Position numbers and translations under genes: made by a program. The notes beneath the pieces are model-generated. The model was not told where the DNA came from and did no database searches. It saw only the letters and a list, made by a program, of their open reading frames with translations. Of a stretch of DNA of 63,904 nt, positions 1 to 63,904 are shown one piece after another. This DNA comes from an uncultured Rickettsiales bacterium. Its GTDB lineage: Bacteria > Pseudomonadota > Alphaproteobacteria > Rickettsiales > JABDBP01. The stretch is from positions 1-63,904 of the forward strand of contig CAYVHI010000001.1 of the NCBI GenBank assembly GCA_964450945.1, written 5' to 3'. The stretch's first letter is position 1; each line of letters starts with the position of its first letter.

Positions 1-1173
1 GGTTACGGATTTTATCTCGCCATTCCTCACGACCGCCCTCTCCTCACCGGCGCCAACAGCAAGGATGGCACCCTGCGGTGGGTTTACAATTGCACTGAAT
101 TGTTTGATGCCATACATGCCAAGGTTGGAGATTGAAAATCCACCACCCTGGAATTCTTCCGGCTTTAGTCCTACGCTTCTTGCCCTGCCGGCAAGGTCTT
201 TCATTTCATTGGAAATCTGCATTACTGTTTTTTGATCAGCATTTCTGATTATCGGGGTTATAAGCCCGCCATCTAGCGCAACAGCTACAGAAATATCTAC
301 ATTATTATATCTTATTATCGCTTCCTCGGTCCATGATGCGTTGGCGGAAGGAACAGACCTTAGCGCCAGCGCCACTGCCTTGATTATAAAATCATTCACT
401 GAAAGTTTATATGCAGATTTTCCTTCTTTACCGGCTTTTTTCACCGCTTCATCATTCAGATCTTTTCTTACTTCCATCAACTTATCAAGTTCTGCATCAA
501 TGGTAAGATAGAAATGTGGAACGGTGAGTTTTGATTCCACTAAACGTTTTGCAATTACTTTCCTAATATTGCTGTTTGGAATTGGTGTATATTCAACAGG
601 GTTCCTAATTACGCGGCCACTTCCACCGCCAGCCCTTGCAGCAATAACATCCGCCTTAATTATCCTTCCGTGCGGGCCAGTGCCGATAATCCCGGCAAGT
701 GAGACTCCTTCTGACTGTGCCACACGCCTGGCAAGAGGCGATGCTTTTAGCCTTCCATCAGATGAGGCAGAGAATGTTGGTGGTGGCGGAACAAAAACAG
801 GTATAGCAGGCGGTGAAAACGATGGGGAGGTTGTCGCCACAGCCGGAGCTTTTGTTTCTTTCTTTTCTTCTTTTGGTGCAGATGCTGGTGCCGTTTTTGG
901 TTTATAATTATCAAGTGCTTTCTTATCCTCTCCATCTTCAAGCAGAAGTGCAATAAGTTCATTAACTTTTACATTCTGTGCACCTTCTTTCACGATTATT
1001 TTCGCGATTGTCCCTGCATCCACCGCCTCCACTTCCATAGTGGCTTTATCTGTTTCGATTTCTGCAATGACTTCGCCGGGCTTTACTTTATCCCCTTCCT
1101 TTTTAACCCACTTGGAAAGGTTGCCTTCCGTCATGGTGGGCGATAGCGCTGGCATCAGGATTTCAATTGGCAT
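1..1173 (-). CDS. pdhC: Pyruvate dehydrogenase E2, dihydrolipoamide acetyltransferase (3' end runs off the window)
   Basis: Manual translation from ATG at 1173: [22 protein letters not shown]...[13 protein letters not shown] (lipoyl domain); near position 1 reads [16 protein letters not shown]. Absent from the ORF track because no stop lies in the window. Confidence 0.96.
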
Positions 1174-1236
1174 CAGTTCCTCTTGTTTTCATCACCATAA
1201 ATATCACATTTCATACCGCTTACAAATTCAAACTGT

Positions 1237-1734
1237 CTAATAATCGTAATTCTGATAATCATCACCCTCATTGCATGCATGTGGGTTTGTATAGCTGTTT
1301 AGATTAACATTAAACTGTATTTTGTTGGCAGCAAGAATCTCTGAAATTTTTTCAATGGCTTCTGGCGGTTCGATTTTATATGAGGTGCTGCCACTTACCT
1401 GATATGTTATGTTGCTTTCGCCATCTTCATATGAACCCTGCTGGCTGTAGATATTGAAATTCTGGTTTGTTGATTCAAAAGTTTTTACATCAAGCTTTTT
1501 CACTATATCTTCTATTTCATGCATTTTATTTAAAAATTTATCCTTGGCGCCGCTAACTGTTTTTTCCTTGGCATTATAATTTATTGTAAGTGATGCATTT
1601 TCTCTTACACATTTTTCTATATTGCCTTTTTTTATTTGAACTCCTACCCGCGCTGCCGGAGAAGGAGCAGCAAATATAAGCGTAGGGCTAGCCAATATAC
1701 AAGTAAGAACAAAAATTTTAACATGATTCTTCAT
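1237..1734 (-). CDS. Secreted protein, SIMPL/DUF541-like (paralog 1)
   Basis: Signal-peptide-like N-terminus; shares Cys/ASLTINY/SY-x-I pattern with 2182..2601 and 2606..3082. Family assignment is by eye. Confidence 0.6.
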   Translation of the reverse strand: MKNHVKIFVLTCILASPTLIFAAPSPAARVGVQIKKGNIEKCVRENASLTINYNAKEKTVSGAKDKFLNKMHEIEDIVKKLDVKTFESTNQNFNIYSQQGSYEDGESNITYQVSGSTSYKIEPPEAIEKISEILAANKIQFNVNLNSYTNPHACNEGDDYQNYDY

Positions 1735-1747
1735 ATAATGTACTCCA

Positions 1748-2185
1748 TTATTTCTTTGGTGTTTTTATTCTTTCCAGAGTAGCACCTTTCTCCCTGTAAG
1801 GATCTAAGGCCTCCGATATTTCTCCTGCTGCTGCAAAACCTATATGCGTTATCAGAAAACCAGAAACATTTTTAACCTGCTCCAACTCCAGAGAGCCTAT
1901 TACCGCCATAGGAATATCCATCTTGCAGGCAGGTTGGAACAATCCTGCTTCACTAGCGTTTCCGAGCCTTTGTATCTTAAGATCGGGATGTTTTCTGCTA
2001 ATTGCACTTACAACCTCATCTCTTGCCTTATAGTGTCTAAAACCTATATCCATTTCAAACCCATCAGTAATTCTTGCAACCGCAAGCCTTTTTATTTTCG
2101 GTTCAAAACTTTTGTTTCCTTCAAAAGTATGTTCATAGATTATTATAGGTTCTGTTGTATCAGGCATAGGTTTCCTATTTATCAA
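1748..2185 (-). CDS. Hypothetical protein
   Basis: 145 aa ORF on the operon strand; its start overlaps the upstream stop (ATGA). Confidence 0.65.
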   Translation of the reverse strand: MINRKPMPDTTEPIIIYEHTFEGNKSFEPKIKRLAVARITDGFEMDIGFRHYKARDEVVSAISRKHPDLKIQRLGNASEAGLFQPACKMDIPMAVIGSLELEQVKNVSGFLITHIGFAAAGEISEALDPYREKGATLERIKTPKK

Positions 2186-2601
2186 TTACATGTTTCCTGA
2201 TAACTGCGAATATTAAGATTAACCATGAATCCCTTTTCATTAAGCATTTCAGAAAATTTTTGTGCGGCCTCTGTCGGATCAATACTATAAGAAGAATTTC
2301 CGTTTACATTAATAATAGTCTCACCAGATTGGCCGGTTGCATTATTTATGCTGATGCTTTCATTCTGCACTTCAATTTTTTTAACACCAGCCTGCTTGGC
2401 TATCTCCCGTATTTCAAGCAATCTGCTATCAGCTTTCTGTTTTGCAGCAGATATAGTGTCGCTCTTATTGATGAAAGAGATTGAAACTGTAGCTTTCTGT
2501 TTCAGGCATTTTTTATTTTCACCTGCAGCCTGAGCAGAAGAAGAATTGGCTGATAAAAATAATACAGATAATAAAAATAAAAAAACTGAATTGATTTTCA
2601 T
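2182..2601 (-). CDS. Secreted protein, SIMPL/DUF541-like (paralog 2)
   Basis: Likely start MKINSVFLFLLSVLFLSANSSSAQA (signal peptide); ATVSISF...AAKQKADSRLLEIREIAKQAGV resembles the SIMPL N-terminal half. Confidence 0.65.
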   Translation of the reverse strand: MKINSVFLFLLSVLFLSANSSSAQAAGENKKCLKQKATVSISFINKSDTISAAKQKADSRLLEIREIAKQAGVKKIEVQNESISINNATGQSGETIINVNGNSSYSIDPTEAAQKFSEMLNEKGFMVNLNIRSYQETCN

Positions 2602-2605
2602 AAAC

Positions 2606-3082
2606 TTATTGCTCCCTAGGTTCCCAATCACTGTCTATTAAAGTTTTTCGGCAAGGTATTTCATTATTTTTATTTTTATAGACCTCAATACTAAAATTGA
2701 TGCCATTGGAGTTTAGTAATTCTGCAAGTTTATACATTTCCGTCTCGCCTATTCTATCAAGGCTGTAGGTGGCGCTTGCCGAAATACTAAAATCTTTTGA
2801 ATCTCCTTCATCCTCGCTATCACGATTATAATTGATGGTTGTATATTCAGATAAAAGTTTTGAAGAAGTGCCAAATTGTTTTGTCAGTTCTTCAATTTTC
2901 TTTTTCTTATTATAAAAAATATCTATTCCGGATTTTGCATTTTTTGCCGTGAAATCATTATTTATTGAAAGGCTTGCTGTGGTTATAAAGCAGTCATTAG
3001 ATTCACGATTCTCCTGTGTCGCCAGTGAATATCCTGGCATGATTGAATATAAAAAAATTAACAAGAATAATATTTTTTTCAT
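2606..3082 (-). CDS. Secreted protein, SIMPL/DUF541-like (paralog 3)
   Basis: [21 protein letters not shown] signal peptide; same Cys pair and strand pattern; start overlaps the pdhB stop. Confidence 0.6.
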
Positions 3083-4062
3083 AAACGGTTACATAAAGTT
3101 TTTGCCGCAGCAATTATTTCACTGGTTTGCGGCAGGGCCAGCTTTTCAAGGTTTACTGCATAAGGCAGCGGCACATCTTTTCCGGTAACGCGGGCAACTG
3201 GTGCATCCAAATAATCAAACGCTTCTTCCATAATTACCGCCGCAATTTCAGAGCCAATCCCAGCATAGGGCCAACCCTCTTCCACACTGATGATGCGGCT
3301 GGTTTTCTTCACTGATTCGACAATGGTTTCCTTATCAAGCGGCCGGAGCGTCCTAAGGTCAATCACTTCAGCACTTATACCTTCTTTTTCTAGTTCATCC
3401 GCCGCTTCAAGCGCTGCTTTCATGGTTATTGAGAATGCGGTTATTGTAATATCATTTCCTTCACGCACAACTGCTGCCTTGCCTATATCAACCAGTAAAT
3501 CTTTTTCTTCGGGAACCTCAAAACTATGCCCGTAGAGTATTTCATTCTCTAAAAATATTATCGGGTTTGGGTCACGTATTGCGGATTTTAATAATCCTTT
3601 TGCGCTGGCGGCATCATAGGGTGCAATAACTTTTAAACCGGGAATATGCGCATACCAACTTGCATAATCCTGGCTGTGTTGAGCGGCAACTCTTGCTGCC
3701 GCGCCGTTTGGTCCTCTAAAAACAATCGGGCATTTAACCTGCCCGCCACTCATATAATTTGTTTTTGCGGCGGAGTTTATCAACTGGTCCATCGCCTGCA
3801 TGGCAAAATTCCATGTCATGAATTCCACAACCGGTTTCAAGCCAGCCATTGCGGCACCTATTCCGAGTCCTGTAAATCCATGTTCGGTTATTGGTGTATC
3901 AATAACCCTATTTGCACCAAACTCCTGCAATAATCCTTCGGTAATTTTATATGCCCCCTGATATTCAGCAACTTCTTCACCCATAACAAATACATCTTTA
4001 TCACGGCGCATCTCTTCGGCCATCGCATCCCTTAAAGCTACTCTCACTGTTTGCTGCGGCAT
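3079..4062 (-). CDS. pdhB: Pyruvate dehydrogenase E1 beta subunit
   Basis: [42 protein letters not shown] motifs. Confidence 0.98.
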
Positions 4063-4544
4063 TATCTTTTCCTCCCACCCTCTTTATCTAGTACAATTTT
4101 AAATCTTGGGGGCATATCAAGTCCTTTTGCATCATCAAGAATCTGGTCATTAGACTGCCTAGGTCTTTCTCCTAGAATTGCCATAGTAAGTTCATTTATA
4201 ACTTGCTTGGCCACAGTTAAATCTGGAATATTATCAAAAGCTTTATAATATCTTCCAGCAACTTCCTGCCAACCTTCAAGCGCTAAATCTTGCAATCTTC
4301 TAAGTTCAAGCAAAGCTTCCTGTTCTGGAAATTCAGCGCCCTTTTTTTTAACCCCTCTCATTACAATCGCCACAATATTGGCCCCACCTATGAAATTAAA
4401 ATTATCTTGGTCTGTTTCCTGCCTCGGTCCATCTCCACACCTAGTAGCAAATTTTTCCATTTCGTCAATTTTTGCAGCAAAAGCATCTCTATTTTTGCTA
4501 AGCATTAAAATTATTTCTCGTGCACTTTCAAAAACTGTGGCCAT
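4062..4544 (-). CDS. Hypothetical protein between pdhA and pdhB
   Basis: 160 aa ORF starting 3 nt after the pdhA stop; its stop overlaps the pdhB ATG (TAATG). Confidence 0.7.
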
Positions 4545-4547
4545 ATT

Positions 4548-5861
4548 TCATCCAGTCACATCCGTCCAGAGTTCACTTTCATCAGGCAGCGGAGAATTTT
4601 CTGAGAAATCTACCGCTTCCTGCACTTTATCCTTCACGCGTTTTTCGATTTCCGCGAATTGTTTTTCTTCAGCGATTTTATTTTCGGTAAGGAATTTTTT
4701 CAGGTTATCTATAGGGTCGCGTGATTCACGGAAACTCTGCACTTCCTCTTTACTTCTGTATTTTGCCGGGTCAGACATGGAGTGGCCACGGTAGCGGTAA
4801 GTTTTCATCTCGAGAATCATCGGTCCATTACCTTCCTTCACATATTTCACTGCGGCATCACCGGCCTGTTTAACATCGAATATATCCATGCCGTCAACCT
4901 GCTTCCCCGGGATGCCGAAACCTTCGCCACGGCGAAAAAGATCGGTTGTGGCAGAAGAGCGCTTTACTGAAGTTCCCATCGCATATTCATTATTTTCGAT
5001 GATATAGATAACCGGCAATTTCCATAACGATGCCATGTTAAAAGATTCATAAACCTGGCCTTGGTTCACTGCGCCATCGCCAAGGTATGTCAGGCACAAA
5101 TTCTTTTTATTTTTATATTTCTGGGCAAATGCAATTCCGGTTCCGATTGGCACCTGTGCGCCAACTATTCCATGGCCGCCATAGAAATTTTTTGGCAAAT
5201 CAAACATGTGCATCGAACCGCCTTTGCCTTTTGAGCAGCCGCCAATCTTTCCCATCAGTTCAGCCATTATGGTTTTCGGGTCACTCCCCGTTGCTAGCAT
5301 CAAACCGTGGTCACGGTAGCTTGTTACTACCGCATCATCCTTTGTTATTGCATGTTGCATGCCTATCGCCACCGCTTCCTGCCCTATATATAAATGGCAG
5401 AAGCCGCCGATCTTTCCCATGCCATAAAGCTGCCCGGCCTTTTCCTCAAACCTTCTGATAAGCAACATTTCCTCATAGGCAATAAGCATTTCTTTTATGG
5501 AGAGAACTTTCGCGGCATCATTTTTTGCCCACTGCTTATGCAAGCTGCATAGCGTGGAGGATATTACTTTTTCGCCACCACTATTCTTTATGCTGACCAC
5601 TGATGGTGCATCTTTAGCGCCGAATAATTCTTCCACTGTGCAACCAAGCACTTTTGCGATGCTTGTGAGTGTTATGTATGTGGGGCTTTGTATCCTGCCA
5701 ACGATAATATCTCTCACCGCCGTTTCATTCAGCCCGGCGGCAAGCGAAACTTCTTTCATGTTGGTATTTTTTTGTTTTATCCTGCGTTCAAGTTCTTTCC
5801 TTAAAACGCTGCTGGGGTTTTTCCCAGCGTTAGGTTGTTCTTTTCCTGTTTCTGCTCTCAT
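4548..5861 (-). CDS. pdhA: Pyruvate dehydrogenase E1 alpha with an N-terminal XRE-type helix-turn-helix extension
   Basis: C-terminal ~320 aa: MLLIRRFEEKAGQLYGMG, GFCHLYIGQEA, GDGAVNQGQ..E..N, TYRYRGHSMSDP. N-terminal ~80 aa: SLAAGLNETAVRDII..GRIQSPTYITLTSIAKVLGCTVEEL (HTH). Confidence 0.95.
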   Translation of the reverse strand: MRAETGKEQPNAGKNPSSVLRKELERRIKQKNTNMKEVSLAAGLNETAVRDIIVGRIQSPTYITLTSIAKVLGCTVEELFGAKDAPSVVSIKNSGGEKVISSTLCSLHKQWAKNDAAKVLSIKEMLIAYEEMLLIRRFEEKAGQLYGMGKIGGFCHLYIGQEAVAIGMQHAITKDDAVVTSYRDHGLMLATGSDPKTIMAELMGKIGGCSKGKGGSMHMFDLPKNFYGGHGIVGAQVPIGTGIAFAQKYKNKKNLCLTYLGDGAVNQGQVYESFNMASLWKLPVIYIIENNEYAMGTSVKRSSATTDLFRRGEGFGIPGKQVDGMDIFDVKQAGDAAVKYVKEGNGPMILEMKTYRYRGHSMSDPAKYRSKEEVQSFRESRDPIDNLKKFLTENKIAEEKQFAEIEKRVKDKVQEAVDFSENSPLPDESELWTDVTG

Positions 5862-5949
5862 CCCTGTTGCCCCTTTGAATACGGATATTAATCGATAACT
5901 AAAAGGAATGAAATAAATAATTTTTTATTAAATATCAATATCTTGTCTC

Positions 5950-5966
5950 GTTAATCATTTTTTAAC
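5950..5966. promoter_or_regulatory. CtrA-type box GTTAA-N7-TTAAC
   Basis: gttaatcattttttaac between the divergent HTH-pdhA and the small 6010 ORF; matches the alphaproteobacterial CtrA consensus in both orientations. Confidence 0.6.
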
Positions 5967-6009
5967 TCTTTTGGTGCAGAATAAGTCCTGTAAAAACAAA
6001 GAGATATTT

Positions 6010-6192
6010 ATGATGGAAAAAACACCGGTAATATTACCATTCAAATTTACTTCGTTTGCCCCTACTAAGCCGGCGGCGGAAGAAAAAAAAGATAATATAG
6101 TCCAGCTGCGCAGGAAAATTGTTTATCTGAATCAGGTAAAATTAAAAACTGATAACAACGGCGCAAAAGAAAAACTAGATATAATCACCTGA
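6010..6192 (+). CDS. Small hypothetical protein
   Basis: 60 aa ORF (MMEKTPVILPF...), divergent from pdhA. Confidence 0.4.
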   Translation: MMEKTPVILPFKFTSFAPTKPAAEEKKDNIVQLRRKIVYLNQVKLKTDNNGAKEKLDIIT

Positions 6193-6194
6193 AA

Positions 6195-7160
6195 TTATTT
6201 TCTTCTGCCTATTTCTCTCTGATAGAGCGGAAATTCGAAACCTGTTTCCCTTTCAATGCTTTCTTTAGCATAACGCAGGTTATCCTTTGCCATTCTGATT
6301 ACTGCGGCAGATCCTGACATTACATCTTCTGTATTCTTTAACGGCTTCAATTTTCCGGCTACGAGCAAAGCGTATATTTCTGCAAATTTCTTATCAAATA
6401 TATTAAGCAGGTCTTCTCCCTCCGGTAATGGCGGTGAGTTAAGCGCCTCGGCCGGGTCAAGCCGTTCTATTATAAAATCAAGCAACCCGCCGCCCGAAGC
6501 TTCTTTTAACTGAAGTACCTTAGTTCTCAGCTGCTCTGTAATTTTGTGGTTAGGGTGTGACATATTCTTTTTCGTCTCATGCCAGGCACAGGCATAATCA
6601 ACACCTATAAACATTTGTGAAAGTCGCCTGTCCGCAATGTTTTCAATAGGCGGGGCCGCAAGAAGGGCTTTTCTTACACGCTCTGCTATAAGTGGTTTTT
6701 CTAAAAACTCTTGCAGAGGCTCAATATCAACATCAAAAAAGGCAAGTTCATCCATTGTTCCTATTGCCGCCTCCAGCCCACTTACTGTGCGTGCTATGAT
6801 GGGAAATTCTATGGAAAGGTTATAATTCTTTTCCTTTTTGCCATGAACTGCAACCTCTTCATATTCACCATTCTTGTCAGAAAGAACTATTGGATAAAGG
6901 CGTGGCTTCATGCTGATAACGCCTGAATAGAGAAGAATAAGGTCTTTAAGACCATCAATGGTAAAATCCGCCGCCTGGTCAAGCTTTCCGCTCCTTACTG
7001 CACCAAGAGCTTTTTGTAGCGGGTGATCTCTTACCGCCCTTAAGACTTCATAAATCGGTTTATTACGCTCATCTGCTGTTATGCCAAGGGTCATAACATT
7101 CACAAGGGGTTGCATTATGCTTATACTTGCTGCCAGCTCTTCCTTGTGATCATAAAGCAT
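6195..7160 (-). CDS. Hypothetical protein
   Basis: 321 aa ORF directly downstream of the LOG gene; no motif recognised. Confidence 0.7.
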   Translation of the reverse strand: MLYDHKEELAASISIMQPLVNVMTLGITADERNKPIYEVLRAVRDHPLQKALGAVRSGKLDQAADFTIDGLKDLILLYSGVISMKPRLYPIVLSDKNGEYEEVAVHGKKEKNYNLSIEFPIIARTVSGLEAAIGTMDELAFFDVDIEPLQEFLEKPLIAERVRKALLAAPPIENIADRRLSQMFIGVDYACAWHETKKNMSHPNHKITEQLRTKVLQLKEASGGGLLDFIIERLDPAEALNSPPLPEGEDLLNIFDKKFAEIYALLVAGKLKPLKNTEDVMSGSAAVIRMAKDNLRYAKESIERETGFEFPLYQREIGRRK

Positions 7161-7169
7161 AAAATCATC

Positions 7170-7736
7170 TTATGGAGCTACTTCGTTCTTCAGGTCCTCC
7201 GCAAGAAGAGGCAGGATTTTTTCCATATCCTTGGTAACGTGGTAATATTCTTCTGTTGCCTTTTTAGCAAAGCCGTTCTTTATAATATTCTTGGTCAATT
7301 TCACCCATGAATCCCAGTAGCCATCCTGATTGTAGAAAACTATAGGTTTATGGTGCACCTGCAGGATTTTCCAGGTGATGATTTCGAAAGCCTCATCCAT
7401 GGTGCCGAAGCCGCCTGGAAAAATCACGAAACCGTCAGATTCCTGGAACATGCGCCATTTTCTGGTGTGCATGTCATCCACCATGATCATTTCAGTAAGC
7501 CCCTTATGTTCGGATTCATATCTAGAAAGGAAGGAAGGAAAAACACCAGTAACGCGGCCGTTATTCTTCATAACTGAGTTGGCAACCGCACCCATAACGC
7601 CGCAGTCACCACCACCGTAAACAAGCTTTATATTTTGCTCAGCTAGCATTTTTCCGAATTTTTGCCCAGCAGTTACATATTTTTTCGCAATATTATTACT
7701 AGCGCCACAGAAGACGCATACAGATTTAATCGTCAT
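7170..7736 (-). CDS. LOG family nucleotide phosphoribohydrolase (TIGR00730-like)
   Basis: VCVFCGAS, LVYGGG..GVMGAVA, MH.RK..M, PGGFGTMDE motifs. Confidence 0.92.
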   Translation of the reverse strand: MTIKSVCVFCGASNNIAKKYVTAGQKFGKMLAEQNIKLVYGGGDCGVMGAVANSVMKNNGRVTGVFPSFLSRYESEHKGLTEMIMVDDMHTRKWRMFQESDGFVIFPGGFGTMDEAFEIITWKILQVHHKPIVFYNQDGYWDSWVKLTKNIIKNGFAKKATEEYYHVTKDMEKILPLLAEDLKNEVAP

Positions 7737-7850
7737 TCAATTCCTCAATTTTTTCGCTTTATAATTGGTGATATTTGGTTTATTCATTATCACCCATTAT
7801 ATAGGAACTTAGTTAATAATTCATTAAAGGCGGGTTTTATAAAGGAAATT

Positions 7851-8543
7851 ATGGATTTATTAAAGAACATTTTGCACCCAATACATAAGGAAGGCATTCC
7901 TTTCATTTTTATATTTGCGCTGGTTACATTGATAATGTGGGCCATCTATACCCCTCTTGGCTGGGTATGTTTTGTTGCGACATTATGGTGTATATATTTC
8001 TTCCGTGATCCTTACCGCACCACTCCCGTTCGCGCAGGTCTTATAGTCAGCCCCGCAGATGGCATAGTCCAGAAAATCGAGCGTGCAACACTGCCACCTG
8101 AAATGAGTATTGATGGAAAAATGCGTAAACGGGTGAGCGTATTCCTGAATGTATTCAACGTGCATGTAAACCGAATACCTGTTGGTGGCAAGGTTACATC
8201 ACTGCATTACTATCCGGGAAAATTCTTCAATGCATCTCTTGATAAGGCCAGTGAATTTAATGAGCGCCAATCTGTCCGCGTTACTACAAACGATGGTGAA
8301 GATATCGTTTTCGTGCAGATTGCCGGTCTCGTTGCCCGCCGCATCGTTTGCAACCTTTCTGAAGGGCAAAGCGTTTCAACCGGTGAAAAATATGGTATAA
8401 TACGTTTCGGCAGCCGTATGGATATTTATCTGCCTGAAGGTGTTGAGCCTTTAGTGATAGAAGGCCAAACCATGATCGGCGGTGAAACCATAATCGCCGA
8501 TCTTGAAAACAAGGAAAAACAGCGCTCCGGCCACCGGCACTGA
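7851..8543 (+). CDS. psd: Phosphatidylserine decarboxylase proenzyme
   Basis: PIHKEG, YFFRDP.R, SPADG, VHVNR.P, QIAGLVARRI, GIIRFGSRMD; start placed at the ATG after aaaggaaatt. Confidence 0.95.
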   Translation: MDLLKNILHPIHKEGIPFIFIFALVTLIMWAIYTPLGWVCFVATLWCIYFFRDPYRTTPVRAGLIVSPADGIVQKIERATLPPEMSIDGKMRKRVSVFLNVFNVHVNRIPVGGKVTSLHYYPGKFFNASLDKASEFNERQSVRVTTNDGEDIVFVQIAGLVARRIVCNLSEGQSVSTGEKYGIIRFGSRMDIYLPEGVEPLVIEGQTMIGGETIIADLENKEKQRSGHRH

Positions 8544-8545
8544 AT

Positions 8546-9340
8546 ATGAAAAGAAATAAAAAAAACAGGAAATTTCTTAATAAACATTCATTCCATTTCG
8601 GCAAGCTATTTCCCAATATAATCACTATTCTTGGCCTTTGCCTTGGGCTTTCAGCAATTCGTTTTGCCTTGCTCGAAAAATGGGAAATAGCCGTAGCCTT
8701 TATTGTAATAGCCGCTTTTGTAGATGGCATGGATGGCCGCATCGCCCGCATGCTTAACTCCACCAGTAGTTTTGGTGCGCAGCTTGATTCACTTTGTGAT
8801 CTAATCAATTTCGGTATTTCTCCAGCCTTGGTGGTTTATCTATGGAAAACCCATGAGATGCGCGGCATCGGCTGGGCAATAGTATTATTCTTCGTCGTTT
8901 GCGCGGCAATACGGCTTGCCAGATTCAATACAGATCTTGATGAAAGCCACAACACAGAATGGTCAAAGCATTTTTTTGTTGGCATTCCTTCCCCTGCAGC
9001 GGCCGGCCTTAGCCTGCTGCCACTTATTCTCACCTTCTTTTTTAATGAGAGGAATGAAGGTGAAACAATGGAGTTTTTCTTCACCACACCTCAGTTTGTC
9101 GGTATCTATGTATCAATAATCGCTATCCTTATGATAAGCCGCATCCCTACTTTCTCAGTTAAGAAACTTGCCATAAGAAAAAAAGAATTGGTGGTGCCAA
9201 CACTGCTTCTGGCTGCATTATTTACCATTGCATTTATTGTCGAGCCATGGCTTACTTTGCCTATAATGGGATTTTTGTATATTATATCCATTCCCTTGAG
9301 CATTTTAATGTTTTACAAGGAAAAATTTTTTAAAAAATAA
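8546..9340 (+). CDS. pssA: CDP-diacylglycerol--serine O-phosphatidyltransferase
   Basis: DGMDGRIAR...FGAQLDSLCD CDP-alcohol phosphotransferase motif, RLARFN; follows psd. Confidence 0.95.
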   Translation: MKRNKKNRKFLNKHSFHFGKLFPNIITILGLCLGLSAIRFALLEKWEIAVAFIVIAAFVDGMDGRIARMLNSTSSFGAQLDSLCDLINFGISPALVVYLWKTHEMRGIGWAIVLFFVVCAAIRLARFNTDLDESHNTEWSKHFFVGIPSPAAAGLSLLPLILTFFFNERNEGETMEFFFTTPQFVGIYVSIIAILMISRIPTFSVKKLAIRKKELVVPTLLLAALFTIAFIVEPWLTLPIMGFLYIISIPLSILMFYKEKFFKK

Positions 9341-9350
9341 GGTAAATATA

Positions 9351-10103
9351 ATGATAAATAACAGAACAAACAAAAACTCTCATCGTGGTTTTACTTTTAC
9401 AGAGTTGGCCATCTCCATGATTATCATCGGCCTCCTGATTGTTTCCGTTCTGGCCGGACAGAATCTTATAAAGGCAGCCAAGGTAAGGTCGATTGCAAAT
9501 GAAGTTGGTAATTTCCAGTCCGCTTACAATACTTTTATCCAGACATATGGCAGCATACCTGGAGATATAATCAACATAACTTCACAGGTCACCAGCACCG
9601 GTGCGTGGTATAACGGCACCGGAGAGGGCGATATCATATGGGCTGAAGGCAGCAACAACTGCACAGATTCTGCTGCCGTTGCTACAGATTGCTCCGAAGG
9701 TGCGCAAGCCTGGCGGCATCTGTTCATTACCGGCCTTGTTTCCGGCCCATTTTCAGGAACGGTAGCTGCTGATTTTGCTGATATTGGCGTTAATATCCCC
9801 GCTTCAAAATACGGCATCGGCGGGTATGGGTTTAACTATGCAACTACTTTAGATGTAAACGGCAACATATATGGAAATCATATGACTCTTGGCGTGGAAA
9901 CAGCTGGCGCCATAAATACCGGAGCTATCTTCTCACCTTCAACGGCAAGGGAAGTTGATTCAAAAATAGATGATGGCCTTCCCAATACTGGCAGGGTTCT
10001 CTCTTCCGGCCTTGCCAACTGTGCTGCCGGCGCTTTAGAAGCAGATAACTATAAGTTGAATGAGGGCGATACTATACGCTGCGCCCTTCTGATCAGGATG
10101 TAG
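9351..10103 (+). CDS. Prepilin-type N-terminal cleavage/methylation protein (pseudopilin-like)
   Basis: RGFTFTELAISMIIIGLLIVSVLAG class III signal; PGD and D.KIDDG.P.TG motifs; several Cys. Confidence 0.85.
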   Translation: MINNRTNKNSHRGFTFTELAISMIIIGLLIVSVLAGQNLIKAAKVRSIANEVGNFQSAYNTFIQTYGSIPGDIINITSQVTSTGAWYNGTGEGDIIWAEGSNNCTDSAAVATDCSEGAQAWRHLFITGLVSGPFSGTVAADFADIGVNIPASKYGIGGYGFNYATTLDVNGNIYGNHMTLGVETAGAINTGAIFSPSTAREVDSKIDDGLPNTGRVLSSGLANCAAGALEADNYKLNEGDTIRCALLIRM

Positions 10104-10144
10104 TCTGGTGATTGGTAATCTGGTATATAAATTCGCTAGGGTGA

Positions 10145-10233
10145 GTTAGAAAACGAAGAATTTTCAAAAGCCGAAGCGCAGCGTATTCAAAAATACGTGA
10201 GCATCGGAAGTTTGAAAGTTCAAGTTTTATAAC
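10145..10233. repeat. RPE-like palindromic element, family 1
   Basis: Imperfect arms gttagaaaac..ttttcaaa / tttgaaa..gttttataac around the core gcagcgtattcaaaaatacgtgagc. Confidence 0.7.
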
Positions 10234-10247
10234 CAGCCTAGTAGAAT

Positions 10248-10841
10248 TTATTTAGGCCCTAAGACCATCATGAGGATCTTACCTTCCATCTTCGGCGCAC
10301 TTTCCACCTTGGCCACTTCTGCCGTATCGTTTTCCATGCGCTTTAAGAGATTAAACCCTATTTCCTGGTGGGCGATTTCCCTTCCCTTATATTTTAATGT
10401 TACTTTTACTTTATCACCATCAGCGATGAATTCTTTTATGTGGCGGATTTTCACATTGTAATCATGTATATCTATTGTCGGACGTACTTTAATTTCCTTT
10501 ATCACCACCACTTTCTGTTTTTTCTTCGCTTCTTTAGCCTTCTTCTGCATTTCGTATTTTAATTTGCCTACATCGATTATCTTGCATACCGGAGGGGCAA
10601 CATTCGGCGAAACCTCTACAAGATCAAGCCCTGCAGCTTCGGCCATCTCAAGAGCCTGTATGATAGGGACAACACCTACCATGTTGCCATTTTCATCAAT
10701 CAACCTTACTTCTTTTACTGTTATTTCCCTGTTAGAACGTGGACCGTCTGCTGTAGATTTTGCTTGCTGTCTATTACGGTCAAATTTATTGCCCGGCCTG
10801 TTTCCCTGGAATGGCGGGCGGCTGTTAAAATTAGTATTGAT
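10248..10841 (-). CDS. infC: Translation initiation factor IF-3, non-AUG start
   Basis: [39 protein letters not shown]; the frame stays open to an ATC at 10841 preceded by AGGAGG at a 5 nt spacing. Confidence 0.93.
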
Positions 10842-10890
10842 ACAATCCTCCTGGGTTTATATTAAAATATAAATAAATTCATTGTGCTTT

Positions 10891-10978
10891 GCAGAAAGCG
10901 CCACATTTTTAAGAACCGGAGCCGGAGCGTACAAAGAGGTACGTGAGCACCGGAAGATTAAAAGTGTAAGCTTTATGC
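10891..10978. repeat. RPE-like palindromic element, family 1
   Basis: Arms gcagaaagc..cacatttttaa / ttaaaagtgtaagctttatgc; core ggagcgtacaaagaggtacgtgagcac. Confidence 0.7.
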
Positions 10979-10991
10979 AAAGCACAGGGAT

Positions 10992-12902
10992 TTATTCCGG
11001 CGCCTTCGCTTCGGCTGCTAATCTATCAATTGCTTCCGAAAGTGCAAGCACTTCTTGCTTTTCCGACCCCAGACGGCGAATGGAAACTTTCTTTTCTTCC
11101 ATTTCCTTTTTACCAACAACGAGCATTACTGGGATCTTTTTAAGCGAATTATCACGCACCTTGGCATTTATTTTTTCGGCACGTATATCAATTTCTGTAC
11201 GTATTCCGGCCTTCTCCAGCTCAGCTTTTACTTCTTTCGCATATGGATCAGCATCATTGGTGATAGTTGCAACAACCGCCTGTACCGGTGTTAGCCAGAG
11301 CGGAAACTTCCCTTCATAATTTTCAATCAGTATTCCTATGAACCTTTCAAAAGAGCCAAGGATTGCACGGTGCAGCATAACCGGCCTATGCTTTGCTCCA
11401 TCTTTTCCTATATATGATGCATTAAGCCTTTCAGGAAGCACAAAATCCACCTGCAAAGTCCCGCATTGCCAGTCACGCCCTATGGCATCACGCAAAACAA
11501 ATTCTAACTTAGGGCCATAGAATGCACCCTCGCCAGGATTTAGGGTATACTCCAATCCTGCTGCATGAACCGCCTGTTTCAGAGCTCCTTCTGCTCTATC
11601 CCATGTTGAATCATTGCCCGCTCTTTTTGCTGGCCTGTCAGAGAATTTTACTTTTATCTCATTAAAGCCAAGCTGCTTATATGTCTCTATCAACAATTTG
11701 CAGAAGGCCACTGTTTCAGCAGTAATCTGTTCTTCTTCACAAAATATATGCGCATCATCCTGGGTGAAACCACGAATTCTCATTATTCCATGCATTGAGC
11801 CGGAAGATTCATTCCGGTGGCAGCTACCGAATTCCGCCATACGGAGTGGCAAATCCTTATAACTTTTCAGGCCCTGATTGAAAATCTGCACATGGCAGGG
11901 GCAGTTCATTGGTTTTACTGCCAGTGTTTTATCTTCATCTGCCTGGCTTACGAACATATTCTCACGGAATTTTTCCCAGTGGCCTGATGCTTCCCATAAT
12001 GATTTATCAACCAGAACCGGGGTCTTCACTTCGATATAACCATTCCTCCTGATTTTTCTACGGATGAAATTTTCGAGTGTGCGGTAAATCGTCCAGCCCT
12101 TGTCGTGCCAGAAAATCATGCCTGGCGAATGTTCTTCGATATGAAAAAGTTCCATCTCCTTGCCGATTTTACGGTGATCACGCTTGTCAGCTTCCTCCAG
12201 CATGGTTAGGTATTGTTTTAGCTGTTTTTCATCTGCCCAGGCAGTGCCGTATATTCTTTGCAGCATTTCATTTTTCGAATCACCACGCCAGTATGCGCCT
12301 GCCACCTTCATCAGCTTGAAAAATTTTATCTTGCCGGTGGATGGCGCGTGCGGACCGGTGCAAAGATCAATGAAATTACCTTGCCGGTATAGCGATATTT
12401 CTTCATTCGCAGGAATGCCCTGAATGATTTCCGCTTTATATTTTTCACCCTGGGAAGAAAAGAATTTTACTGCTTCATCACGGTTCCATACTTCTCTTGT
12501 CAGTTTTTCATCACGCTTAACTATTTCATGCATCCTGGCTTCAATCTTTGCCAGGTCTTCGGTGGTGAATGGCTCTTTCCTCGAAAAATCATAATAGAAA
12601 CCATTCTCTATTGCGGGGCCAATGGTAACCTGTGTTTCAGGCCATAATTCTTTTACTGCTTCTGCCATTATATGGGCTGCATCATGGCGGATAAGTTCCA
12701 GGCCATCCGCATCTTTTCCGGTGATTATGGCAATAGCCGCATCTCCTTCGATAACCCTTGCAAGGTCACGCAACTCTCCATTCACACGAATAGCGAGCGC
12801 GGCTTTGGCAAGGCCAGCACCTATGCTTTCAGCAATCTGCATACCTGTCGTACCGGCTGGGTACTGGCGCGTGCTTTTATCTGGTAATGTAATAGTAATC
12901 AT
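10992..12902 (-). CDS. thrS: Threonyl-tRNA synthetase
   Basis: [49 protein letters not shown]. Confidence 0.98.
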
Positions 12903-12971
12903 AACGGCAGAATGTAATGGTAGAGCGGTCATAATGCAATATCTTCTAGTTATGTGAAGTTAGTAAACTTC

Positions 12972-13037
12972 GCCAGCCATGAGCGTGCGAAGCACCGTTT
13001 CATTGAAAATTTAGCAAAATTTTCTAAGAAACTACCG
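12972..13037 (+). repeat. Short repeat, family 2 (intergenic copy)
   Basis: gccagccatgagcgtgcgaagcac followed by hairpin gaaaattt-agca-aaattttc; same layout as the inserts in ubiD and thiC. Confidence 0.55.
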
Positions 13038-13052
13038 AATGGGTATAAAAAT

Positions 13053-13433
13053 TTAATCTTCTTCACTGTCGAGAAGTTCCTTCAGTGTCTCCTGCCATCC
13101 CATGGGGGTAAGAGTAACGTATACAACGCCTTTTGAAAGTTCGTTGTATAGCTTCTTTATATCTTCTGCGCTCTCCTCTTTATATTCGAGCAGATCTTTT
13201 TCAGTGAATTTCTTTATGGCCTTTCCCTGAGTATTCTTTACAGCAATGTTTTTCATAACGCCGCCACGCCTTGCTGCCATGACAAGGAAGGCGGTTGGCA
13301 CATCAACCTGTAAGTCCTCAAAAGAAAGCATGCTGCCGCCAGCCAGAACTTTCTTCACCTGCTCCTTTATGAAGGCATTTGCCTTATCGTCTAACCCGGC
13401 AAGGTAGACGTTTATGATTTCATAATCTTCCAT
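13053..13433 (-). CDS. Hypothetical protein
   Basis: Likely start MEDYEIINVY, just after the glycosyltransferase stop. Confidence 0.6.
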   Translation of the reverse strand: MEDYEIINVYLAGLDDKANAFIKEQVKKVLAGGSMLSFEDLQVDVPTAFLVMAARRGGVMKNIAVKNTQGKAIKKFTEKDLLEYKEESAEDIKKLYNELSKGVVYVTLTPMGWQETLKELLDSEED

Positions 13434-13440
13434 GTTTACA

Positions 13441-14598
13441 TTATTGCAAAACTTCCATGTATACGGAAATAGTTTTTTCAAACATTTGCTTAAGGGAATA
13501 GTTCTGCCTTACAAACTGTTTGGCTTTTTCGGTAATTTTGCGCCGTTCTGATTCATTCATGTTAAGAACTTTATCCAATGTTTCCGCCAGTTGTTTTGGA
13601 TCATTAGGTTCTACGAGAAACCCTGTTTTTCCATCTTGTATTGTTTCTTTCGCGCCGCCGATATTGGTGGCAATGCAAATCCTTTCCATGCTTGCGGCCT
13701 CTATAGGTATGCGGCCAAAAGCCTCAGGCTCGGTTGAAGGTGAAACCACAACGCTTGCCAGCGCATAAACCGAGGGCATATCATTCACCCCCCCAACAAA
13801 CCAGCAGTTATTGGTAAGTCCCATTTGTTTTATTTTTTTCTGCAATTCTTTCATGTATTTTGTGTGCGAACCCTCCTTGCCAACAAAAAGACAGCAGAAA
13901 TTCTTATGCGGCATCATGTGTAGAGCGTCGATAACGAATTTATGTCCCTTCCAGCGGCTTATGCGGGCTGGCATCATTATTATCGGCACTTCTTCAGGCA
14001 GGTTCCAGGCACGGGTGAGTTTAATTATTCTTTCAGGGTTTATATTATCTGGGTTGAAGTAATCGAAATCCACTCCGCGCGGTATTGTCCTGATTCTTTT
14101 CTCAGATACATGGTAATTTTTCTTTATATGTTCCTCTATGAATTCAGAGATGGCTATCACAGGCTTTCCTTTAACCATTATGGAATTATACTTATGCTTC
14201 CATTTTCCGCCGTTTTTATAGACTCCGTGGAATGTCGTAATGAATTCTATTCCAGTGCGGATGGAAGCAAAATAAGCGCTCCAGGCTGGTGCACGTGAGC
14301 GTGCGTGGATAATATCAACCTTTTCATTCCTTATTATTTTCTCAAGCCTTCTTATGTTGCGCCAGATAGTGAAGGGATTTTTACTATCAAGTGGCAAAGT
14401 GAAATGTTCCGCTCCGGCACGTTTCAATTCTATCTGTAAATAGCCACCGGCAGATGCCACAAGCGAGCGGAAGCCTTCTTTTGCGGCCGCACGGGCAATA
14501 TCAACAGTGCCGCGCTCAACACCGCCGGATTCAAGGTTAGGAAGCACCTGCAATAAAACGGGTTGTTTACTTTCTGATTTTTTCTTACTATCGATCAC
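13441..14598 (-). CDS. Glycosyltransferase family 4
   Basis: LQVLP.LESGGVERGT, HARSRAPAW, PEAFGRIPIEA.S (EX7E region). Confidence 0.93.
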   Translation of the reverse strand: MIDSKKKSESKQPVLLQVLPNLESGGVERGTVDIARAAAKEGFRSLVASAGGYLQIELKRAGAEHFTLPLDSKNPFTIWRNIRRLEKIIRNEKVDIIHARSRAPAWSAYFASIRTGIEFITTFHGVYKNGGKWKHKYNSIMVKGKPVIAISEFIEEHIKKNYHVSEKRIRTIPRGVDFDYFNPDNINPERIIKLTRAWNLPEEVPIIMMPARISRWKGHKFVIDALHMMPHKNFCCLFVGKEGSHTKYMKELQKKIKQMGLTNNCWFVGGVNDMPSVYALASVVVSPSTEPEAFGRIPIEAASMERICIATNIGGAKETIQDGKTGFLVEPNDPKQLAETLDKVLNMNESERRKITEKAKQFVRQNYSLKQMFEKTISVYMEVLQ

Positions 14599-14637
14599 AA
14601 TGTTATTTTCGAAAAACTTAAGAGTAACTTAACCGAA

Positions 14638-15393
14638 GTGAAGAAAAAAATCCAACCTTCTTATTTGAAAACTTCTTATGGCGCAAAACTTGCCTATCAC
14701 CATTATGAAGGTAAGAAAAATTCGCCAGGCATAATTTTTCTGGGCGGTTTTCTTTCCGATATGAACGGCACAAAAGCGATAACGCTGGATAAGTTCTGCC
14801 GGAAAAACAAAATCACCTTCACCCGCTTTGATTATAGGGGGCACGGCGAAAGTTCAGGAAAATTCGAGGAAGGGTCAATAGGTGATTGGCTTAAGGATGC
14901 TACCGAAATTTTTGACAAAATAACAAAAGGAAAAACGATAATCGTCGGCTCTTCAATGGGCGGCTGGATAGGATTGCTGTTGGCATTAAAAAGAAAATCC
15001 CTCATAGCCGCATTTGTCGGTATTGCCGCCGCGCCTGATTTTACCGAATATCTTATATGGAATAATCTTGATAAAAAAACCAGAGATGAAATCAGGACAA
15101 AGGGCGTAAAAATGTTCCCGAGCGATTGGTGCGGGACTTACCCAATCACATATAAACTTATAACTGATGGCAGAAAAAACCTGCTTCTCCACAAAAAAAT
15201 CCCGCTCGCCTGCCCAGCGCGCCTTATCCAGGGAATGAAAGATGAAGAAGTTCCATGGCAGAATGCCCTGAGGCTTGCTGACCAGATAACCTCCAAAGAT
15301 ACACAAATAATCTTCCAGAAAAACGGTGACCACAGAATGAGTGAGAAGGAAGATTTAGAACTTTTATACAGTGTAATTGAAGGCCTAACTTGA
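14638..15393 (+). CDS. Alpha/beta hydrolase
   Basis: GSSMGG nucleophile elbow, RFDYRGHGES, IQG.KDEEVP, GDHRMS. Confidence 0.92.
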   Translation: MKKKIQPSYLKTSYGAKLAYHHYEGKKNSPGIIFLGGFLSDMNGTKAITLDKFCRKNKITFTRFDYRGHGESSGKFEEGSIGDWLKDATEIFDKITKGKTIIVGSSMGGWIGLLLALKRKSLIAAFVGIAAAPDFTEYLIWNNLDKKTRDEIRTKGVKMFPSDWCGTYPITYKLITDGRKNLLLHKKIPLACPARLIQGMKDEEVPWQNALRLADQITSKDTQIIFQKNGDHRMSEKEDLELLYSVIEGLT

Positions 15394-15468
15394 CTACAAT
15401 AAGTTAGAAATGTATTTATGTGCGAAAATTCATAGAAATCGACCGCATAAATACATTTTAGAGATATT

Positions 15469-16629
15469 ATGAAACCAACAGCAAAACCAAAGAACCCATG
15501 TTTCTCATCCGGCCCATGTGCAAAGCGCCCGGGCTGGAGCATTGATGCATTAAAATCAGCGGCCACCGGTCTTTCCCACCGTGGCAAAACCGGCAAGGCA
15601 AAACTTGCCGAAGTTATAGATTTATCTAAAAAAATATTAGGAATTCCTTCGGATTACCATTTAGGAATCGTACCTGCATCTGATACCGGAGCGGTTGAAA
15701 TGGCTATGTGGAACCTGCTTGGTGAACGCGGCGTTGATATTGTTGCGTTTGAATCTTTTGGTTCTGGCTGGGCTGGCGATGCAGAGAAACAATTAAAAAT
15801 AAAAGATTTAAAAGTTCATAAAGCGGATTACGGAAAACTGCCTGATTTATCAAAAGTTGATACAAACCGTGATGTGGTTTTCACATGGAACGGCACCACA
15901 TCAGGCGTTCGTATACCAAATGCTGATTGGATAAAAGATGACAGGCAGGGTTTAACCATATGCGATGCGACATCCGCGGTTTTCGCCATGGAACTTCCAT
16001 GGAAAAAACTGGATGTGGTTACCTATTCATGGCAGAAGGCGATGGGCGGTGAAGCCGCTCACGGCATTTTAATTTTATCTCCGCGCGCAGTACAACGCTT
16101 GGAAACATACAAGCCGGCATGGCCACTACCAAAGATTTTCCAGCTTACCAAAGGCGGAAAATTAATTGATGGAATTTTTAAAGGTGAAACCATAAACACT
16201 CCTTCAATGCTTTGCGTTGAAGATGCTATTGATGGCCTGAAATGGGCTGAAAAAATCGGTGGCCAGAAAGAGCTCATCCGCCGCAGCGAAGCAAACCTTA
16301 AAGTACTTTCTGACTGGGTGGCAAAATCCTCATGGATAAAATTTTTGGCAGAGGACCCGAAAACAATTTCATGCACATCAGTATGCTTCAAGATTGTTGA
16401 TGGGTGGTATACATCTTTAGGTGTTGAAGATCAGGCTGCCAAGGCAAAAGAGCTTACATCAATCCTAGAGAAAGAAGGTGTGGCTTATGATATCGGCGCT
16501 TACCGTGATGCGCCTCCCGGAATCCGCATCTGGGCCGGTTCAACTGTTGAAACTTCTGATGTTCAGGTACTCACTAGCTGGCTCGACTGGGCATTCACTC
16601 AGGTGAAAGATAAAGCGAAAGCGGCTTAA
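15469..16629 (+). CDS. serC: Phosphoserine aminotransferase
   Basis: [48 protein letters not shown]. Confidence 0.96.
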
Positions 16630-16732
16630 AACTTAAGAATATCCTTATAAATCAATATATTATATTTAGTATACTGTAATAAACCTGTAATCTTAGTGGG
16701 TTATAATGATAAGTACATCATACCCCAAAGGT

Positions 16733-16837
16733 TATAGAACAATACAGTTCTGAAAAAAAACACTGCAACAAGTTATGCCGAAAGGCTAAAAGGCTTTAAG
16801 AGCCTCTTGTAAAGCAGATGAACTGTAATGTTCTATA
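16733..16837 (+). ncRNA. Structured 5' leader of cassette 1
   Basis: Arms tatagaacaatacagttc / gaactgtaatgttctata enclose nested stems ctgc/gcag and acaag/cttgt plus hairpins gcc-gaaa-ggc and aggct-ttaag-agcct. Confidence 0.55.
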
Positions 16838-16865
16838 TACCCTCCGGAAAAAAAGGAGGTGTATG

Positions 16866-17315
16866 ATGGCCCGCAAGAAGAAGGAAAAACCTGACCGGAA
16901 GCCAGACCCAAAGCCAGAGGCGCTGCCGCCACCCGAAGAAATCAAGGTGAAAATCAAATCGAAGATGACAGGCAACATCTTCGGTGAGACGCCGGTCTAC
17001 AAATGGCCGGAGAAGCCTGAGAACTGGCGGATGGATTGGCCGCCAGAGCGCCAAAAGGTCGACATGGCAACAGAGTTCCTTACCTTTGAACTCGTCGGCC
17101 TGCCAGAAGGTGTTCGCGGTGAAGGGGCAGCCAACTGGTTCAAACTGAAGGGAAAGGTTAATAAACCCTTCACGCTGGTGGTGATTAGGCTCGGTCAGTC
17201 ACCAAACTGCGGAGAGGTGCTGTTAGAGAAAAAGTTCGAGGTCGGTAACATCGAATTCAAGCACTCTTTCTCCTACGCCATGCAACTGCTAGAGATCACC
17301 TATACCTTCGCCTAA
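16866..17315 (+). CDS. Cassette ORF, hypothetical (149 aa)
   Basis: Preceded by aggaggtgtatgATG and followed by a hairpin at 17337..17372. Confidence 0.7.
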   Translation: MARKKKEKPDRKPDPKPEALPPPEEIKVKIKSKMTGNIFGETPVYKWPEKPENWRMDWPPERQKVDMATEFLTFELVGLPEGVRGEGAANWFKLKGKVNKPFTLVVIRLGQSPNCGEVLLEKKFEVGNIEFKHSFSYAMQLLEITYTFA

Positions 17316-17413
17316 GGTGTAAGTGAAAAACCAACCGACCTCCCACACTAAAGCCAATAGTGTGGGAAGGCCGGGCGGTAAATTCAGAAAATCTCCCATA
17401 AAACCCCCTACAT

Positions 17414-17429
17414 TTAACAAAACCTTAAC
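17414..17429 (+). promoter_or_regulatory. CtrA-type box of cassette 2
   Basis: ttaacaaaaccttaac, with a -10-like tattat 22 nt downstream. Confidence 0.6.
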
Positions 17430-17482
17430 ACTATATCTCCCTAATTTTTGGTATTATTCAGGCTCGCCCTACCATTTCAACT

Positions 17483-17627
17483 GGTTACAGAACTTTAAAT
17501 TTTGTTCTTTTCATCTCAAACATAGCTGGCCATCGGCCATAGCAACAAACCACGGCTTAAACATTGCCCTAGGTTTTGCGTCGCTATGATTTTTGAGTAA
17601 AAGAACAAAATTTAAAGTTCTGTGACC
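17483..17627 (+). ncRNA. Structured 5' leader of cassette 2
   Basis: 29-bp closing stem ggttacagaactttaaattttgttctttt / aaaagaacaaaatttaaagttctgtgacc (one G-U pair); inner catagc/gctatg multibranch. Confidence 0.65.
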
Positions 17628-17646
17628 CAAGCTGGGAGTCAGTTCG

Positions 17647-17949
17647 ATGACCGAGATCAAGGACATCTTCGTGGGCTGGGTCGGCGGGTCTGTGGCCTTC
17701 AGCCACCACGGCAAGAGCGGTACCTACACCGCGACCGCGACGTACTACGACGGCGGCGAGATGAAGCACACGTGGGTGGGCAAGGACGAGAAGTCCCCCC
17801 ACCAGCAGCACTGCTTCCCGATGTACCGTCCGCTCGGCAACGAGAAGCCGGGCGAGCCGAACCTCGGCGGCGGCATCGTCAGCGTCAAGGTGACGGACGA
17901 GGCCGGGGTGGTGGTCCTCGAGTTCGACGCGACGAAGAGCGGCATCTGA
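17647..17949 (+). CDS. Cassette ORF, hypothetical beta-rich protein (100 aa)
   Basis: Codons almost all end in G/C; nested terminator at 17963..18013. Confidence 0.75.
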   Translation: MTEIKDIFVGWVGGSVAFSHHGKSGTYTATATYYDGGEMKHTWVGKDEKSPHQQHCFPMYRPLGNEKPGEPNLGGGIVSVKVTDEAGVVVLEFDATKSGI

Positions 17950-18042
17950 TCTGAATGAACGATAACCCCGTCTGTACAAGCTTCCATAGTAAGGAAGAAG
18001 TACAGCGGGGTTAGGCGTTTTAAAGCCCTGCATCTCCTACAT

Positions 18043-18087
18043 TTCATAAAACCTTAACTTTATTAAAACCCCTAGATTTGCTATAAT
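18043..18087 (+). promoter_or_regulatory. CtrA-like box plus -10 of cassette 3
   Basis: ttcataaaaccttaac followed 23 nt later by tataat (gctataat). Confidence 0.55.
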
Positions 18088-18203
18088 TTCCGCTTCAATC
18101 ACATTGCAGGATGCAAGTGTAAGCCTGGCGGGAAAATAGGCACCCACCAGTTCCCTATAGTTTTGTGTAACTTTGAGTTCGCCCTGAAAGAGAAGGTGTT
18201 TCA

Positions 18204-18431
18204 GTGAAGGTCGAAAGGAAGTTCAGTGTCACCGTCACGTACGATGACACCAGCGAAACGGCCCACGTCACGGGCTACCACACCAAGCCGTTCTGTGTCG
18301 CCATCATGAAGGGCCGCGCTAACCTGGCCACCAAGCGCTACCCCGCCAACCAGAACCACGATGACTACTTCAAGGTCGAGACGGCCCCGAAGGAGTCGGA
18401 GATCACCATCGTGATCTACGAATCCAGGTAG
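18204..18431 (+). CDS. Cassette ORF, hypothetical (75 aa)
   Basis: GTG start after agaaggtg; GC-rich codons; strong hairpin at 18436..18483. Confidence 0.7.
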   Translation: MKVERKFSVTVTYDDTSETAHVTGYHTKPFCVAIMKGRANLATKRYPANQNHDDYFKVETAPKESEITIVIYESR

Positions 18432-18484
18432 TCAATCTACCGGCTTCCTGCTGCCAAGCCTTAAGGCAGCAGGGGCCGGTGGAT

Positions 18485-18559
18485 TTAACAAAACCTTAAC
18501 ACTAAAAAACCCTAAAATACTATATAATCTGCGGTTCATCGTACCCTCGGGTTATAGAA
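18485..18559 (+). promoter_or_regulatory. CtrA box, -10 and leader start of cassette 4 (repeat copy 1)
   Basis: ttaacaaaaccttaac...tataat; 18496..18559 is identical to 19100..19163 (64 bp). Confidence 0.7.
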
Positions 18560-18670
18560 GTCTTTCTTCTTTCAAAATCACATCATGAGCAAGCCTAGCA
18601 AAGGTTGCCTGGAATGTGTTGAAGAACAGATTATCTATAAGCCCGCGAAGAGAAAGTCAGGAGGTGTATG

Positions 18671-19006
18671 ATGGAACTGTTCAACGGGCACGGCATCATG
18701 GTGACCGACAATGGCAAGAACATCGTCATCAAGGTCACCGGCAGCACCGCCAAGGTGGCGATCACCCCGCAGTTCATCGGCTACTACGTCGATGAGCCGC
18801 CACGGGCGATCATGATGCCCAAGTGCCAGCCCGTCACCGTTACCGGGAACGACATCGGAACGCTCACCGTCATCCTGCCCAAGGTCAGGGTGGAGACGGT
18901 CATCGGCACGGACGATGGCAAGAAGTCGGTCCGCCCGGTGATGACGGCCCTGATGCTGGAGATGCCGCAGGAAACCAAGTACTTGAGCATCGAGGAAGAC
19001 AACTAA
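18671..19006 (+). CDS. Cassette ORF, hypothetical beta-rich protein
   Basis: aggaggtgtatgATG; GC-rich codons; terminator at 19019..19064. Confidence 0.75.
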   Translation: MELFNGHGIMVTDNGKNIVIKVTGSTAKVAITPQFIGYYVDEPPRAIMMPKCQPVTVTGNDIGTLTVILPKVRVETVIGTDDGKKSVRPVMTALMLEMPQETKYLSIEEDN

Positions 19007-19088
19007 GCAGTAAATGATAACCCCCTTTCATACCTTCGTAGGTATGTCGCCTCAGGGGGTTTTTCATTTTAAAAAACTCCCTGCCCTT

Positions 19089-19163
19089 TTAACAAAACTT
19101 TAACACTAAAAAACCCTAAAATACTATATAATCTGCGGTTCATCGTACCCTCGGGTTATAGAA
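19089..19163 (+). promoter_or_regulatory. CtrA box, -10 and leader start of cassette 5 (repeat copy 2)
   Basis: ttaacaaaactttaac plus the 64-bp block identical to cassette 4. Confidence 0.7.
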
Positions 19164-19275
19164 CCACCGTTCTCCAAAACATACCACACTGTGCTACATA
19201 ACTTCGTGAGTTATGGCTGAAGTGTCGGTTGGAGGCGACCTCTATACCTGTGAAAAGAGAGTTAGGAGGTGTATG

Positions 19276-19605
19276 ATGAAGCTGCGCTACGAGATGCCCG
19301 TCGAGCACCTGAGCTACAGCGTCGAGATCGAGGCGAAGAGGGTGAGCGACTGGGTGGACGAGATCATCGTCACCATCGACTGCAGCAAGAGCGCGCAGGA
19401 CGTGTGGGTGCGGATCAGGATCCTCGGCGACGGCGTGGCCACGGTCTACTGCCGGGGTCACCAGAGCACCCGCAAGGTCCTGACCCTGGACAGCTTCAAC
19501 GACAACAGCAGCACGCCGCTCATCATCGGCGGCACGATCATCATCAAGGAGATGGAGATCGAGGAGACGAGCGGTGAGATCTTCAGGATGGAGTACAAGT
19601 ACTAG
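19276..19605 (+). CDS. Cassette ORF, hypothetical beta-rich protein (109 aa)
   Basis: aggaggtgtatgATG; GC-rich codons; terminator at 19617..19665. Confidence 0.75.
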   Translation: MKLRYEMPVEHLSYSVEIEAKRVSDWVDEIIVTIDCSKSAQDVWVRIRILGDGVATVYCRGHQSTRKVLTLDSFNDNSSTPLIIGGTIIIKEMEIEETSGEIFRMEYKY

Positions 19606-19616
19606 TAGAAAATAAG

Positions 19617-19665
19617 AACCCCCCTATTACACCGCGCAAGGTGTATCGCCCAAGGGGGGTTTTTT
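19617..19665 (+). terminator. Intrinsic terminator with bulged inner hairpin
   Basis: aacccccc..tacacc-loop-ggtgta-tcgcc..ggggggtttttt; homologous to 19019..19064. Confidence 0.7.
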
Positions 19666-19701
19666 AACGCTTTGTTTTTTCTATTAATTTTCTTAAAAAA
19701 A

Positions 19702-19745
19702 CTGTCATAAAACGTACTTAAAAAGGTCATAATTCCGTCATAAAA
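19702..19745 (+). promoter_or_regulatory. Pho-box-like direct repeats
   Basis: GTCAT at 19704, 19726 and 19737 (11-bp phasing); the first reads CTGTCATAAAA. Confidence 0.45.
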
Positions 19746-19795
19746 TAATGCTACATTTTAGTATCATATACTAAGATTAAGGGAGTAATGAAGTT

Positions 19796-20257
19796 ATGTG
19801 GAGACCAGATACATTAGGATTAATAAATCGTTTTACCAGCGGAAAAATCATTGAGGATTTTAAGGAAGCATTCGAAGGACTTTCAGTAATGTTTTCGAAT
19901 TTATTTGGCGGTGGCCAGGATAAGCAAGCTCAAGGCCATGGAGATGTCAGCCCTTCCACAGCACCTAACCGTTCTGGTGGAAGAGGTCAGCAGGTTGATA
20001 GCGAGGGTTATGCTTTGAATAAGGATGGTACTCACGTAGTAGAAATAGTTGGTGATAATAGCTACACTGTAAGCAGTTATAAGGATGGAAAAGGCAACTC
20101 TATAAGCAAGGGTCAATTTGATAGGATTATAGAAGAAGCCAGGGAAAGAGCGGGTCCAATCCAAGGAACATATAGGGGTGGTGATGAGAAAGGTACCACA
20201 GTAAAAGCCGCCGCTTCTCCCGGTGAAGCAAAATCAGGCCATCGTCAAGTTTCTTAA
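19796..20257 (+). CDS. Hypothetical protein
   Basis: 153 aa ORF with host-like composition, RBS gggag upstream. Confidence 0.6.
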   Translation: MWRPDTLGLINRFTSGKIIEDFKEAFEGLSVMFSNLFGGGQDKQAQGHGDVSPSTAPNRSGGRGQQVDSEGYALNKDGTHVVEIVGDNSYTVSSYKDGKGNSISKGQFDRIIEEARERAGPIQGTYRGGDEKGTTVKAAASPGEAKSGHRQVS

Positions 20258-20385
20258 AAAAACTACTGTCTATAAGGAAGTTTTTCATTTTAAATGCCAA
20301 AATCAAACATTTCTTGATTTTTTTCCCCCAAGGCCTATAACTACGCTTCTCACATAAAATCAGACAGAAAGAAGATAGTATTTTT

Positions 20386-21963
20386 ATGCCTAAAGTATTG
20401 ATTTCAGATAAGCTAAGCCAGCAGGCTGTAGATATATTTAAAAAGAACAAGGTCGATGTTGATGTAAAAACCGGCCTCTCTGAAGATGAGCTGATTAAAA
20501 TCATCGGCGAATATGATGGCCTTGCCATCCGCTCTGCAACAAAGGTTACCAAAAAGGTACTTGAAGCTGCCAAAAAATTAAAAGTTGTCGGCCGCGCCGG
20601 TATTGGTGTTGATAACGTGGATATCCCTGCTGCAACAGCGGCGGGCATAATCGTAATGAACACACCTTTTGGCAACTCCATAACTACTGCTGAACATTCA
20701 ATCGCGCTTATGATGTCACTCGCGCGTGAGATTCCTGCTGCTAATACTTCTACTCAGGCTGGCAAGTGGGAGAAAAATAAATTCATGGGTGTTGAGCTTT
20801 ATTCAAAAACCCTTGGTCTCATTGGTTGCGGCAATATAGGCTCTATAGTTGCTGACCGCGCTCAGGGGCTAAAAATGAAAGTCGTTGTGTATGATCCGTT
20901 CTTAACGCCGGAGCGCGCAAAAGACATAAACGTTGAAAAAGTTGAGCTTGATGATCTGTTAAAACGCGCGGATTTCATATCTCTCCACACACCACTCAAT
21001 GAACAGACAAAAAATATTTTGAATAAACAATCGCTGGCAAAATGCAAGAAAGGTGTTCGCATTGTTAACTGCGCACGCGGCGGCCTGGTTGATGAAAATG
21101 CCCTCAAGGAAGCAATTGATTCCGGCCATGTTGCGGGTGCGGCGTTTGACGTATTCACCGAAGAACCGGCAAAAACAAATCCGCTTTTCGGTTCGGAAAA
21201 AACCGTGTGCACACCGCATCTTGGCGCTTCAACATCTGAAGCTCAGGAGAATGTGGCGCTCCAGGTTGCTGAACAGATTTCAGAATACTTAACAACTGGC
21301 ACAGTAACCAACGCAATCAATATGCCTTCGGTCTCCGCTGAGGATGCAGCGAAGTTAAAACCATACCTGCAGCTTGCGGATCAGCTTGGCAGCTTCGCCG
21401 GCCAGCTCACAGAGAGCGCAATAAAAGCAATCAAGATTGAATATGAAGGTTCGGTTGCGGAACTTAACACAAGGCCGATCACCGCGGTTCTTGTTAAAGG
21501 GCTTCTCACTCCGCTGGTTGAAGGTGTGAATATGGTGAACGCTCCTGTTGTTGCCAAGGAGCGCAATATAAAGATCAGTGAAGTTAAAAATGAAGAGTGT
21601 GATGATTATCAAACAATCATCCGCTTAACAGTCACAACAGAAAAGCGTGACCGTACAATCACCGGAACACTTTTCGGCGGCACAAAACCACGTATCGTGG
21701 AAGTCGGCGGCATCAAGCTTGAAGCTGGTTTAGGGCCACGCATGCTTTATGTTAATAATGAAGATAAACCGGGTTTAATCGGCAATCTTGGAAAACTTCT
21801 TGGTGATGCTGGTGTTAATATCGCGAACTTCAATCTGGGGCGTAACGATGCCAAGAATGATGCGATAGCGTTACTTGAAATCGATCAGGAAATTTCCAAG
21901 GATGTCTGTGAAAAGATCGGCAAGCTGCCAAGCGTTAAACAAGTTAAGGTGATGAAGTTTTAA
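20386..21963 (+). CDS. serA: D-3-phosphoglycerate dehydrogenase
   Basis: GRAGIGVDNVD, NTPFGNSITTAEH, GCGNIG, TPHLGAST.EAQ, C-terminal ACT domain (D.PGLIG). Confidence 0.97.
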   Translation: MPKVLISDKLSQQAVDIFKKNKVDVDVKTGLSEDELIKIIGEYDGLAIRSATKVTKKVLEAAKKLKVVGRAGIGVDNVDIPAATAAGIIVMNTPFGNSITTAEHSIALMMSLAREIPAANTSTQAGKWEKNKFMGVELYSKTLGLIGCGNIGSIVADRAQGLKMKVVVYDPFLTPERAKDINVEKVELDDLLKRADFISLHTPLNEQTKNILNKQSLAKCKKGVRIVNCARGGLVDENALKEAIDSGHVAGAAFDVFTEEPAKTNPLFGSEKTVCTPHLGASTSEAQENVALQVAEQISEYLTTGTVTNAINMPSVSAEDAAKLKPYLQLADQLGSFAGQLTESAIKAIKIEYEGSVAELNTRPITAVLVKGLLTPLVEGVNMVNAPVVAKERNIKISEVKNEECDDYQTIIRLTVTTEKRDRTITGTLFGGTKPRIVEVGGIKLEAGLGPRMLYVNNEDKPGLIGNLGKLLGDAGVNIANFNLGRNDAKNDAIALLEIDQEISKDVCEKIGKLPSVKQVKVMKF

Positions 21964-21969
21964 AACAAA

Positions 21970-22020
21970 AGAGGGAGGGGTGTTTCCCCACATGCTTTCG
22001 CATGTGGCACCCCTCCCTCT
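21970..22020. terminator. Bidirectional terminator between serA and the pilin cassette
   Basis: agagggaggggtg...cacccctccctct with inner ccacatgc-tttc-gcatgtgg. Confidence 0.7.
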
Positions 22021-22023
22021 AGC

Positions 22024-22260
22024 TTACACCGGAGGATCCGGTTTCGGCTCAGACGGTTTCAGCGCATCATTTGACCCAAGGGTCGTGACCGCCGCGATAC
22101 AAACCACTATGATCAGTGCCAGCATCACCGCGTACTCGACTTGCGTCGGGCCATCCTCGCGCTTCAAGAAATCAGTCAAGCTACGAACCAGCGGAGACTT
22201 CGGCTGTTTGCCCGACTCCTCCGGAGGACCCGTAGTTGTGACGTCTTTCTCGCCCGCCAT
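22024..22260 (-). CDS. flp: Flp/Fap-type (type IVb) pilin, cassette-like
   Basis: FLKREDGPTQVEYAVMLALIIVVCIAAVTTLG pilin motif; RBS gaaagggggtgataaacATG. Confidence 0.8.
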   Translation of the reverse strand: MAGEKDVTTTGPPEESGKQPKSPLVRSLTDFLKREDGPTQVEYAVMLALIIVVCIAAVTTLGSNDALKPSEPKPDPPV

Positions 22261-22441
22261 GTTTATCACCCCCTTTCGTTGGCGTGTATGGCGTTACCGC
22301 ACCAATCCATTGGGTACACCCCAACAGCCGTGCAGACATCAAGGGAGCATTATACCAGCCAAATATTACTGTTTTATTAATAAAATTACTTTTCTTTTAT
22401 AAAAAATACTTATTAATCAATATATTATTCAAGACGGGTCT

Positions 22442-22457
22442 TTAAACCTTTCTTAAC
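22442..22457 (+). promoter_or_regulatory. CtrA-type box
   Basis: ttaaacctttcttaac, 22 nt before the 22480 ATG. Confidence 0.55.
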
Positions 22458-22479
22458 CATAGTCAGTTACCCTATAGCT

Positions 22480-23850
22480 ATGGTTAATAATACTTTACTC
22501 GAAGATACGCTTAACAGGCTGCAGGTTGAAACGGCTAGGGTGAATTTCATCACCAAACCCGGATACATGGGTATTAAGGTGAAATTGGACCATCCTTTTG
22601 ACCACATTCTGAAAGGTTATAAAGGCGATAAGGCAACCCTTCTCAGGGCGGCGGAAATGTTATATCGGCTGGTTCCGGTTTTTCCGCGCGATGAAAAACA
22701 TTTTTTTGATGGTCTTGGTGAACTTAGAAAAATCATTGATGCAAAAAATTCTGTCAGCCTCACCAGTACCCAACTTAAAGATTTCCATACAAAATACTTA
22801 GATGGCCTTAAGGTTTTATACGAGGATATTTGTTTTAAATTCCCCCAAACCCTGCATGATGATCAATCCAAGCTGGATAAAGATTATAAATCAAGGCCAG
22901 CAATCATCATGCGCGCTCCTGATGATTCCAATCAGAGCCTAAGAACTATTAATATAAATCTGGAAAGAAGGTTCCGGTGGGAGGCATTACGCCGCGTGCT
23001 GGAGGAAGAAGGCGCACGCGTCATTGTTGTTGAACCTTCAAGATCATATATTACCGGCAGGAATGAGGTTTTCCCGCGGGATCCATTATTTATTGATGGG
23101 AGCGGAAATATCTATCTTCCTTCCGTCGGGACAAGATCAAACTTCCAAGTACTTGCCCATGAGCAGCCGGGTATTGTTGCAAAAATCATCGAGGAAGGTT
23201 TGGTGCGCTCGGAAAAACCTTATCACAAAAAAATGACAGATATGGAGATAAGAAGGAATTTAGAAACCTTCACTTCACGCTTTGTAGAAATGCAGCACTG
23301 CAGTATCGAGTGGGGCAATGTTGTCTATGATAAAACCCGCAACATTATCTTTCTGGGTGTTCATCAGGTTGAAGGGAAGATACACCCTTACTCAGCATTA
23401 AATGCCCTTGAAATAGCCAGGGTAACAGGTATCAAAGTAGTTCCTGTCCCCTTAACACAACCAAAATATTATCACCTTGATACCTTCATGCGCATCCTTG
23501 AAGATGGAGTAATTGAAATTTACCCACATGCAACCAATGAAGAAGGTATAAGAAATATTCTTGATGCAACCGGCCTGAAATATGAAAATCTTAAAATCTT
23601 AAAAGAGGGTCAGGCAAGTAAACTGGGTGCCAACTCCGTTTCTCTTCCAGATAAAAAAGTTATTCTAACCAGTGATGATGAGGAAATGGAAAGAGATCTT
23701 ATAGAAAGAGGTTTTATGCCGGTTAGTCCAAAAACATATAATCTGCCGTTTGATACTTTTGCTTACGGAGATGGCGGCGTGCATTGCCTTACACTTGAGG
23801 CTTATGCCCTACAGGAAGCATTGCAAAGAAGGAATGAAAAGGGAAAATAA
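22480..23850 (+). CDS. Amidinotransferase/arginine-deiminase-superfamily (pentein) protein with N-terminal extension
   Basis: VFPRDP, EWGNV (EGGD-like), YHLDT and C-terminal GGVHCLT with the catalytic Cys. Confidence 0.75.
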   Translation: MVNNTLLEDTLNRLQVETARVNFITKPGYMGIKVKLDHPFDHILKGYKGDKATLLRAAEMLYRLVPVFPRDEKHFFDGLGELRKIIDAKNSVSLTSTQLKDFHTKYLDGLKVLYEDICFKFPQTLHDDQSKLDKDYKSRPAIIMRAPDDSNQSLRTININLERRFRWEALRRVLEEEGARVIVVEPSRSYITGRNEVFPRDPLFIDGSGNIYLPSVGTRSNFQVLAHEQPGIVAKIIEEGLVRSEKPYHKKMTDMEIRRNLETFTSRFVEMQHCSIEWGNVVYDKTRNIIFLGVHQVEGKIHPYSALNALEIARVTGIKVVPVPLTQPKYYHLDTFMRILEDGVIEIYPHATNEEGIRNILDATGLKYENLKILKEGQASKLGANSVSLPDKKVILTSDDEEMERDLIERGFMPVSPKTYNLPFDTFAYGDGGVHCLTLEAYALQEALQRRNEKGK

Positions 23851-23851
23851 T

Positions 23852-25105
23852 TTATCCGCCTATCTTTTTAAGCCGTGCCAGATTTTTTTCTGACATTGAA
23901 AACTCAAGAATAGTTTTATCTTTTTCATCTTTCCGTTTTACATCTTCACCGTGTTCATAAATCCAGGCTATGAGTTTGCCGTTGCTGGCATCAACTTTTA
24001 TTGATTTTCTTGGTTTATCACTGGCAAGTTTCTTATCAATAACTTTAATTAGGTACTCGCATCCCGTGCCTTTTAGTGCAGAGATTGCCACATAATCCTT
24101 ATGTTCGGAATTTAAGATAAGATTTTCGGCCGCATCCTTCCCAAGTTTATCGATTTTGTTATAAACTTCGATAAATGATGAAACCATTTTTGGCTTGAGT
24201 CCCAGATCACGCAGAACTTCCCTCACATCTTCATTTTCAGCTTCGGTCATCTCACTTGAGATATCTCGCACATGGATTATAAGGTCAGCCTCAATCACTT
24301 CTTCAAGCGTGGCGCGGAAAGCGGCAACAAGCTGGGTGGGAAGATCAGATATGAAACCCACCGTATCAGATAAAATTATTTTCCGGTTTGAAGGTAGATC
24401 TATTAGTCGCATGGTCGGGTCAAGCGTTGCAAAGAGTTTATCCTCAGCCACCACTTCCGCATGGGTAAGGCGGTTGAACAGGGTTGATTTTCCGGCGTTG
24501 GTATAACCAACAAGCGCAACAATCGGATAAGGAACGCTTTTCCTTGATTTCCTGTGCAGCGCCCGCATTTTTTTTACTTTCTCAAGTTCTTTTTTGATTT
24601 TCGCGATGCGGTCGGAAATCAGTCTTCGGTCAATTTCCAGCTGTGTTTCGCCAGGGCCGGCCATCACGCCGAAACCACCGCGCTGCCTTTCCAAGTGAGT
24701 CCATGTCCTGACCAGCCGGCTTTTCTGGTAATCGAGCGATGCAAGCTCCACCTGTAGCTGGCCTTCTGATGTTCTTGCGCGGCTGGCAAAAATCTCGATT
24801 ATCATAGCAGTGCGGTCAATCACCTTGCAGTTCCAGGCTTTCTCAAGGTTCCTCTGCTGCACTGGGGTCAGCAGGCAATCTACCACCACCAGTTTTACAA
24901 AACGGTTTAGAACAAGGTTCCTTATCTCTTCAACCTTGCCTTTGCCAAGATATGTTGGCGGGTTTATTTCCCGCAAATGCACCAGCTCGCCACCAACAAC
25001 TTTCAGGTTCAGAGCTTCAGCCAAACCTTTGGCTTCCTCCAAACTATCTTCAGGTGTACGGAGTGAAACTTTATCCCTCTCCCTCATATAGGGGTGGATT
25101 ACCAA
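23852..25105 (-). CDS. hflX: GTPase HflX
   Basis: EIFASRART.EG.LQVELA, GPGETQLEIDRR, VGYTNAGKSTL, DTVGFI; exact start uncertain. Confidence 0.96.
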   Translation of the reverse strand: MVIHPYMRERDKVSLRTPEDSLEEAKGLAEALNLKVVGGELVHLREINPPTYLGKGKVEEIRNLVLNRFVKLVVVDCLLTPVQQRNLEKAWNCKVIDRTAMIIEIFASRARTSEGQLQVELASLDYQKSRLVRTWTHLERQRGGFGVMAGPGETQLEIDRRLISDRIAKIKKELEKVKKMRALHRKSRKSVPYPIVALVGYTNAGKSTLFNRLTHAEVVAEDKLFATLDPTMRLIDLPSNRKIILSDTVGFISDLPTQLVAAFRATLEEVIEADLIIHVRDISSEMTEAENEDVREVLRDLGLKPKMVSSFIEVYNKIDKLGKDAAENLILNSEHKDYVAISALKGTGCEYLIKVIDKKLASDKPRKSIKVDASNGKLIAWIYEHGEDVKRKDEKDKTILEFSMSEKNLARLKKIGG

Positions 25106-25310
25106 ACAGTTAATTACCTGATCTTTATAATCTTTTTCTTTCAGAAGCGGCTCTTATGATAAAATATCTACAGCTAAGGACATCAGGGGATTATAATTCA
25201 TTTCCATTAAATTTATCAATATTTTACATAGACCTTTTAGCAATTGCATATTATGATGCACCGCTTTTTGTTTAGCTGGTGTTATTCCTAATAATTCGCT
25301 GTGGTGCACC

Positions 25311-25390
25311 GAAAACTATGATTTTCGAGAACCGTAGCGGAGTGTATGGAATAATACATGAGCAACGGAAGCGGAGAAAATCATAATTTG
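25311..25390. repeat. RPE-like palindromic element, family 1
   Basis: Arms aactatgattttc / gaaaatcataattt; core ggagtgtatggaataatacatgagc. Confidence 0.7.
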
Positions 25391-25413
25391 CAGGTCAGCA
25401 CAGTAGAATTAGA

Positions 25414-26706
25414 ATGAGTAATGTAGCGGTAATAGGCTCGCAGTGGGGCGATGAAGGAAAAGGAAAGATTGTTGATTTCCTTTCTGAGAAAGCCGATGTT
25501 GTGGTGCGTTTCCAGGGCGGGCATAATGCTGGCCACACCCTTGTCATAGATGGGGTTACCTATAAACTCAGCCTGCTTCCTTCAGGAATTGTAAGGAAAG
25601 GCAAGGTTTCTGTTATTGGTAACGGCGTTGTTATAGATCCTGTTGCATTGCTTAATGAAATAAAATCCCTTGAAAAGATGGGCGTGTCCATTACTCCAGA
25701 CAATCTTATTGTTGCTGAGAATGCTTCACTTATCCTGCCTCTGCACAAGCATCTGGATAATTCAGCAGAAGAAATGCGTGGTGGCAGTAAGTTAGGAACA
25801 ACCGGCCGCGGCATCGGCCCGGCATATGAGGATAAGGTTGGCAGAAGGAATATTCGCGTCTGCGATCTTGAAGATATGCCAACTCTAAAAAAACGCCTGA
25901 AAGACCTGGTTGAATATCACAATGCTCTGCGCCGCGGCATCAATGCTCCTGAGTTTGATTTTGAAGAAATATTTAATGAGTTGAAAGAAATCGCGCCAAA
26001 AATCCTTCAGTTCGCAAAACCGGCGTGGCTGGTACTTGATAACATGCGCCAACGCGGCAAACGTATACTTTTTGAAGGCGCGCAAGGCATAATGCTTGAT
26101 ACCGATCACGGCACTTATCCTTATGTAACTTCTTCCAATACGGTTGCAGGAACCGCATTCTCAGGAACAGGTATAGGCGTTGGCAGCGTTGGTTATATCC
26201 TTGGCATTACCAAAGCATATTCCACCCGCGTTGGCAGTGGCCCCTTCCCTACCGAACAAATGAACGGTATTGGTGAAAAACTCGGTGAAAGAGGTAATGA
26301 ATTCGGCACAGTAACAGGCAGGAAAAGGAGATGCGGCTGGTTTGATTCAGTGCTTGTCCGCCAGGCGGTAAAGATTGCTGGCATAAGCGGCATCGCGCTT
26401 ACAAAACTAGATGTGCTTGATGGCATAAACCCGATACAGATATGCGTAGGTTATGATTATAAGGGAAAATTTTATGATTATCTTCCTGCTTCTGCAAAAA
26501 TCCAGAGTGAGATAAAACCTATATATGAAGAGATGGAAGGCTGGGATATAACCACCCGTGGTGCCCGCAGCTTCAAGGATATTCCAGCAAACGCGGTAAA
26601 ATACATCCGCCGTATAGAAGAATTGATAGAAGCGCCTGTAGCGCTGCTTTCCACCTCACCCGCACGTGAAGATACCATAGTAGTAAAAGACCCATTTGTT
26701 ACTTAG
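25414..26706 (+). CDS. purA: Adenylosuccinate synthetase
   Basis: [46 protein letters not shown]. Confidence 0.98.
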
Positions 26707-26730
26707 GTCTTCTTGAAGTAAAATCATTTC

Positions 26731-28338
26731 GTGCAGATATCAAATTTGATTAATTTCATTTACCGCCATGCTGGGATAATCGCCACAGCAACATTTATCT
26801 TTTTTATATCTTATGTAATATATCTAGCATGGGTAGTTGAAGATGCTTACATAACTTTCCGCGTTGTTGATAATTTTGTAAATGGCTACGGCCTTACCTG
26901 GAATAGTGATGAGCGTGTCCAGGCATATACCAGCCCTTTGTGGATGCTTCTGCACATACCATTCCATTTTTTCTATCAGGGTATACATAATGTAACCATC
27001 GCCATCTCGGTTATAATTACAATTGCCACCTGTTACATAATATTTCTTGCATTCAGGAAAAATTATCTGTTGCTGGCAGCAATTTTTATAGCACTTTCAG
27101 GCTCGCGCGGCTTTGTTGAATATTCAACTTCCGGCCTTGAAAATCCACTCACCCATTTCTGGCTGGCACTGTTTTACTATAATCTCTTCATAAGAAGAAC
27201 AGGATGGTACAATCTCATTCTCATCGCATCATTAGCTCTTGTCACGCGCATGGATACAATAATATTTTACCTTCCTGCCATAATTTTAACGGCACCTGAT
27301 TTTAGAAAAATAAATTTTAAAAAAATAATACTCTGCCTTTCTCCATTTCTGGCATGGAGTTTGTTCAGCCTGTTTTATTATGGGTTCATATTTCCTAATA
27401 CTAAATATGCAAAACTTGGTAGCGATGCTGATTTATGGCTTATCATACTAAGCGGCCTGCGTTATATTTTTTATGATTTTTTTGTAAATCATCTGCCGGG
27501 GTTTATTTTAACATTTATAACTTTTTTTATTTCACTTTCTTACTTCTGGTACAGAGAAAATAATCCGCAAAAGAATTATTTTATCTCTATGTCAGCCGGA
27601 ACATTCTTTTACATCATATATCTTATATGGATAGGTGGAGATTTCATGTCTGGCCGCATGTTTACAGGAATAATCCTTGTAAGCATAATTTTATCCGCCA
27701 TGTTTGTAGATTCACAAAAAAATACCAGGAAATGGACGGGCTGTTTTTTTATTTTTATCATTCTCCTCTCCATTGCAGGTGAATTTTTTGCAGAGCGCCT
27801 GCCTGCTACAACCAGAACCATAAACCGCAATACAAAACCATATGAAGTCGGTCAGGAATGGCCGGTATATGCAAAAGCAACCGGATTGTTCAATAAAGAC
27901 AACCTTAAGCCCTGGGATTTTGAATTTTACCAGCATGGCCTCTATGAAAGAGATGTGGCAAGAAATATGCCGCCAGGCGAGAAAAAAACCCGTATAGTCA
28001 TGGCAAGCGGTATGTGCGGCTATGCTGCCGGTCCAAATGTTGTCATAATTGATCTTTATGGGTTGGGCGACCCACTACTTGCAAGATTACCAGTAATGAG
28101 CAAGACAGATTGGTGGCGGGTTGGGCATTTTAACCGCAAGGTACCAGAAGGGTACCTGGAGTTTCGCAGAACCGGTGATATAAAATTAATGGATATGAAT
28201 CTCAGGCTATATTATGAACCATTGAAATTTATTATTAGCGGGCCTTTATGGAGCATGGAACGCATTATTACCATAGTGGAATTTAATCTTGGTTTATATG
28301 ACCCATACCGGGATATATATTTAAAAAAAATGGAGTAA
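26731..28338 (+). CDS. Polytopic membrane glycosyltransferase (GT-C, AftB-like)
   Basis: EDAYITFRVVDN...G.GL.WN..ERVQAYTSPLW, SGLENPL, GGDFMSGR, GH..R.VP.GY; many TM helices. Confidence 0.7.
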   Translation: MQISNLINFIYRHAGIIATATFIFFISYVIYLAWVVEDAYITFRVVDNFVNGYGLTWNSDERVQAYTSPLWMLLHIPFHFFYQGIHNVTIAISVIITIATCYIIFLAFRKNYLLLAAIFIALSGSRGFVEYSTSGLENPLTHFWLALFYYNLFIRRTGWYNLILIASLALVTRMDTIIFYLPAIILTAPDFRKINFKKIILCLSPFLAWSLFSLFYYGFIFPNTKYAKLGSDADLWLIILSGLRYIFYDFFVNHLPGFILTFITFFISLSYFWYRENNPQKNYFISMSAGTFFYIIYLIWIGGDFMSGRMFTGIILVSIILSAMFVDSQKNTRKWTGCFFIFIILLSIAGEFFAERLPATTRTINRNTKPYEVGQEWPVYAKATGLFNKDNLKPWDFEFYQHGLYERDVARNMPPGEKKTRIVMASGMCGYAAGPNVVIIDLYGLGDPLLARLPVMSKTDWWRVGHFNRKVPEGYLEFRRTGDIKLMDMNLRLYYEPLKFIISGPLWSMERIITIVEFNLGLYDPYRDIYLKKME

Positions 28339-28402
28339 TAATTCTTTTTTATATTTTTCATTCAAGTATATTAATATATCCTCTATAACAGGGTAAAAAT
28401 AT

Positions 28403-30523
28403 ATGGTTACTGAAGGAACCCAGGAAGAAAATACTCAGGAAGAATCTGCCCGGCCAGAAGCAGAAAAGGCAGCCTCGGAGCCTATTAATGAGAAGCAAGC
28501 CCATTCCGTCGGTAAAGAAAATCCATTAGCAAAGAATTTCTCCATTAATTTTGATCTTCCTATTTCTTCCCTCAGCAGCGAGTTTGCAAAAGCATACGAA
28601 GTAAAACATAAAGGAATTTTCAATAAGCCCGAACAGGAAGAAGTGGAATTATATGCCCTTGTCTTTGATAAAGGCTTCCCGGTCCGTACAAATATAATAA
28701 AGATGCTTGAAGAAAGGTTGTTTGAAGATAACGGGGTGCTGCCAAAGGTTCATGACTCAGGGCTTGTGCAGATACCCAAGATTGATTCAGAAAATTTCGG
28801 AATCATACTTGAAAAACCCAGAGGGAAAAGCCTGCGTCAGGTGTTTAAGGATACCCCGCCTGGAGAAAAAATTCTCACACAGAATATAATGATGCCTTTG
28901 CATGGCGCTCTTGGAATTTTAAGTGATGCCAACCTTATTCATGGCTCTATCAATATAGATAATATCTATTATGACAGCGGAAAAGAAAAACTTTATCTCG
29001 GCGAATGTTTCTCCGGCCCTTGTGGCTATAATCAGCCTATTGTATATGAATCAATATTACGTGCTACCTGCCATGAGTATGCAAAAGGTGTCTGCGATCC
29101 GCTTGCTGATTATTTTGCGTTAGGGGCCGTTGTCATATTCCTTGTTACCGGAAAATTACCTATGGAAGGTAAAAAGGATAAAGAAATCCTTGAAACACGT
29201 TTATTTAAAAATTCCTTCATTTCTTACAGCAGCAACATAAAACTCAGCGGGCCGATGGGTGAGCTTTTGCGCGGACTTCTTGCAGATAAGACTGATAGAA
29301 GGTGGAGTAAAGTCCAACTGGATAACTGGCTAAGGCACAAAACAAATCAAACTTCTTCCACGCCTGCAAAGGAAGCCATGCGCGGGTTCATATTCGGTGA
29401 TAAGGAATTTTTCAATTGCCGTTCCCTCGTATATGCCATGGATCATGACCATGACAGGATGAGAAACAATCTCAAAGTTGCCGATCTTGACAGATGGATA
29501 AAGCATAGCCTTCTAAACACAGAGATGGCAGCAAGGTTTGAAGATCTTCCTTTTAACAATAAGCTTTCTGAGACAGTACAACTGGATGATTTTGAGATAT
29601 CAAGGGTAATGATAGTGCTGGATCCGTATGGACCTATCCGCTTCAACGGTTATAGTATGAGTATTCATGGTATAGGGCCGTTGCTTGCATATGCCGTAAA
29701 AAATGATAAGCGTGAAATAATTACGGCAGTTGGGAATGTTTTTGCCCTTGGCCTTGTAAATTTCTGGGCAGATACAAGTGATGTACCAAAGGAAGAAGAA
29801 GACCCACGTTATCAATTCCTCCCATGGGACCCCAAGAAAGTAACAAAACTGGTTCGCAATTTCGGTATGGGTTTTGGTATTGAAAGGGCTTTATATGAAA
29901 CAAACCCAACACTCCCCTGCCTCAGCCCCATGCTTAATAAATTTTACATTACCGACCTTAAAGAGTTATTAGAAGCACTCGATAAAATTGCCGCCGAAAA
30001 TATGAACAAGGACCCGATAGACCGGCATATAGCTGCATTCATTGCATCGCGTATTGATATGCGTGATGATGTGAACATACGCACCATCGCAGAATTTGAG
30101 ATATCAAAGAGCCCTCAGGTAGTAATGCTTGCGCTCATGGTTGCTGCTCAAACCCAAAGCCGCGCAAAGAATTTAAAGCACCTTACCGAATGGGTGGCAG
30201 GCAGGCTAACCACAACCTTAAAAAAACTACACGGCAACACTATAAAGAAAGAAATGGAAAAAACCTTGAAGCGCCTCGCCAAGGAAGGCGACCTTTCGCT
30301 TCTTTTTAAACAAATTTCTAATCCTGATTATTTAAAGAAAGATAATTTTTCTTTTAAAGAGGCAAGCCGTTACTACCGCGAACTTACTGATAGGATAAAC
30401 CTGCTTTCACACCAGGAAAATACAGAGAAGCTTGCTTATCATTATGGTTTGCGGGTAGCAGTACTGATCGGCTATTTTGTCTGCACCACCGCACTTCTCT
30501 ACTTCATGGGAAAAATGTTCTAG
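28403..30523 (+). CDS. Protein-kinase-like domain protein, probable pseudokinase, with C-terminal TM
   Basis: HGSINIDNIYY, LGECFS, ADYFALG...LVTGKLP, P..RW-like region; catalytic residues degenerate. Confidence 0.7.
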   Translation: MVTEGTQEENTQEESARPEAEKAASEPINEKQAHSVGKENPLAKNFSINFDLPISSLSSEFAKAYEVKHKGIFNKPEQEEVELYALVFDKGFPVRTNIIKMLEERLFEDNGVLPKVHDSGLVQIPKIDSENFGIILEKPRGKSLRQVFKDTPPGEKILTQNIMMPLHGALGILSDANLIHGSINIDNIYYDSGKEKLYLGECFSGPCGYNQPIVYESILRATCHEYAKGVCDPLADYFALGAVVIFLVTGKLPMEGKKDKEILETRLFKNSFISYSSNIKLSGPMGELLRGLLADKTDRRWSKVQLDNWLRHKTNQTSSTPAKEAMRGFIFGDKEFFNCRSLVYAMDHDHDRMRNNLKVADLDRWIKHSLLNTEMAARFEDLPFNNKLSETVQLDDFEISRVMIVLDPYGPIRFNGYSMSIHGIGPLLAYAVKNDKREIITAVGNVFALGLVNFWADTSDVPKEEEDPRYQFLPWDPKKVTKLVRNFGMGFGIERALYETNPTLPCLSPMLNKFYITDLKELLEALDKIAAENMNKDPIDRHIAAFIASRIDMRDDVNIRTIAEFEISKSPQVVMLALMVAAQTQSRAKNLKHLTEWVAGRLTTTLKKLHGNTIKKEMEKTLKRLAKEGDLSLLFKQISNPDYLKKDNFSFKEASRYYRELTDRINLLSHQENTEKLAYHYGLRVAVLIGYFVCTTALLYFMGKMF

Positions 30524-30877
30524 TTAAATTTTTAATTGTATGGATTGTGCCGGCGGAACTGCAAACTCAGGATATTTGCTGAGTTTCTCTATTAACCTTT
30601 TGCTTATTACGATATAAGGCTCGCCAGTCTCCTTATCTTTTCCTATTTTAAAGCCGCTTGCACCAACCTTATCTTCTTTATTATTAGATCTCTGCCCGCC
30701 CTTTGCAACAAGAGTGTCTTCCAAACCTTTCATAAAATCTTTTGCATCTGGGTACATTCCAAATTTCATTGTATTTGGTCCAAGCTGTTCTGCGCTGGTG
30801 AAATGCGGATCTTTATTTCCCCTTATCATACTCATCACTAAAATATTTACATCTTCTTTAGCCATAATCTTCCCCAA
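30524..30877 (-). CDS. Hypothetical protein
   Basis: 117 aa ORF abutting the kinase stop. Confidence 0.55.
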   Translation of the reverse strand: MGKIMAKEDVNILVMSMIRGNKDPHFTSAEQLGPNTMKFGMYPDAKDFMKGLEDTLVAKGGQRSNNKEDKVGASGFKIGKDKETGEPYIVISKRLIEKLSKYPEFAVPPAQSIQLKI

Positions 30878-30968
30878 AAATTTACTATGAAGTTCTATAA
30901 TATAATATAAAAGTTAAAAAATTATTACTGAAAACACTTTTACATAACATACTGTAATATAAAAAGAT

Positions 30969-31547
30969 TTATCCAGGAGAATTCACGCCCTCCCCATCAC
31001 TGTCCCGCCCTTTGGAAAGCGAAATGACCGCAGTCCTTACTTCTTTCAGGTCTTTAACAAACATCGTAAATGAAGTGTAAGGTTCGCCAAAGGAGACAAT
31101 AGCGCCAAACTCCCCCATCTGCCTGTCATATTCTCTTCTGTTATTTTGCTGCATTACTGCTGCTGCATGATCAGTTATCGACTTTACCCCGGTTTCAACT
31201 ACACCTATATTTTCTAATGTAAAATATGCCTGGAGTTCTGTTGGATGATTCTGGTTATAAAGCAGGTTGCGCCAGCGATAGCCGCTCTCTGCCTCATGCC
31301 TGATTTTGAATCCGGCATCTAATGTGCCGGTTATGATTCTAACAAATCCTTCTAATATTCTTTCCAGTTCTTCCGGCCTTATCATTTCGGGGTGAGTAGA
31401 AAGAGGCCTATATGCATCAAGTAATCTTCCTGGCCCTTCATCGGCAATAAACATCGCCAGTTGATTGAAGGCATTGGTGCCATAAACATCAACATCCCTT
31501 ATCTGGCTGGCCTGGTTTCTTATTAATCTTTTTAATCTGTCATCCAT
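30969..31547 (-). CDS. Hypothetical protein
   Basis: 192 aa ORF downstream of dusB. Confidence 0.65.
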   Translation of the reverse strand: MDDRLKRLIRNQASQIRDVDVYGTNAFNQLAMFIADEGPGRLLDAYRPLSTHPEMIRPEELERILEGFVRIITGTLDAGFKIRHEAESGYRWRNLLYNQNHPTELQAYFTLENIGVVETGVKSITDHAAAVMQQNNRREYDRQMGEFGAIVSFGEPYTSFTMFVKDLKEVRTAVISLSKGRDSDGEGVNSPG

Positions 31548-31577
31548 AAGTCTATTCTAAACTTACTAGATTAAAAA

Positions 31578-32555
31578 TCAGTTAATGAATGATGAGAAAA
31601 ACACCCTTATCGATTCCCTTATCTGTTCTGCATCCGTCTTCTTATTTATATTATGCCTGAATTCAGCAGAACTCTTAAGGCCAGCAGAATACCAGCCGAT
31701 ATGTTTCCTGAAAATCCTAACCCCTGCATCGTTGCCATAAAGGTTTAAGGTTTCCTCAAAATGCTCAAGTATTATGGCAAGCTGCTCATTCATATCAGGA
31801 GCTATTGTTTTTTCACCGGTCTTCAAGTAATTCACCACTTCACGCAGGAACCATGGCTTTCCGTAAGCACCCCTTCCTATCATCACGCCATCCGCGCCAG
31901 ATTGCTCGAGTGCTGCTTTTGCTTTTTCTGAAGTTGTTATATCGCCGTTTACTACAACAGGAATCCCTACCGCATCCTTAACATTCCTAATAAAGCTCCA
32001 GTCTGCTGTTCCGTTATACATCTGGCATCTTGTGCGGCCGTGCACGGTTATCATTTTTATGCCCACATCTTCTGCTATTTTTGCAAGTTTCGGCGCATTT
32101 AAGTTTTTTTCATCCCAGCCTTTTCTCATCTTGAGCGTAACTGGGATTTTTACTGCCTTCACGGTTGCCTCAAGTATCTTGGCTGCCTTTTCTTCATCAC
32201 GCATCAATGCACTTCCAGCATGGCCATTTACGGCAACTTTTTTTACCGGGCAGCCGAAATTTATATCAATTATCTGCGCCCCCAAATCTTCATTGAGCTT
32301 TGCAGCTTCTGCCATTTCGGCAGGTTCACAGCCGGCAAGCTGCACAGACATTGGGAACTGTTCAACTTCAGCCCTTGCCTTCTGCATTGATTCACGGGTT
32401 TTCATTATCATTGCACGTGATGCAATCATTTCAGAAACCACGAGTCCTGCCCCATAGCGTTTTACTATCCGCCTGTAAGGCAGGTCGGTGACTCCCGACA
32501 TAGGTGCCAGGATAACATTATTTTCGAGCGCAATATTTCCAATTGTTATGGACAT
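31578..32555 (-). CDS. dusB: tRNA-dihydrouridine synthase B
   Basis: [37 protein letters not shown]. Confidence 0.96.
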
Positions 32556-32605
32556 TAAAAAATCTTCTACTATTTAGGAAATTCGGGGTATATAAACCAT
32601 AAACT

Positions 32606-33808
32606 ATGAGAAAAAGCAATAAAACTATAGCTCTGATAGTGGCTGCCGGCAAAGGGGAACGCACCGGTTTTGCCATCCCTAAGCAATATATAAAGATTGG
32701 CGGCAGTACATTGCTGCGCCGCTCTATCCTTGCTTTTGCCGAACATCCAGGGGTGGATCATGTAAGGGTTGTAATAAGAAAAGGTGATGAGGCTTTCTAT
32801 CAGGAATCGAAGGAAGGCATTAAGGTTCTAACACCCGTTTATGGAGGAAAAACCCGGCAGGAATCGGTTCGTCTTGGTCTGGAAAGCCTAAAAAACATGA
32901 ACCCGGTAAAAGTCCTTATACATGATGCCGCCAGGCCTTTCGTATCCGCAGAAATAATTGAAAACACTATTAGGGCGCTTGACAGTAACTCCGCCGTTAT
33001 CCCGGTAATTCCATTTAGTGATACCGTTAAAAAAATAGCTAAGGATGATGTTGCCGGCACCATAGAGAAATCATCACTTGCAGCCGCACAGACACCTCAA
33101 GGGTTTGATTATAAAACAATACTTGCAGCCCATAAAAAAGCGGAAAAGTTAAAATTAACTGATGATGCAGCAGTGGCGGAACATTCTGGCATAAAGGTTA
33201 AAACAGTCCGTGGCGCCAGTGATAATTTCAAGATTACAACGGAGGAGGATTTGGAAAGAGTAAGAAAAATTCATGATTCTGAAAAGATTATATGCACAGG
33301 GTTAGGCTTTGATGTACATGCCTTCAAGACGGCAAAATCAAAAAACCAAAGGATAAAACTGGGGGGCGTGGCTATCCCCTACCCGCGCGGTCTTGAGGGT
33401 CATTCGGATGCCGATGTCGTATTGCATGCAATAGTTGATGGCATACTTGGAGCGGTGGGTGAAGGTGATATAGGCGAACATTTTCCCCCAACAGACCCTA
33501 AATGGAGAAATGCCGATTCACTCATTTTCCTGCGCCATGCTCATAAGATAGCCAAAGATAAAAATGCTAAAATTCAGCATATTGATGTTGTAGTAATATG
33601 TGAAGAGCCGAAAATCACCCCGCATAAACAGGCTATGGCAAAAAATATCAGCAAGGTACTGGAAATTTCTGCAGGAATGGTTAATATCAAGGCAACTACA
33701 ACAGAAGGTTTAGGCTTTACCGGCAGAAAAGAAGGTATAGCTGCAAAAGCAATCGTTACGGTTGCAAGAGAGAGGTGTTATGTCAGAAACAGGCGCACAA
33801 AATTTTAG
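32606..33808 (+). CDS. ispDF: Bifunctional IspD/IspF
   Basis: AAGKGER....PKQY, IHDAARPF, QTPQGF, GLGFDVHAF, GHSDADV.LHA.VD, KATTTEGLGFTGR.EG. Confidence 0.97.
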   Translation: MRKSNKTIALIVAAGKGERTGFAIPKQYIKIGGSTLLRRSILAFAEHPGVDHVRVVIRKGDEAFYQESKEGIKVLTPVYGGKTRQESVRLGLESLKNMNPVKVLIHDAARPFVSAEIIENTIRALDSNSAVIPVIPFSDTVKKIAKDDVAGTIEKSSLAAAQTPQGFDYKTILAAHKKAEKLKLTDDAAVAEHSGIKVKTVRGASDNFKITTEEDLERVRKIHDSEKIICTGLGFDVHAFKTAKSKNQRIKLGGVAIPYPRGLEGHSDADVVLHAIVDGILGAVGEGDIGEHFPPTDPKWRNADSLIFLRHAHKIAKDKNAKIQHIDVVVICEEPKITPHKQAMAKNISKVLEISAGMVNIKATTTEGLGFTGRKEGIAAKAIVTVARERCYVRNRRTKF

Positions 33809-34385
33809 TTCCAAATCAGGCGATGGCCGCATAGCCACAACACTTGATAAGCTGATATGCACATTTTTTGGCATAGGTTCCATACCTTTTGCGCCAGGCA
33901 CATGGGGAACGGCCGCAGGCCTCGTACTCACCATAGTTCTGGTAGTAATTTCATATGCCATACTTGGCTCCGGCTTTGTTTTCTGGCCCATATTCATAGC
34001 ATTGCAGATAGCTCTCTTCATCGTTGCCAATAAATCCATCGAAAGATATATCGTAACCAATGGCAAGCATGACCCTAAGGAAATAGTAATAGATGAAGTG
34101 CTTGGAATTGCCGTTACCTTTACGGTCAGCAATCTAATCCTTCTTATCCTTACCAAGTTCAGCCTGTTTACCAACCAAGGTTATGGATCCCTTGCCACTT
34201 CACTGCATTATTATGTTGTGATGTTCCTGCTGTTCCGCCTTTTTGATATCTGGAAGCCTGGCATAATTGGCAAGTTGGATAAACATAATACCGGCTTTGG
34301 TATTCTGATGGATGATGTGGTTGCAGGCGTTTTTGCCGGCGTGGCTTCCCACATATTATACATAATCATCTATCTAGTTTTCTAA
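33780..34385 (+). CDS. pgpA: Phosphatidylglycerophosphatase A
   Basis: PFAPGTWGT, HDPKEIVIDEV.G, FRLFDIWKP, GILMDDVVAG. Confidence 0.94.
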   Translation: MSETGAQNFSSKSGDGRIATTLDKLICTFFGIGSIPFAPGTWGTAAGLVLTIVLVVISYAILGSGFVFWPIFIALQIALFIVANKSIERYIVTNGKHDPKEIVIDEVLGIAVTFTVSNLILLILTKFSLFTNQGYGSLATSLHYYVVMFLLFRLFDIWKPGIIGKLDKHNTGFGILMDDVVAGVFAGVASHILYIIIYLVF

Positions 34386-34862
34386 ATGAAAAGAGACCTC
34401 ATTACACTGGCTGGAAGGCTGGTTGTAAAATGCCGCAAAGGTGGCATCAAGGTTGTCGTTGCCGAATCATGCACGGGCGGCATGGTGGCAGCAGCAATAA
34501 CTTCTATTCCCGGCTCCTCAGATATTTTTGACCGCGCATTCATCACCTATTCAAATGAAGCTAAAACCGAGATGCTTGGCGTTCCGGCATCATTGATAAA
34601 AAAGCATGGGGCAGTAAGTGCCGAGGTAGCAAAAGCAATGGCCTCGGGTGCACTTAAAAATTCACATGCTGATAGAGCTGTCTCGATAACCGGGATAGCA
34701 GGGCCCGGCGGCGGTACAAAAATAAAACCCGTGGGTCTTGTTTATATAGGGATCGCAAAAAAGAAAGGAGCCGCAAAAGTCTATGAATATAACTTCTCCG
34801 GCTCCCGTGATATGGTTAGGTCTCAAGCAGTAAAATCTGCTTTTGAAATGTTATTTAGATAA
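34386..34862 (+). CDS. cinA: CinA-family (PncC-like) protein
   Basis: AESCTGG, PGSS..F....TYSN.AK, HGAVS.EVA.AMA, SITGIAGPGG. Confidence 0.93.
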   Translation: MKRDLITLAGRLVVKCRKGGIKVVVAESCTGGMVAAAITSIPGSSDIFDRAFITYSNEAKTEMLGVPASLIKKHGAVSAEVAKAMASGALKNSHADRAVSITGIAGPGGGTKIKPVGLVYIGIAKKKGAAKVYEYNFSGSRDMVRSQAVKSAFEMLFR

Positions 34863-35621
34863 TCCTTTTACTAACCCTCGAATAAGTTCTGGACTGGTTA
34901 CCTCAATAGTCAGGTGATTGCCAAAATGCACATCATACCTTCTTAATTCATAAGAATCGGCTGGAATTTTAAGTCTTTTAAAAGTCTCGGCAACTCTACC
35001 TCTTAACTCATCTTCCGGCGTCCCATTAATTGGAATAGTATTTGGATAATCACCGCTCCTTCTTGTTTGCGGGCCATTGGCTTCAATGCCATCAGCACGT
35101 AATTCTCTCACCATAAAATCTATTATGCCAGGCAGTAATTCTTCATTTCTTTTTCTGGTGTTCTCTGCATCTGCTAGCCTTACCTCCTCTATGGTTCTAA
35201 GAGCATCACCTTTTACAATCAATGTTGCGGTTACATCATCACCGTTTACTTCAAAAGAGAGACTCTTCGCATCCCTTGATCTTGGTAGCCCAGGATACCT
35301 GCTGTATTCATCAGCAAGAACCGTCTCTCCCAATATATTTTCTACCATATGCAATGTGCCTATGGTTCCTGAATCAATCGCGTTTCTTGGATAACCAACT
35401 CTTCTTGTTCTAAATATTTCTTCAAGTTCAGCGTTATCATATTGCTTCTGATTATCATTTTTCTGCATATTATCTTTAAATCTTTCTTTTGCAGCAGTAT
35501 CAATCTTAAGGCCTTTTATTTCACACATAAGGTCGCCATTGTCTGTCGTAGAGAAAATTACCTCCTTTCTTGATAACTGACCGTTTAATAATTCAGCTAC
35601 TGCTTTTGCATTCATTGTCAT
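34851..35621 (-). CDS. Hypothetical protein
   Basis: 256 aa ORF with RBS aagggag upstream. Confidence 0.7.
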   Translation of the reverse strand: MTMNAKAVAELLNGQLSRKEVIFSTTDNGDLMCEIKGLKIDTAAKERFKDNMQKNDNQKQYDNAELEEIFRTRRVGYPRNAIDSGTIGTLHMVENILGETVLADEYSRYPGLPRSRDAKSLSFEVNGDDVTATLIVKGDALRTIEEVRLADAENTRKRNEELLPGIIDFMVRELRADGIEANGPQTRRSGDYPNTIPINGTPEDELRGRVAETFKRLKIPADSYELRRYDVHFGNHLTIEVTSPELIRGLVKGLSK

Positions 35622-35885
35622 AAAAACTCCCTTTCCGAATATAAAAAATTTATGGAAGGGTTATAACAAATGAATGTTAAAGTTATATGAAACCGGTATT
35701 AAAGTTTTGTTAAACGTAAGGGTTTTAGTGTTGTTGCACCCTGGTGGTGGTGTATAAGAAATCTACATATAGAAAAAACTTTGTAAAACTATCAATATAT
35801 AGTATTATATCTATCCGGTTGATATCTTTAGAATTTATTAACCTTTGGGTTGTAGAATATCAGCTGAAAAGGGAGAGTATTACTT

Positions 35886-37139
35886 ATGATCAGCCATTAT
35901 TTAGATAGCAGCCATTTATATAACCTGATGGAGATGCAGAGGGCTGCAATTTCTCCTTTCAATGTCTTTGCCGATGTTGCAAAACATTTCCATTCAAACC
36001 CCCTAAATCCGTTTTCAAATACAGATGCTGGCCGTTCTGCTGCGGCTGCTTTTGAATTGTTCGAGCGCGTCACCCGCCATTACGGAGAACCTGATTGGGG
36101 AATTAATCATACGAAAATTGAGGGTAAGAACGTTAAGGTAAAAATCAAGAAAGTTCGTTCAAAAACATTCTGCCACCTTATGCATTTCCAGAAAGAATCG
36201 CATAAAAGGATGCCAAAACTTCTGATAGTCGCACCGATGTCAGGCCATTATGCCACACTGCTCCGCGGCACTGTTGAAGCAACCCTGCCGTTCTATGACG
36301 TATATATTACCGACTGGCAGAACCCGCGTGATATCCCTTTATCAAAGGGTCCTTTCGATCTTGATGATTATATAGATTACGTTATTGATTTCCTCGAATT
36401 CTTAGGTCCGAAAGTGCATGTCATGGCGGTATGCCAACCCTCTGTTCCAGTTATGGCCGCAGTTTCAATAATGTCTGCCGAAAATAATCCTAAGGTTCCG
36501 CTTTCAATGACGCTTATCGGCGGTCCTATTGATACTCGCATCAATCCAACTCAGCTAAATGATGCTGCTGTTCACAAGCCATTCTCATGGTTCAAAAAGC
36601 ATGTGATAACCCGCGTGCCATTCAATTACCAGGGCTTCATGCGTGAAGTGTATCCCGGTTTCATCCAGCTAACCAGTTTTATGTCTATGAATATGGATAA
36701 ACACGTGGAAGAACATACAAAATTCTTCAATCATCTGATCGAAGGTGACGGAGACAGCGCTGCTGCACACCGCAAATTCTACAATGAATATCTTTCAGTT
36801 ATGGATCTTCCTGCGGAATTCTATCTGCAGACATTGCAGGTTGTATTCAAGGAACACGCCCTGCCAAAAGGCACGTGGGTGTCTAGAGGCAGAAAAATTG
36901 ACCCGACAAAAATCAAGAAGACAGCACTTATGTGCGTTGAGGGCGAGCTTGATGACATCTCCGGCACCGGTCAGACTAAGGCTGCCATTAAACTTTGCAA
37001 GGGCCTGCCTGATAAGAAGAAAAAATATCATTTCCAGAAAGCTGTCGGCCACTATGGTTCTTTCAACGGCCGTAAGTTCCGCGAAAAAATCCTGCCTGAG
37101 ATAGTGGCATTCACCTCAAAACAGGATAAGGCAAAATAA
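35886..37139 (+). CDS. phaZ: Intracellular polyhydroxyalkanoate depolymerase
   Basis: LIVAPMSGHYATLLRGTV, DVYITDW, MAVCQPSVP, GGPIDTR, VGHYG.FNG. Confidence 0.95.
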   Translation: MISHYLDSSHLYNLMEMQRAAISPFNVFADVAKHFHSNPLNPFSNTDAGRSAAAAFELFERVTRHYGEPDWGINHTKIEGKNVKVKIKKVRSKTFCHLMHFQKESHKRMPKLLIVAPMSGHYATLLRGTVEATLPFYDVYITDWQNPRDIPLSKGPFDLDDYIDYVIDFLEFLGPKVHVMAVCQPSVPVMAAVSIMSAENNPKVPLSMTLIGGPIDTRINPTQLNDAAVHKPFSWFKKHVITRVPFNYQGFMREVYPGFIQLTSFMSMNMDKHVEEHTKFFNHLIEGDGDSAAAHRKFYNEYLSVMDLPAEFYLQTLQVVFKEHALPKGTWVSRGRKIDPTKIKKTALMCVEGELDDISGTGQTKAAIKLCKGLPDKKKKYHFQKAVGHYGSFNGRKFREKILPEIVAFTSKQDKAK

Positions 37140-37154
37140 CATTCTCCTTATAAA

Positions 37155-37958
37155 ATGTTAACATTCATAGACTCAAATCCCGTTCCAATAGAGAAGGTTT
37201 ATGAGCAGTGGAAGAAGTTTGGCCCCGATATACCGGCAGATAAATTTGTAAAACAGTTCGGCAGGGGAATTACAGGGCTTAAAAGGGAAGTTGATATATT
37301 TTCCTTTATAACAAAAGATAGAAATTTTCCCATCATGCTTGCTTTCAGAAAAATGGCTATTGATGGAACTGTTGAAGAAACATGTTCCCTTGAAATTACT
37401 GCATCTAAAGAAAAATTTTTTTTCCGGATTGACCTAGATGAGGGTAGACAGAACCGTGGCTTCGGAAAGGTTGTTCTCGCCAACATGGTGGGTTTTAACA
37501 AAATTTCCACAACCATAAAGAGGATTGAAATATATGCAGGTGGATTGATTGGTGGCGCCGTGTGGCCGATGATGGGTGCAATGCTGGAGCCAGAATCAGC
37601 CCCTATGCTCCAGAATACAATTAAAAATAGATTACAAAAATCCAAATCAGAAATAAAAAAGGTTCGGGGAGGAGAAGGCGCAATAAAGATTATTGAATCC
37701 TTTATAGCCGAACCTACAACAGAAGGTTTGTGGGCTATTATTGATTCACCCTTAAAGATAAAGCCAAAAGAAATACCCAAAGGTGTCACACCTGATGAGA
37801 ATGGCGAAATATCACTAGGGATGTTAATGTTTGCCGGCACGCTATATAGCGCCTATTTTGACCTTGATCCAAAATCTCAATCTATGACAAGGTTTAATGA
37901 ACATGTTTTGCCTAAACTTAGGGAGCTTGCTGCGAAAGAAACTTTCTGGAGAAAATAA
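37155..37958 (+). CDS. Hypothetical protein, possible GNAT-like fold
   Basis: FRIDLDEGRQNRGFGK resembles GNAT motif A (Q-x-R-G-x-G). Confidence 0.55.
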   Translation: MLTFIDSNPVPIEKVYEQWKKFGPDIPADKFVKQFGRGITGLKREVDIFSFITKDRNFPIMLAFRKMAIDGTVEETCSLEITASKEKFFFRIDLDEGRQNRGFGKVVLANMVGFNKISTTIKRIEIYAGGLIGGAVWPMMGAMLEPESAPMLQNTIKNRLQKSKSEIKKVRGGEGAIKIIESFIAEPTTEGLWAIIDSPLKIKPKEIPKGVTPDENGEISLGMLMFAGTLYSAYFDLDPKSQSMTRFNEHVLPKLRELAAKETFWRK

Positions 37959-37959
37959 T

Positions 37960-38139
37960 ATGCAAAATAAAGATATGAACTCACTGGAAGAATACTTCTT
38001 AAAAGAATTCGAGGAAAAAGAATCAAAAGGTAAGAATGCTTATTATAATTCCAAGATGATATCTGTCGCCTATGCAAGAAAACTTGGCATACCGGATGAT
38101 GAAATAGAGATAATTTATAATATAAAATTAAAACCTTAA
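37960..38139 (+). CDS. Small hypothetical protein (59 aa)
   Basis: ATG 1 nt after the upstream stop, suggesting coupling. Confidence 0.5.
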   Translation: MQNKDMNSLEEYFLKEFEEKESKGKNAYYNSKMISVAYARKLGIPDDEIEIIYNIKLKP

Positions 38140-38213
38140 AGACCGTATAAATTAAATAGGTTTTCGCGCTATTATTCCGTTGTAAAAACGAAGTTAGGCT
38201 ATATTGTTCTCCT

Positions 38214-40439
38214 ATGATAGAAATAATGGAAAAACCTGCGCGTAAAGATGCCATCTTTTCATTCCTGAATCCTGAGCAGTCTGAAGCCGTGGAGATTATG
38301 GAAGGACCGTTACTCGTGCTGGCCGGCGCTGGCACGGGGAAAACTCGCGTCCTTACCACCCGCATTGCAAATATTCTACTTTCTGGGCGCGCATTCCCAA
38401 GCCAGATTCTTGCGGTAACATTCACTAACAAAGCCGCGCGTGAAATGTCAGAGCGCATAACGAAAATTCTTTCCGAACAGGGAATCCCGCTTAACGGCAA
38501 TTTATGGCTCGGCACGTTCCACTCCATATTTCTTCGCATCCTGCGCCGCCATGCCGAGATTATAGGCTACAAAGAAAACTTCAACATCCTTGATACTGAT
38601 GATCAGCTACGTCTGTTAAAAACTCTTATCGAAGAACATAACATTGATGAGAAACGCTGGCCGGCAAAGCTACTTGCTGCCGCGATTGATAGATTAAAGG
38701 ATCAGGGGTTAACTCCTGAGAAGGCGGCATCTGGCCAGAATATGGATTTCGCCGGTGGAAAACTTATAAAACTTTATGAATCATATCAGCTTCGCCTGCG
38801 CGTTCTAAACGCGATGGATTTTGGTGATATACTTCTTAACACCATAGAACTTTTCCGGAAAAATCCTGATGTACTTTCCGAATATCAGCGCAAATTTAAA
38901 TATGTTCTTGTTGATGAATATCAGGATACCAACATTGCACAATACCTGCTGCTACGGCTGCTTGCGCAAGAGCATAAAAACATATGCTGCGTGGGTGATG
39001 ATGATCAATCCATCTACAGCTGGCGCGGGGCAGAAGTAGGAAATATTTTAAAATTTGAGGCGGATTTTCCGGGCGCGAAAATAATTCGTCTTGAGCGCAA
39101 TTACCGTTCCACACAGGCTATTCTTGCCACTGCATCTCGCGTTATTGCAAATAATAAGGGAAGGCTCGGCAAAACCTTATGGACAGAAGATAAAGGTGGC
39201 AGCAAAGTTAAAGTGGTTTCGCTGTGGGATGATAAGGCGGAAGCCAGCTACATAGCTGCTGAGATTGAGGCGCAACAGCAGCTTCACAAACATCAACTTA
39301 AGGAAATGGCAATACTTGTGCGCGCTGGTTTTCAGACTCGTTCTTTTGAAGAATGCTTCCTCTCCATGTCAATTCCTTACAAGGTGATTGGGGGTTTACG
39401 TTTCTATGAGCGCATGGAAATAAGAGATGCTATTGCATACTTGCGTGTTACCGTACAGCCAGATGATGATCTTGCTTTCGAGCGTATAATAAACACACCA
39501 AAACGCGGAATTGGCAATTCATCTATTGACCAGATAAGGGTTGTCGCGCGTGACCAGAATATTTCTCTCACCAAAGCAATTGAACTCATGCTTGAGCAGA
39601 ATCTTTTCAAACCACGTGTGCGTGAACCACTTGCCAAACTGATGGAGCAATTCGGAAGGTGGCGGCAGATGGTAATGGAAGAAAAACCGCAGCGTGAAAT
39701 CGCTGAGGCGATATTAAAAGAATCCGGCTACATACAGATGTGGAAAACGGAAAATTCTATAGAAGCACAAGGCCGTTTAGAAAACATCAGTGAATTTTTT
39801 AACGCTATAGAAGAGTTTGAAAACCTCTCAACATTCCTTGAGCATGTGAGTTTAGTTAGCGATACAGATAACATCACAGATAACAACATGGTCAATATTA
39901 TGACTCTACACTCCGCTAAGGGCCTGGAGTTTGATACGGTGTTCCTTTCCGGCTGGGAGGAAGGTTTGTTCCCTCACCAGAAATCTCTCGATGAAAAAGG
40001 CACTGCTGGTTTAGAGGAAGAAAGGCGGCTTGCCTATGTCGGCATTACCCGCGCAAGGAAAAATCTATATATCACTTTTGCTGCCAGCCGCCGCATTTTT
40101 AACCAGTGGCAAAATTCAATCCCATCCCGCTTCGTTGATGAGCTTCCGCATGAACATATTGAGATGATAAATTCAGGTGTTAATTACCGCCCGCCGGCCA
40201 CGGGGCAGAAAGTTTTTTTTCCATCCAAAAATCAGGGGCAGATGCCGGTATTTAAGGAAAAGAATAAAGAAACCTATATTCAGGCTCCAAACGCACCCTC
40301 TTTCTATTCCGGCACCCGCATATTCCACGATAAATTTGGTTATGGAACGGTGATTTCCTCGAATAGTCAACAACTTACCATACGCTTTGATAAAGCAGGA
40401 GTTAAAACCCTGATAGAGAGTTTTGTTAAGAAAGTTTAA
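38214..40439 (+). CDS. uvrD: ATP-dependent DNA helicase UvrD/PcrA
   Basis: LAGAGTGKT, LVDEYQDTN, VGDDDQSIY.WRGA, NYRST, TLHSAKGLEF, EEERRLAYVGITRA. Confidence 0.97.
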   Translation: MIEIMEKPARKDAIFSFLNPEQSEAVEIMEGPLLVLAGAGTGKTRVLTTRIANILLSGRAFPSQILAVTFTNKAAREMSERITKILSEQGIPLNGNLWLGTFHSIFLRILRRHAEIIGYKENFNILDTDDQLRLLKTLIEEHNIDEKRWPAKLLAAAIDRLKDQGLTPEKAASGQNMDFAGGKLIKLYESYQLRLRVLNAMDFGDILLNTIELFRKNPDVLSEYQRKFKYVLVDEYQDTNIAQYLLLRLLAQEHKNICCVGDDDQSIYSWRGAEVGNILKFEADFPGAKIIRLERNYRSTQAILATASRVIANNKGRLGKTLWTEDKGGSKVKVVSLWDDKAEASYIAAEIEAQQQLHKHQLKEMAILVRAGFQTRSFEECFLSMSIPYKVIGGLRFYERMEIRDAIAYLRVTVQPDDDLAFERIINTPKRGIGNSSIDQIRVVARDQNISLTKAIELMLEQNLFKPRVREPLAKLMEQFGRWRQMVMEEKPQREIAEAILKESGYIQMWKTENSIEAQGRLENISEFFNAIEEFENLSTFLEHVSLVSDTDNITDNNMVNIMTLHSAKGLEFDTVFLSGWEEGLFPHQKSLDEKGTAGLEEERRLAYVGITRARKNLYITFAASRRIFNQWQNSIPSRFVDELPHEHIEMINSGVNYRPPATGQKVFFPSKNQGQMPVFKEKNKETYIQAPNAPSFYSGTRIFHDKFGYGTVISSNSQQLTIRFDKAGVKTLIESFVKKV

Positions 40440-40467
40440 ACCTTTTTGCTTTATTATACCCATTAAT

Positions 40468-41517
40468 ATGGCAGACAGAAAAAAAATAAGCATAGATAAA
40501 TCTCGTGAACTAGTCAGGGCAGGCTCAGGTGATTATGAGGTAACAGGAATTAGCAATAATTCACATCTTCATATAATGGGAGAATCAGATGTATTGATCT
40601 CTGGCCCAATGTTTCCTGGTTCCGAATTAAAGATTGCAAGAGGCTTGATCACAATAGACAAAAATTCCGAATGCGTAGGAAAGGTAACATGCAAGAGCGG
40701 AAAAATTATCCTTGATGTCGGCTGCCATATACTTGAGGATGCACACCTCACCGCACCAAGGATTGTGGTGGCGCCACATGTTGTAATTGAAACACCGAAT
40801 CTTACCTGCCATGAGCTTGTGTTCTTACGTGAAGGAAAAATAAATAGAGGATTCTATACCGAAGGAACCACACCATTTACCGTAATCCTCGAAGGCTGGA
40901 ATACTATAGAACCCGGTGAAAAAACCGGCAACCCCACAGTGCTTGAGGCCGGGCGTGATTTCAGGATTGGGCCTGAGGTAAAATTTGGTAAACCTGGCTC
41001 TGATAGTGAAAAAATAATAGTTATGAGTAGGGCAAATATCTTTGCTGACGAAGTCGATTTTACAGATGTTAGTGTGCTGGCCGGTTTCTATGTCTCTGCA
41101 AGGAGCTTTACTGATTGTTTTGTTGAGATAACCGATAGAACCGATCTTAATCATTTTGTCCACGCAAGAACGGCAGAGAAAAGTAAAATTATCAATGTGA
41201 ATGGCCTTGTAATCATTGATGATATCGGCAAGGAGTCAGAAGTAACGGCAGAAGAAGTGCGGGCAAAAACAATTGGCGGCGGCACATTCATCAGAACAAT
41301 AAATCTTACTGCAGAAGCTATCGGCACAGCAGAAATCGTTGCAGAGGGAGAGCTCATTATTGATAATATTGGGGCGTACGCAAAAATTAAGGCGGATGTA
41401 GTAAGAGTGGAAAAAATCCATAAAGATGCAGAAGTAGAGGCAAGAAAAATATATATAGGCAAAAAACTTGTTGAAGGAAATTCATGGCCTGTAGACCAGA
41501 AACAAAGATTAGACTAA
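40468..41517 (+). CDS. Hypothetical protein with beta-solenoid-like repeats
   Basis: Periodic V/I-x-A-x-x-I pattern over the C-terminal half. Confidence 0.6.
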   Translation: MADRKKISIDKSRELVRAGSGDYEVTGISNNSHLHIMGESDVLISGPMFPGSELKIARGLITIDKNSECVGKVTCKSGKIILDVGCHILEDAHLTAPRIVVAPHVVIETPNLTCHELVFLREGKINRGFYTEGTTPFTVILEGWNTIEPGEKTGNPTVLEAGRDFRIGPEVKFGKPGSDSEKIIVMSRANIFADEVDFTDVSVLAGFYVSARSFTDCFVEITDRTDLNHFVHARTAEKSKIINVNGLVIIDDIGKESEVTAEEVRAKTIGGGTFIRTINLTAEAIGTAEIVAEGELIIDNIGAYAKIKADVVRVEKIHKDAEVEARKIYIGKKLVEGNSWPVDQKQRLD

Positions 41518-41544
41518 GATAAACAAAACACTTAGGAGTAATCT

Positions 41545-42048
41545 ATGCGGTTTTTGTTTTTATTTCTTTTCTTCATACTTGCTTACCCATCCTGCTTTGC
41601 TGCTGCTACTCCGTCGACGCAGAAAATAATAATAAGTGATTGGAGCACACTCCTTAAAGCGCTTGATGCTGAGGGTATTGATACATACTCACTTGACTGG
41701 ACAGAGGTTGATAGCGGTTGCAGCTTTTACCGCGAAAAAGGCGATGAGGCATATAATGATTGCCGGCTTAAAAAAGCGCGCGACCAGGATGATTACGCAA
41801 ATAACAATAAAACATGCTCTATACGCGCCAACAATACATATCCTGATTCACTGCTGAAGCCCGAAACCGAAAAAAGGATAATTAAGGAAAAGGACGGAGA
41901 AAAAAAAGAAACAAAGTTAATCCGTGAAGCGATAAGTCAGGAAAAACTTAATTCCCTGCGCAGAAAAGATTTCTATCAGTGTATGATTGATTTTGGCTGG
42001 TCAAACCCTGATAACTGGAAAAGCGGCAGAAGACTAACCACCGAGTAA
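41545..42048 (+). CDS. Secreted hypothetical protein
   Basis: MRFLFLFLFFILAYPSCFA signal peptide; RBS aggag. Confidence 0.65.
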   Translation: MRFLFLFLFFILAYPSCFAAATPSTQKIIISDWSTLLKALDAEGIDTYSLDWTEVDSGCSFYREKGDEAYNDCRLKKARDQDDYANNNKTCSIRANNTYPDSLLKPETEKRIIKEKDGEKKETKLIREAISQEKLNSLRRKDFYQCMIDFGWSNPDNWKSGRRLTTE

Positions 42049-42052
42049 AACA

Positions 42053-43405
42053 TCATTGTTTCGGCAGCATATCCATAAGGCCGGAACGCATAAGCTGTTT
42101 CTGATCCATCCGCCCTACTTTCTTCATCATATCTGCCATCTGGCGCTGCTGTTTTAATATACGATTCACTTCCTGAATGGTTGTGCCTGAACCGGCAACT
42201 ATCCTTTTCTTGCGGGAGCTGTTTATTATTTTTGGGTTATGCCGTTCTTTTTTCGTCATTGAGTAAATAATGGCAAGCTGGCGGTCAAACTGCTTTTCAT
42301 CAATATTAGCACCGGCAAGCTGTTGTTTTATTTTTCCGATACCGGGAAGCATATTCATTATCGATCCAATGCCACCCATCTTCTTGATGTTTTTTATCTG
42401 GTCTGCCAGATCATCAAAATCAAATTCACCTTTTTTTATTTTCTTTGCGAGTTTTTCCGCATCTTCAATTTTTACAGTCTCAACCGCTTTTTCCACCATC
42501 CCCACTATATCGCCCATACCTAGTATGCGTGAGGCAATGCGATCAGGGTAGAACTCCTCAAACTCTTCCAGTTTTTCGCCAGTACCGATAAATTTTATCG
42601 GGCAGCCAGTCGTCATCTTCATGGAAAGTGCAGCACCACCCCTTCCATCACCATCAATACGGGTAAGCACAATAGATGTCATTCCTACCTGCTCGTGAAA
42701 AGCTTTTGCCATGGTAACCGCATCTTGACCAAGCAGACTGTCTGCAACAAGAAGTGTTTCAATAGGATTGGTTTTCTGTTTGATGATTTTTAATTCTTCA
42801 ATCAGCTCCTGGTCAATATGCAGGCGGCCGGCTGTATCTAAAATCAGTATATCATAACCACCAAGCCGTGCTTCTTTCAGTGCACGCTCTGCTATGCTTG
42901 AAGGCTTCTGGCCTTCTATTATTGGAAGCGTATCAATCCCCGTTCTCTTACCCAGCACTGCAAGTTGTTCTTGCGCAGCCGGGCGGTAAATATCCAGTGA
43001 TGCCAGTAGGATTTTTTTGTTCTGTTTTGTCTTAAGGCGAAGAGCAAGTTTTCCTGATGTCGTTGTTTTTCCGGAACCTTGCAGCCCGGCCATCAATATC
43101 ACAGCCGGCGGCGTTGTATTTAAATTTAGTGGAGCGAACCCGCCACCCAGAATTTCTTTCAGCTCATCGCTTACGATTTTTATTACTGCTTGCGCCGGCG
43201 AAATACTTTTCACCACTTCAGCCCCAAGTGCTTTTGCTTTCACTCTCTCTATGAATTCCTTGGCAACGGGGAGCGCAACATCTGCCTCAAGAAGGGCAAT
43301 TCGCACTTCACGCATTGCTTCATTGATATCTTCTTCACGGATGACACCGCGGCCTTTCAGTTTATCTAAAACTTTTCCTAAATTATTACTTAGACTTTCG
43401 AACAT
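42053..43405 (-). CDS. ffh: Signal recognition particle protein
   Basis: MFESLS, GLQGSGKTTT, DTAGR, DGDGRGGAALS, RILGMGD. Confidence 0.98.
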   Translation of the reverse strand: MFESLSNNLGKVLDKLKGRGVIREEDINEAMREVRIALLEADVALPVAKEFIERVKAKALGAEVVKSISPAQAVIKIVSDELKEILGGGFAPLNLNTTPPAVILMAGLQGSGKTTTSGKLALRLKTKQNKKILLASLDIYRPAAQEQLAVLGKRTGIDTLPIIEGQKPSSIAERALKEARLGGYDILILDTAGRLHIDQELIEELKIIKQKTNPIETLLVADSLLGQDAVTMAKAFHEQVGMTSIVLTRIDGDGRGGAALSMKMTTGCPIKFIGTGEKLEEFEEFYPDRIASRILGMGDIVGMVEKAVETVKIEDAEKLAKKIKKGEFDFDDLADQIKNIKKMGGIGSIMNMLPGIGKIKQQLAGANIDEKQFDRQLAIIYSMTKKERHNPKIINSSRKKRIVAGSGTTIQEVNRILKQQRQMADMMKKVGRMDQKQLMRSGLMDMLPKQ

Positions 43406-44312
43406 AATTTTCTGCAGGATCTTGGTGTATCATCACCTCAGCATGAGGAAATTCCTTTGCAATCTGCTGCTCAAGTCCATCTGCAATTTCATGAGCTTTG
43501 TTAAGCGTTATCTTGCCATCAAGTTCCAGATGCATCTGGATGAAAGAACGAAGACCAGCAGCCCTTGTCCTTAAGTCGTGAACACCTTTCACATCAGGGT
43601 GAGCAAGCACAATATTTTTTATTCGCTCACGGTCTTTTTCATCAAATTCCCGGTCCATCAGATTCTGGAACGCACGTACGCTGATTTTCCACGCACCTGC
43701 AAAAATATAACCAGCAACAATTAACGCCAGCAGAGGGTCAATCCACATGAACCCATATTTCTGCGAAGCAAACAGAGAGATGATTATAAGTAGGTTGGCA
43801 AGTATGTCTGTTATGTAGTGATATGAGTCTGCGGTGATAACACCTGATTTGGTTTTATGGACAACATATTTCTGGAATATGACGAGTCCAAGCGTCATCA
43901 CCATGGAAATCACCATGATGATGATTCCTGTCTCTTCCTGCTGGATAGGGTGCAGGTTGAAAAACCTGCTCACTGCTTCCACCACAATAAAAAGGCCGGA
44001 ACCAACAATAAAAATTGTCTGTGCCAGCGCGGCAATATCCTCTGCTTTTCCATGGCCGAACCGGTGCTCTTTGTCTGGCGGCTGCAGCGCATAGCGCACC
44101 GCCACAAAATTAATTGTGGAAGTTGCCACATCAAGCATCGAATCAATCAGTGAGGAAAGTATAACCAGTGAATCAGTCTTCACCCATGCAAAAAATTTTA
44201 TAAGCACAATAATCGATGCAACGGTTATCGATGCAATAGTTGCAATTTTCATCAGCCGGCCTTTGTGGCCTAGATGAATTTCATTATGTGAATGGTTATG
44301 CATGTGTGCCAT
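43386..44312 (-). CDS. fieF: Cation diffusion facilitator FieF
   Basis: SLIDSMLD, HRFGHGKAE, ADSYHYITD, VHDLRTR, IQMHLELD, IHQDP. Confidence 0.92.
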   Translation of the reverse strand: MAHMHNHSHNEIHLGHKGRLMKIATIASITVASIIVLIKFFAWVKTDSLVILSSLIDSMLDVATSTINFVAVRYALQPPDKEHRFGHGKAEDIAALAQTIFIVGSGLFIVVEAVSRFFNLHPIQQEETGIIIMVISMVMTLGLVIFQKYVVHKTKSGVITADSYHYITDILANLLIIISLFASQKYGFMWIDPLLALIVAGYIFAGAWKISVRAFQNLMDREFDEKDRERIKNIVLAHPDVKGVHDLRTRAAGLRSFIQMHLELDGKITLNKAHEIADGLEQQIAKEFPHAEVMIHQDPAENYVRKSK

Positions 44313-44458
44313 ATCAAAAAAGCAATCTAGCAAACATGGGTTCGAATATAAAGCCTTAATCTTTCCTATTTTCAGGCAACAAAAAATCCCCTCTCTTTTT
44401 ATCAAAGGAGGTGATTTTTGTTTCTTTAGCAGTTACGGATTCTACTGCATTAATGGTT

Positions 44459-44492
44459 GCTATTTTTCCGGGGACGATCCCGGAAAAATAGC
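44459..44492. terminator. Perfect 14-bp hairpin, cassette terminator
   Basis: gctatttttccggg-gacgat-cccggaaaaatagc. Confidence 0.7.
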
Positions 44493-44500
44493 GCTGGACG

Positions 44501-44749
44501 TCACTTATCAAGCCTCTTATGCAGCACCTCCTCATCGTCGATCAGGTGCAGCATCACCGGAAGACCCAGCTGTTCGCGCGCTTCCGGCTCGAGAATGCGG
44601 ATACGACCGGTACGTCCGGCCGGTTCGCCGATCCGCCACTGCCTCTCCCCGAGATTACGAACGTAGTAGCGGGTGGGTTGGCGGCCTTCTCCTGGTTCCG
44701 TCTCCAGGATAAGGTCGTCACCCAGGTCAACACACGACACCGTGACCAT
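44501..44749 (-). CDS. Cassette ORF, hypothetical (82 aa)
   Basis: GC-rich; ATG after ggagg; upstream hairpin ccaaactcttg..caagagttgg. Confidence 0.65.
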   Translation of the reverse strand: MVTVSCVDLGDDLILETEPGEGRQPTRYYVRNLGERQWRIGEPAGRTGRIRILEPEAREQLGLPVMLHLIDDEEVLHKRLDK

Positions 44750-44987
44750 GATGGCAGTCCTCCAACTTGAGGTACCAACTCTTGTCAATCCTTGACCCAA
44801 GAGTTTGGACGGTATGTAGGGGCGGTCATACCCCGAGCATGCATCCATGCAGTTATTATCTATATTCTATGCCTATATCTTCAAACTCTCAATGATATTT
44901 ACACCAATTTAGTGCATTTAAGATGTTGATATAAAAGGATAAAAACTACTATTTTAATCTAAATTAGATGATAATTTTAGAGCTATT

Positions 44988-45443
44988 TTAATCTCTATGA
45001 TAGGGATGATTATTTTTTATTGACCAGACACGGTAAAGCTGTTCGGCAAGCATACAGCGCACCAGCAGGTGCGGCCATGTCATGTTGCCAAGGGAGATAA
45101 TATAATCGGCACGTTTTTTTATGGCTTCGCTGTGCCCATCCGCACCACCGATAAGAAAAGCGATGCCATCACTTGTCTGCTCACCAACCTTTTCTATGAG
45201 CCCGGCAAATTCCCTTGTGCTGTAGTGTTTGCCTTTTTCATCAAGCAGGATTATTTTACTGTTCCCGGCCGCTTTAAGTAGAAGTTCCGTTTCAGCTTCT
45301 TTAAGTTTTTCTGCTGGAAGTTTCCGCTTTTCTTCAACTTCCTTAAGCTCCACATTCCAGCGGATGCGGCCCATATAATCATTGAAAATCTCCCGCTCAG
45401 TGGCAGATTTCCATTTCCCAACAGCAATTATTCTTATTTTCAT
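44988..45443 (-). CDS. rlmH: 23S rRNA (pseudouridine1915-N3)-methyltransferase
   Basis: LDEKGK, FLIGGADG, SLG.MTWPH.LVR.ML.EQLYR, HPYHR. Confidence 0.96.
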   Translation of the reverse strand: MKIRIIAVGKWKSATEREIFNDYMGRIRWNVELKEVEEKRKLPAEKLKEAETELLLKAAGNSKIILLDEKGKHYSTREFAGLIEKVGEQTSDGIAFLIGGADGHSEAIKKRADYIISLGNMTWPHLLVRCMLAEQLYRVWSIKNNHPYHRD

Positions 45444-45530
45444 GAGAAGATTTATAATATAGAAGCAGGCAAAGGGGCAATCCTCTTCGTAAGAAGAAGG
45501 CCTTTTATAAAGACCCTATTTAATAGCTCT

Positions 45531-45899
45531 CTAGTGAGCCATTTCGGCAATCGGCATAGAAGCATCCCACATCTTCTCAAGATTATAAGTCTTGCGAAGG
45601 TCTGGCCGGAAGAGGTGGACAACCACGAATGGGTTATCAACCAATACCCAGTCACATGTAGGGAAACCTTCAGTGCCAAAGCAAGAGTACCCAGCTTTCC
45701 TCAGGCGCTCTACCAATTTTTCAGCCATAGAGCCAACATGCCTTGAGGATGTGCCTGAAGCAACAATCATAAAGTCTGCCATGTCGGATTTGCCGGAAAG
45801 ATCAATAGTCACTATGTCTTGCGCTTTATCGTTCGCTAAGGTGTCTTGGATAAAATCTCTTACTTCTTGCGCTTTGTAACCGTTTTCCTTGTTTTTCAC
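45531..45899 (-). CDS. rsfS: Ribosome silencing factor
   Basis: L..DKAQDIV.IDL, AD.MIVASGTS.RHV, DWVLVD, VHLFRP..R..YNLEKMW. Confidence 0.95.
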   Translation of the reverse strand: MKNKENGYKAQEVRDFIQDTLANDKAQDIVTIDLSGKSDMADFMIVASGTSSRHVGSMAEKLVERLRKAGYSCFGTEGFPTCDWVLVDNPFVVVHLFRPDLRKTYNLEKMWDASMPIAEMAH

Positions 45900-46027
45900 T
45901 CGTTTCCTTTTTTACTACCTGTAAAAATTCGTACAAAAAGCTTATTTCTAAACCCTTTTAGTACTTATCCTTATTATACAACAACCTGTGGATAAGTCAA
46001 TATATCTATTTGCATCATATTGATATA

Positions 46028-46594
46028 TCAGTATTTTTTATTTCTTATCTCGGTTGAGGAAATTGCCAGCTTCCTTATCTTCATGAAGCACCACGCTGGC
46101 GGTTTTCTTGAAATTAATGATTTTTCCGCATTTTCGGTGATGACCATTTTATTGAAGGTCGCAGCAACCCTGCTGTTTAACACATTAAATGAATATCCTG
46201 GCCTGTCAAAAACTGCTATTGGCACTGCCTTGAATATCTCCCTCCAGCGCTTCCATTTATGGAATGTTGCAAGTCCGTCTGCCCCCATCAGCCATATGAA
46301 CTTATGTTCGGGATGCTCTTTTTTCAATTCATGCAATATATCTATAGTGTAGGCGGAACCTATCTTTTTCTCGATATCGCTTACCAATATCCTTGGATGC
46401 CCAGAGGCTATGTTTCTTGCGCTTTTTAAGCGTTCCTCAAAATTATCCCTATCTTTTGCTGATTTTAGCGGGTTACCGATTGTCACTAACCACCAAACTT
46501 GGTCAAGACCAAGGCGCTTCATCGCCTCTATGCTGATATGCAAATGCCCCTTATGTGCGGGGTTGAACGTGCCACCTAATAATCCGATACGCAA
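46028..46594 (-). CDS. nadD: Nicotinate-nucleotide adenylyltransferase
   Basis: IGLLGGTFNPAHKGH, WLMGAD.L..FH.W, ISSTEIR. Confidence 0.95.
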   Translation of the reverse strand: MRIGLLGGTFNPAHKGHLHISIEAMKRLGLDQVWWLVTIGNPLKSAKDRDNFEERLKSARNIASGHPRILVSDIEKKIGSAYTIDILHELKKEHPEHKFIWLMGADGLATFHKWKRWREIFKAVPIAVFDRPGYSFNVLNSRVAATFNKMVITENAEKSLISRKPPAWCFMKIRKLAISSTEIRNKKY

Positions 46595-46634
46595 TTTATA
46601 TAACCCATTTTTATATTATCAATTTTTATCATCA

Positions 46635-47300
46635 TTATTCTTGAGGCTTATATGAACTTTTAATATATGCCGGCGGCACTGCAGCTTTTTTCCATGTTGC
46701 TTCGAACTGCTTGCGGAAACTATCTGTAATTGCCCTGTTCTCGATCACAAGTATCCTTTGTATCGGTTTCCACAATATTATTGCATATTTATTTTCATAT
46801 ATGAAGTGCGGCACCTGGCTGAATCTTTCTGCCGGCACCCAGCGGTAATGCTCCCGGTAATCAACAAAAAAATTATCTCCATGTAGGGAAAGCACCCGGC
46901 TGCCTATGTTATTTTCTTTCCATATTTTTAAATATTCTTTGAACTTTGTTTCACCCGCTGCGATGAAGTAACGTTCATCCACACCATTACAAAACATGAC
47001 TTGCCCTGGCTTAAGAGTTTTGTTTATATCATCAAATAATCTAAAAACCGCATCTTTTCCTTCAAATACCCTAACCTGCAATGTATCTGCCCTGAGACGC
47101 ACTCCCGGCCCCTCAATAAACTCAACCCCTCCTCCCTCCATGGCTTTCCCTATCTTTTGCAGGGATTCTGCTCGTGGCATTACTATCCGCCTTTCTATCT
47201 TATTTATGGCGTCCTTGGAAACTCCAGAATATTTTGCCAGCTCGTTCTGGTTCCACTCCAGCAATGCTCTTCCAGCCTTAATTTGCTCAACAGTTATCAC
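46635..47300 (-). CDS. XRE-family HTH transcriptional regulator with C-terminal domain
   Basis: ITVEQIKAGRALLEWNQNELA..SGVS...I..IER...GGVEFI N-terminus. Confidence 0.8.
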   Translation of the reverse strand: MITVEQIKAGRALLEWNQNELAKYSGVSKDAINKIERRIVMPRAESLQKIGKAMEGGGVEFIEGPGVRLRADTLQVRVFEGKDAVFRLFDDINKTLKPGQVMFCNGVDERYFIAAGETKFKEYLKIWKENNIGSRVLSLHGDNFFVDYREHYRWVPAERFSQVPHFIYENKYAIILWKPIQRILVIENRAITDSFRKQFEATWKKAAVPPAYIKSSYKPQE

Positions 47301-47370
47301 TTTTTTTGTCCCTCATAATACCTGCATATATTGATGTAATATAAGCCTTTTTCATTCCCCACCAATCATA

Positions 47371-47402
47371 AATACGTATTTTACGTACTATTATACGTAT
47401 AA
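47371..47402. promoter_or_regulatory. Candidate operator palindromes (TACGTA x3)
   Basis: aatacgtatt, tacgta and ttatacgtataa between the regulator and the divergent genes. Confidence 0.5.
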
Positions 47403-47469
47403 GACGCTCCATAAGCAAGGGTTTTCCTGTTATTATTAGAACATCAGAAAAACAAAAGGAGTAAACAAA

Positions 47470-47769
47470 ATGGGTTTAGGAATAGCATCAGCAAATCAAA
47501 AAGGCGTAGGGATGAAGTATCAGCCAGACCAGTTAAGTCTGGCGATGAAACCATCTCTTCCCACTCCTCCGGCACCAAAGCCGAAGAAGAAGATAAGCTC
47601 TGCTGTGAAATGGGCCCTGATACGCGCGGAAAGGGAAAAGAAAATCCGCCTGCAAATTGCCATATTGATGGCGAAAGTTGCAGGATCTGCCAGCAAATCC
47701 GAAAAGAAAAGCTGGGTTGAGCATGTGAAATCAAACTTCAATGCCAACTCATTTGCTTTAACTGCTTAA
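47470..47769 (+). CDS. Small basic hypothetical protein
   Basis: RBS aaaggag; 99 aa. Confidence 0.6.
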   Translation: MGLGIASANQKGVGMKYQPDQLSLAMKPSLPTPPAPKPKKKISSAVKWALIRAEREKKIRLQIAILMAKVAGSASKSEKKSWVEHVKSNFNANSFALTA

Positions 47770-47798
47770 TAACTATTTTTTAACTAAGGGAGGAAATT

Positions 47799-48482
47799 AT
47801 GATAAATGAGAATAACTACATAACAGCCGGGAAAGGTTACAGGAACGATCCCGTAAGCGATCTTAAGACACTAGTAGAATTTAGGAACTCAACCCCAGGC
47901 TTTGAAGAATGGTGTAATCCAGCGTTGGATAATTTACTTAATGTAATCACCAGCAGTATGACAGAAGAGACCAGGAAAGGTAAGCGTGGTCCGGAAAAAG
48001 TTAAATTCATAGCCATTGAAAAATCAAATACCGATGCATTAAGTATTGTTCTTGATGCGGTCCCGAAGGTTCTGCACTTGATATCAGGAAAGAATGGCCA
48101 TTCTTTATATGCTATAGGTAATGTAATTCAAGAAGCTTATTCTACTACTTTTACAACTGGATATAAAATGAGTTCACGGCCTAGCGATTTTGGCAGACAG
48201 GAGCTCATAGATGCTGGCCGCCAAATTGGTGGATATGACGATAATTCTGTATCCGGAAAACTGGGTAAGGCGGGCAGAGATATTTTAGATGTGCGCTCGG
48301 CTTATAATGGCCTTATGCCAACACTTATACACCTCCACTCTCAAGCTGTAGAAGTTATCTTGGAGAAGGCTTTGGGAAAAAAGGTCGATCAGCTTGAAAA
48401 AGCTCCGGCTATCGATCCTAAGGAAGGAGAGGTACGCACAGCAGGCACACCGGAAGTCACCCGTGAAGCAAAGAGGCAGTAA
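47799..48482 (+). CDS. Hypothetical protein
   Basis: RBS agggagg; 227 aa. Confidence 0.7.
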   Translation: MINENNYITAGKGYRNDPVSDLKTLVEFRNSTPGFEEWCNPALDNLLNVITSSMTEETRKGKRGPEKVKFIAIEKSNTDALSIVLDAVPKVLHLISGKNGHSLYAIGNVIQEAYSTTFTTGYKMSSRPSDFGRQELIDAGRQIGGYDDNSVSGKLGKAGRDILDVRSAYNGLMPTLIHLHSQAVEVILEKALGKKVDQLEKAPAIDPKEGEVRTAGTPEVTREAKRQ

Positions 48483-48485
48483 CCA

Positions 48486-48764
48486 ATGCCAGTAAAAAAG
48501 AAAAAAAATTTTGTGGCGCAGGTAATGGCCGGAAAAGAGCGGGTTTATTATCTGCGCTGGGAGCGCAAGACCGGCGAGCCGGTATGGTATTTCATTCAGG
48601 CAGAGCCACCCAAGGAGAAGGCTTTATTAAAAGCTCTGGAGGGAAGTGCTGCTTTCCACCCTGAACAATTCGGCAAGATACTGAGTTGGGGTTATGGCGA
48701 ACCTTCCGTTGCCTTAAAAAAAGAAATGCAGGAAAAATATAAAATCCGCTATCAGGATGAATAG
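48486..48764 (+). CDS. Hypothetical protein
   Basis: 92 aa ORF starting 3 nt after the previous stop. Confidence 0.65.
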   Translation: MPVKKKKNFVAQVMAGKERVYYLRWERKTGEPVWYFIQAEPPKEKALLKALEGSAAFHPEQFGKILSWGYGEPSVALKKEMQEKYKIRYQDE

Positions 48765-48767
48765 TTT

Positions 48768-49109
48768 TTAACTTATCAACCCTTTTTCCTTGAACAGGTT
48801 CTGCAGGTCACCGGTCTGGAACATTTCGCGGCAGATATCAGCGCCGCCAACGAACTCACCTTTCACGAATAGCTGCGGGATGGTTGGCCAGTTGTTATAT
48901 TGCTTTATGCCTTCGCGCACATTTTCGTCAGCCAGAACATCCACATCCTTATATGGAACTTTCAGGTGGTTTAGAATCTGCACAACAGTCATGGAAAACC
49001 CGCAGCGCGGCGCTTCTCTTGTCCCTTTCAGGTAAACAATCACATCATTGTTTTTTATATCCTGTTCGATCTGGGCAATAACACTGTTATCAATTGCTGG
49101 CATGTTCAT
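48768..49109 (-). CDS. grxD: Monothiol glutaredoxin Grx4
   Basis: KGT...PRCGFS, WPTIPQLFVKGEFVGG. Confidence 0.96.
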   Translation of the reverse strand: MNMPAIDNSVIAQIEQDIKNNDVIVYLKGTREAPRCGFSMTVVQILNHLKVPYKDVDVLADENVREGIKQYNNWPTIPQLFVKGEFVGGADICREMFQTGDLQNLFKEKGLIS

Positions 49110-49207
49110 AAATATCTCCTTTAATTTAAGGAAAAAGGCAGTCTAGAGCACATTTTTCCATCAAACAAGAGCTTTTTATCATTATAATGGGGTATAACCC
49201 ATTAGAT

Positions 49208-49251
49208 TTCATAAAACTTTAACACAAAAAGCCTGTTTTTTTTGCTATAAT
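49208..49251 (+). promoter_or_regulatory. CtrA-like box plus -10 of the bolA/grxD array
   Basis: ttcataaaactttaac ... gctataat (22 nt gap to tataat). Confidence 0.6.
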
Positions 49252-49256
49252 CCACT

Positions 49257-49400
49257 CATTCAAATTGCTTATATTCAGGCTTAAGGATTACCCAGAAAGG
49301 GTATTTCTTGAATATAAGCGGTTCAAAAAGTATCAGCCCCACCTGTGGGGAAGATATTCCGGTAAGATAAACTGGCGAAAGCTGTAGACTTACTTTTTCA
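49257..49400 (+). ncRNA. Conserved structured leader, motif B copy 1
   Basis: Near-identical to the reverse complement of 58330..58472 and related to 56238..56376 and 57741..57875. Confidence 0.7.
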
Positions 49401-49427
49401 TATACAACCCAATCACACAACTGTAGT

Positions 49428-49462
49428 GCCTTATCCACTTCGTGAAACGTTTTCACGAGTGG
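49428..49462 (+). repeat. Motif D hairpin (gccttatccact...agtgg) before a cassette ORF
   Basis: Copies at 49428, 49765, 50204 and (minus strand) 58260..58302. Confidence 0.75.
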
Positions 49463-49489
49463 TTTTCTGTTCGTTCGGAGCAATTTCTC

Positions 49490-49714
49490 ATGCGTCGGGC
49501 TCAGATTATGGTGGAGGATGGCGGTAAAAAACTTACCGTAACTCCCCCCGCCGGAATCAAGGTACACCTGTGGGTGTACTTTGAAGGCAAGGACCGGAAA
49601 GCCAAAAAGTTCGGGAACATCAGGGCAAAAAAGGTCCTGACGTTCGACAAGGAAGTCACCGAAGTTGAGGCTTTCCACGGCCAGCATCTCGTCGGCCAGT
49701 GGGTGAAGCAGTAG
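49490..49714 (+). CDS. Cassette ORF, small beta-rich family 1
   Basis: ATG after ggag; GGKKLTVTPPAG.KV.LWV similar to 49825; hairpin at 49720..49754. Confidence 0.7.
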   Translation: MRRAQIMVEDGGKKLTVTPPAGIKVHLWVYFEGKDRKAKKFGNIRAKKVLTFDKEVTEVEAFHGQHLVGQWVKQ

Positions 49715-49824
49715 AAACAAAGGAGTCCCGCACGTTTGTGCGGGGCTCCGCCTTCTGTTGATGCGCCTTATCCACTTCGTGAAACGTTTTCACGAGTGGC
49801 TTCTATACATTCGGAGCTTTTTCT

Positions 49825-50160
49825 ATGTCAGAGTCTTCTGTTGAAAAAGTTACCATAACGGTAACTAATGGAGGTAAGCACCTGAAGGTGCTAATCCCTC
49901 CCGGAGAGGAAATTGATCTGTGGATCTGCCTGAACGCCTTCGTGGAAGATGGTTACGGGTTCAAGGATGAAACTGCTTTCAATTTCACTGGCAGCTGCTT
50001 CGAATCTACCTACCTCTATAAAATAAGAGAGGTGGTGGTTGCCCGAAGTCGCAGGCAAGGAAAACCTCTGGGCATCTCCACTATAAGGGACACGCCAGAG
50101 AAGTGCCCAAAAGATGCAAGAATTGTCCTCGCCAAATGGACGTGGAGGAAGAAGAAGTAA
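49825..50160 (+). CDS. Cassette ORF, small beta-rich family 1
   Basis: GGKHLKVLIPPGEEIDLWI; hairpin at 50164..50198 homologous to the previous one. Confidence 0.7.
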   Translation: MSESSVEKVTITVTNGGKHLKVLIPPGEEIDLWICLNAFVEDGYGFKDETAFNFTGSCFESTYLYKIREVVVARSRRQGKPLGISTIRDTPEKCPKDARIVLAKWTWRKKK

Positions 50161-50263
50161 ACCAAGGGGCCCTGCACTAACGTGCGGGGCTCCGCCTTCG
50201 AGAGCCTTATCCACTTTTAGGGAACGTTTCCCTAAGTGGCTTCTATACTTCTCAGGAGCAAAA

Positions 50264-50506
50264 ATGCACTTTGACGATGTCCTGCTCATCGTGAGTGGGA
50301 ACACTTTCACGCTGGAAGCCGAAAAGAGCCACATTCTTGACGTAAGAGTGTGGCTTGAAGGAGCCACATACTGGGAGACGAACACCCGCTGGTGGTGCTC
50401 TCAGGGTAAGATGCAAACCGCCTTTAAAGCCGATATCAAGGCGGTCGAGGTGTGGGAAATCGTGACAGTCACTTGCATTCGCAAGTGGCCGCCCGAAAAG
50501 AAATAA
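50264..50506 (+). CDS. Cassette ORF, small beta-rich family 1
   Basis: aggagcaaaaATG; ends IKAVEVW...IRKWPPE; terminator gaaaaccc..gggttttc. Confidence 0.7.
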   Translation: MHFDDVLLIVSGNTFTLEAEKSHILDVRVWLEGATYWETNTRWWCSQGKMQTAFKADIKAVEVWEIVTVTCIRKWPPEKK

Positions 50507-50546
50507 ACCAAAGAAAACCCTCAACTATGTTGGGGGTTTTCGCATT

Positions 50547-50765
50547 TTAAACTGCTGTTTTTATTGAGATGGCGTGGATGTTTTTTCCTTTTACGGCATC
50601 CTGCACCATGCGGTGCTGCTGGATTAGCGGCTTGCCCTTAAAACCCTCCCACACTACTTTCACATCGAAATGGTCCTGGTCTCCTGCGGTATCTATCACC
50701 TCTACTGTTGCTCCCGAAAAATTATTTTCCAGAATTGACTTAAGCTCTGCTGGCGCTATTGGCAT
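50547..50765 (-). CDS. bolA: BolA family protein
   Basis: GDQDHF.V.VV...F.GK.LIQQHRMV, IHAISIKT. Confidence 0.93.
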   Translation of the reverse strand: MPIAPAELKSILENNFSGATVEVIDTAGDQDHFDVKVVWEGFKGKPLIQQHRMVQDAVKGKNIHAISIKTAV

Positions 50766-51729
50766 TTTTATTCTCCAGTTTTTTCATACGCTCATATAAT
50801 TCTTTTATGGTCGGCACATCAACTTTCAACAGGTTGGCGATTTCAATCACCGTGCCGATTATACCGTCCAGTTCCATCCTTTTTCCCTTCTCGAAATCCT
50901 GCAGCATGGAAGTTTTATGGCTGCCGGATTTATGTCCCTCCTCCAATCTTTGTTCTACTGTCATGCCGAGATCGATGCCAAGGGAATCGCTAACTTTTTT
51001 CATCTCCGTCATTATATCGGCCGCCCATTGCTTGGTTTTTTCATCCTCAACGATTTCCTTCATGCCGAGTGATGTCAAAACACTTATAGGGTTGAAAGAT
51101 ATGTTGCCCCATAGTTTCAGCCATGTCTCATTTCTTATCTTTGCGGTGATTATCGGCCGCATGCCAGCCTTCTCAAGAATGCTGATAAGTGTTTTAAGGC
51201 GCAGCGTCTCTGTTCCTTCTAGCTCCCCAAACATCAGCCGCCTGCCGCCCATATAAGTTATAACGCCTGGCGCGGTGATGCCAGTGGAAATATAGATTAT
51301 CCCACCGATTATTCGCGCTGGCTCAATCAGCTTATTCAAATTATTTTCAGGATCAGAGATTTTTAAATGCGCACCCTTAAGAGGCCCATCATAACGCTCG
51401 AAATACCACCACGGAATGCCATTCATCACAGTGACAACAGCCGTGTTTTTCCCCAGTAGCGGTTTTATGCTTTTTGCGACTGATGGAACATCATGCCCCT
51501 TAACACTCACTATCACAAAATCCTGCTCACCCAGTGTTTCAGGCTTATCTGTAGCTTTTATTTTGCAGATTGTTTCTTTTTTTTCGGAATCGATTATTTT
51601 TAGGCCGTTTTTCTGAATGGCCTTTAAATGTTCACCGCGCGCGACGATGGAAATCTCTTCACCTGTTGTGAATAATTTGCTGGCGATAACACCGCCAACA
51701 CCACCCGCCCCGTAGACACATATTTTCAT
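50740..51729 (-). CDS. panE: Ketopantoate reductase family protein
   Basis: ICVYGAGGVG, RGEHL.AI...GL, W.KLWGN..FNPIS.LT, KTSMLQD.E.G...E.D.I.G. Confidence 0.85.
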   Translation of the reverse strand: MKICVYGAGGVGGVIASKLFTTGEEISIVARGEHLKAIQKNGLKIIDSEKKETICKIKATDKPETLGEQDFVIVSVKGHDVPSVAKSIKPLLGKNTAVVTVMNGIPWWYFERYDGPLKGAHLKISDPENNLNKLIEPARIIGGIIYISTGITAPGVITYMGGRRLMFGELEGTETLRLKTLISILEKAGMRPIITAKIRNETWLKLWGNISFNPISVLTSLGMKEIVEDEKTKQWAADIMTEMKKVSDSLGIDLGMTVEQRLEEGHKSGSHKTSMLQDFEKGKRMELDGIIGTVIEIANLLKVDVPTIKELYERMKKLENKNANSASRA

Positions 51730-51768
51730 GGAAGTATCTTATACAGAAATTTTTATAAAAACAAAATC

Positions 51769-52179
51769 CTATCTATCCCAGGATTCGCCCTGGTAGCCAC
51801 CATCTCTTGGCCGGTCTTCCAAGCCGTCATCAGGGTTGTGGGGCTTTTGTTCAATCCTAAGAAATTCCCTTATTACTCTGTTGCGTGCTTCCTGTGTAAT
51901 ATTTATTACTAGTAGATTCGGACCGCCTTCAATTATGCATTCGCCGGTACTTAAAGGGTGGGATAGAATAGTCCTAAGTGCTGTTTCAACCTCCGGCTTA
52001 GCACTAACCGTGGCTCTGTAGGATTTTTCTTCTTCACCTTCTACCTCTGGCGGCGCGCCTCTTGGACGGCGGTAAACAAATGTCCTTTCCCATATTGAAG
52101 GATCTTTAAGCAATTTTATCGCTTCTTTAATACTTGGATCTTTATCATCAAATAAAGTCATATCAGGCAGCCATTTCAA
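51769..52179 (-). CDS. Hypothetical protein
   Basis: 136 aa ORF. Confidence 0.55.
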   Translation of the reverse strand: MKWLPDMTLFDDKDPSIKEAIKLLKDPSIWERTFVYRRPRGAPPEVEGEEEKSYRATVSAKPEVETALRTILSHPLSTGECIIEGGPNLLVINITQEARNRVIREFLRIEQKPHNPDDGLEDRPRDGGYQGESWDR

Positions 52180-52705
52180 GATTAGGTTCTAGAATGGCAG
52201 TAGAAGTAATTGCCTGCTGGTAAACCATGTTTGCGTTGCCGCTACCGGTATTCGAATTATCATTGGCAAATTTTAACTCGTGGGTTTTTGGCTTTCTTGC
52301 CGAAGGTGTATCTTTTAAACCCATTGTCTCATAAGTTATGCCGCCATAGCTGGGTGCGAAATTGATAACCCTGACTTTTGAAAAGAATGTGTCTGTGGCT
52401 GTTGGCTGCTGGGCAATAACTTGCGCCAGGAACAAGCTTGAGAATGTTGAAACGATTTTTTCACTGAGCGTGCCAAGAATCTCTATCTGTTCGGCTGTTT
52501 CCGTATAATCTTCATCAAAATATATCGATACTTCTGGCTGTTTCTCCTTTTTCTTCACTGAATTTTTCAGTTTTGTGCCACTGTTCGAATTAACGGCAAC
52601 CGAAGCATATGGTTCTTTTGTGACAAGCTCTTCTACCACCCTGATATCAGGATTTATGATTGGTGCGGTGGCACTTATGCCTACAAGAGGAATTTGCTGA
52701 ATCAT
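52163..52705 (-). CDS. Hypothetical protein
   Basis: 180 aa ORF with RBS-like aggtaggtaag. Confidence 0.6.
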   Translation of the reverse strand: MIQQIPLVGISATAPIINPDIRVVEELVTKEPYASVAVNSNSGTKLKNSVKKKEKQPEVSIYFDEDYTETAEQIEILGTLSEKIVSTFSSLFLAQVIAQQPTATDTFFSKVRVINFAPSYGGITYETMGLKDTPSARKPKTHELKFANDNSNTGSGNANMVYQQAITSTAILEPNLEMAA

Positions 52706-52927
52706 CTTACCTACCTAGTGTTTGAAGTTACTACCTGCTACATGCAGGGTCAAATCTATTTTTTTGAAATTTTTATTTCAGATTGAGGGAGGTATAGATA
52801 AAGGATTTTTATTCCCATGCAATTAAATTATTTTAAAATTTTTTAAACGATTGAAGAGCAAGGATTAAGATAAAAAGGGCGGAACTTGTAATTAGAAAAT
52901 ATGGAGCTATTGTAGCCACACATAATT

Positions 52928-54517
52928 ATGTTCGAATCACTAAGAGATTTTATTGACCATCTTGAGAAGGAAGGTGAGCTGAGGCGTGTGAAAACGCAGG
53001 TTTCGCCGGTTCTTGAGATGACCGAGATCGGCACCCGCCTGATAGCGGAAGCCGGCCCCGCTATGCTGTTTGAAAATGTTGTTATGAACGAGGACAGAAC
53101 GTCCGAGCGAGCCTTCAGCCAGCGAAGCGACGCCTCATTGAATTTGCAGGAGGCAAATTCAGGAGGCATACCGCAGGGTATTAAAAATAAATCCATCCCT
53201 ACCCTGATAAACCTCTTCGGCACGGTAAACCGCGTTGCAATGGGTATGGGAACCACGCCGGAAGGTCTAAGGGAGGTGGGCAAGACCCTTGCTTTCCTGC
53301 GTCAGCCGGAGCCCCCTGGTGGCTGGAAGGAAGCAGCCGGTATGCTGCCGCTCCTCAAGAAGGTTATGGCCATGAAGCCAAAAACCGTCTCAAAGGCGCC
53401 CTGCCAGGAAGTGGTTTTGACCGGAAATGAGATAGATTTAGGGATACTTCCGATTCAGACATGCTGGCCGAACGAGCCATCCCCACTTATAACCTGGCCA
53501 TTGGTGGTAACTGAGGGGCCAAATAGGAATAATCCAAATAAAGACCCTACAGATAACTATAATCTTGGCATCTACCGTATGCAGGTTTTATCTAGCAATC
53601 AAACACTTATGCGATGGCTGAAGCATCGGGGCGGCGCCCAGCATTATGGAAAATGGAAAAAGGAAAAATCCGAACCATTTCCAGTTGCAGCAGTAATAGG
53701 GGCAGACCCAGGTACTATTTTAGCAGCAGTAACGCCGGTGCCGGAAACCATGTCAGAATACCAGTTTGCCGGGTTTCTAAGGGGTAAAGGAGTGGAGCTG
53801 GTGGATTGCAAGACAATACCGCTTAAAGTGCCAGCGCAAGCGGAAATCGTTTTGGAAGGCCATGTTTCGTTCGATGACTATCGTGATGAGGGACCATATG
53901 GTGACCATACCGGCTATTATAACTCGGTAGAAAAGTTCCCGGTATTCACTCTTTCTGCCATCACCATGCGGAAAAATCCGATTTACCTTTCCACCTATAC
54001 CGGAAAGCCGCCGGATGAACCTTCCGTGCTAGGTGAGGCGCTTAATGAAGTATTCATCCCGCTCCTCCAGCAGCAGTTCCCCGAAATAGTGGATTTCTAC
54101 CTGCCACCGGAAGGTTGCTCATATAGGATTGCTGTAGTCTCTATTAAAAAGGCTTATCCCGGCCACGCCAAGCGCATAATGATGGGCATTTGGAGCCACC
54201 TTCGCCAGTTCATGTATACGAAATGGGTTGTTATTGTTGATGACGATATCAATATCCGTGACTGGAAGGAAGTTATGTGGGCAATCTCCACCCGCATGGA
54301 TTTCGGCCGCGATATGACTGTTATTGAGAATACTCCGATCGATTACCTTGATTTTGCCTCACCCGTCTCCGGGCTAGGCAGCAAGCTTGGGTTCGATGCC
54401 ACCAACAAAATTGGCGCTGAAACTGCCCGCGAATGGGGCAGAAAAATCGAGATGGAAGGAAAAGTAAAAGAAAAGATTGATAAAATCTGGGCAGAACTAA
54501 AACCTTCTAAAAACTAA
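52928..54517 (+). CDS. ubiD: UbiD-family decarboxylase with an in-frame insertion
   Basis: [63 protein letters not shown]. Confidence 0.97.
53104..53172 (+). repeat. Short repeat, family 2, in frame inside ubiD
   Basis: cgagcgagccttcagccagcgaagcgac plus hairpin gaatttgc-aggag-gcaaattc. Confidence 0.65.
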
Positions 54518-54569
54518 TTTAAAATGAAAAACCCTACAGAATCCTTTTAGGACGCTGTAGGGTTTTTCT

Positions 54570-54869
54570 TTAGACAACCCAAAGAGACTTTATTGACTCG
54601 TGTGGGTCATCGAGAAATTCCGCTTTACCAGGCTGGATGGTTTTCCAGTGGTGGAACTCTATTTGGCAAGGTTCAGGATTAGTTATCTGAACCTTACCAT
54701 GTCCTGTAATGTAGAAAATTTGCCCTGAAGAAACTTTCAGGGTTATTTCCTTTTCTACAGGAATTTTTATCCCGCCAAAAACCCAGGGGCATAAGAGACC
54801 TTCTATGTCACAGACAGTTAGGTCTTCATCTCCCAGATTCTTGATCAAGATATTTGGCATCTTCCTCAC
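54570..54869 (-). CDS. Cassette ORF, family 2
   Basis: gaaaggaggtgaggaagATG (likely start MPNILIKNLG at 54860); nested terminator at 54526..54568. Confidence 0.7.
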   Translation of the reverse strand: MRKMPNILIKNLGDEDLTVCDIEGLLCPWVFGGIKIPVEKEITLKVSSGQIFYITGHGKVQITNPEPCQIEFHHWKTIQPGKAEFLDDPHESIKSLWVV

Positions 54870-54932
54870 CTCCTTTCGGTGCCGTTAAATGCCTTAAGAA
54901 ATCCATAACAACGGGGTGGCCAATCACCTTGT

Positions 54933-55280
54933 TCATGATTCACCCTTCTTTCTGCGGTTAACAGTATCGCTTCGCCTCGAAATTGCGATGATGCGACACC
55001 GCCCCTTCCACACCTGGCCTTTCTTCAGCCACTTCTTTTCAGTAAAGAAGAGTTCGACTGAGGCCATGAAACCAAGATTCTCGACTTTTATGGGTATCTT
55101 GGCTTCTTTACACGAAACAATTACTGAGCAGGCACGGTCGAAAATGTAAAACTTTCTTGGTTCTACAATTTCCTGCCTCTGGTGCAGTAACTTCCCGCGT
55201 TTTATTACAAACCACCTAACCAGAAGTCTGTACTTCGAGCTTAGGTTTGTAATTTTGACGTTTAGGTTGCGCCTTTTCAT
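54933..55280 (-). CDS. Cassette ORF, family 2
   Basis: VKITNLS...LLVRW...KRG resembles 56506 (VLIKNVG...IHVEW..LKRKRG). Confidence 0.6.
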   Translation of the reverse strand: MKRRNLNVKITNLSSKYRLLVRWFVIKRGKLLHQRQEIVEPRKFYIFDRACSVIVSCKEAKIPIKVENLGFMASVELFFTEKKWLKKGQVWKGRCRIIAISRRSDTVNRRKKGES

Positions 55281-55320
55281 GAGGCTTTCTCCAAAAAAAG
55301 ACAAGGTTCTGAAAAAACCT

Positions 55321-55396
55321 CTTCTCTGTTCCAAGAGTGAAGGGGAGTGCCTTTTTTATACGGCCATTTCTGACCTAAGGCGAAACCCCTTCATCC
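55321..55396 (-). repeat. Motif C intergenic structured repeat, copy 1
   Basis: gaaggggtttcgccttaggtcagaaatggcc...aggcactccccttc; also at 55778..55845 and 57215..57290. Confidence 0.75.
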
Positions 55397-55401
55397 TTTT
55401 T

Positions 55402-55734
55402 TCAACCAGTCGGATTCTCTTTTGTCTGAGCGGTTGGATCCTTTAGGTGCAAGGATCCTTGCCCGTTCTCAACAACGAGACGGGCCCAGAGGGTTCCATC
55501 TGGGTGAAAGAGTTCAATCTTTCCATCCATGTGAATTTCAGTTGCTCCCGTTTTATGCGGGCGAATTTCAACAACTTGTTCCTCACAATCTGCTATGGTC
55601 ACCAATAGGACAGTAGCGCCTTTACAGTGGCCATTGTAAGCTACAACCCTGTGCGCAGTGTTGCCGCAGTGGCTACAGTGCGCACTATGGTTGTCAAACT
55701 CACCAGCCGTACCGTATTTATAACGGTACTCCAT
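55402..55734 (-). CDS. Cassette ORF, hypothetical (Cys/His-rich N-terminus)
   Basis: aaaaggagaaaaagttATG; HCSHC motif. Confidence 0.65.
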   Translation of the reverse strand: MEYRYKYGTAGEFDNHSAHCSHCGNTAHRVVAYNGHCKGATVLLVTIADCEEQVVEIRPHKTGATEIHMDGKIELFHPDGTLWARLVVENGQGSLHLKDPTAQTKENPTG

Positions 55735-55777
55735 AACTTTTCTCCTTTTGGGCGAAAGTTGTGGGATCAGAAAACCT

Positions 55778-55845
55778 CTTCTCTGTTCCGAAAGTGAAGG
55801 GGAGTGCCTTTTTATGCGGCCATTTCTGGCCTAAGGCAAACACCT
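55778..55845 (-). repeat. Motif C copy 2
   Basis: gccttaggccagaaatggccgcataaaaaggcactccccttcactttcggaacagagaag. Confidence 0.75.
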
Positions 55846-55857
55846 CCACCCCAAAAA

Positions 55858-56118
55858 TTATTTGTCCCTTGTTGACGGCCACTCCGCTAAGGGAGTGACA
55901 TCATCAACAAAGGCCCAAACTTTGACGTACACAACCTTCCGGTTATAGTATGTCTGGGTCCAGATTTCTTCTCCTTCCGGGGGAGAAACGCTGTAATACC
56001 AGCTTGGAATGGTTGCCCCTTCCAAGCCGACTTCAACATCAACCGGTTCCTTCCGGTTGATACCGTTGATCAAGACACAATTTTTTTCCTGATCAACGTA
56101 GGCCCGGATTTTTGCCAT
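55858..56118 (-). CDS. Cassette ORF, small beta-rich family 1
   Basis: gaaaggaggtgagaaagATGGC; PVDVEVG...VYVKVW...PLAEWP. Confidence 0.75.
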   Translation of the reverse strand: MAKIRAYVDQEKNCVLINGINRKEPVDVEVGLEGATIPSWYYSVSPPEGEEIWTQTYYNRKVVYVKVWAFVDDVTPLAEWPSTRDK

Positions 56119-56237
56119 CTTTCTCACCTCCTTTCTTTGGCGGTTAGATGACAAATGATCGAAGCTATCGGAAGCACGCAAGGAAACGATCCATGCATGA
56201 TTGTTTATGGTTTTTTATGTTTTTGGATTTCTATTTA

Positions 56238-56376
56238 GGAAGGCAAGGCGAACACCACGAAGGCCGTTTGTCTTGTCTGGAATGCCATGCCCACAGGTGG
56301 GTTTGGCACTTAATGAACCGCCATCTTTCCAAGAATGTTTTGCATTCCTTAACCTTAAAAAGAGGCAATTTAAGAA
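56238..56376 (-). ncRNA. Motif B copy 2
   Basis: aaattgc..ttaagga..gcggttca..acccacctgtggg; promoter box at 56409..56424. Confidence 0.65.
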
Positions 56377-56505
56377 CTTACATTATAGCAAATATGTAAA
56401 AGGTTAGTGTTACAGTTTTGTGAAATATGAAGGATATTTAAAATAAAAAACCCTCCTGGTCATCCCTTTGTCTTTTTAAGACTTAGGGTGCCGGAGGGTT
56501 CCTTT

Positions 56506-56856
56506 TTACTCTTCTTCCTCTTCGAATGGGCCGTTTTCTTTTTCCCACTCTTTTAAGGAAGTAAGTGTTAAATGTGGACAAATTGTTGTTTCCCCTGGCC
56601 TTAAAAGGTGGGGATACATACTGAATGTCCACTCCTCAACAAAAACAACCTCACCTTGGTTGGAGATTTTTGCGTTTCCACTGCCACTCTTAAAAGAGAA
56701 GCTGTGGGAAACACTTATCTCCACTGCATCCTCAACCAGTACTTTATCTTTTGGTTTGAGGTTGCAGTAACCGCCCCTTTTTCTTTTAAGGCAGCTCCAC
56801 TCAACATGGATGTTATTTCCACCCACGTTTTTTATGAGAACTTTGTTTTCTGGCAT
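56506..56856 (-). CDS. Cassette ORF, family 2
   Basis: gaaaggaggtaaaATG; nested terminator at 56452..56503. Confidence 0.7.
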   Translation of the reverse strand: MPENKVLIKNVGGNNIHVEWSCLKRKRGGYCNLKPKDKVLVEDAVEISVSHSFSFKSGSGNAKISNQGEVVFVEEWTFSMYPHLLRPGETTICPHLTLTSLKEWEKENGPFEEEEE

Positions 56857-56886
56857 TTTACCTCCTTTCAGGTTAGTGCCAAAAAA

Positions 56887-57123
56887 TCAAAATCTCTCCC
56901 AAACCGCTAACTCTTGGTAATGGGGAGAACCCATAACTTTCACCTCACAAATACGTGAGAGGAATCGCTTCCTCCACACATTTGGCTTTCTCATGTCCTC
57001 TTCATCGAGGACATAAGAAACTTCAGCTCCATCTTTTAACAGGATCTCAATCTGGACTGGCAGGTATGCTGCCAGCCCCGTAACGACTATATTTTTGCCG
57101 TTACGGGAGACTTTGATTTCCAT
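56887..57123 (-). CDS. Cassette ORF, small beta-rich family 1
   Basis: agggaggtaatATG; EIKV...V.TGL....PV, ICEVKVM...LAVW. Confidence 0.7.
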   Translation of the reverse strand: MEIKVSRNGKNIVVTGLAAYLPVQIEILLKDGAEVSYVLDEEDMRKPNVWRKRFLSRICEVKVMGSPHYQELAVWERF

Positions 57124-57214
57124 ATTACCTCCCTTAAGGTATTGTTGCAGCAACACCATAAAAAAAGAAAGAACATCACCCAGTAAAAACAACGGGGCGG
57201 CCGGATGGCCAGAA

Positions 57215-57290
57215 CTTCCCTGTTCCGAAGATGAAGGGGAGTGCCTTTTTATGATACCATTTCTGGCCTAAGGCGAAACCCCTTCATCCT
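57215..57290 (-). repeat. Motif C copy 3
   Basis: ggatgaaggggtttcgccttaggccagaaatgg...aggcactccccttcatcttcggaacagggaag. Confidence 0.75.
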
Positions 57291-57302
57291 TTTCCAAAAG
57301 TC

Positions 57303-57623
57303 TTAGCCAGTCAATTCCGGCGGCGGAATTGTTGGACTTTGAGGTGGGGGTGGCGGCGGAACATCGCTTTCCGACTTCCACTGAGCAAGAGGAGGAGGAT
57401 TCTCCTCCTCGCTGAACCCGTATCCCCAGACTGCGACGTAATTGATTGGTCGCAGCCGGGAAACACAGCCCCAGCTTTTCTCGCCGCGCTCGGGTACGCT
57501 ATGGTACCAATCGCAATGATTGGTTCCATAATACCCGATCTGGACATCTACGGGATCGATGTGATCCAGCCCCGTAATGATGACGCCGCGGTGAGTTTCT
57601 GCCACCTTGATCTCGACTGCCAT
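57303..57623 (-). CDS. Cassette ORF, small beta-rich family 1 with Pro-rich tail
   Basis: Same RBS context as 56118; PVDVQIG...INYVAVW...PLAQWK. Confidence 0.75.
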   Translation of the reverse strand: MAVEIKVAETHRGVIITGLDHIDPVDVQIGYYGTNHCDWYHSVPERGEKSWGCVSRLRPINYVAVWGYGFSEEENPPPLAQWKSESDVPPPPPPQSPTIPPPELTG

Positions 57624-57740
57624 CTTTCTCACCTCCTTTCTTTGGTGGTTAGATGACAATGGATAGAGGCTATCGGAAGCACGCATGGAAACGATCCATG
57701 CATGATGCTTGGTTTTTTGTTTTTGGATTTCTATGTGATG

Positions 57741-57875
57741 AAGCAGGCTGCGGCACTAAAGCCAGTTTATCCTGCTTAGAATATCATCCCCACAGGTGGG
57801 TCTGATACTTTTTGAACCGCCATCTTTCCAAGAATGTTTTACATTCCTTAACCTTAAAAAGAGGCAATTTAAGAA
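57741..57875 (-). ncRNA. Motif B copy 3
   Basis: Part of an ~310-bp duplication (57624..57935 vs 56119..56435); promoter box at 57908..57923. Confidence 0.65.
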
Positions 57876-58000
57876 TTTACATTATACCAAATAAGTAAAA
57901 GGCTAGTGTTACAGTTTTATGAAATATGAAGGGGTTTTTCTTTGGCCTTTAAAATGCGAAAACCCCCGTGCCTTTTAAGCTATTCGGGGGTTTTCTTCGG

Positions 58001-58210
58001 TTAGAACTGAAGGAAGATGAGCTGTTCTCCACGACAGACTGCTTCCTCCATGGAAGCGTAGATTGCGATCGTGTCGAGGAGCTTGGCCTTATAAGTCTCG
58101 TTCTTCTTCAGCTGGACGATGTTCCCGTTCACGAAGAGAACAATATCCTTCGCCGCTCCCACCTCGTAGTCCGAGATGGTGAAGTGAGGCGTCATCAGAA
58201 ACCCGAGCAT
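58001..58210 (-). CDS. Cassette ORF, hypothetical (69 aa)
   Basis: agaggatttaccATG; GC-rich codons; terminator gaaaaccccc..gggggttttc. Confidence 0.6.
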   Translation of the reverse strand: MLGFLMTPHFTISDYEVGAAKDIVLFVNGNIVQLKKNETYKAKLLDTIAIYASMEEAVCRGEQLIFLQF

Positions 58211-58329
58211 GGTAAATCCTCTACAGTTGGTAACAGTAAGCCCAACTGTTATTGGAAAGCCACTTGCTTGCGGAACAATTCCGCTGCATTAGTGGATAAG
58301 GCACGAACTTTGGTGTTGGGATTTATATT

Positions 58330-58472
58330 TGAAAAAGTAAGGCTACAGCTTTCGCCAGTTTATCTTACCTGAATATCATGCCCACAGGTGGGTTGATATT
58401 TAATGAACCGCTTTATATTCAAGAAATATCCGTGTGGATAATCCTTAAGCCTGAACATAAGCAATTTGAATG
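58330..58472 (-). ncRNA. Motif B copy 4
   Basis: Near-identical to 49257..49400; promoter box at 58505..58520; motif D at 58260..58302. Confidence 0.7.
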
Positions 58473-58533
58473 AACCAATTATAGCAAAAGAACAATACTT
58501 TTGTGTTACAGTTTTATGAAATATGTGGGGTTA

Positions 58534-59019
58534 CTATTCCTGTATAATCTCTATACAGTTAGATCCTGGGGCATCACAGTTTATATCATCTTGAACTGCC
58601 GGAGCAGAAGGCACAGCGGCCGGAGCGCTTGCTGTTGTATTGACCTCCGCAGCACTAGGGGCCGGAGCGGTATTTCTGGTGTTAACCACAGCCTGACCTT
58701 TGAATGTAGGTACATTTTGTTGGTTTGAAGAGCCGTTTTGCAGTAAAGATGGGTTACCGGCAACCCCTCTACCAAGCAATCCTTCTGCCTTGCTGTTAAC
58801 GTAGACAGCTTTTGTATTTTTTGATTGTGAGTTTAGCCTATTAAAGAATTCCGGGTCTTTATAACCTGTGATTACGCCGCCACTTGCATATGGGTTCTGA
58901 ACAGGAACATCAACACCTGCATCTGGTGTGGGCCCAGAAGGGATTGAAAGCTCCGCTCTGGCTCCGCCAGATATCAAGAAGCAGGTAATACCCAAAATAT
59001 AGCAAATTTTCTTAATCAT
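58534..59019 (-). CDS. Secreted hypothetical protein
   Basis: MIKKICYILGITCFLISGGARA signal peptide; low-complexity APA tract; C-terminal Cys pair. Confidence 0.7.
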   Translation of the reverse strand: MIKKICYILGITCFLISGGARAELSIPSGPTPDAGVDVPVQNPYASGGVITGYKDPEFFNRLNSQSKNTKAVYVNSKAEGLLGRGVAGNPSLLQNGSSNQQNVPTFKGQAVVNTRNTAPAPSAAEVNTTASAPAAVPSAPAVQDDINCDAPGSNCIEIIQE

Positions 59020-59257
59020 TTTTCCTCACTCTTATATCATTCTAACACATATTTATTAATGTAAGATTAATTTTTTGTTTCATTTTATTTCGCCCAACAT
59101 ATTGATATTGTTATATAATTCTCTTCGATAACTAGCGTTAACAATGGTTAAACTAGTTCAAATTTTAGCTATCTGATAAAAAATAGTATGGATTATGTAA
59201 TCAAAAATTCACACTTTCTGGGATATAAATCTTTATAATTAGCCCTGTTCTACTGTC

Positions 59258-59375
59258 TTTTCAGGAAGATTAGTTATGGTGCCAGAAATGGTACTGAAAA
59301 AATACTCAAAAGCACTTTAGTGCTTGAAGCCGGCCCCTTTGCCGTCTTTATGAGTTAACTAATCTTCCTAAAAAG
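59258..59375 (+). ncRNA. Structured 5' leader of the thiC-proximal cassette
   Basis: Perfect 14-bp stem aggaagattagtta / taactaatcttcct; inner gtgcca-gaaa-tggtac, actca/tgagt and aagcac/gtgctt stems. Confidence 0.6.
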
Positions 59376-59399
59376 CTAGTAGGATGGAGGATTCCAGCC

Positions 59400-59540
59400 A
59401 TGTTCGACCCGCTCGGTTTCGCCAAAAAGTCGTGGACGGAGATCGGCATCACGCTCGGCGCGGTTATCATCGGCGTGACGGTGGCCGTCTACATCGCGTT
59501 CCCGGTGATCAAGATGTTCATCGAAAACATGAAGCCGTAA
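59400..59540 (+). CDS. Cassette ORF, 46 aa single-TM peptide
   Basis: ggaggattccagccATG; MFDPLGFAKKSWTEIGITLGAVIIGVTVAVYIAFPVIKMFIENMKP; GC-rich codons; terminator cagacccc..ggggtctg. Not in the ORF track (under 60 aa). Confidence 0.65.
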   Translation: MFDPLGFAKKSWTEIGITLGAVIIGVTVAVYIAFPVIKMFIENMKP

Positions 59541-59684
59541 CGCCAAACCGGCGTTACACGGAGCAGACCCCCCGAGTGGGGTCTGTTTCATTTTAAACGC
59601 CTTGTAGTCGACATATTAATAAGAAGAAAAGAAACCTGTGGTTTACTAATTTATCTAATCTGCTAAAACAATTCCATTCCCTAA

Positions 59685-61622
<1,938 letters not shown>

Positions 61623-61625
61623 ATA

Positions 61626-62246
61626 ATGAATCTATTGCTTATTAAAGAAATAGCTATACCTGTTTTTTGTACGGCACTTGGTGCGCTTTTAAACAGATAC
61701 TTAGAGCTTAAACCAAAACTAATTGTCTACTATAGCCATATATCACATTTCAATATGGATATAAAATCAACCAAACAAATTGTTAATACTCATACAATTG
61801 TTGTAAAAAATATAGGAAAGAAAACTGCTAATAATGTTCGTATTGCTCACAACATTCTTCCTCCTGATTTTAGTGTATCTCCAGCAAATTATAGTGTTAT
61901 AGATTTGCCAAATGGGGGTAAGGAAATTTTAATTCCTAAAATCGTACCTTATGAAGAATATACTATTTCATATTTATACCTCCCTCCATTAATGTTTAAT
62001 CAAATTAACGGAGTTGTAAAATCTGACGAAGGTTTGGCAAAAGGGATTTCTATTCTTCCTGTGCCGCAACCTCCAAAATGGAAATTAAATTTATTAAGAT
62101 TTTTAGTTTTAATGGGTTTTATTTTTACTCTCTATATTATTATAGAATTGGGAAAAATATTACCCATCCCTAATATTACAGAGCAGATGCGAGGAGTATA
62201 CGGAGCGGAGCGCACGAGTGTACTTGATGGGTACATGAGGGCGTGA
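61626..62246 (+). CDS. Hypothetical membrane protein
   Basis: N- and C-terminal TM segments around a beta-rich core; the last ~23 codons come from a repeat. Confidence 0.7.
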   Translation: MNLLLIKEIAIPVFCTALGALLNRYLELKPKLIVYYSHISHFNMDIKSTKQIVNTHTIVVKNIGKKTANNVRIAHNILPPDFSVSPANYSVIDLPNGGKEILIPKIVPYEEYTISYLYLPPLMFNQINGVVKSDEGLAKGISILPVPQPPKWKLNLLRFLVLMGFIFTLYIIIELGKILPIPNITEQMRGVYGAERTSVLDGYMRA

Positions 62247-62276
62247 GCACTGGAGCGACGATGCAGATTCCTGTAA
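62176..62276. repeat. RPE-like palindromic element, family 1 (degenerate)
   Basis: Core gagtgtacttgatgggtacatgag..gtgagcac; arms ttacag / ctgtaa. Confidence 0.55.
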
Positions 62277-62384
62277 GATTAAAACTCCCCCCCTCCTTTA
62301 AAAAAGAAAACCGCCGGACGGGGCGGCGGTTTCTTGTCGAGGTTAATTTTACCAGCTAGGCTCGCTGGTCCTTTTTCGGCTTAA

Positions 62385-62519
62385 TCAGCCGAAAAAACGG
62401 TAGATTTCTTCAGCTTTCGCAGGGAGTGGAACCGGGAACTTTGCCTTTCGCCGAAGTTTCGGCGGCGGGCAGTTTTCCGGTGACACCCACGGCGTTCTTA
62501 GGCCCATTTTCTTGGCCAT
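62385..62519 (-). CDS. Cassette ORF, 44 aa basic Pro-rich peptide
   Basis: gaaaggaggatagctacaATG; MAKKMGLRTPWVSPENCPPPKLRRKAKFPVPLPAKAEEIYRFFG; promoter box 62635..62650; terminator aaaccgccg..cggcggttt. Confidence 0.5.
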   Translation of the reverse strand: MAKKMGLRTPWVSPENCPPPKLRRKAKFPVPLPAKAEEIYRFFG

Positions 62520-62717
62520 TGTAGCTATCCTCCTTTCTTGGGCGATATGCTTAAGACTTTTTAGGGCCCGTCACCCTAAAAAGTCGAAAGTCCAAACTGA
62601 ACTTAACTGAACGTTTCAGTTATACACCTAAATTGTTAAAATTTTATGAATGGAGAATTTTTTTTGACTTTAAACGGTTCGGGGCCCCACTCCTTTAGAG
62701 AGGGGGCCCCGATGTTT

Positions 62718-62972
62718 TTATACTGGTTGTTTATCCTCTGGCCAGTATGCCAGGTAGCCTCGGCTTCGTTTGGTCATCACCATGACGCAGGTGATGATTT
62801 TCTCAGAATTCCCGCCTGTCGCTTCAATCACGTCGTCGAATCCCTCGCAGGTTCCGTCATCATATTGGATGATGACATCGATTCCTGTGATTGTCAGATC
62901 AAGCAACTTGACACTGGCTTCGTGCTTGTCACTGCTGACGTTGATTGCGACGCTCTTGGTAGCCTTCGTCAT
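62718..62972 (-). CDS. Cassette ORF, small beta-rich family 1
   Basis: aggaggtgtgtgATG; ends IITCVMVM...YLAYWPED; terminator cggggcccc..ggggccccg. Confidence 0.7.
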   Translation of the reverse strand: MTKATKSVAINVSSDKHEASVKLLDLTITGIDVIIQYDDGTCEGFDDVIEATGGNSEKIITCVMVMTKRSRGYLAYWPEDKQPV

Positions 62973-63136
62973 CACACACCTCCTTCTTGATCATGAGTTT
63001 CAGATCAGTGTGGTTCTAACTTGCTACGGGCACTTTGGCCTACTAAGCAAGTAATTTATGAAGAACCAAACTTCTGTTCTGTAACCCAGTGGGTAGTGTG
63101 AACCCAGAATTATATAGGAAATATACTGGTTTTAGT

Positions 63137-63152
63137 GTTAAAGATTTATTAA
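63137..63152. promoter_or_regulatory. CtrA-type box shared by divergent genes
   Basis: Minus strand ttaataaatctttaac, with tataat 22 nt downstream, then ctgggttcacactacccactgggttacagaac (motif A). Confidence 0.6.
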
Positions 63153-63162
63153 ACTATTCCTT

Positions 63163-63768
63163 ATGTTAAAGAAAATTACCTTTGTTTTTCTTGTTTTTTT
63201 TATAGCCACATCCTGTGCGCAGGAACATCCGTTTTCGGTCAAGTGGCCGGGCCAGAAAGATGCCAATATGGAATACTCAATGGTTTTCGGCCGGCTCAAT
63301 ATTAACCCGCCGGAAGATTGTGAGATCCACCTTTCATTATTCCCTGATGTAACAACCAACCAGCAGACTGCGGATGAGCATGGAAGAAAATCGGTGAACC
63401 TGGAGCGCGGCACCCCCAACTACCGCGATATAAAAAGCGGGCTGGCGCACCCGGGCAGGTATTATGTTTTCCTTTTCTGCGATGACAGGAAATTCTATGA
63501 ACCTATACGCCCGGTGACTGTTACACCTTTAAGGCTTTTCCTTGATATCCCGAGTACGGGGGTAGAAATCTATATGGGAGACATAGCCTTGAATATAGAT
63601 ACTCCTTATGAAAAGAAATGGTTCGGGCTGGTGAAAAATCCGGTGGGGCCATCCACCACTACAGTTACCGTATCTGATAATTTTCAGGTCACTTATAAGG
63701 ATTACCGCGATGTATATAGGGAACCCCCCGGCCAAATACCGGTAAAAAGTATAGTTAGGAGATATTAG
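63163..63768 (+). CDS. Putative lipoprotein
   Basis: MLKKITFVFLVFFIATSC lipobox-like signal. Confidence 0.7.
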   Translation: MLKKITFVFLVFFIATSCAQEHPFSVKWPGQKDANMEYSMVFGRLNINPPEDCEIHLSLFPDVTTNQQTADEHGRKSVNLERGTPNYRDIKSGLAHPGRYYVFLFCDDRKFYEPIRPVTVTPLRLFLDIPSTGVEIYMGDIALNIDTPYEKKWFGLVKNPVGPSTTTVTVSDNFQVTYKDYRDVYREPPGQIPVKSIVRRY

Positions 63769-63771
63769 TTA

Positions 63772-63904
63772 CGTGGGAGTGGTTGGGCGAAGCCCAGAGC
63801 GACCCGGAAAATTATAAAACTTCGTGGGAGTGGTTGGGCGAAGCCCAGAGCGACCCGGAAAATTATAAAACTTCGTGGGAGTGGTTGGGCGAAGCCCAGA
63901 GCGA
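63772..63904 (+). repeat. 51-bp tandem repeat (two full copies plus a partial third), truncated at the window end
   Basis: cgtgggagtggttgggcgaagcccagagcgacccggaaaattataaaactt at 63772, 63823 and 63874. Confidence 0.92.

What the first reader, a model, noticed from the sequence alone, without database searches (positions are those of the whole stretch)
54520..58525. Eight-gene minus-strand cassette cluster with a third structured repeat (motif C) between genes
Seen: three promoter+motif B units (58520, 57923, 56424) drive runs of 1, 3 and 4 ORFs. Motif C (gaagggg-..gcct-ta-ggcca-GAAA-tggcc-..aggc-actccccttc) sits immediately after the stops of 57303, 55858 and 55402. The gcca-gaaa-tgg hairpin also appears in the 59258 leader. 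Inference: an intercistronic processing, stabilising or protein-binding element, or an insertion scar.
Basis: partly seen in the sequence, partly recalled or inferred. Interest (0 to 1): 0.65.

Follow-up and report, generated by a model that had tools for sequence, protein, structure and literature searches.

The report
Private RNA hairpin punctuating hyper-folded operons
Three copies of an 85-base folded RNA signal sit just after stop codons inside two duplicated operons of tiny orphan genes in an uncultured alphaproteobacterium; it most likely divides the long messenger into parts of different stability, and the genes' own coding sequences turn out to be unusually strongly folded too.

Summary
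Three promoter and motif B units drive runs of 1, 3 and 4 small ORFs, and each run ends in a canonical terminator. Motif C occurs exactly three times, 5-13 nt after the stops at 57303, 55858 and 55402.

Motif C is a three-tier hairpin with a GAAA tetraloop, an A-rich 3' bulge and a conserved purine-rich tail. It folds better as minus-strand (sense) RNA. It is absent from Rfam, from the rest of this complete-looking 1.74 Mb genome, from 400 genomes of the same order and from a metagenome scan. It is therefore not a REP or MITE. It has no U-tract, so it is not a plain terminator. Integron and DGR readings fail because the genome has no IntI and no reverse transcriptase.

Motif C and the leaders stay about 85% identical, while the paralogous ORFs between them have drifted to 50% nucleotide and 35% protein identity.

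The best reading, which is inferred and not shown, is an intra-operon processing or 3'-protection hairpin.

Unexpected extra result: the coding regions of g3-g9 are chains of hairpins (z = -5.5 to -8.9 against synonymous-codon shuffles; genome background -0.14 ± 0.92), with a bias to the sense strand.

The parts
57206..57296 (-). Motif C copy 1. The hairpin is 57227-57289 and the tail GGAACAGGGAAG follows. It lies between g3 and g4 and starts 13 nt after the g3 stop.
   Evidence: MFE -38.0, z -3.0; CM 97.7 bits
55766..55857 (-). Motif C copy 2. The hairpin is 55791-55852 and the tail GGAACAGAGAAGAGGUUUU follows. It lies between g6 and g7 and starts 5 nt after the g6 stop.
   Evidence: MFE -38.1, z -3.1; 105.3 bits
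55311..55401 (-). Motif C copy 3. The hairpin is 55333-55396, followed by the tail. It lies between g7 and g8 and starts 5 nt after the g7 stop.
   Evidence: MFE -29.7, z -2.4; 107.5 bits
58478..58521 (-). Promoter 1: box TTTCATAAAACTGTAACAC, 19-nt spacer, then TATAAT preceded by TGC (extended -10, TGnTATAAT).
   Evidence: (D4)
57881..57924 (-). Promoter 2: the same box and spacing.
56382..56425 (-). Promoter 3: the same box and spacing.
58211..58477 (-). Leader 1, with motif B and a GCCTTATCCACT box plus hairpin.
   Evidence: (D8)
57624..57880 (-). Leader 2 with motif B. It is 84.5% identical to leader 3.
56119..56381 (-). Leader 3 with motif B.
58001..58210 (-). g2, 69 aa, an orphan. It is the only gene of operon 1.
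57303..57623 (-). g3, 106 aa, family 1 (predicted beta-sandwich) with a Pro-rich tail. The CDS is hyper-structured (z -7.2 against synonymous shuffles).
56887..57123 (-). g4, 78 aa, a distant family 1 member. CDS z = -6.6.
56506..56856 (-). g5, 116 aa, an orphan. CDS z = -7.3.
55858..56118 (-). g6, 86 aa, family 1. AlphaFold model with pLDDT 89.5, a 7-strand sandwich. CDS z = -7.8.
55402..55734 (-). g7, 110 aa, an orphan flanked on both sides by motif C. CDS z = -8.1.
54933..55280 (-). g8, 115 aa, an orphan. CDS z = -5.5.
CDS z = -8.9.
57958..57995 (-). Terminator of operon 1 (stem followed by UUUUCGCAUUUU).
   Evidence: MFE -20.7, z -4.7
56450..56499 (-). Terminator of operon 2 (stem followed by UUUUUUAUUUU).
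   Evidence: MFE -26.8, z -5.9
54526..54568 (-). Terminator of operon 3. It is bidirectional and also ends ubiD.
   Evidence: MFE -28.2, z -8.6
59278..59293 (+). GUGCCA-GAAA-UGGUAC hairpin inside the rod-like leader (59256-59390) of the plus-strand mini-gene 59400-59540. It is a similar GAAA-capped stem but is not a motif C copy.

Best explanation
Motif C is a cis-acting element of the sense (minus-strand) mRNA. It is a roughly 63-nt three-tier hairpin. The outer stem has 8-12 bp. The middle stem is GCCUU/AAGGC. The apical stem is GGCCA/UGGCC capped by a GAAA tetraloop, with an exposed A-rich 3' bulge (YAUAAAA). A conserved purine-rich tail (GGAACAGAGAAGAGGUUUU) follows.

The element sits inside polycistronic transcripts, 5-13 nt after the stop of the first cistron of operons 2 and 3, and also after the second cistron of operon 3.

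The most likely mechanism is operon punctuation after transcription. After an endonucleolytic cut, in the tail, in the bulge or further downstream, the hairpin would remain as a 3' cap. That cap would block 3'-5' exonucleases, so the promoter-proximal cistrons would outlast and out-express the distal ones. Two consecutive copies in operon 3 would give a graded step-down.

Shown: existence, copy number, position, strand bias, privacy to this genome, lack of terminator features, and conservation relative to the flanking ORFs. Inferred: cleavage, protection and the effect on expression.
For: 1. There are three copies only, all intercistronic and all in mRNA sense.
2. The sense strand folds at -29.7, -38.1 and -38.0 kcal/mol, against -24.6, -28.4 and -31.2 for the complement. 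Several stem substitutions are kept as G-U pairs that work only in the sense RNA, and 95.7% of stem cells are paired.
3. No U-tract follows the stem (the next 8 nt are CGGAACAG), whereas the three operon ends carry classical terminators with U4-6 tails.
4. Motif C copies are 84-85% identical and the leaders 84.5%. The paralogous CDSs between them (g3 and g6) are 49.8% identical in nucleotides and 35% in protein. The module therefore evolves far more slowly than its neighbours.
5. The downstream cistrons have their own Shine-Dalgarno sequences and no promoter box, so they are read from the same transcript.
6. The A-rich bulge of motif C is among the most accessible 8-mers predicted in the whole 4-kb transcript region (P unpaired 0.73, 0.73 and 0.45).
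7. RNase III and RNase E/G genes are present in the genome.
8. There is precedent. Protective 3' hairpins within operons, including consecutive ones that give graded decay (menBCE), are described in PMC5927463. Irregular helices with internal loops serve as single-cut RNase III signals in the T7 polycistronic precursor, as described in PMC3867540.
9. The sister operon at 49.2-50.5 kb has the same promoter and motif B. It also carries a U-tract-less hairpin a few nt after each stop.
Against: With only three paralogous copies, covariation is not significant: 332 of 500 shuffles reach the observed score.

Motif C is not the strongest structure in its transcripts. Many 70-nt windows inside g3, g4, g6 and g7 fold better, so exonuclease blocks would exist throughout. 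A dedicated protective hairpin is therefore less obviously needed.

Two junctions, g4/g5 and g8/g9, lack motif C.

Gene conversion between tandem duplicates could keep the copies similar without any function.
Confidence: 0.4

Rival explanations
1. Motif C is a docking platform for a trans-acting factor, either a protein or another RNA. The stable scaffold would display a GAAA tetraloop and an A-rich bulge. The factor would control translation of the next cistron, or the localisation or packaging of the RNA, rather than its decay.
For: The sequence is conserved, not only the pairing: 19 nt (AAAAAGGCACUCCCCUUCA) and the loop region are identical in all copies. Accessible loop and bulge residues sit on a rigid stem. 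A similar GAAA-capped stem occurs in an unrelated plus-strand leader. A 'GCCUUA + hairpin' box recurs upstream of genes in the sister operon and in leader 1.
Against: No candidate binding protein was identified; all neighbouring proteins are orphans without RNA-binding domains. No canonical 11-nt tetraloop receptor is present in the window's cluster. The distance to the next start codon varies between 53 and 104 nt, so direct occlusion of the ribosome-binding site is unlikely.
Confidence: 0.2
2. Motif C has no function of its own. It is one more hairpin in transcripts that are structured from end to end. It looks conserved only because the operons are tandem duplicates whose non-coding parts are homogenised by gene conversion.
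For: The whole CDS of g3-g9 is a chain of hairpins. The units lie 1.5 kb apart in tandem. Covariation support is not significant.
Against: The third copy, after g7, lies in a non-duplicated context between unrelated ORFs. The three copies are about equidistant at 84-85%, not patchily identical as recent conversion would leave them. CDS hairpins turn over between the paralogues (0 shared base pairs between g3 and g6), whereas motif C keeps the same pairs.
Confidence: 0.18
3. Motif C is a DNA-level element. It could be a recombination junction or cassette boundary at which ORFs are swapped, or the footprint of a small mobile hairpin repeat (an 'insertion scar').
For: g7 is bracketed by two copies, as a cassette would be. 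The pattern is mosaic, with conserved non-coding modules around divergent or unrelated ORFs. The outer stem resembles terminal inverted repeats.
Against: The genome has only two tyrosine recombinases, of Xer size, no integron integrase and no reverse transcriptase. There are no R''/R' attC core sites and no target-site duplications (sequence). The module is asymmetric: a hairpin plus a one-sided tail. There are 3 copies in 1.74 Mb and none in 400 relatives or in the metagenome scan. G-U pairs make the sense RNA fold 5-10 kcal/mol better than the other strand. The Logan contigs of two runs are identical to the window.
Confidence: 0.12
4. Motif C is a leaky transcription terminator or attenuator. 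It would lower transcription of the distal cistrons (transcriptional polarity).
For: It is a stable hairpin directly after a stop codon. Copies 2 and 3 have a short U-run about 20 nt downstream (GAGGUUUUCU and GAGGUUUUUUC).
Against: No U-tract abuts the stem. The alternative fold that would pair the 3' arm with the purine tail ahead of the U-run is not predicted (z -0.8, +0.7 and -0.6). The same operons use textbook terminators at their ends. The consensus terminator scan did not flag motif C on either strand.
Confidence: 0.1

Closest known systems
Intra-operon protective ('decay terminator') hairpins: the malE-malF REP, the puf intercistronic stem-loop of Rhodobacter capsulatus, and the menBCE hairpins (Dar & Sorek 2018, PMC5927463)
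   Same: It is a stable stem-loop without a terminator U-tract. It lies just downstream of a promoter-proximal cistron inside a polycistronic mRNA. Consecutive copies occur in one operon. The host is an alphaproteobacterium, as for puf.
   Different: Function is untested here. The module is a sequence-conserved three-tier hairpin with a tail, private to one genome and restricted to two duplicated orphan-gene operons. The flanking coding regions are themselves more structured than the element.
RNase III processing signals of the phage T7 early polycistronic precursor (review PMC3867540)
   Same: It is an irregular helix of about 23 bp interrupted by internal loops, one of them strongly asymmetric. 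It lies between cistrons and is repeated along a polycistronic RNA. Such loops direct single-strand cuts that leave a 3' hairpin on the upstream product.
   Different: The apical helix is only 5 bp. The proximal and distal box rules were not testable, cleavage was not tested, and the element is chromosomal rather than from a phage.
Dispersed palindromic repeats (REP/BIME, ERIC, Correia, Rickettsia palindromic elements; from general knowledge)
   Same: It is a repeated imperfect palindrome in intergenic spacers next to stop codons, within an alphaproteobacterium with a small genome.
   Different: There are only 3 copies, all within 2 kb and all in one orientation. None is found elsewhere in the genome or in relatives. 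The tail is asymmetric and there are no target-site duplications.
Box-plus-hairpin punctuation of the sister operon at 49.2-50.5 kb of the same window
   Same: The promoter box and the motif B leader are the same. A U-tract-less hairpin lies a few nt after each stop. Both share a 'GCCUUA' followed by a stem-loop and a 'CUCC(G/C)CCUUC' 3' arm. The CDSs are also hyper-structured (z -5.1, -4.7 and -1.9).
   Different: The sequences differ: the motif C covariance model does not hit the sister operon. There the two hairpins are side by side rather than nested, and the element is present at every junction.

Membership tests
Intrinsic (Rho-independent) terminator | A G+C-rich stem immediately followed by a U-tract | tested here: not met
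   The 8 nt after the stem read CGGAACAG/UGGAACAG in all copies, at most one U. The scan flagged no site at motif C. The operon-end terminators have U4-6 tails.
Intrinsic (Rho-independent) terminator | Causes transcript release | not testable with these tools
   This needs in vitro transcription or Term-seq.
REP/MITE-type dispersed palindromic repeats | Many copies scattered over the genome, independent of gene context | tested here: not met
   Pattern and covariance-model scans of the whole genome (estimated 100% complete) find 3 copies only. None is found in 400 genomes of the order. The 19 metagenome 18-mer hits are not motif C.
REP/MITE-type dispersed palindromic repeats | Terminal inverted repeats flanked by target-site duplications | tested here: not met
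   The outer stem could pass as terminal inverted repeats. However, the flanks show no duplication, and a conserved 20-nt tail lies on one side only.
Integron attC / gene cassettes | An integron integrase (IntI) in the genome | tested here: not met
   PF00589 finds two ORFs of 310 and 302 aa, of Xer size, neither near the cluster.
Integron attC / gene cassettes | R''/L''-L'/R' core sites (RYYYAAC ... GTTRRRY), with one site after every promoterless cassette | tested here: not met
   No GTTRRRY or RYYYAAC cores lie at the ends of the module (sequence). Only 3 of 5 internal junctions carry the motif.
Intra-operon 3'-protective / processing hairpins | A stable stem-loop inside a polycistronic transcript, downstream of the stabilised cistron and in mRNA sense | tested here: met
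   The position is 5-13 nt after the stops. The sense fold is -30 to -38 kcal/mol with z -2.4 to -3.1. There is no internal promoter box or terminator.
Intra-operon 3'-protective / processing hairpins | 3' ends, or a half-life step, at the hairpin | not testable with these tools
   No RNA data were reachable.
Intra-operon 3'-protective / processing hairpins | The structure is conserved through compensatory change | tested here: inconclusive
   There is 1 compensatory pair and 6 one-sided G-U-preserving changes, with 3 broken cells. This is not better than shuffles with 3 sequences.
T7-type RNase III processing signal | An irregular helix of about 20 bp or more with an internal loop, and RNase III present in the host | tested here: met
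   There are 23 predicted pairs in three coaxial segments with an asymmetric loop. An RNase III gene is found.
T7-type RNase III processing signal | Site-specific cleavage by RNase III | not testable with these tools
   This needs an in vitro cleavage assay or mapping in an rnc mutant.
Any Rfam family | Match at the gathering score | tested here: not met
   There are no hits at gathering thresholds in the window. In 54000-60000 only chance-level hits appear at E <= 5.

The most novel reading that the evidence does not exclude
The two motif-B operons (54.5-58 kb and 49.2-50.5 kb) are 'dual-coded' messages. The whole sense RNA, coding regions included, is selected to be a near-continuous chain of hairpins. 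In g6 the hairpin loops fall on the beta-turns of the encoded FN3-like mini-protein. Motif C is the one sequence-specific punctuation mark in this chain. Such RNAs could be long-lived, translationally locked, RNase- and Rho-resistant stored messages, or could have an RNA-level function of their own. The motif C sites would then be where they are cut or unlocked.
Probability: 0.25. Interest if true: 0.8.

Novelty: new variant of a known kind. Interest (0 to 1): 0.5.

Why it matters
Hairpins inside operons that set relative mRNA stability are known, so motif C alone would be a lineage-private new example. Its context is what makes it unusual.

First, motif C is a sequence-conserved RNA module that stays fixed while the small orphan genes around it diverge or are replaced. 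Second, the genes themselves have synonymous sites tuned for extreme sense-strand RNA folding, 6-9 standard deviations beyond synonymous-codon shuffles of the same genes. Folding of this strength across whole coding regions is, to my knowledge, familiar from RNA viruses rather than from bacterial operons.

If this holds, the locus offers a compact natural system for studying three questions:
- how a protein fold and RNA structure can be encoded in the same sequence;
- how fully structured messengers are translated and degraded;
- how new genes are domesticated in reduced alphaproteobacterial genomes.

Tried and rejected
- **Rfam.** Gathering and E-value modes found nothing relevant.
- **A mini-ORF inside motif C.** MKGFRLR.. 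is open in copies 1 and 3. It is lost in copy 2 through ATG>GTG and a 1-nt deletion. There is no usable Shine-Dalgarno spacing. Rejected from the sequence.
- **A conditional terminator.** This would pair the 3' arm with the purine tail ahead of the U-run. Folding does not predict it.
- **GAAA tetraloop with an 11-nt receptor.** No receptor lies in the cluster.
- **Integron.** The genome has no IntI.
- **DGR or retron diversification.** The genome has no reverse transcriptase.
- **Homologues of g7 among 5.8 billion proteins.** Only g7 itself was found. The two Logan contigs that carry it are 100% identical to the window, so they give no strain variation.
- **Exhaustive profile search with family 1.** It returned only the three own proteins, plus short strand-like matches in a 4278-aa repeat protein.
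- **Pfam, PHROGs and NCBIfam on all nine proteins.** Nothing above threshold.
- **Structure of g7.** Low confidence, pLDDT 43.5.
- **Synteny test for an insertion.** ubiD and thiC are not neighbours in 80 alphaproteobacterial loci or in 4 genomes of the order, so the test is uninformative.
- **The weak covariance-model hit in G131.** It is an ordinary terminator-like hairpin.
- **Base-pair conservation of CDS hairpins between g3 and g6.** No pairs are shared. Structuredness is conserved, not the individual pairs.

Full report
**Setting**

The window is the first 63.9 kb of contig C1 of a 1.74 Mb, 70-contig genome with 41% G+C. Its completeness is estimated at 100%.

The UbiD-like protein next to the cluster is about 73% identical to those of Reyranella and Rhodospirillales and other alphaproteobacterial MAGs. 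The host is therefore an uncultured alphaproteobacterium with a small genome.

The cluster lies between ubiD (52928-54517, +) and thiC (59694-61622, +).

**Check of the observation**

Reading the minus strand, together with the ORF list and the repeat finder, confirms the described layout.

Three promoters share the box TTTCATAAAACTGTAACAC, a fixed 19-nt spacer and a TGnTATAAT extended -10 element. Each is followed by a leader of about 260 nt that contains motif B.
- Operon 1 holds g2.
- Operon 2 holds g3, g4 and g5.
- Operon 3 holds g6, g7, g8 and g9.

Each operon ends in a textbook terminator with a U-rich tail.

Motif C occurs at 57206-57296, 55766-55857 and 55311-55401. Its hairpin starts 13, 5 and 5 nt after the stops of g3, g6 and g7. 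The core gives 3 matches in the window, against none in 100 shuffles.

One detail of the finding needs correction. The GAAA-capped stem near 59258 lies on the plus strand (59278-59293). It sits inside the rod-like leader (z = -5.8) of a plus-strand 46-codon mini-gene with GC3 of 0.89 (59400-59540).

**Anatomy of motif C**

All three copies fold into the same three-tier hairpin as sense RNA:
- an outer stem of 8-12 bp (GAUGAAGGGG/CCCCUUCAUC);
- a small internal loop;
- a middle stem GCCUU/AAGGC;
- an asymmetric loop whose 3' side is YAUAAAA;
- an apical stem GGCCA/UGGCC closed by a GAAA tetraloop.

A conserved single-sided tail, GGAACAGAGAAGAGGUUUU, follows.

The sense strand folds at -29.7, -38.1 and -38.0 kcal/mol (z -2.4 to -3.1). 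The complement folds at -24.6, -28.4 and -31.2.

Among the variable stem positions, six changes keep pairing through G-U, one pair is compensated (A-U to G-C) and three cells are broken. With only three sequences this is not better than shuffles. The case for RNA structure therefore rests on thermodynamics, strand asymmetry and position, not on covariation.

**What motif C is not**

*Not a known RNA family.* Rfam gives no match.

*Not a dispersed repeat.* Pattern searches and a covariance model find exactly three copies in the genome. They find none in 60 and then 400 genomes of the same order; the single weak hit is a terminator-like hairpin. None of the 19 metagenome contigs that share its most conserved 18-mer carries it.

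*Not a plain terminator.* No U-tract follows the stem (the next 8 nt read CGGAACAG). The consensus scan does not flag it. A hypothetical alternative fold that would create a terminator is not predicted.

*Not an attC site and not part of a DGR.* The genome has only two Xer-sized tyrosine recombinases and no reverse transcriptase. The core-site motifs are absent.

*Not a coding sequence.* A 12-codon ORF inside the motif is not conserved in copy 2.

**Evidence that motif C matters**

Operons 2 and 3 are tandem duplicates. Their promoter-plus-leader regions are 84.5% identical and their motif C copies 85%. The paralogous genes in between, g3 and g6, are only 49.8% identical in DNA and 35% in protein.

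The third copy lies between unrelated ORFs (g7 and g8) and is equally similar (84-85%).

The borders of similarity coincide with the ORF borders. Either the non-coding modules are under much stronger constraint than the proteins, or the ORFs are evolving much faster than neutral. In both cases motif C behaves as a conserved module.

**An unexpected property of the operons**

Sliding-window folding showed that motif C is not the most stable local structure in its transcripts.

The coding regions of g3, g4, g6 and g7 fold with z = -8.1, -8.3, -8.1 and -6.7 against dinucleotide shuffles. Against shuffles that permute only synonymous codons, keeping the protein and the codon composition, g3-g9 give z = -5.5 to -8.9 (repeated). 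Forty random 300-nt coding segments of the same genome give -0.14 ± 0.92, with a minimum of -2.1.

The excess folding is larger in the sense strand than in the antisense strand in six of seven genes. Uninterrupted stems of 10 bp or more, with G-U allowed, occur at these densities:

| Sequence | Stems per kb |
|---|---|
| Cluster, sense strand | 3.9 |
| Cluster, antisense strand | 1.6 |
| Genome-wide | 0.76 |

The hairpins are not conserved pair by pair between g3 and g6. What is maintained is structuredness.

The genes of the sister operon at 49.2-50.5 kb, which has the same promoter and motif B, share the property (z -5.1, -4.7, -1.9). The GC3-rich monocistronic cassettes elsewhere on the contig show it less (-0.2 to -3.8).

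The ORFs still look like real genes:
- every one has a strong Shine-Dalgarno sequence;
- g3, g4 and g6 form a protein family;
- g6 gives a confident AlphaFold model from only three sequences (pLDDT 89.5, pTM 0.81), a seven-strand sandwich with weak FN3 and DUF3244 matches.

The six RNA hairpin loops of g6 fall on the six predicted beta-turns. The mean offset is 1.6 residues and the circular-shift P is 0.03. This is suggestive only.

**Mechanism**

Within such an end-to-end structured polycistronic RNA, motif C is the one sequence-specific non-coding hairpin that recurs after stop codons.

Its A-rich bulge is among the most accessible 8-mers predicted in the 4-kb region. RNase III and RNase E/G are both encoded in the genome.

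The closest described systems are:
- the protective 3' hairpins that create differential decay within operons, including consecutive hairpins that produce graded abundance (PMC5927463);
- the irregular RNase III signals that punctuate the T7 polycistronic precursor (PMC3867540).

I therefore favour an intra-operon processing and 3'-protection role, which would raise expression of the promoter-proximal cistron or cistrons relative to the distal ones. My confidence is about 0.4.

The rivals are:
- a platform for a trans-acting factor (0.2);
- no specific function beyond general structuredness, with similarity kept by gene conversion (0.18);
- a DNA-level cassette junction or mobile-element footprint (0.12);
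- a leaky terminator (0.1).

**Comparison and novelty**

As a kind, motif C belongs with intercistronic stabiliser and processing stem-loops. For membership, the positional and structural features were tested and met. The functional features could not be tested.

Motif C differs from known examples in four ways:
- it is private to one genome;
- it is sequence-conserved across diverging or unrelated orphan genes;
- it is nested (a 'GCCUUA + hairpin' box, shared with the sister operon and with leader 1, lies inside an outer stem);
- it is embedded in operons whose coding regions are hyper-structured.

I rate it a new variant of a known kind. Interest is 0.5, and most of that comes from the dual-coded, hyper-folded operons and not from the hairpin alone.

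Earlier notes of this scan on neighbouring clusters were used only as leads. They agree that this genome carries private arrays of orphan mini-genes with shared promoters and folded leaders.

Noticed in passing
window 54570-57623 (-), CDSs of g3-g9: The coding regions are chains of near-perfect hairpins. z = -5.5 to -8.9 against synonymous-codon shuffles, compared with a genome background of -0.14 ± 0.92. The effect is stronger in the sense strand. Stems of 10 bp or more occur at 3.9 per kb, against 0.76 per kb genome-wide.
   Followed up: yes
window 55858-56118 (-), g6: The six mRNA hairpin loops coincide with the six inter-strand turns of the AlphaFold beta-sandwich model. The mean offset is 1.6 residues and the circular-shift P is 0.03. 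Stem arms often pair codon to codon, for example ATC AAC CGG / CCG GTT GAT.
   Followed up: partly
window 59256-59540 (+): A plus-strand 46-codon membrane-like mini-gene (MFDPLGFAKKSWTEIGITLGAVIIGVTVAVYIAFPVIKMFIENMKP, GC3 0.89) lies behind a 135-nt rod-like leader. The leader is closed by GGAAGAUUAGUUA/UAACUAAUCUUCC (MFE -53.3, z -5.8) and holds a GAAA-capped stem like that of motif C. Its CDS is not hyper-structured (z +0.7).
   Followed up: partly
window 18484, 19088, 49207 (+); 56425, 57924, 58521, 63153 (-); C1:64519-68161 (-); C7:45038 (+): Thirteen promoters of one private class were found, 12 of them on contig C1. Each has a TTTMAYAAAWNYKTAACAY box, a 19-20 nt spacer and TGnTATAAT. Several boxes fit TTAA-N7-TTAAC, the CtrA-box pattern (from general knowledge). 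All precede small orphan genes.
   Followed up: partly
window 49426, 49763, 50202 (+); 58291 (-); inner part of motif C: A 'GCCTTA(TCCACT) + hairpin' box precedes each gene of the 49.2-kb operon and also precedes g2. The inner tier of motif C starts with the same GCCUUA followed by a hairpin, and the 3' arms resemble each other (CUCC(G/C)CCUUC). The elements may share an origin.
   Followed up: partly
window 57948, 56440, 54522 (-); 50534, 19056 (+): The cassette terminators share a conserved tail, GGGTTTT..(C)ATTTTAAA, beyond the stem.
   Followed up: no
window 63772-63904 and C1 up to about 64140: A 51-nt tandem repeat (CGTGGGAGTGGTTGGGCGAAGCCCAGAGCGACCCGGAAAATTATAAAACTT) runs into an assembly gap of Ns. 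A single related copy lies at about C1:68210-68260.
   Followed up: no
P0005 (public protein, 4278 aa): The family 1 profile (g3, g4, g6) matches 16 repeats of a giant low-complexity surface-type protein, through a strand motif of the type 'ITVTGL..G..VD..I'. Apart from the three proteins of this window, no other hit appeared among 1.84 billion representatives.
   Followed up: partly
window 52928-53257 (+), start of ubiD: The first 330 nt of ubiD fold better than synonymous shuffles (z -3.3), outside the background range.
   Followed up: no
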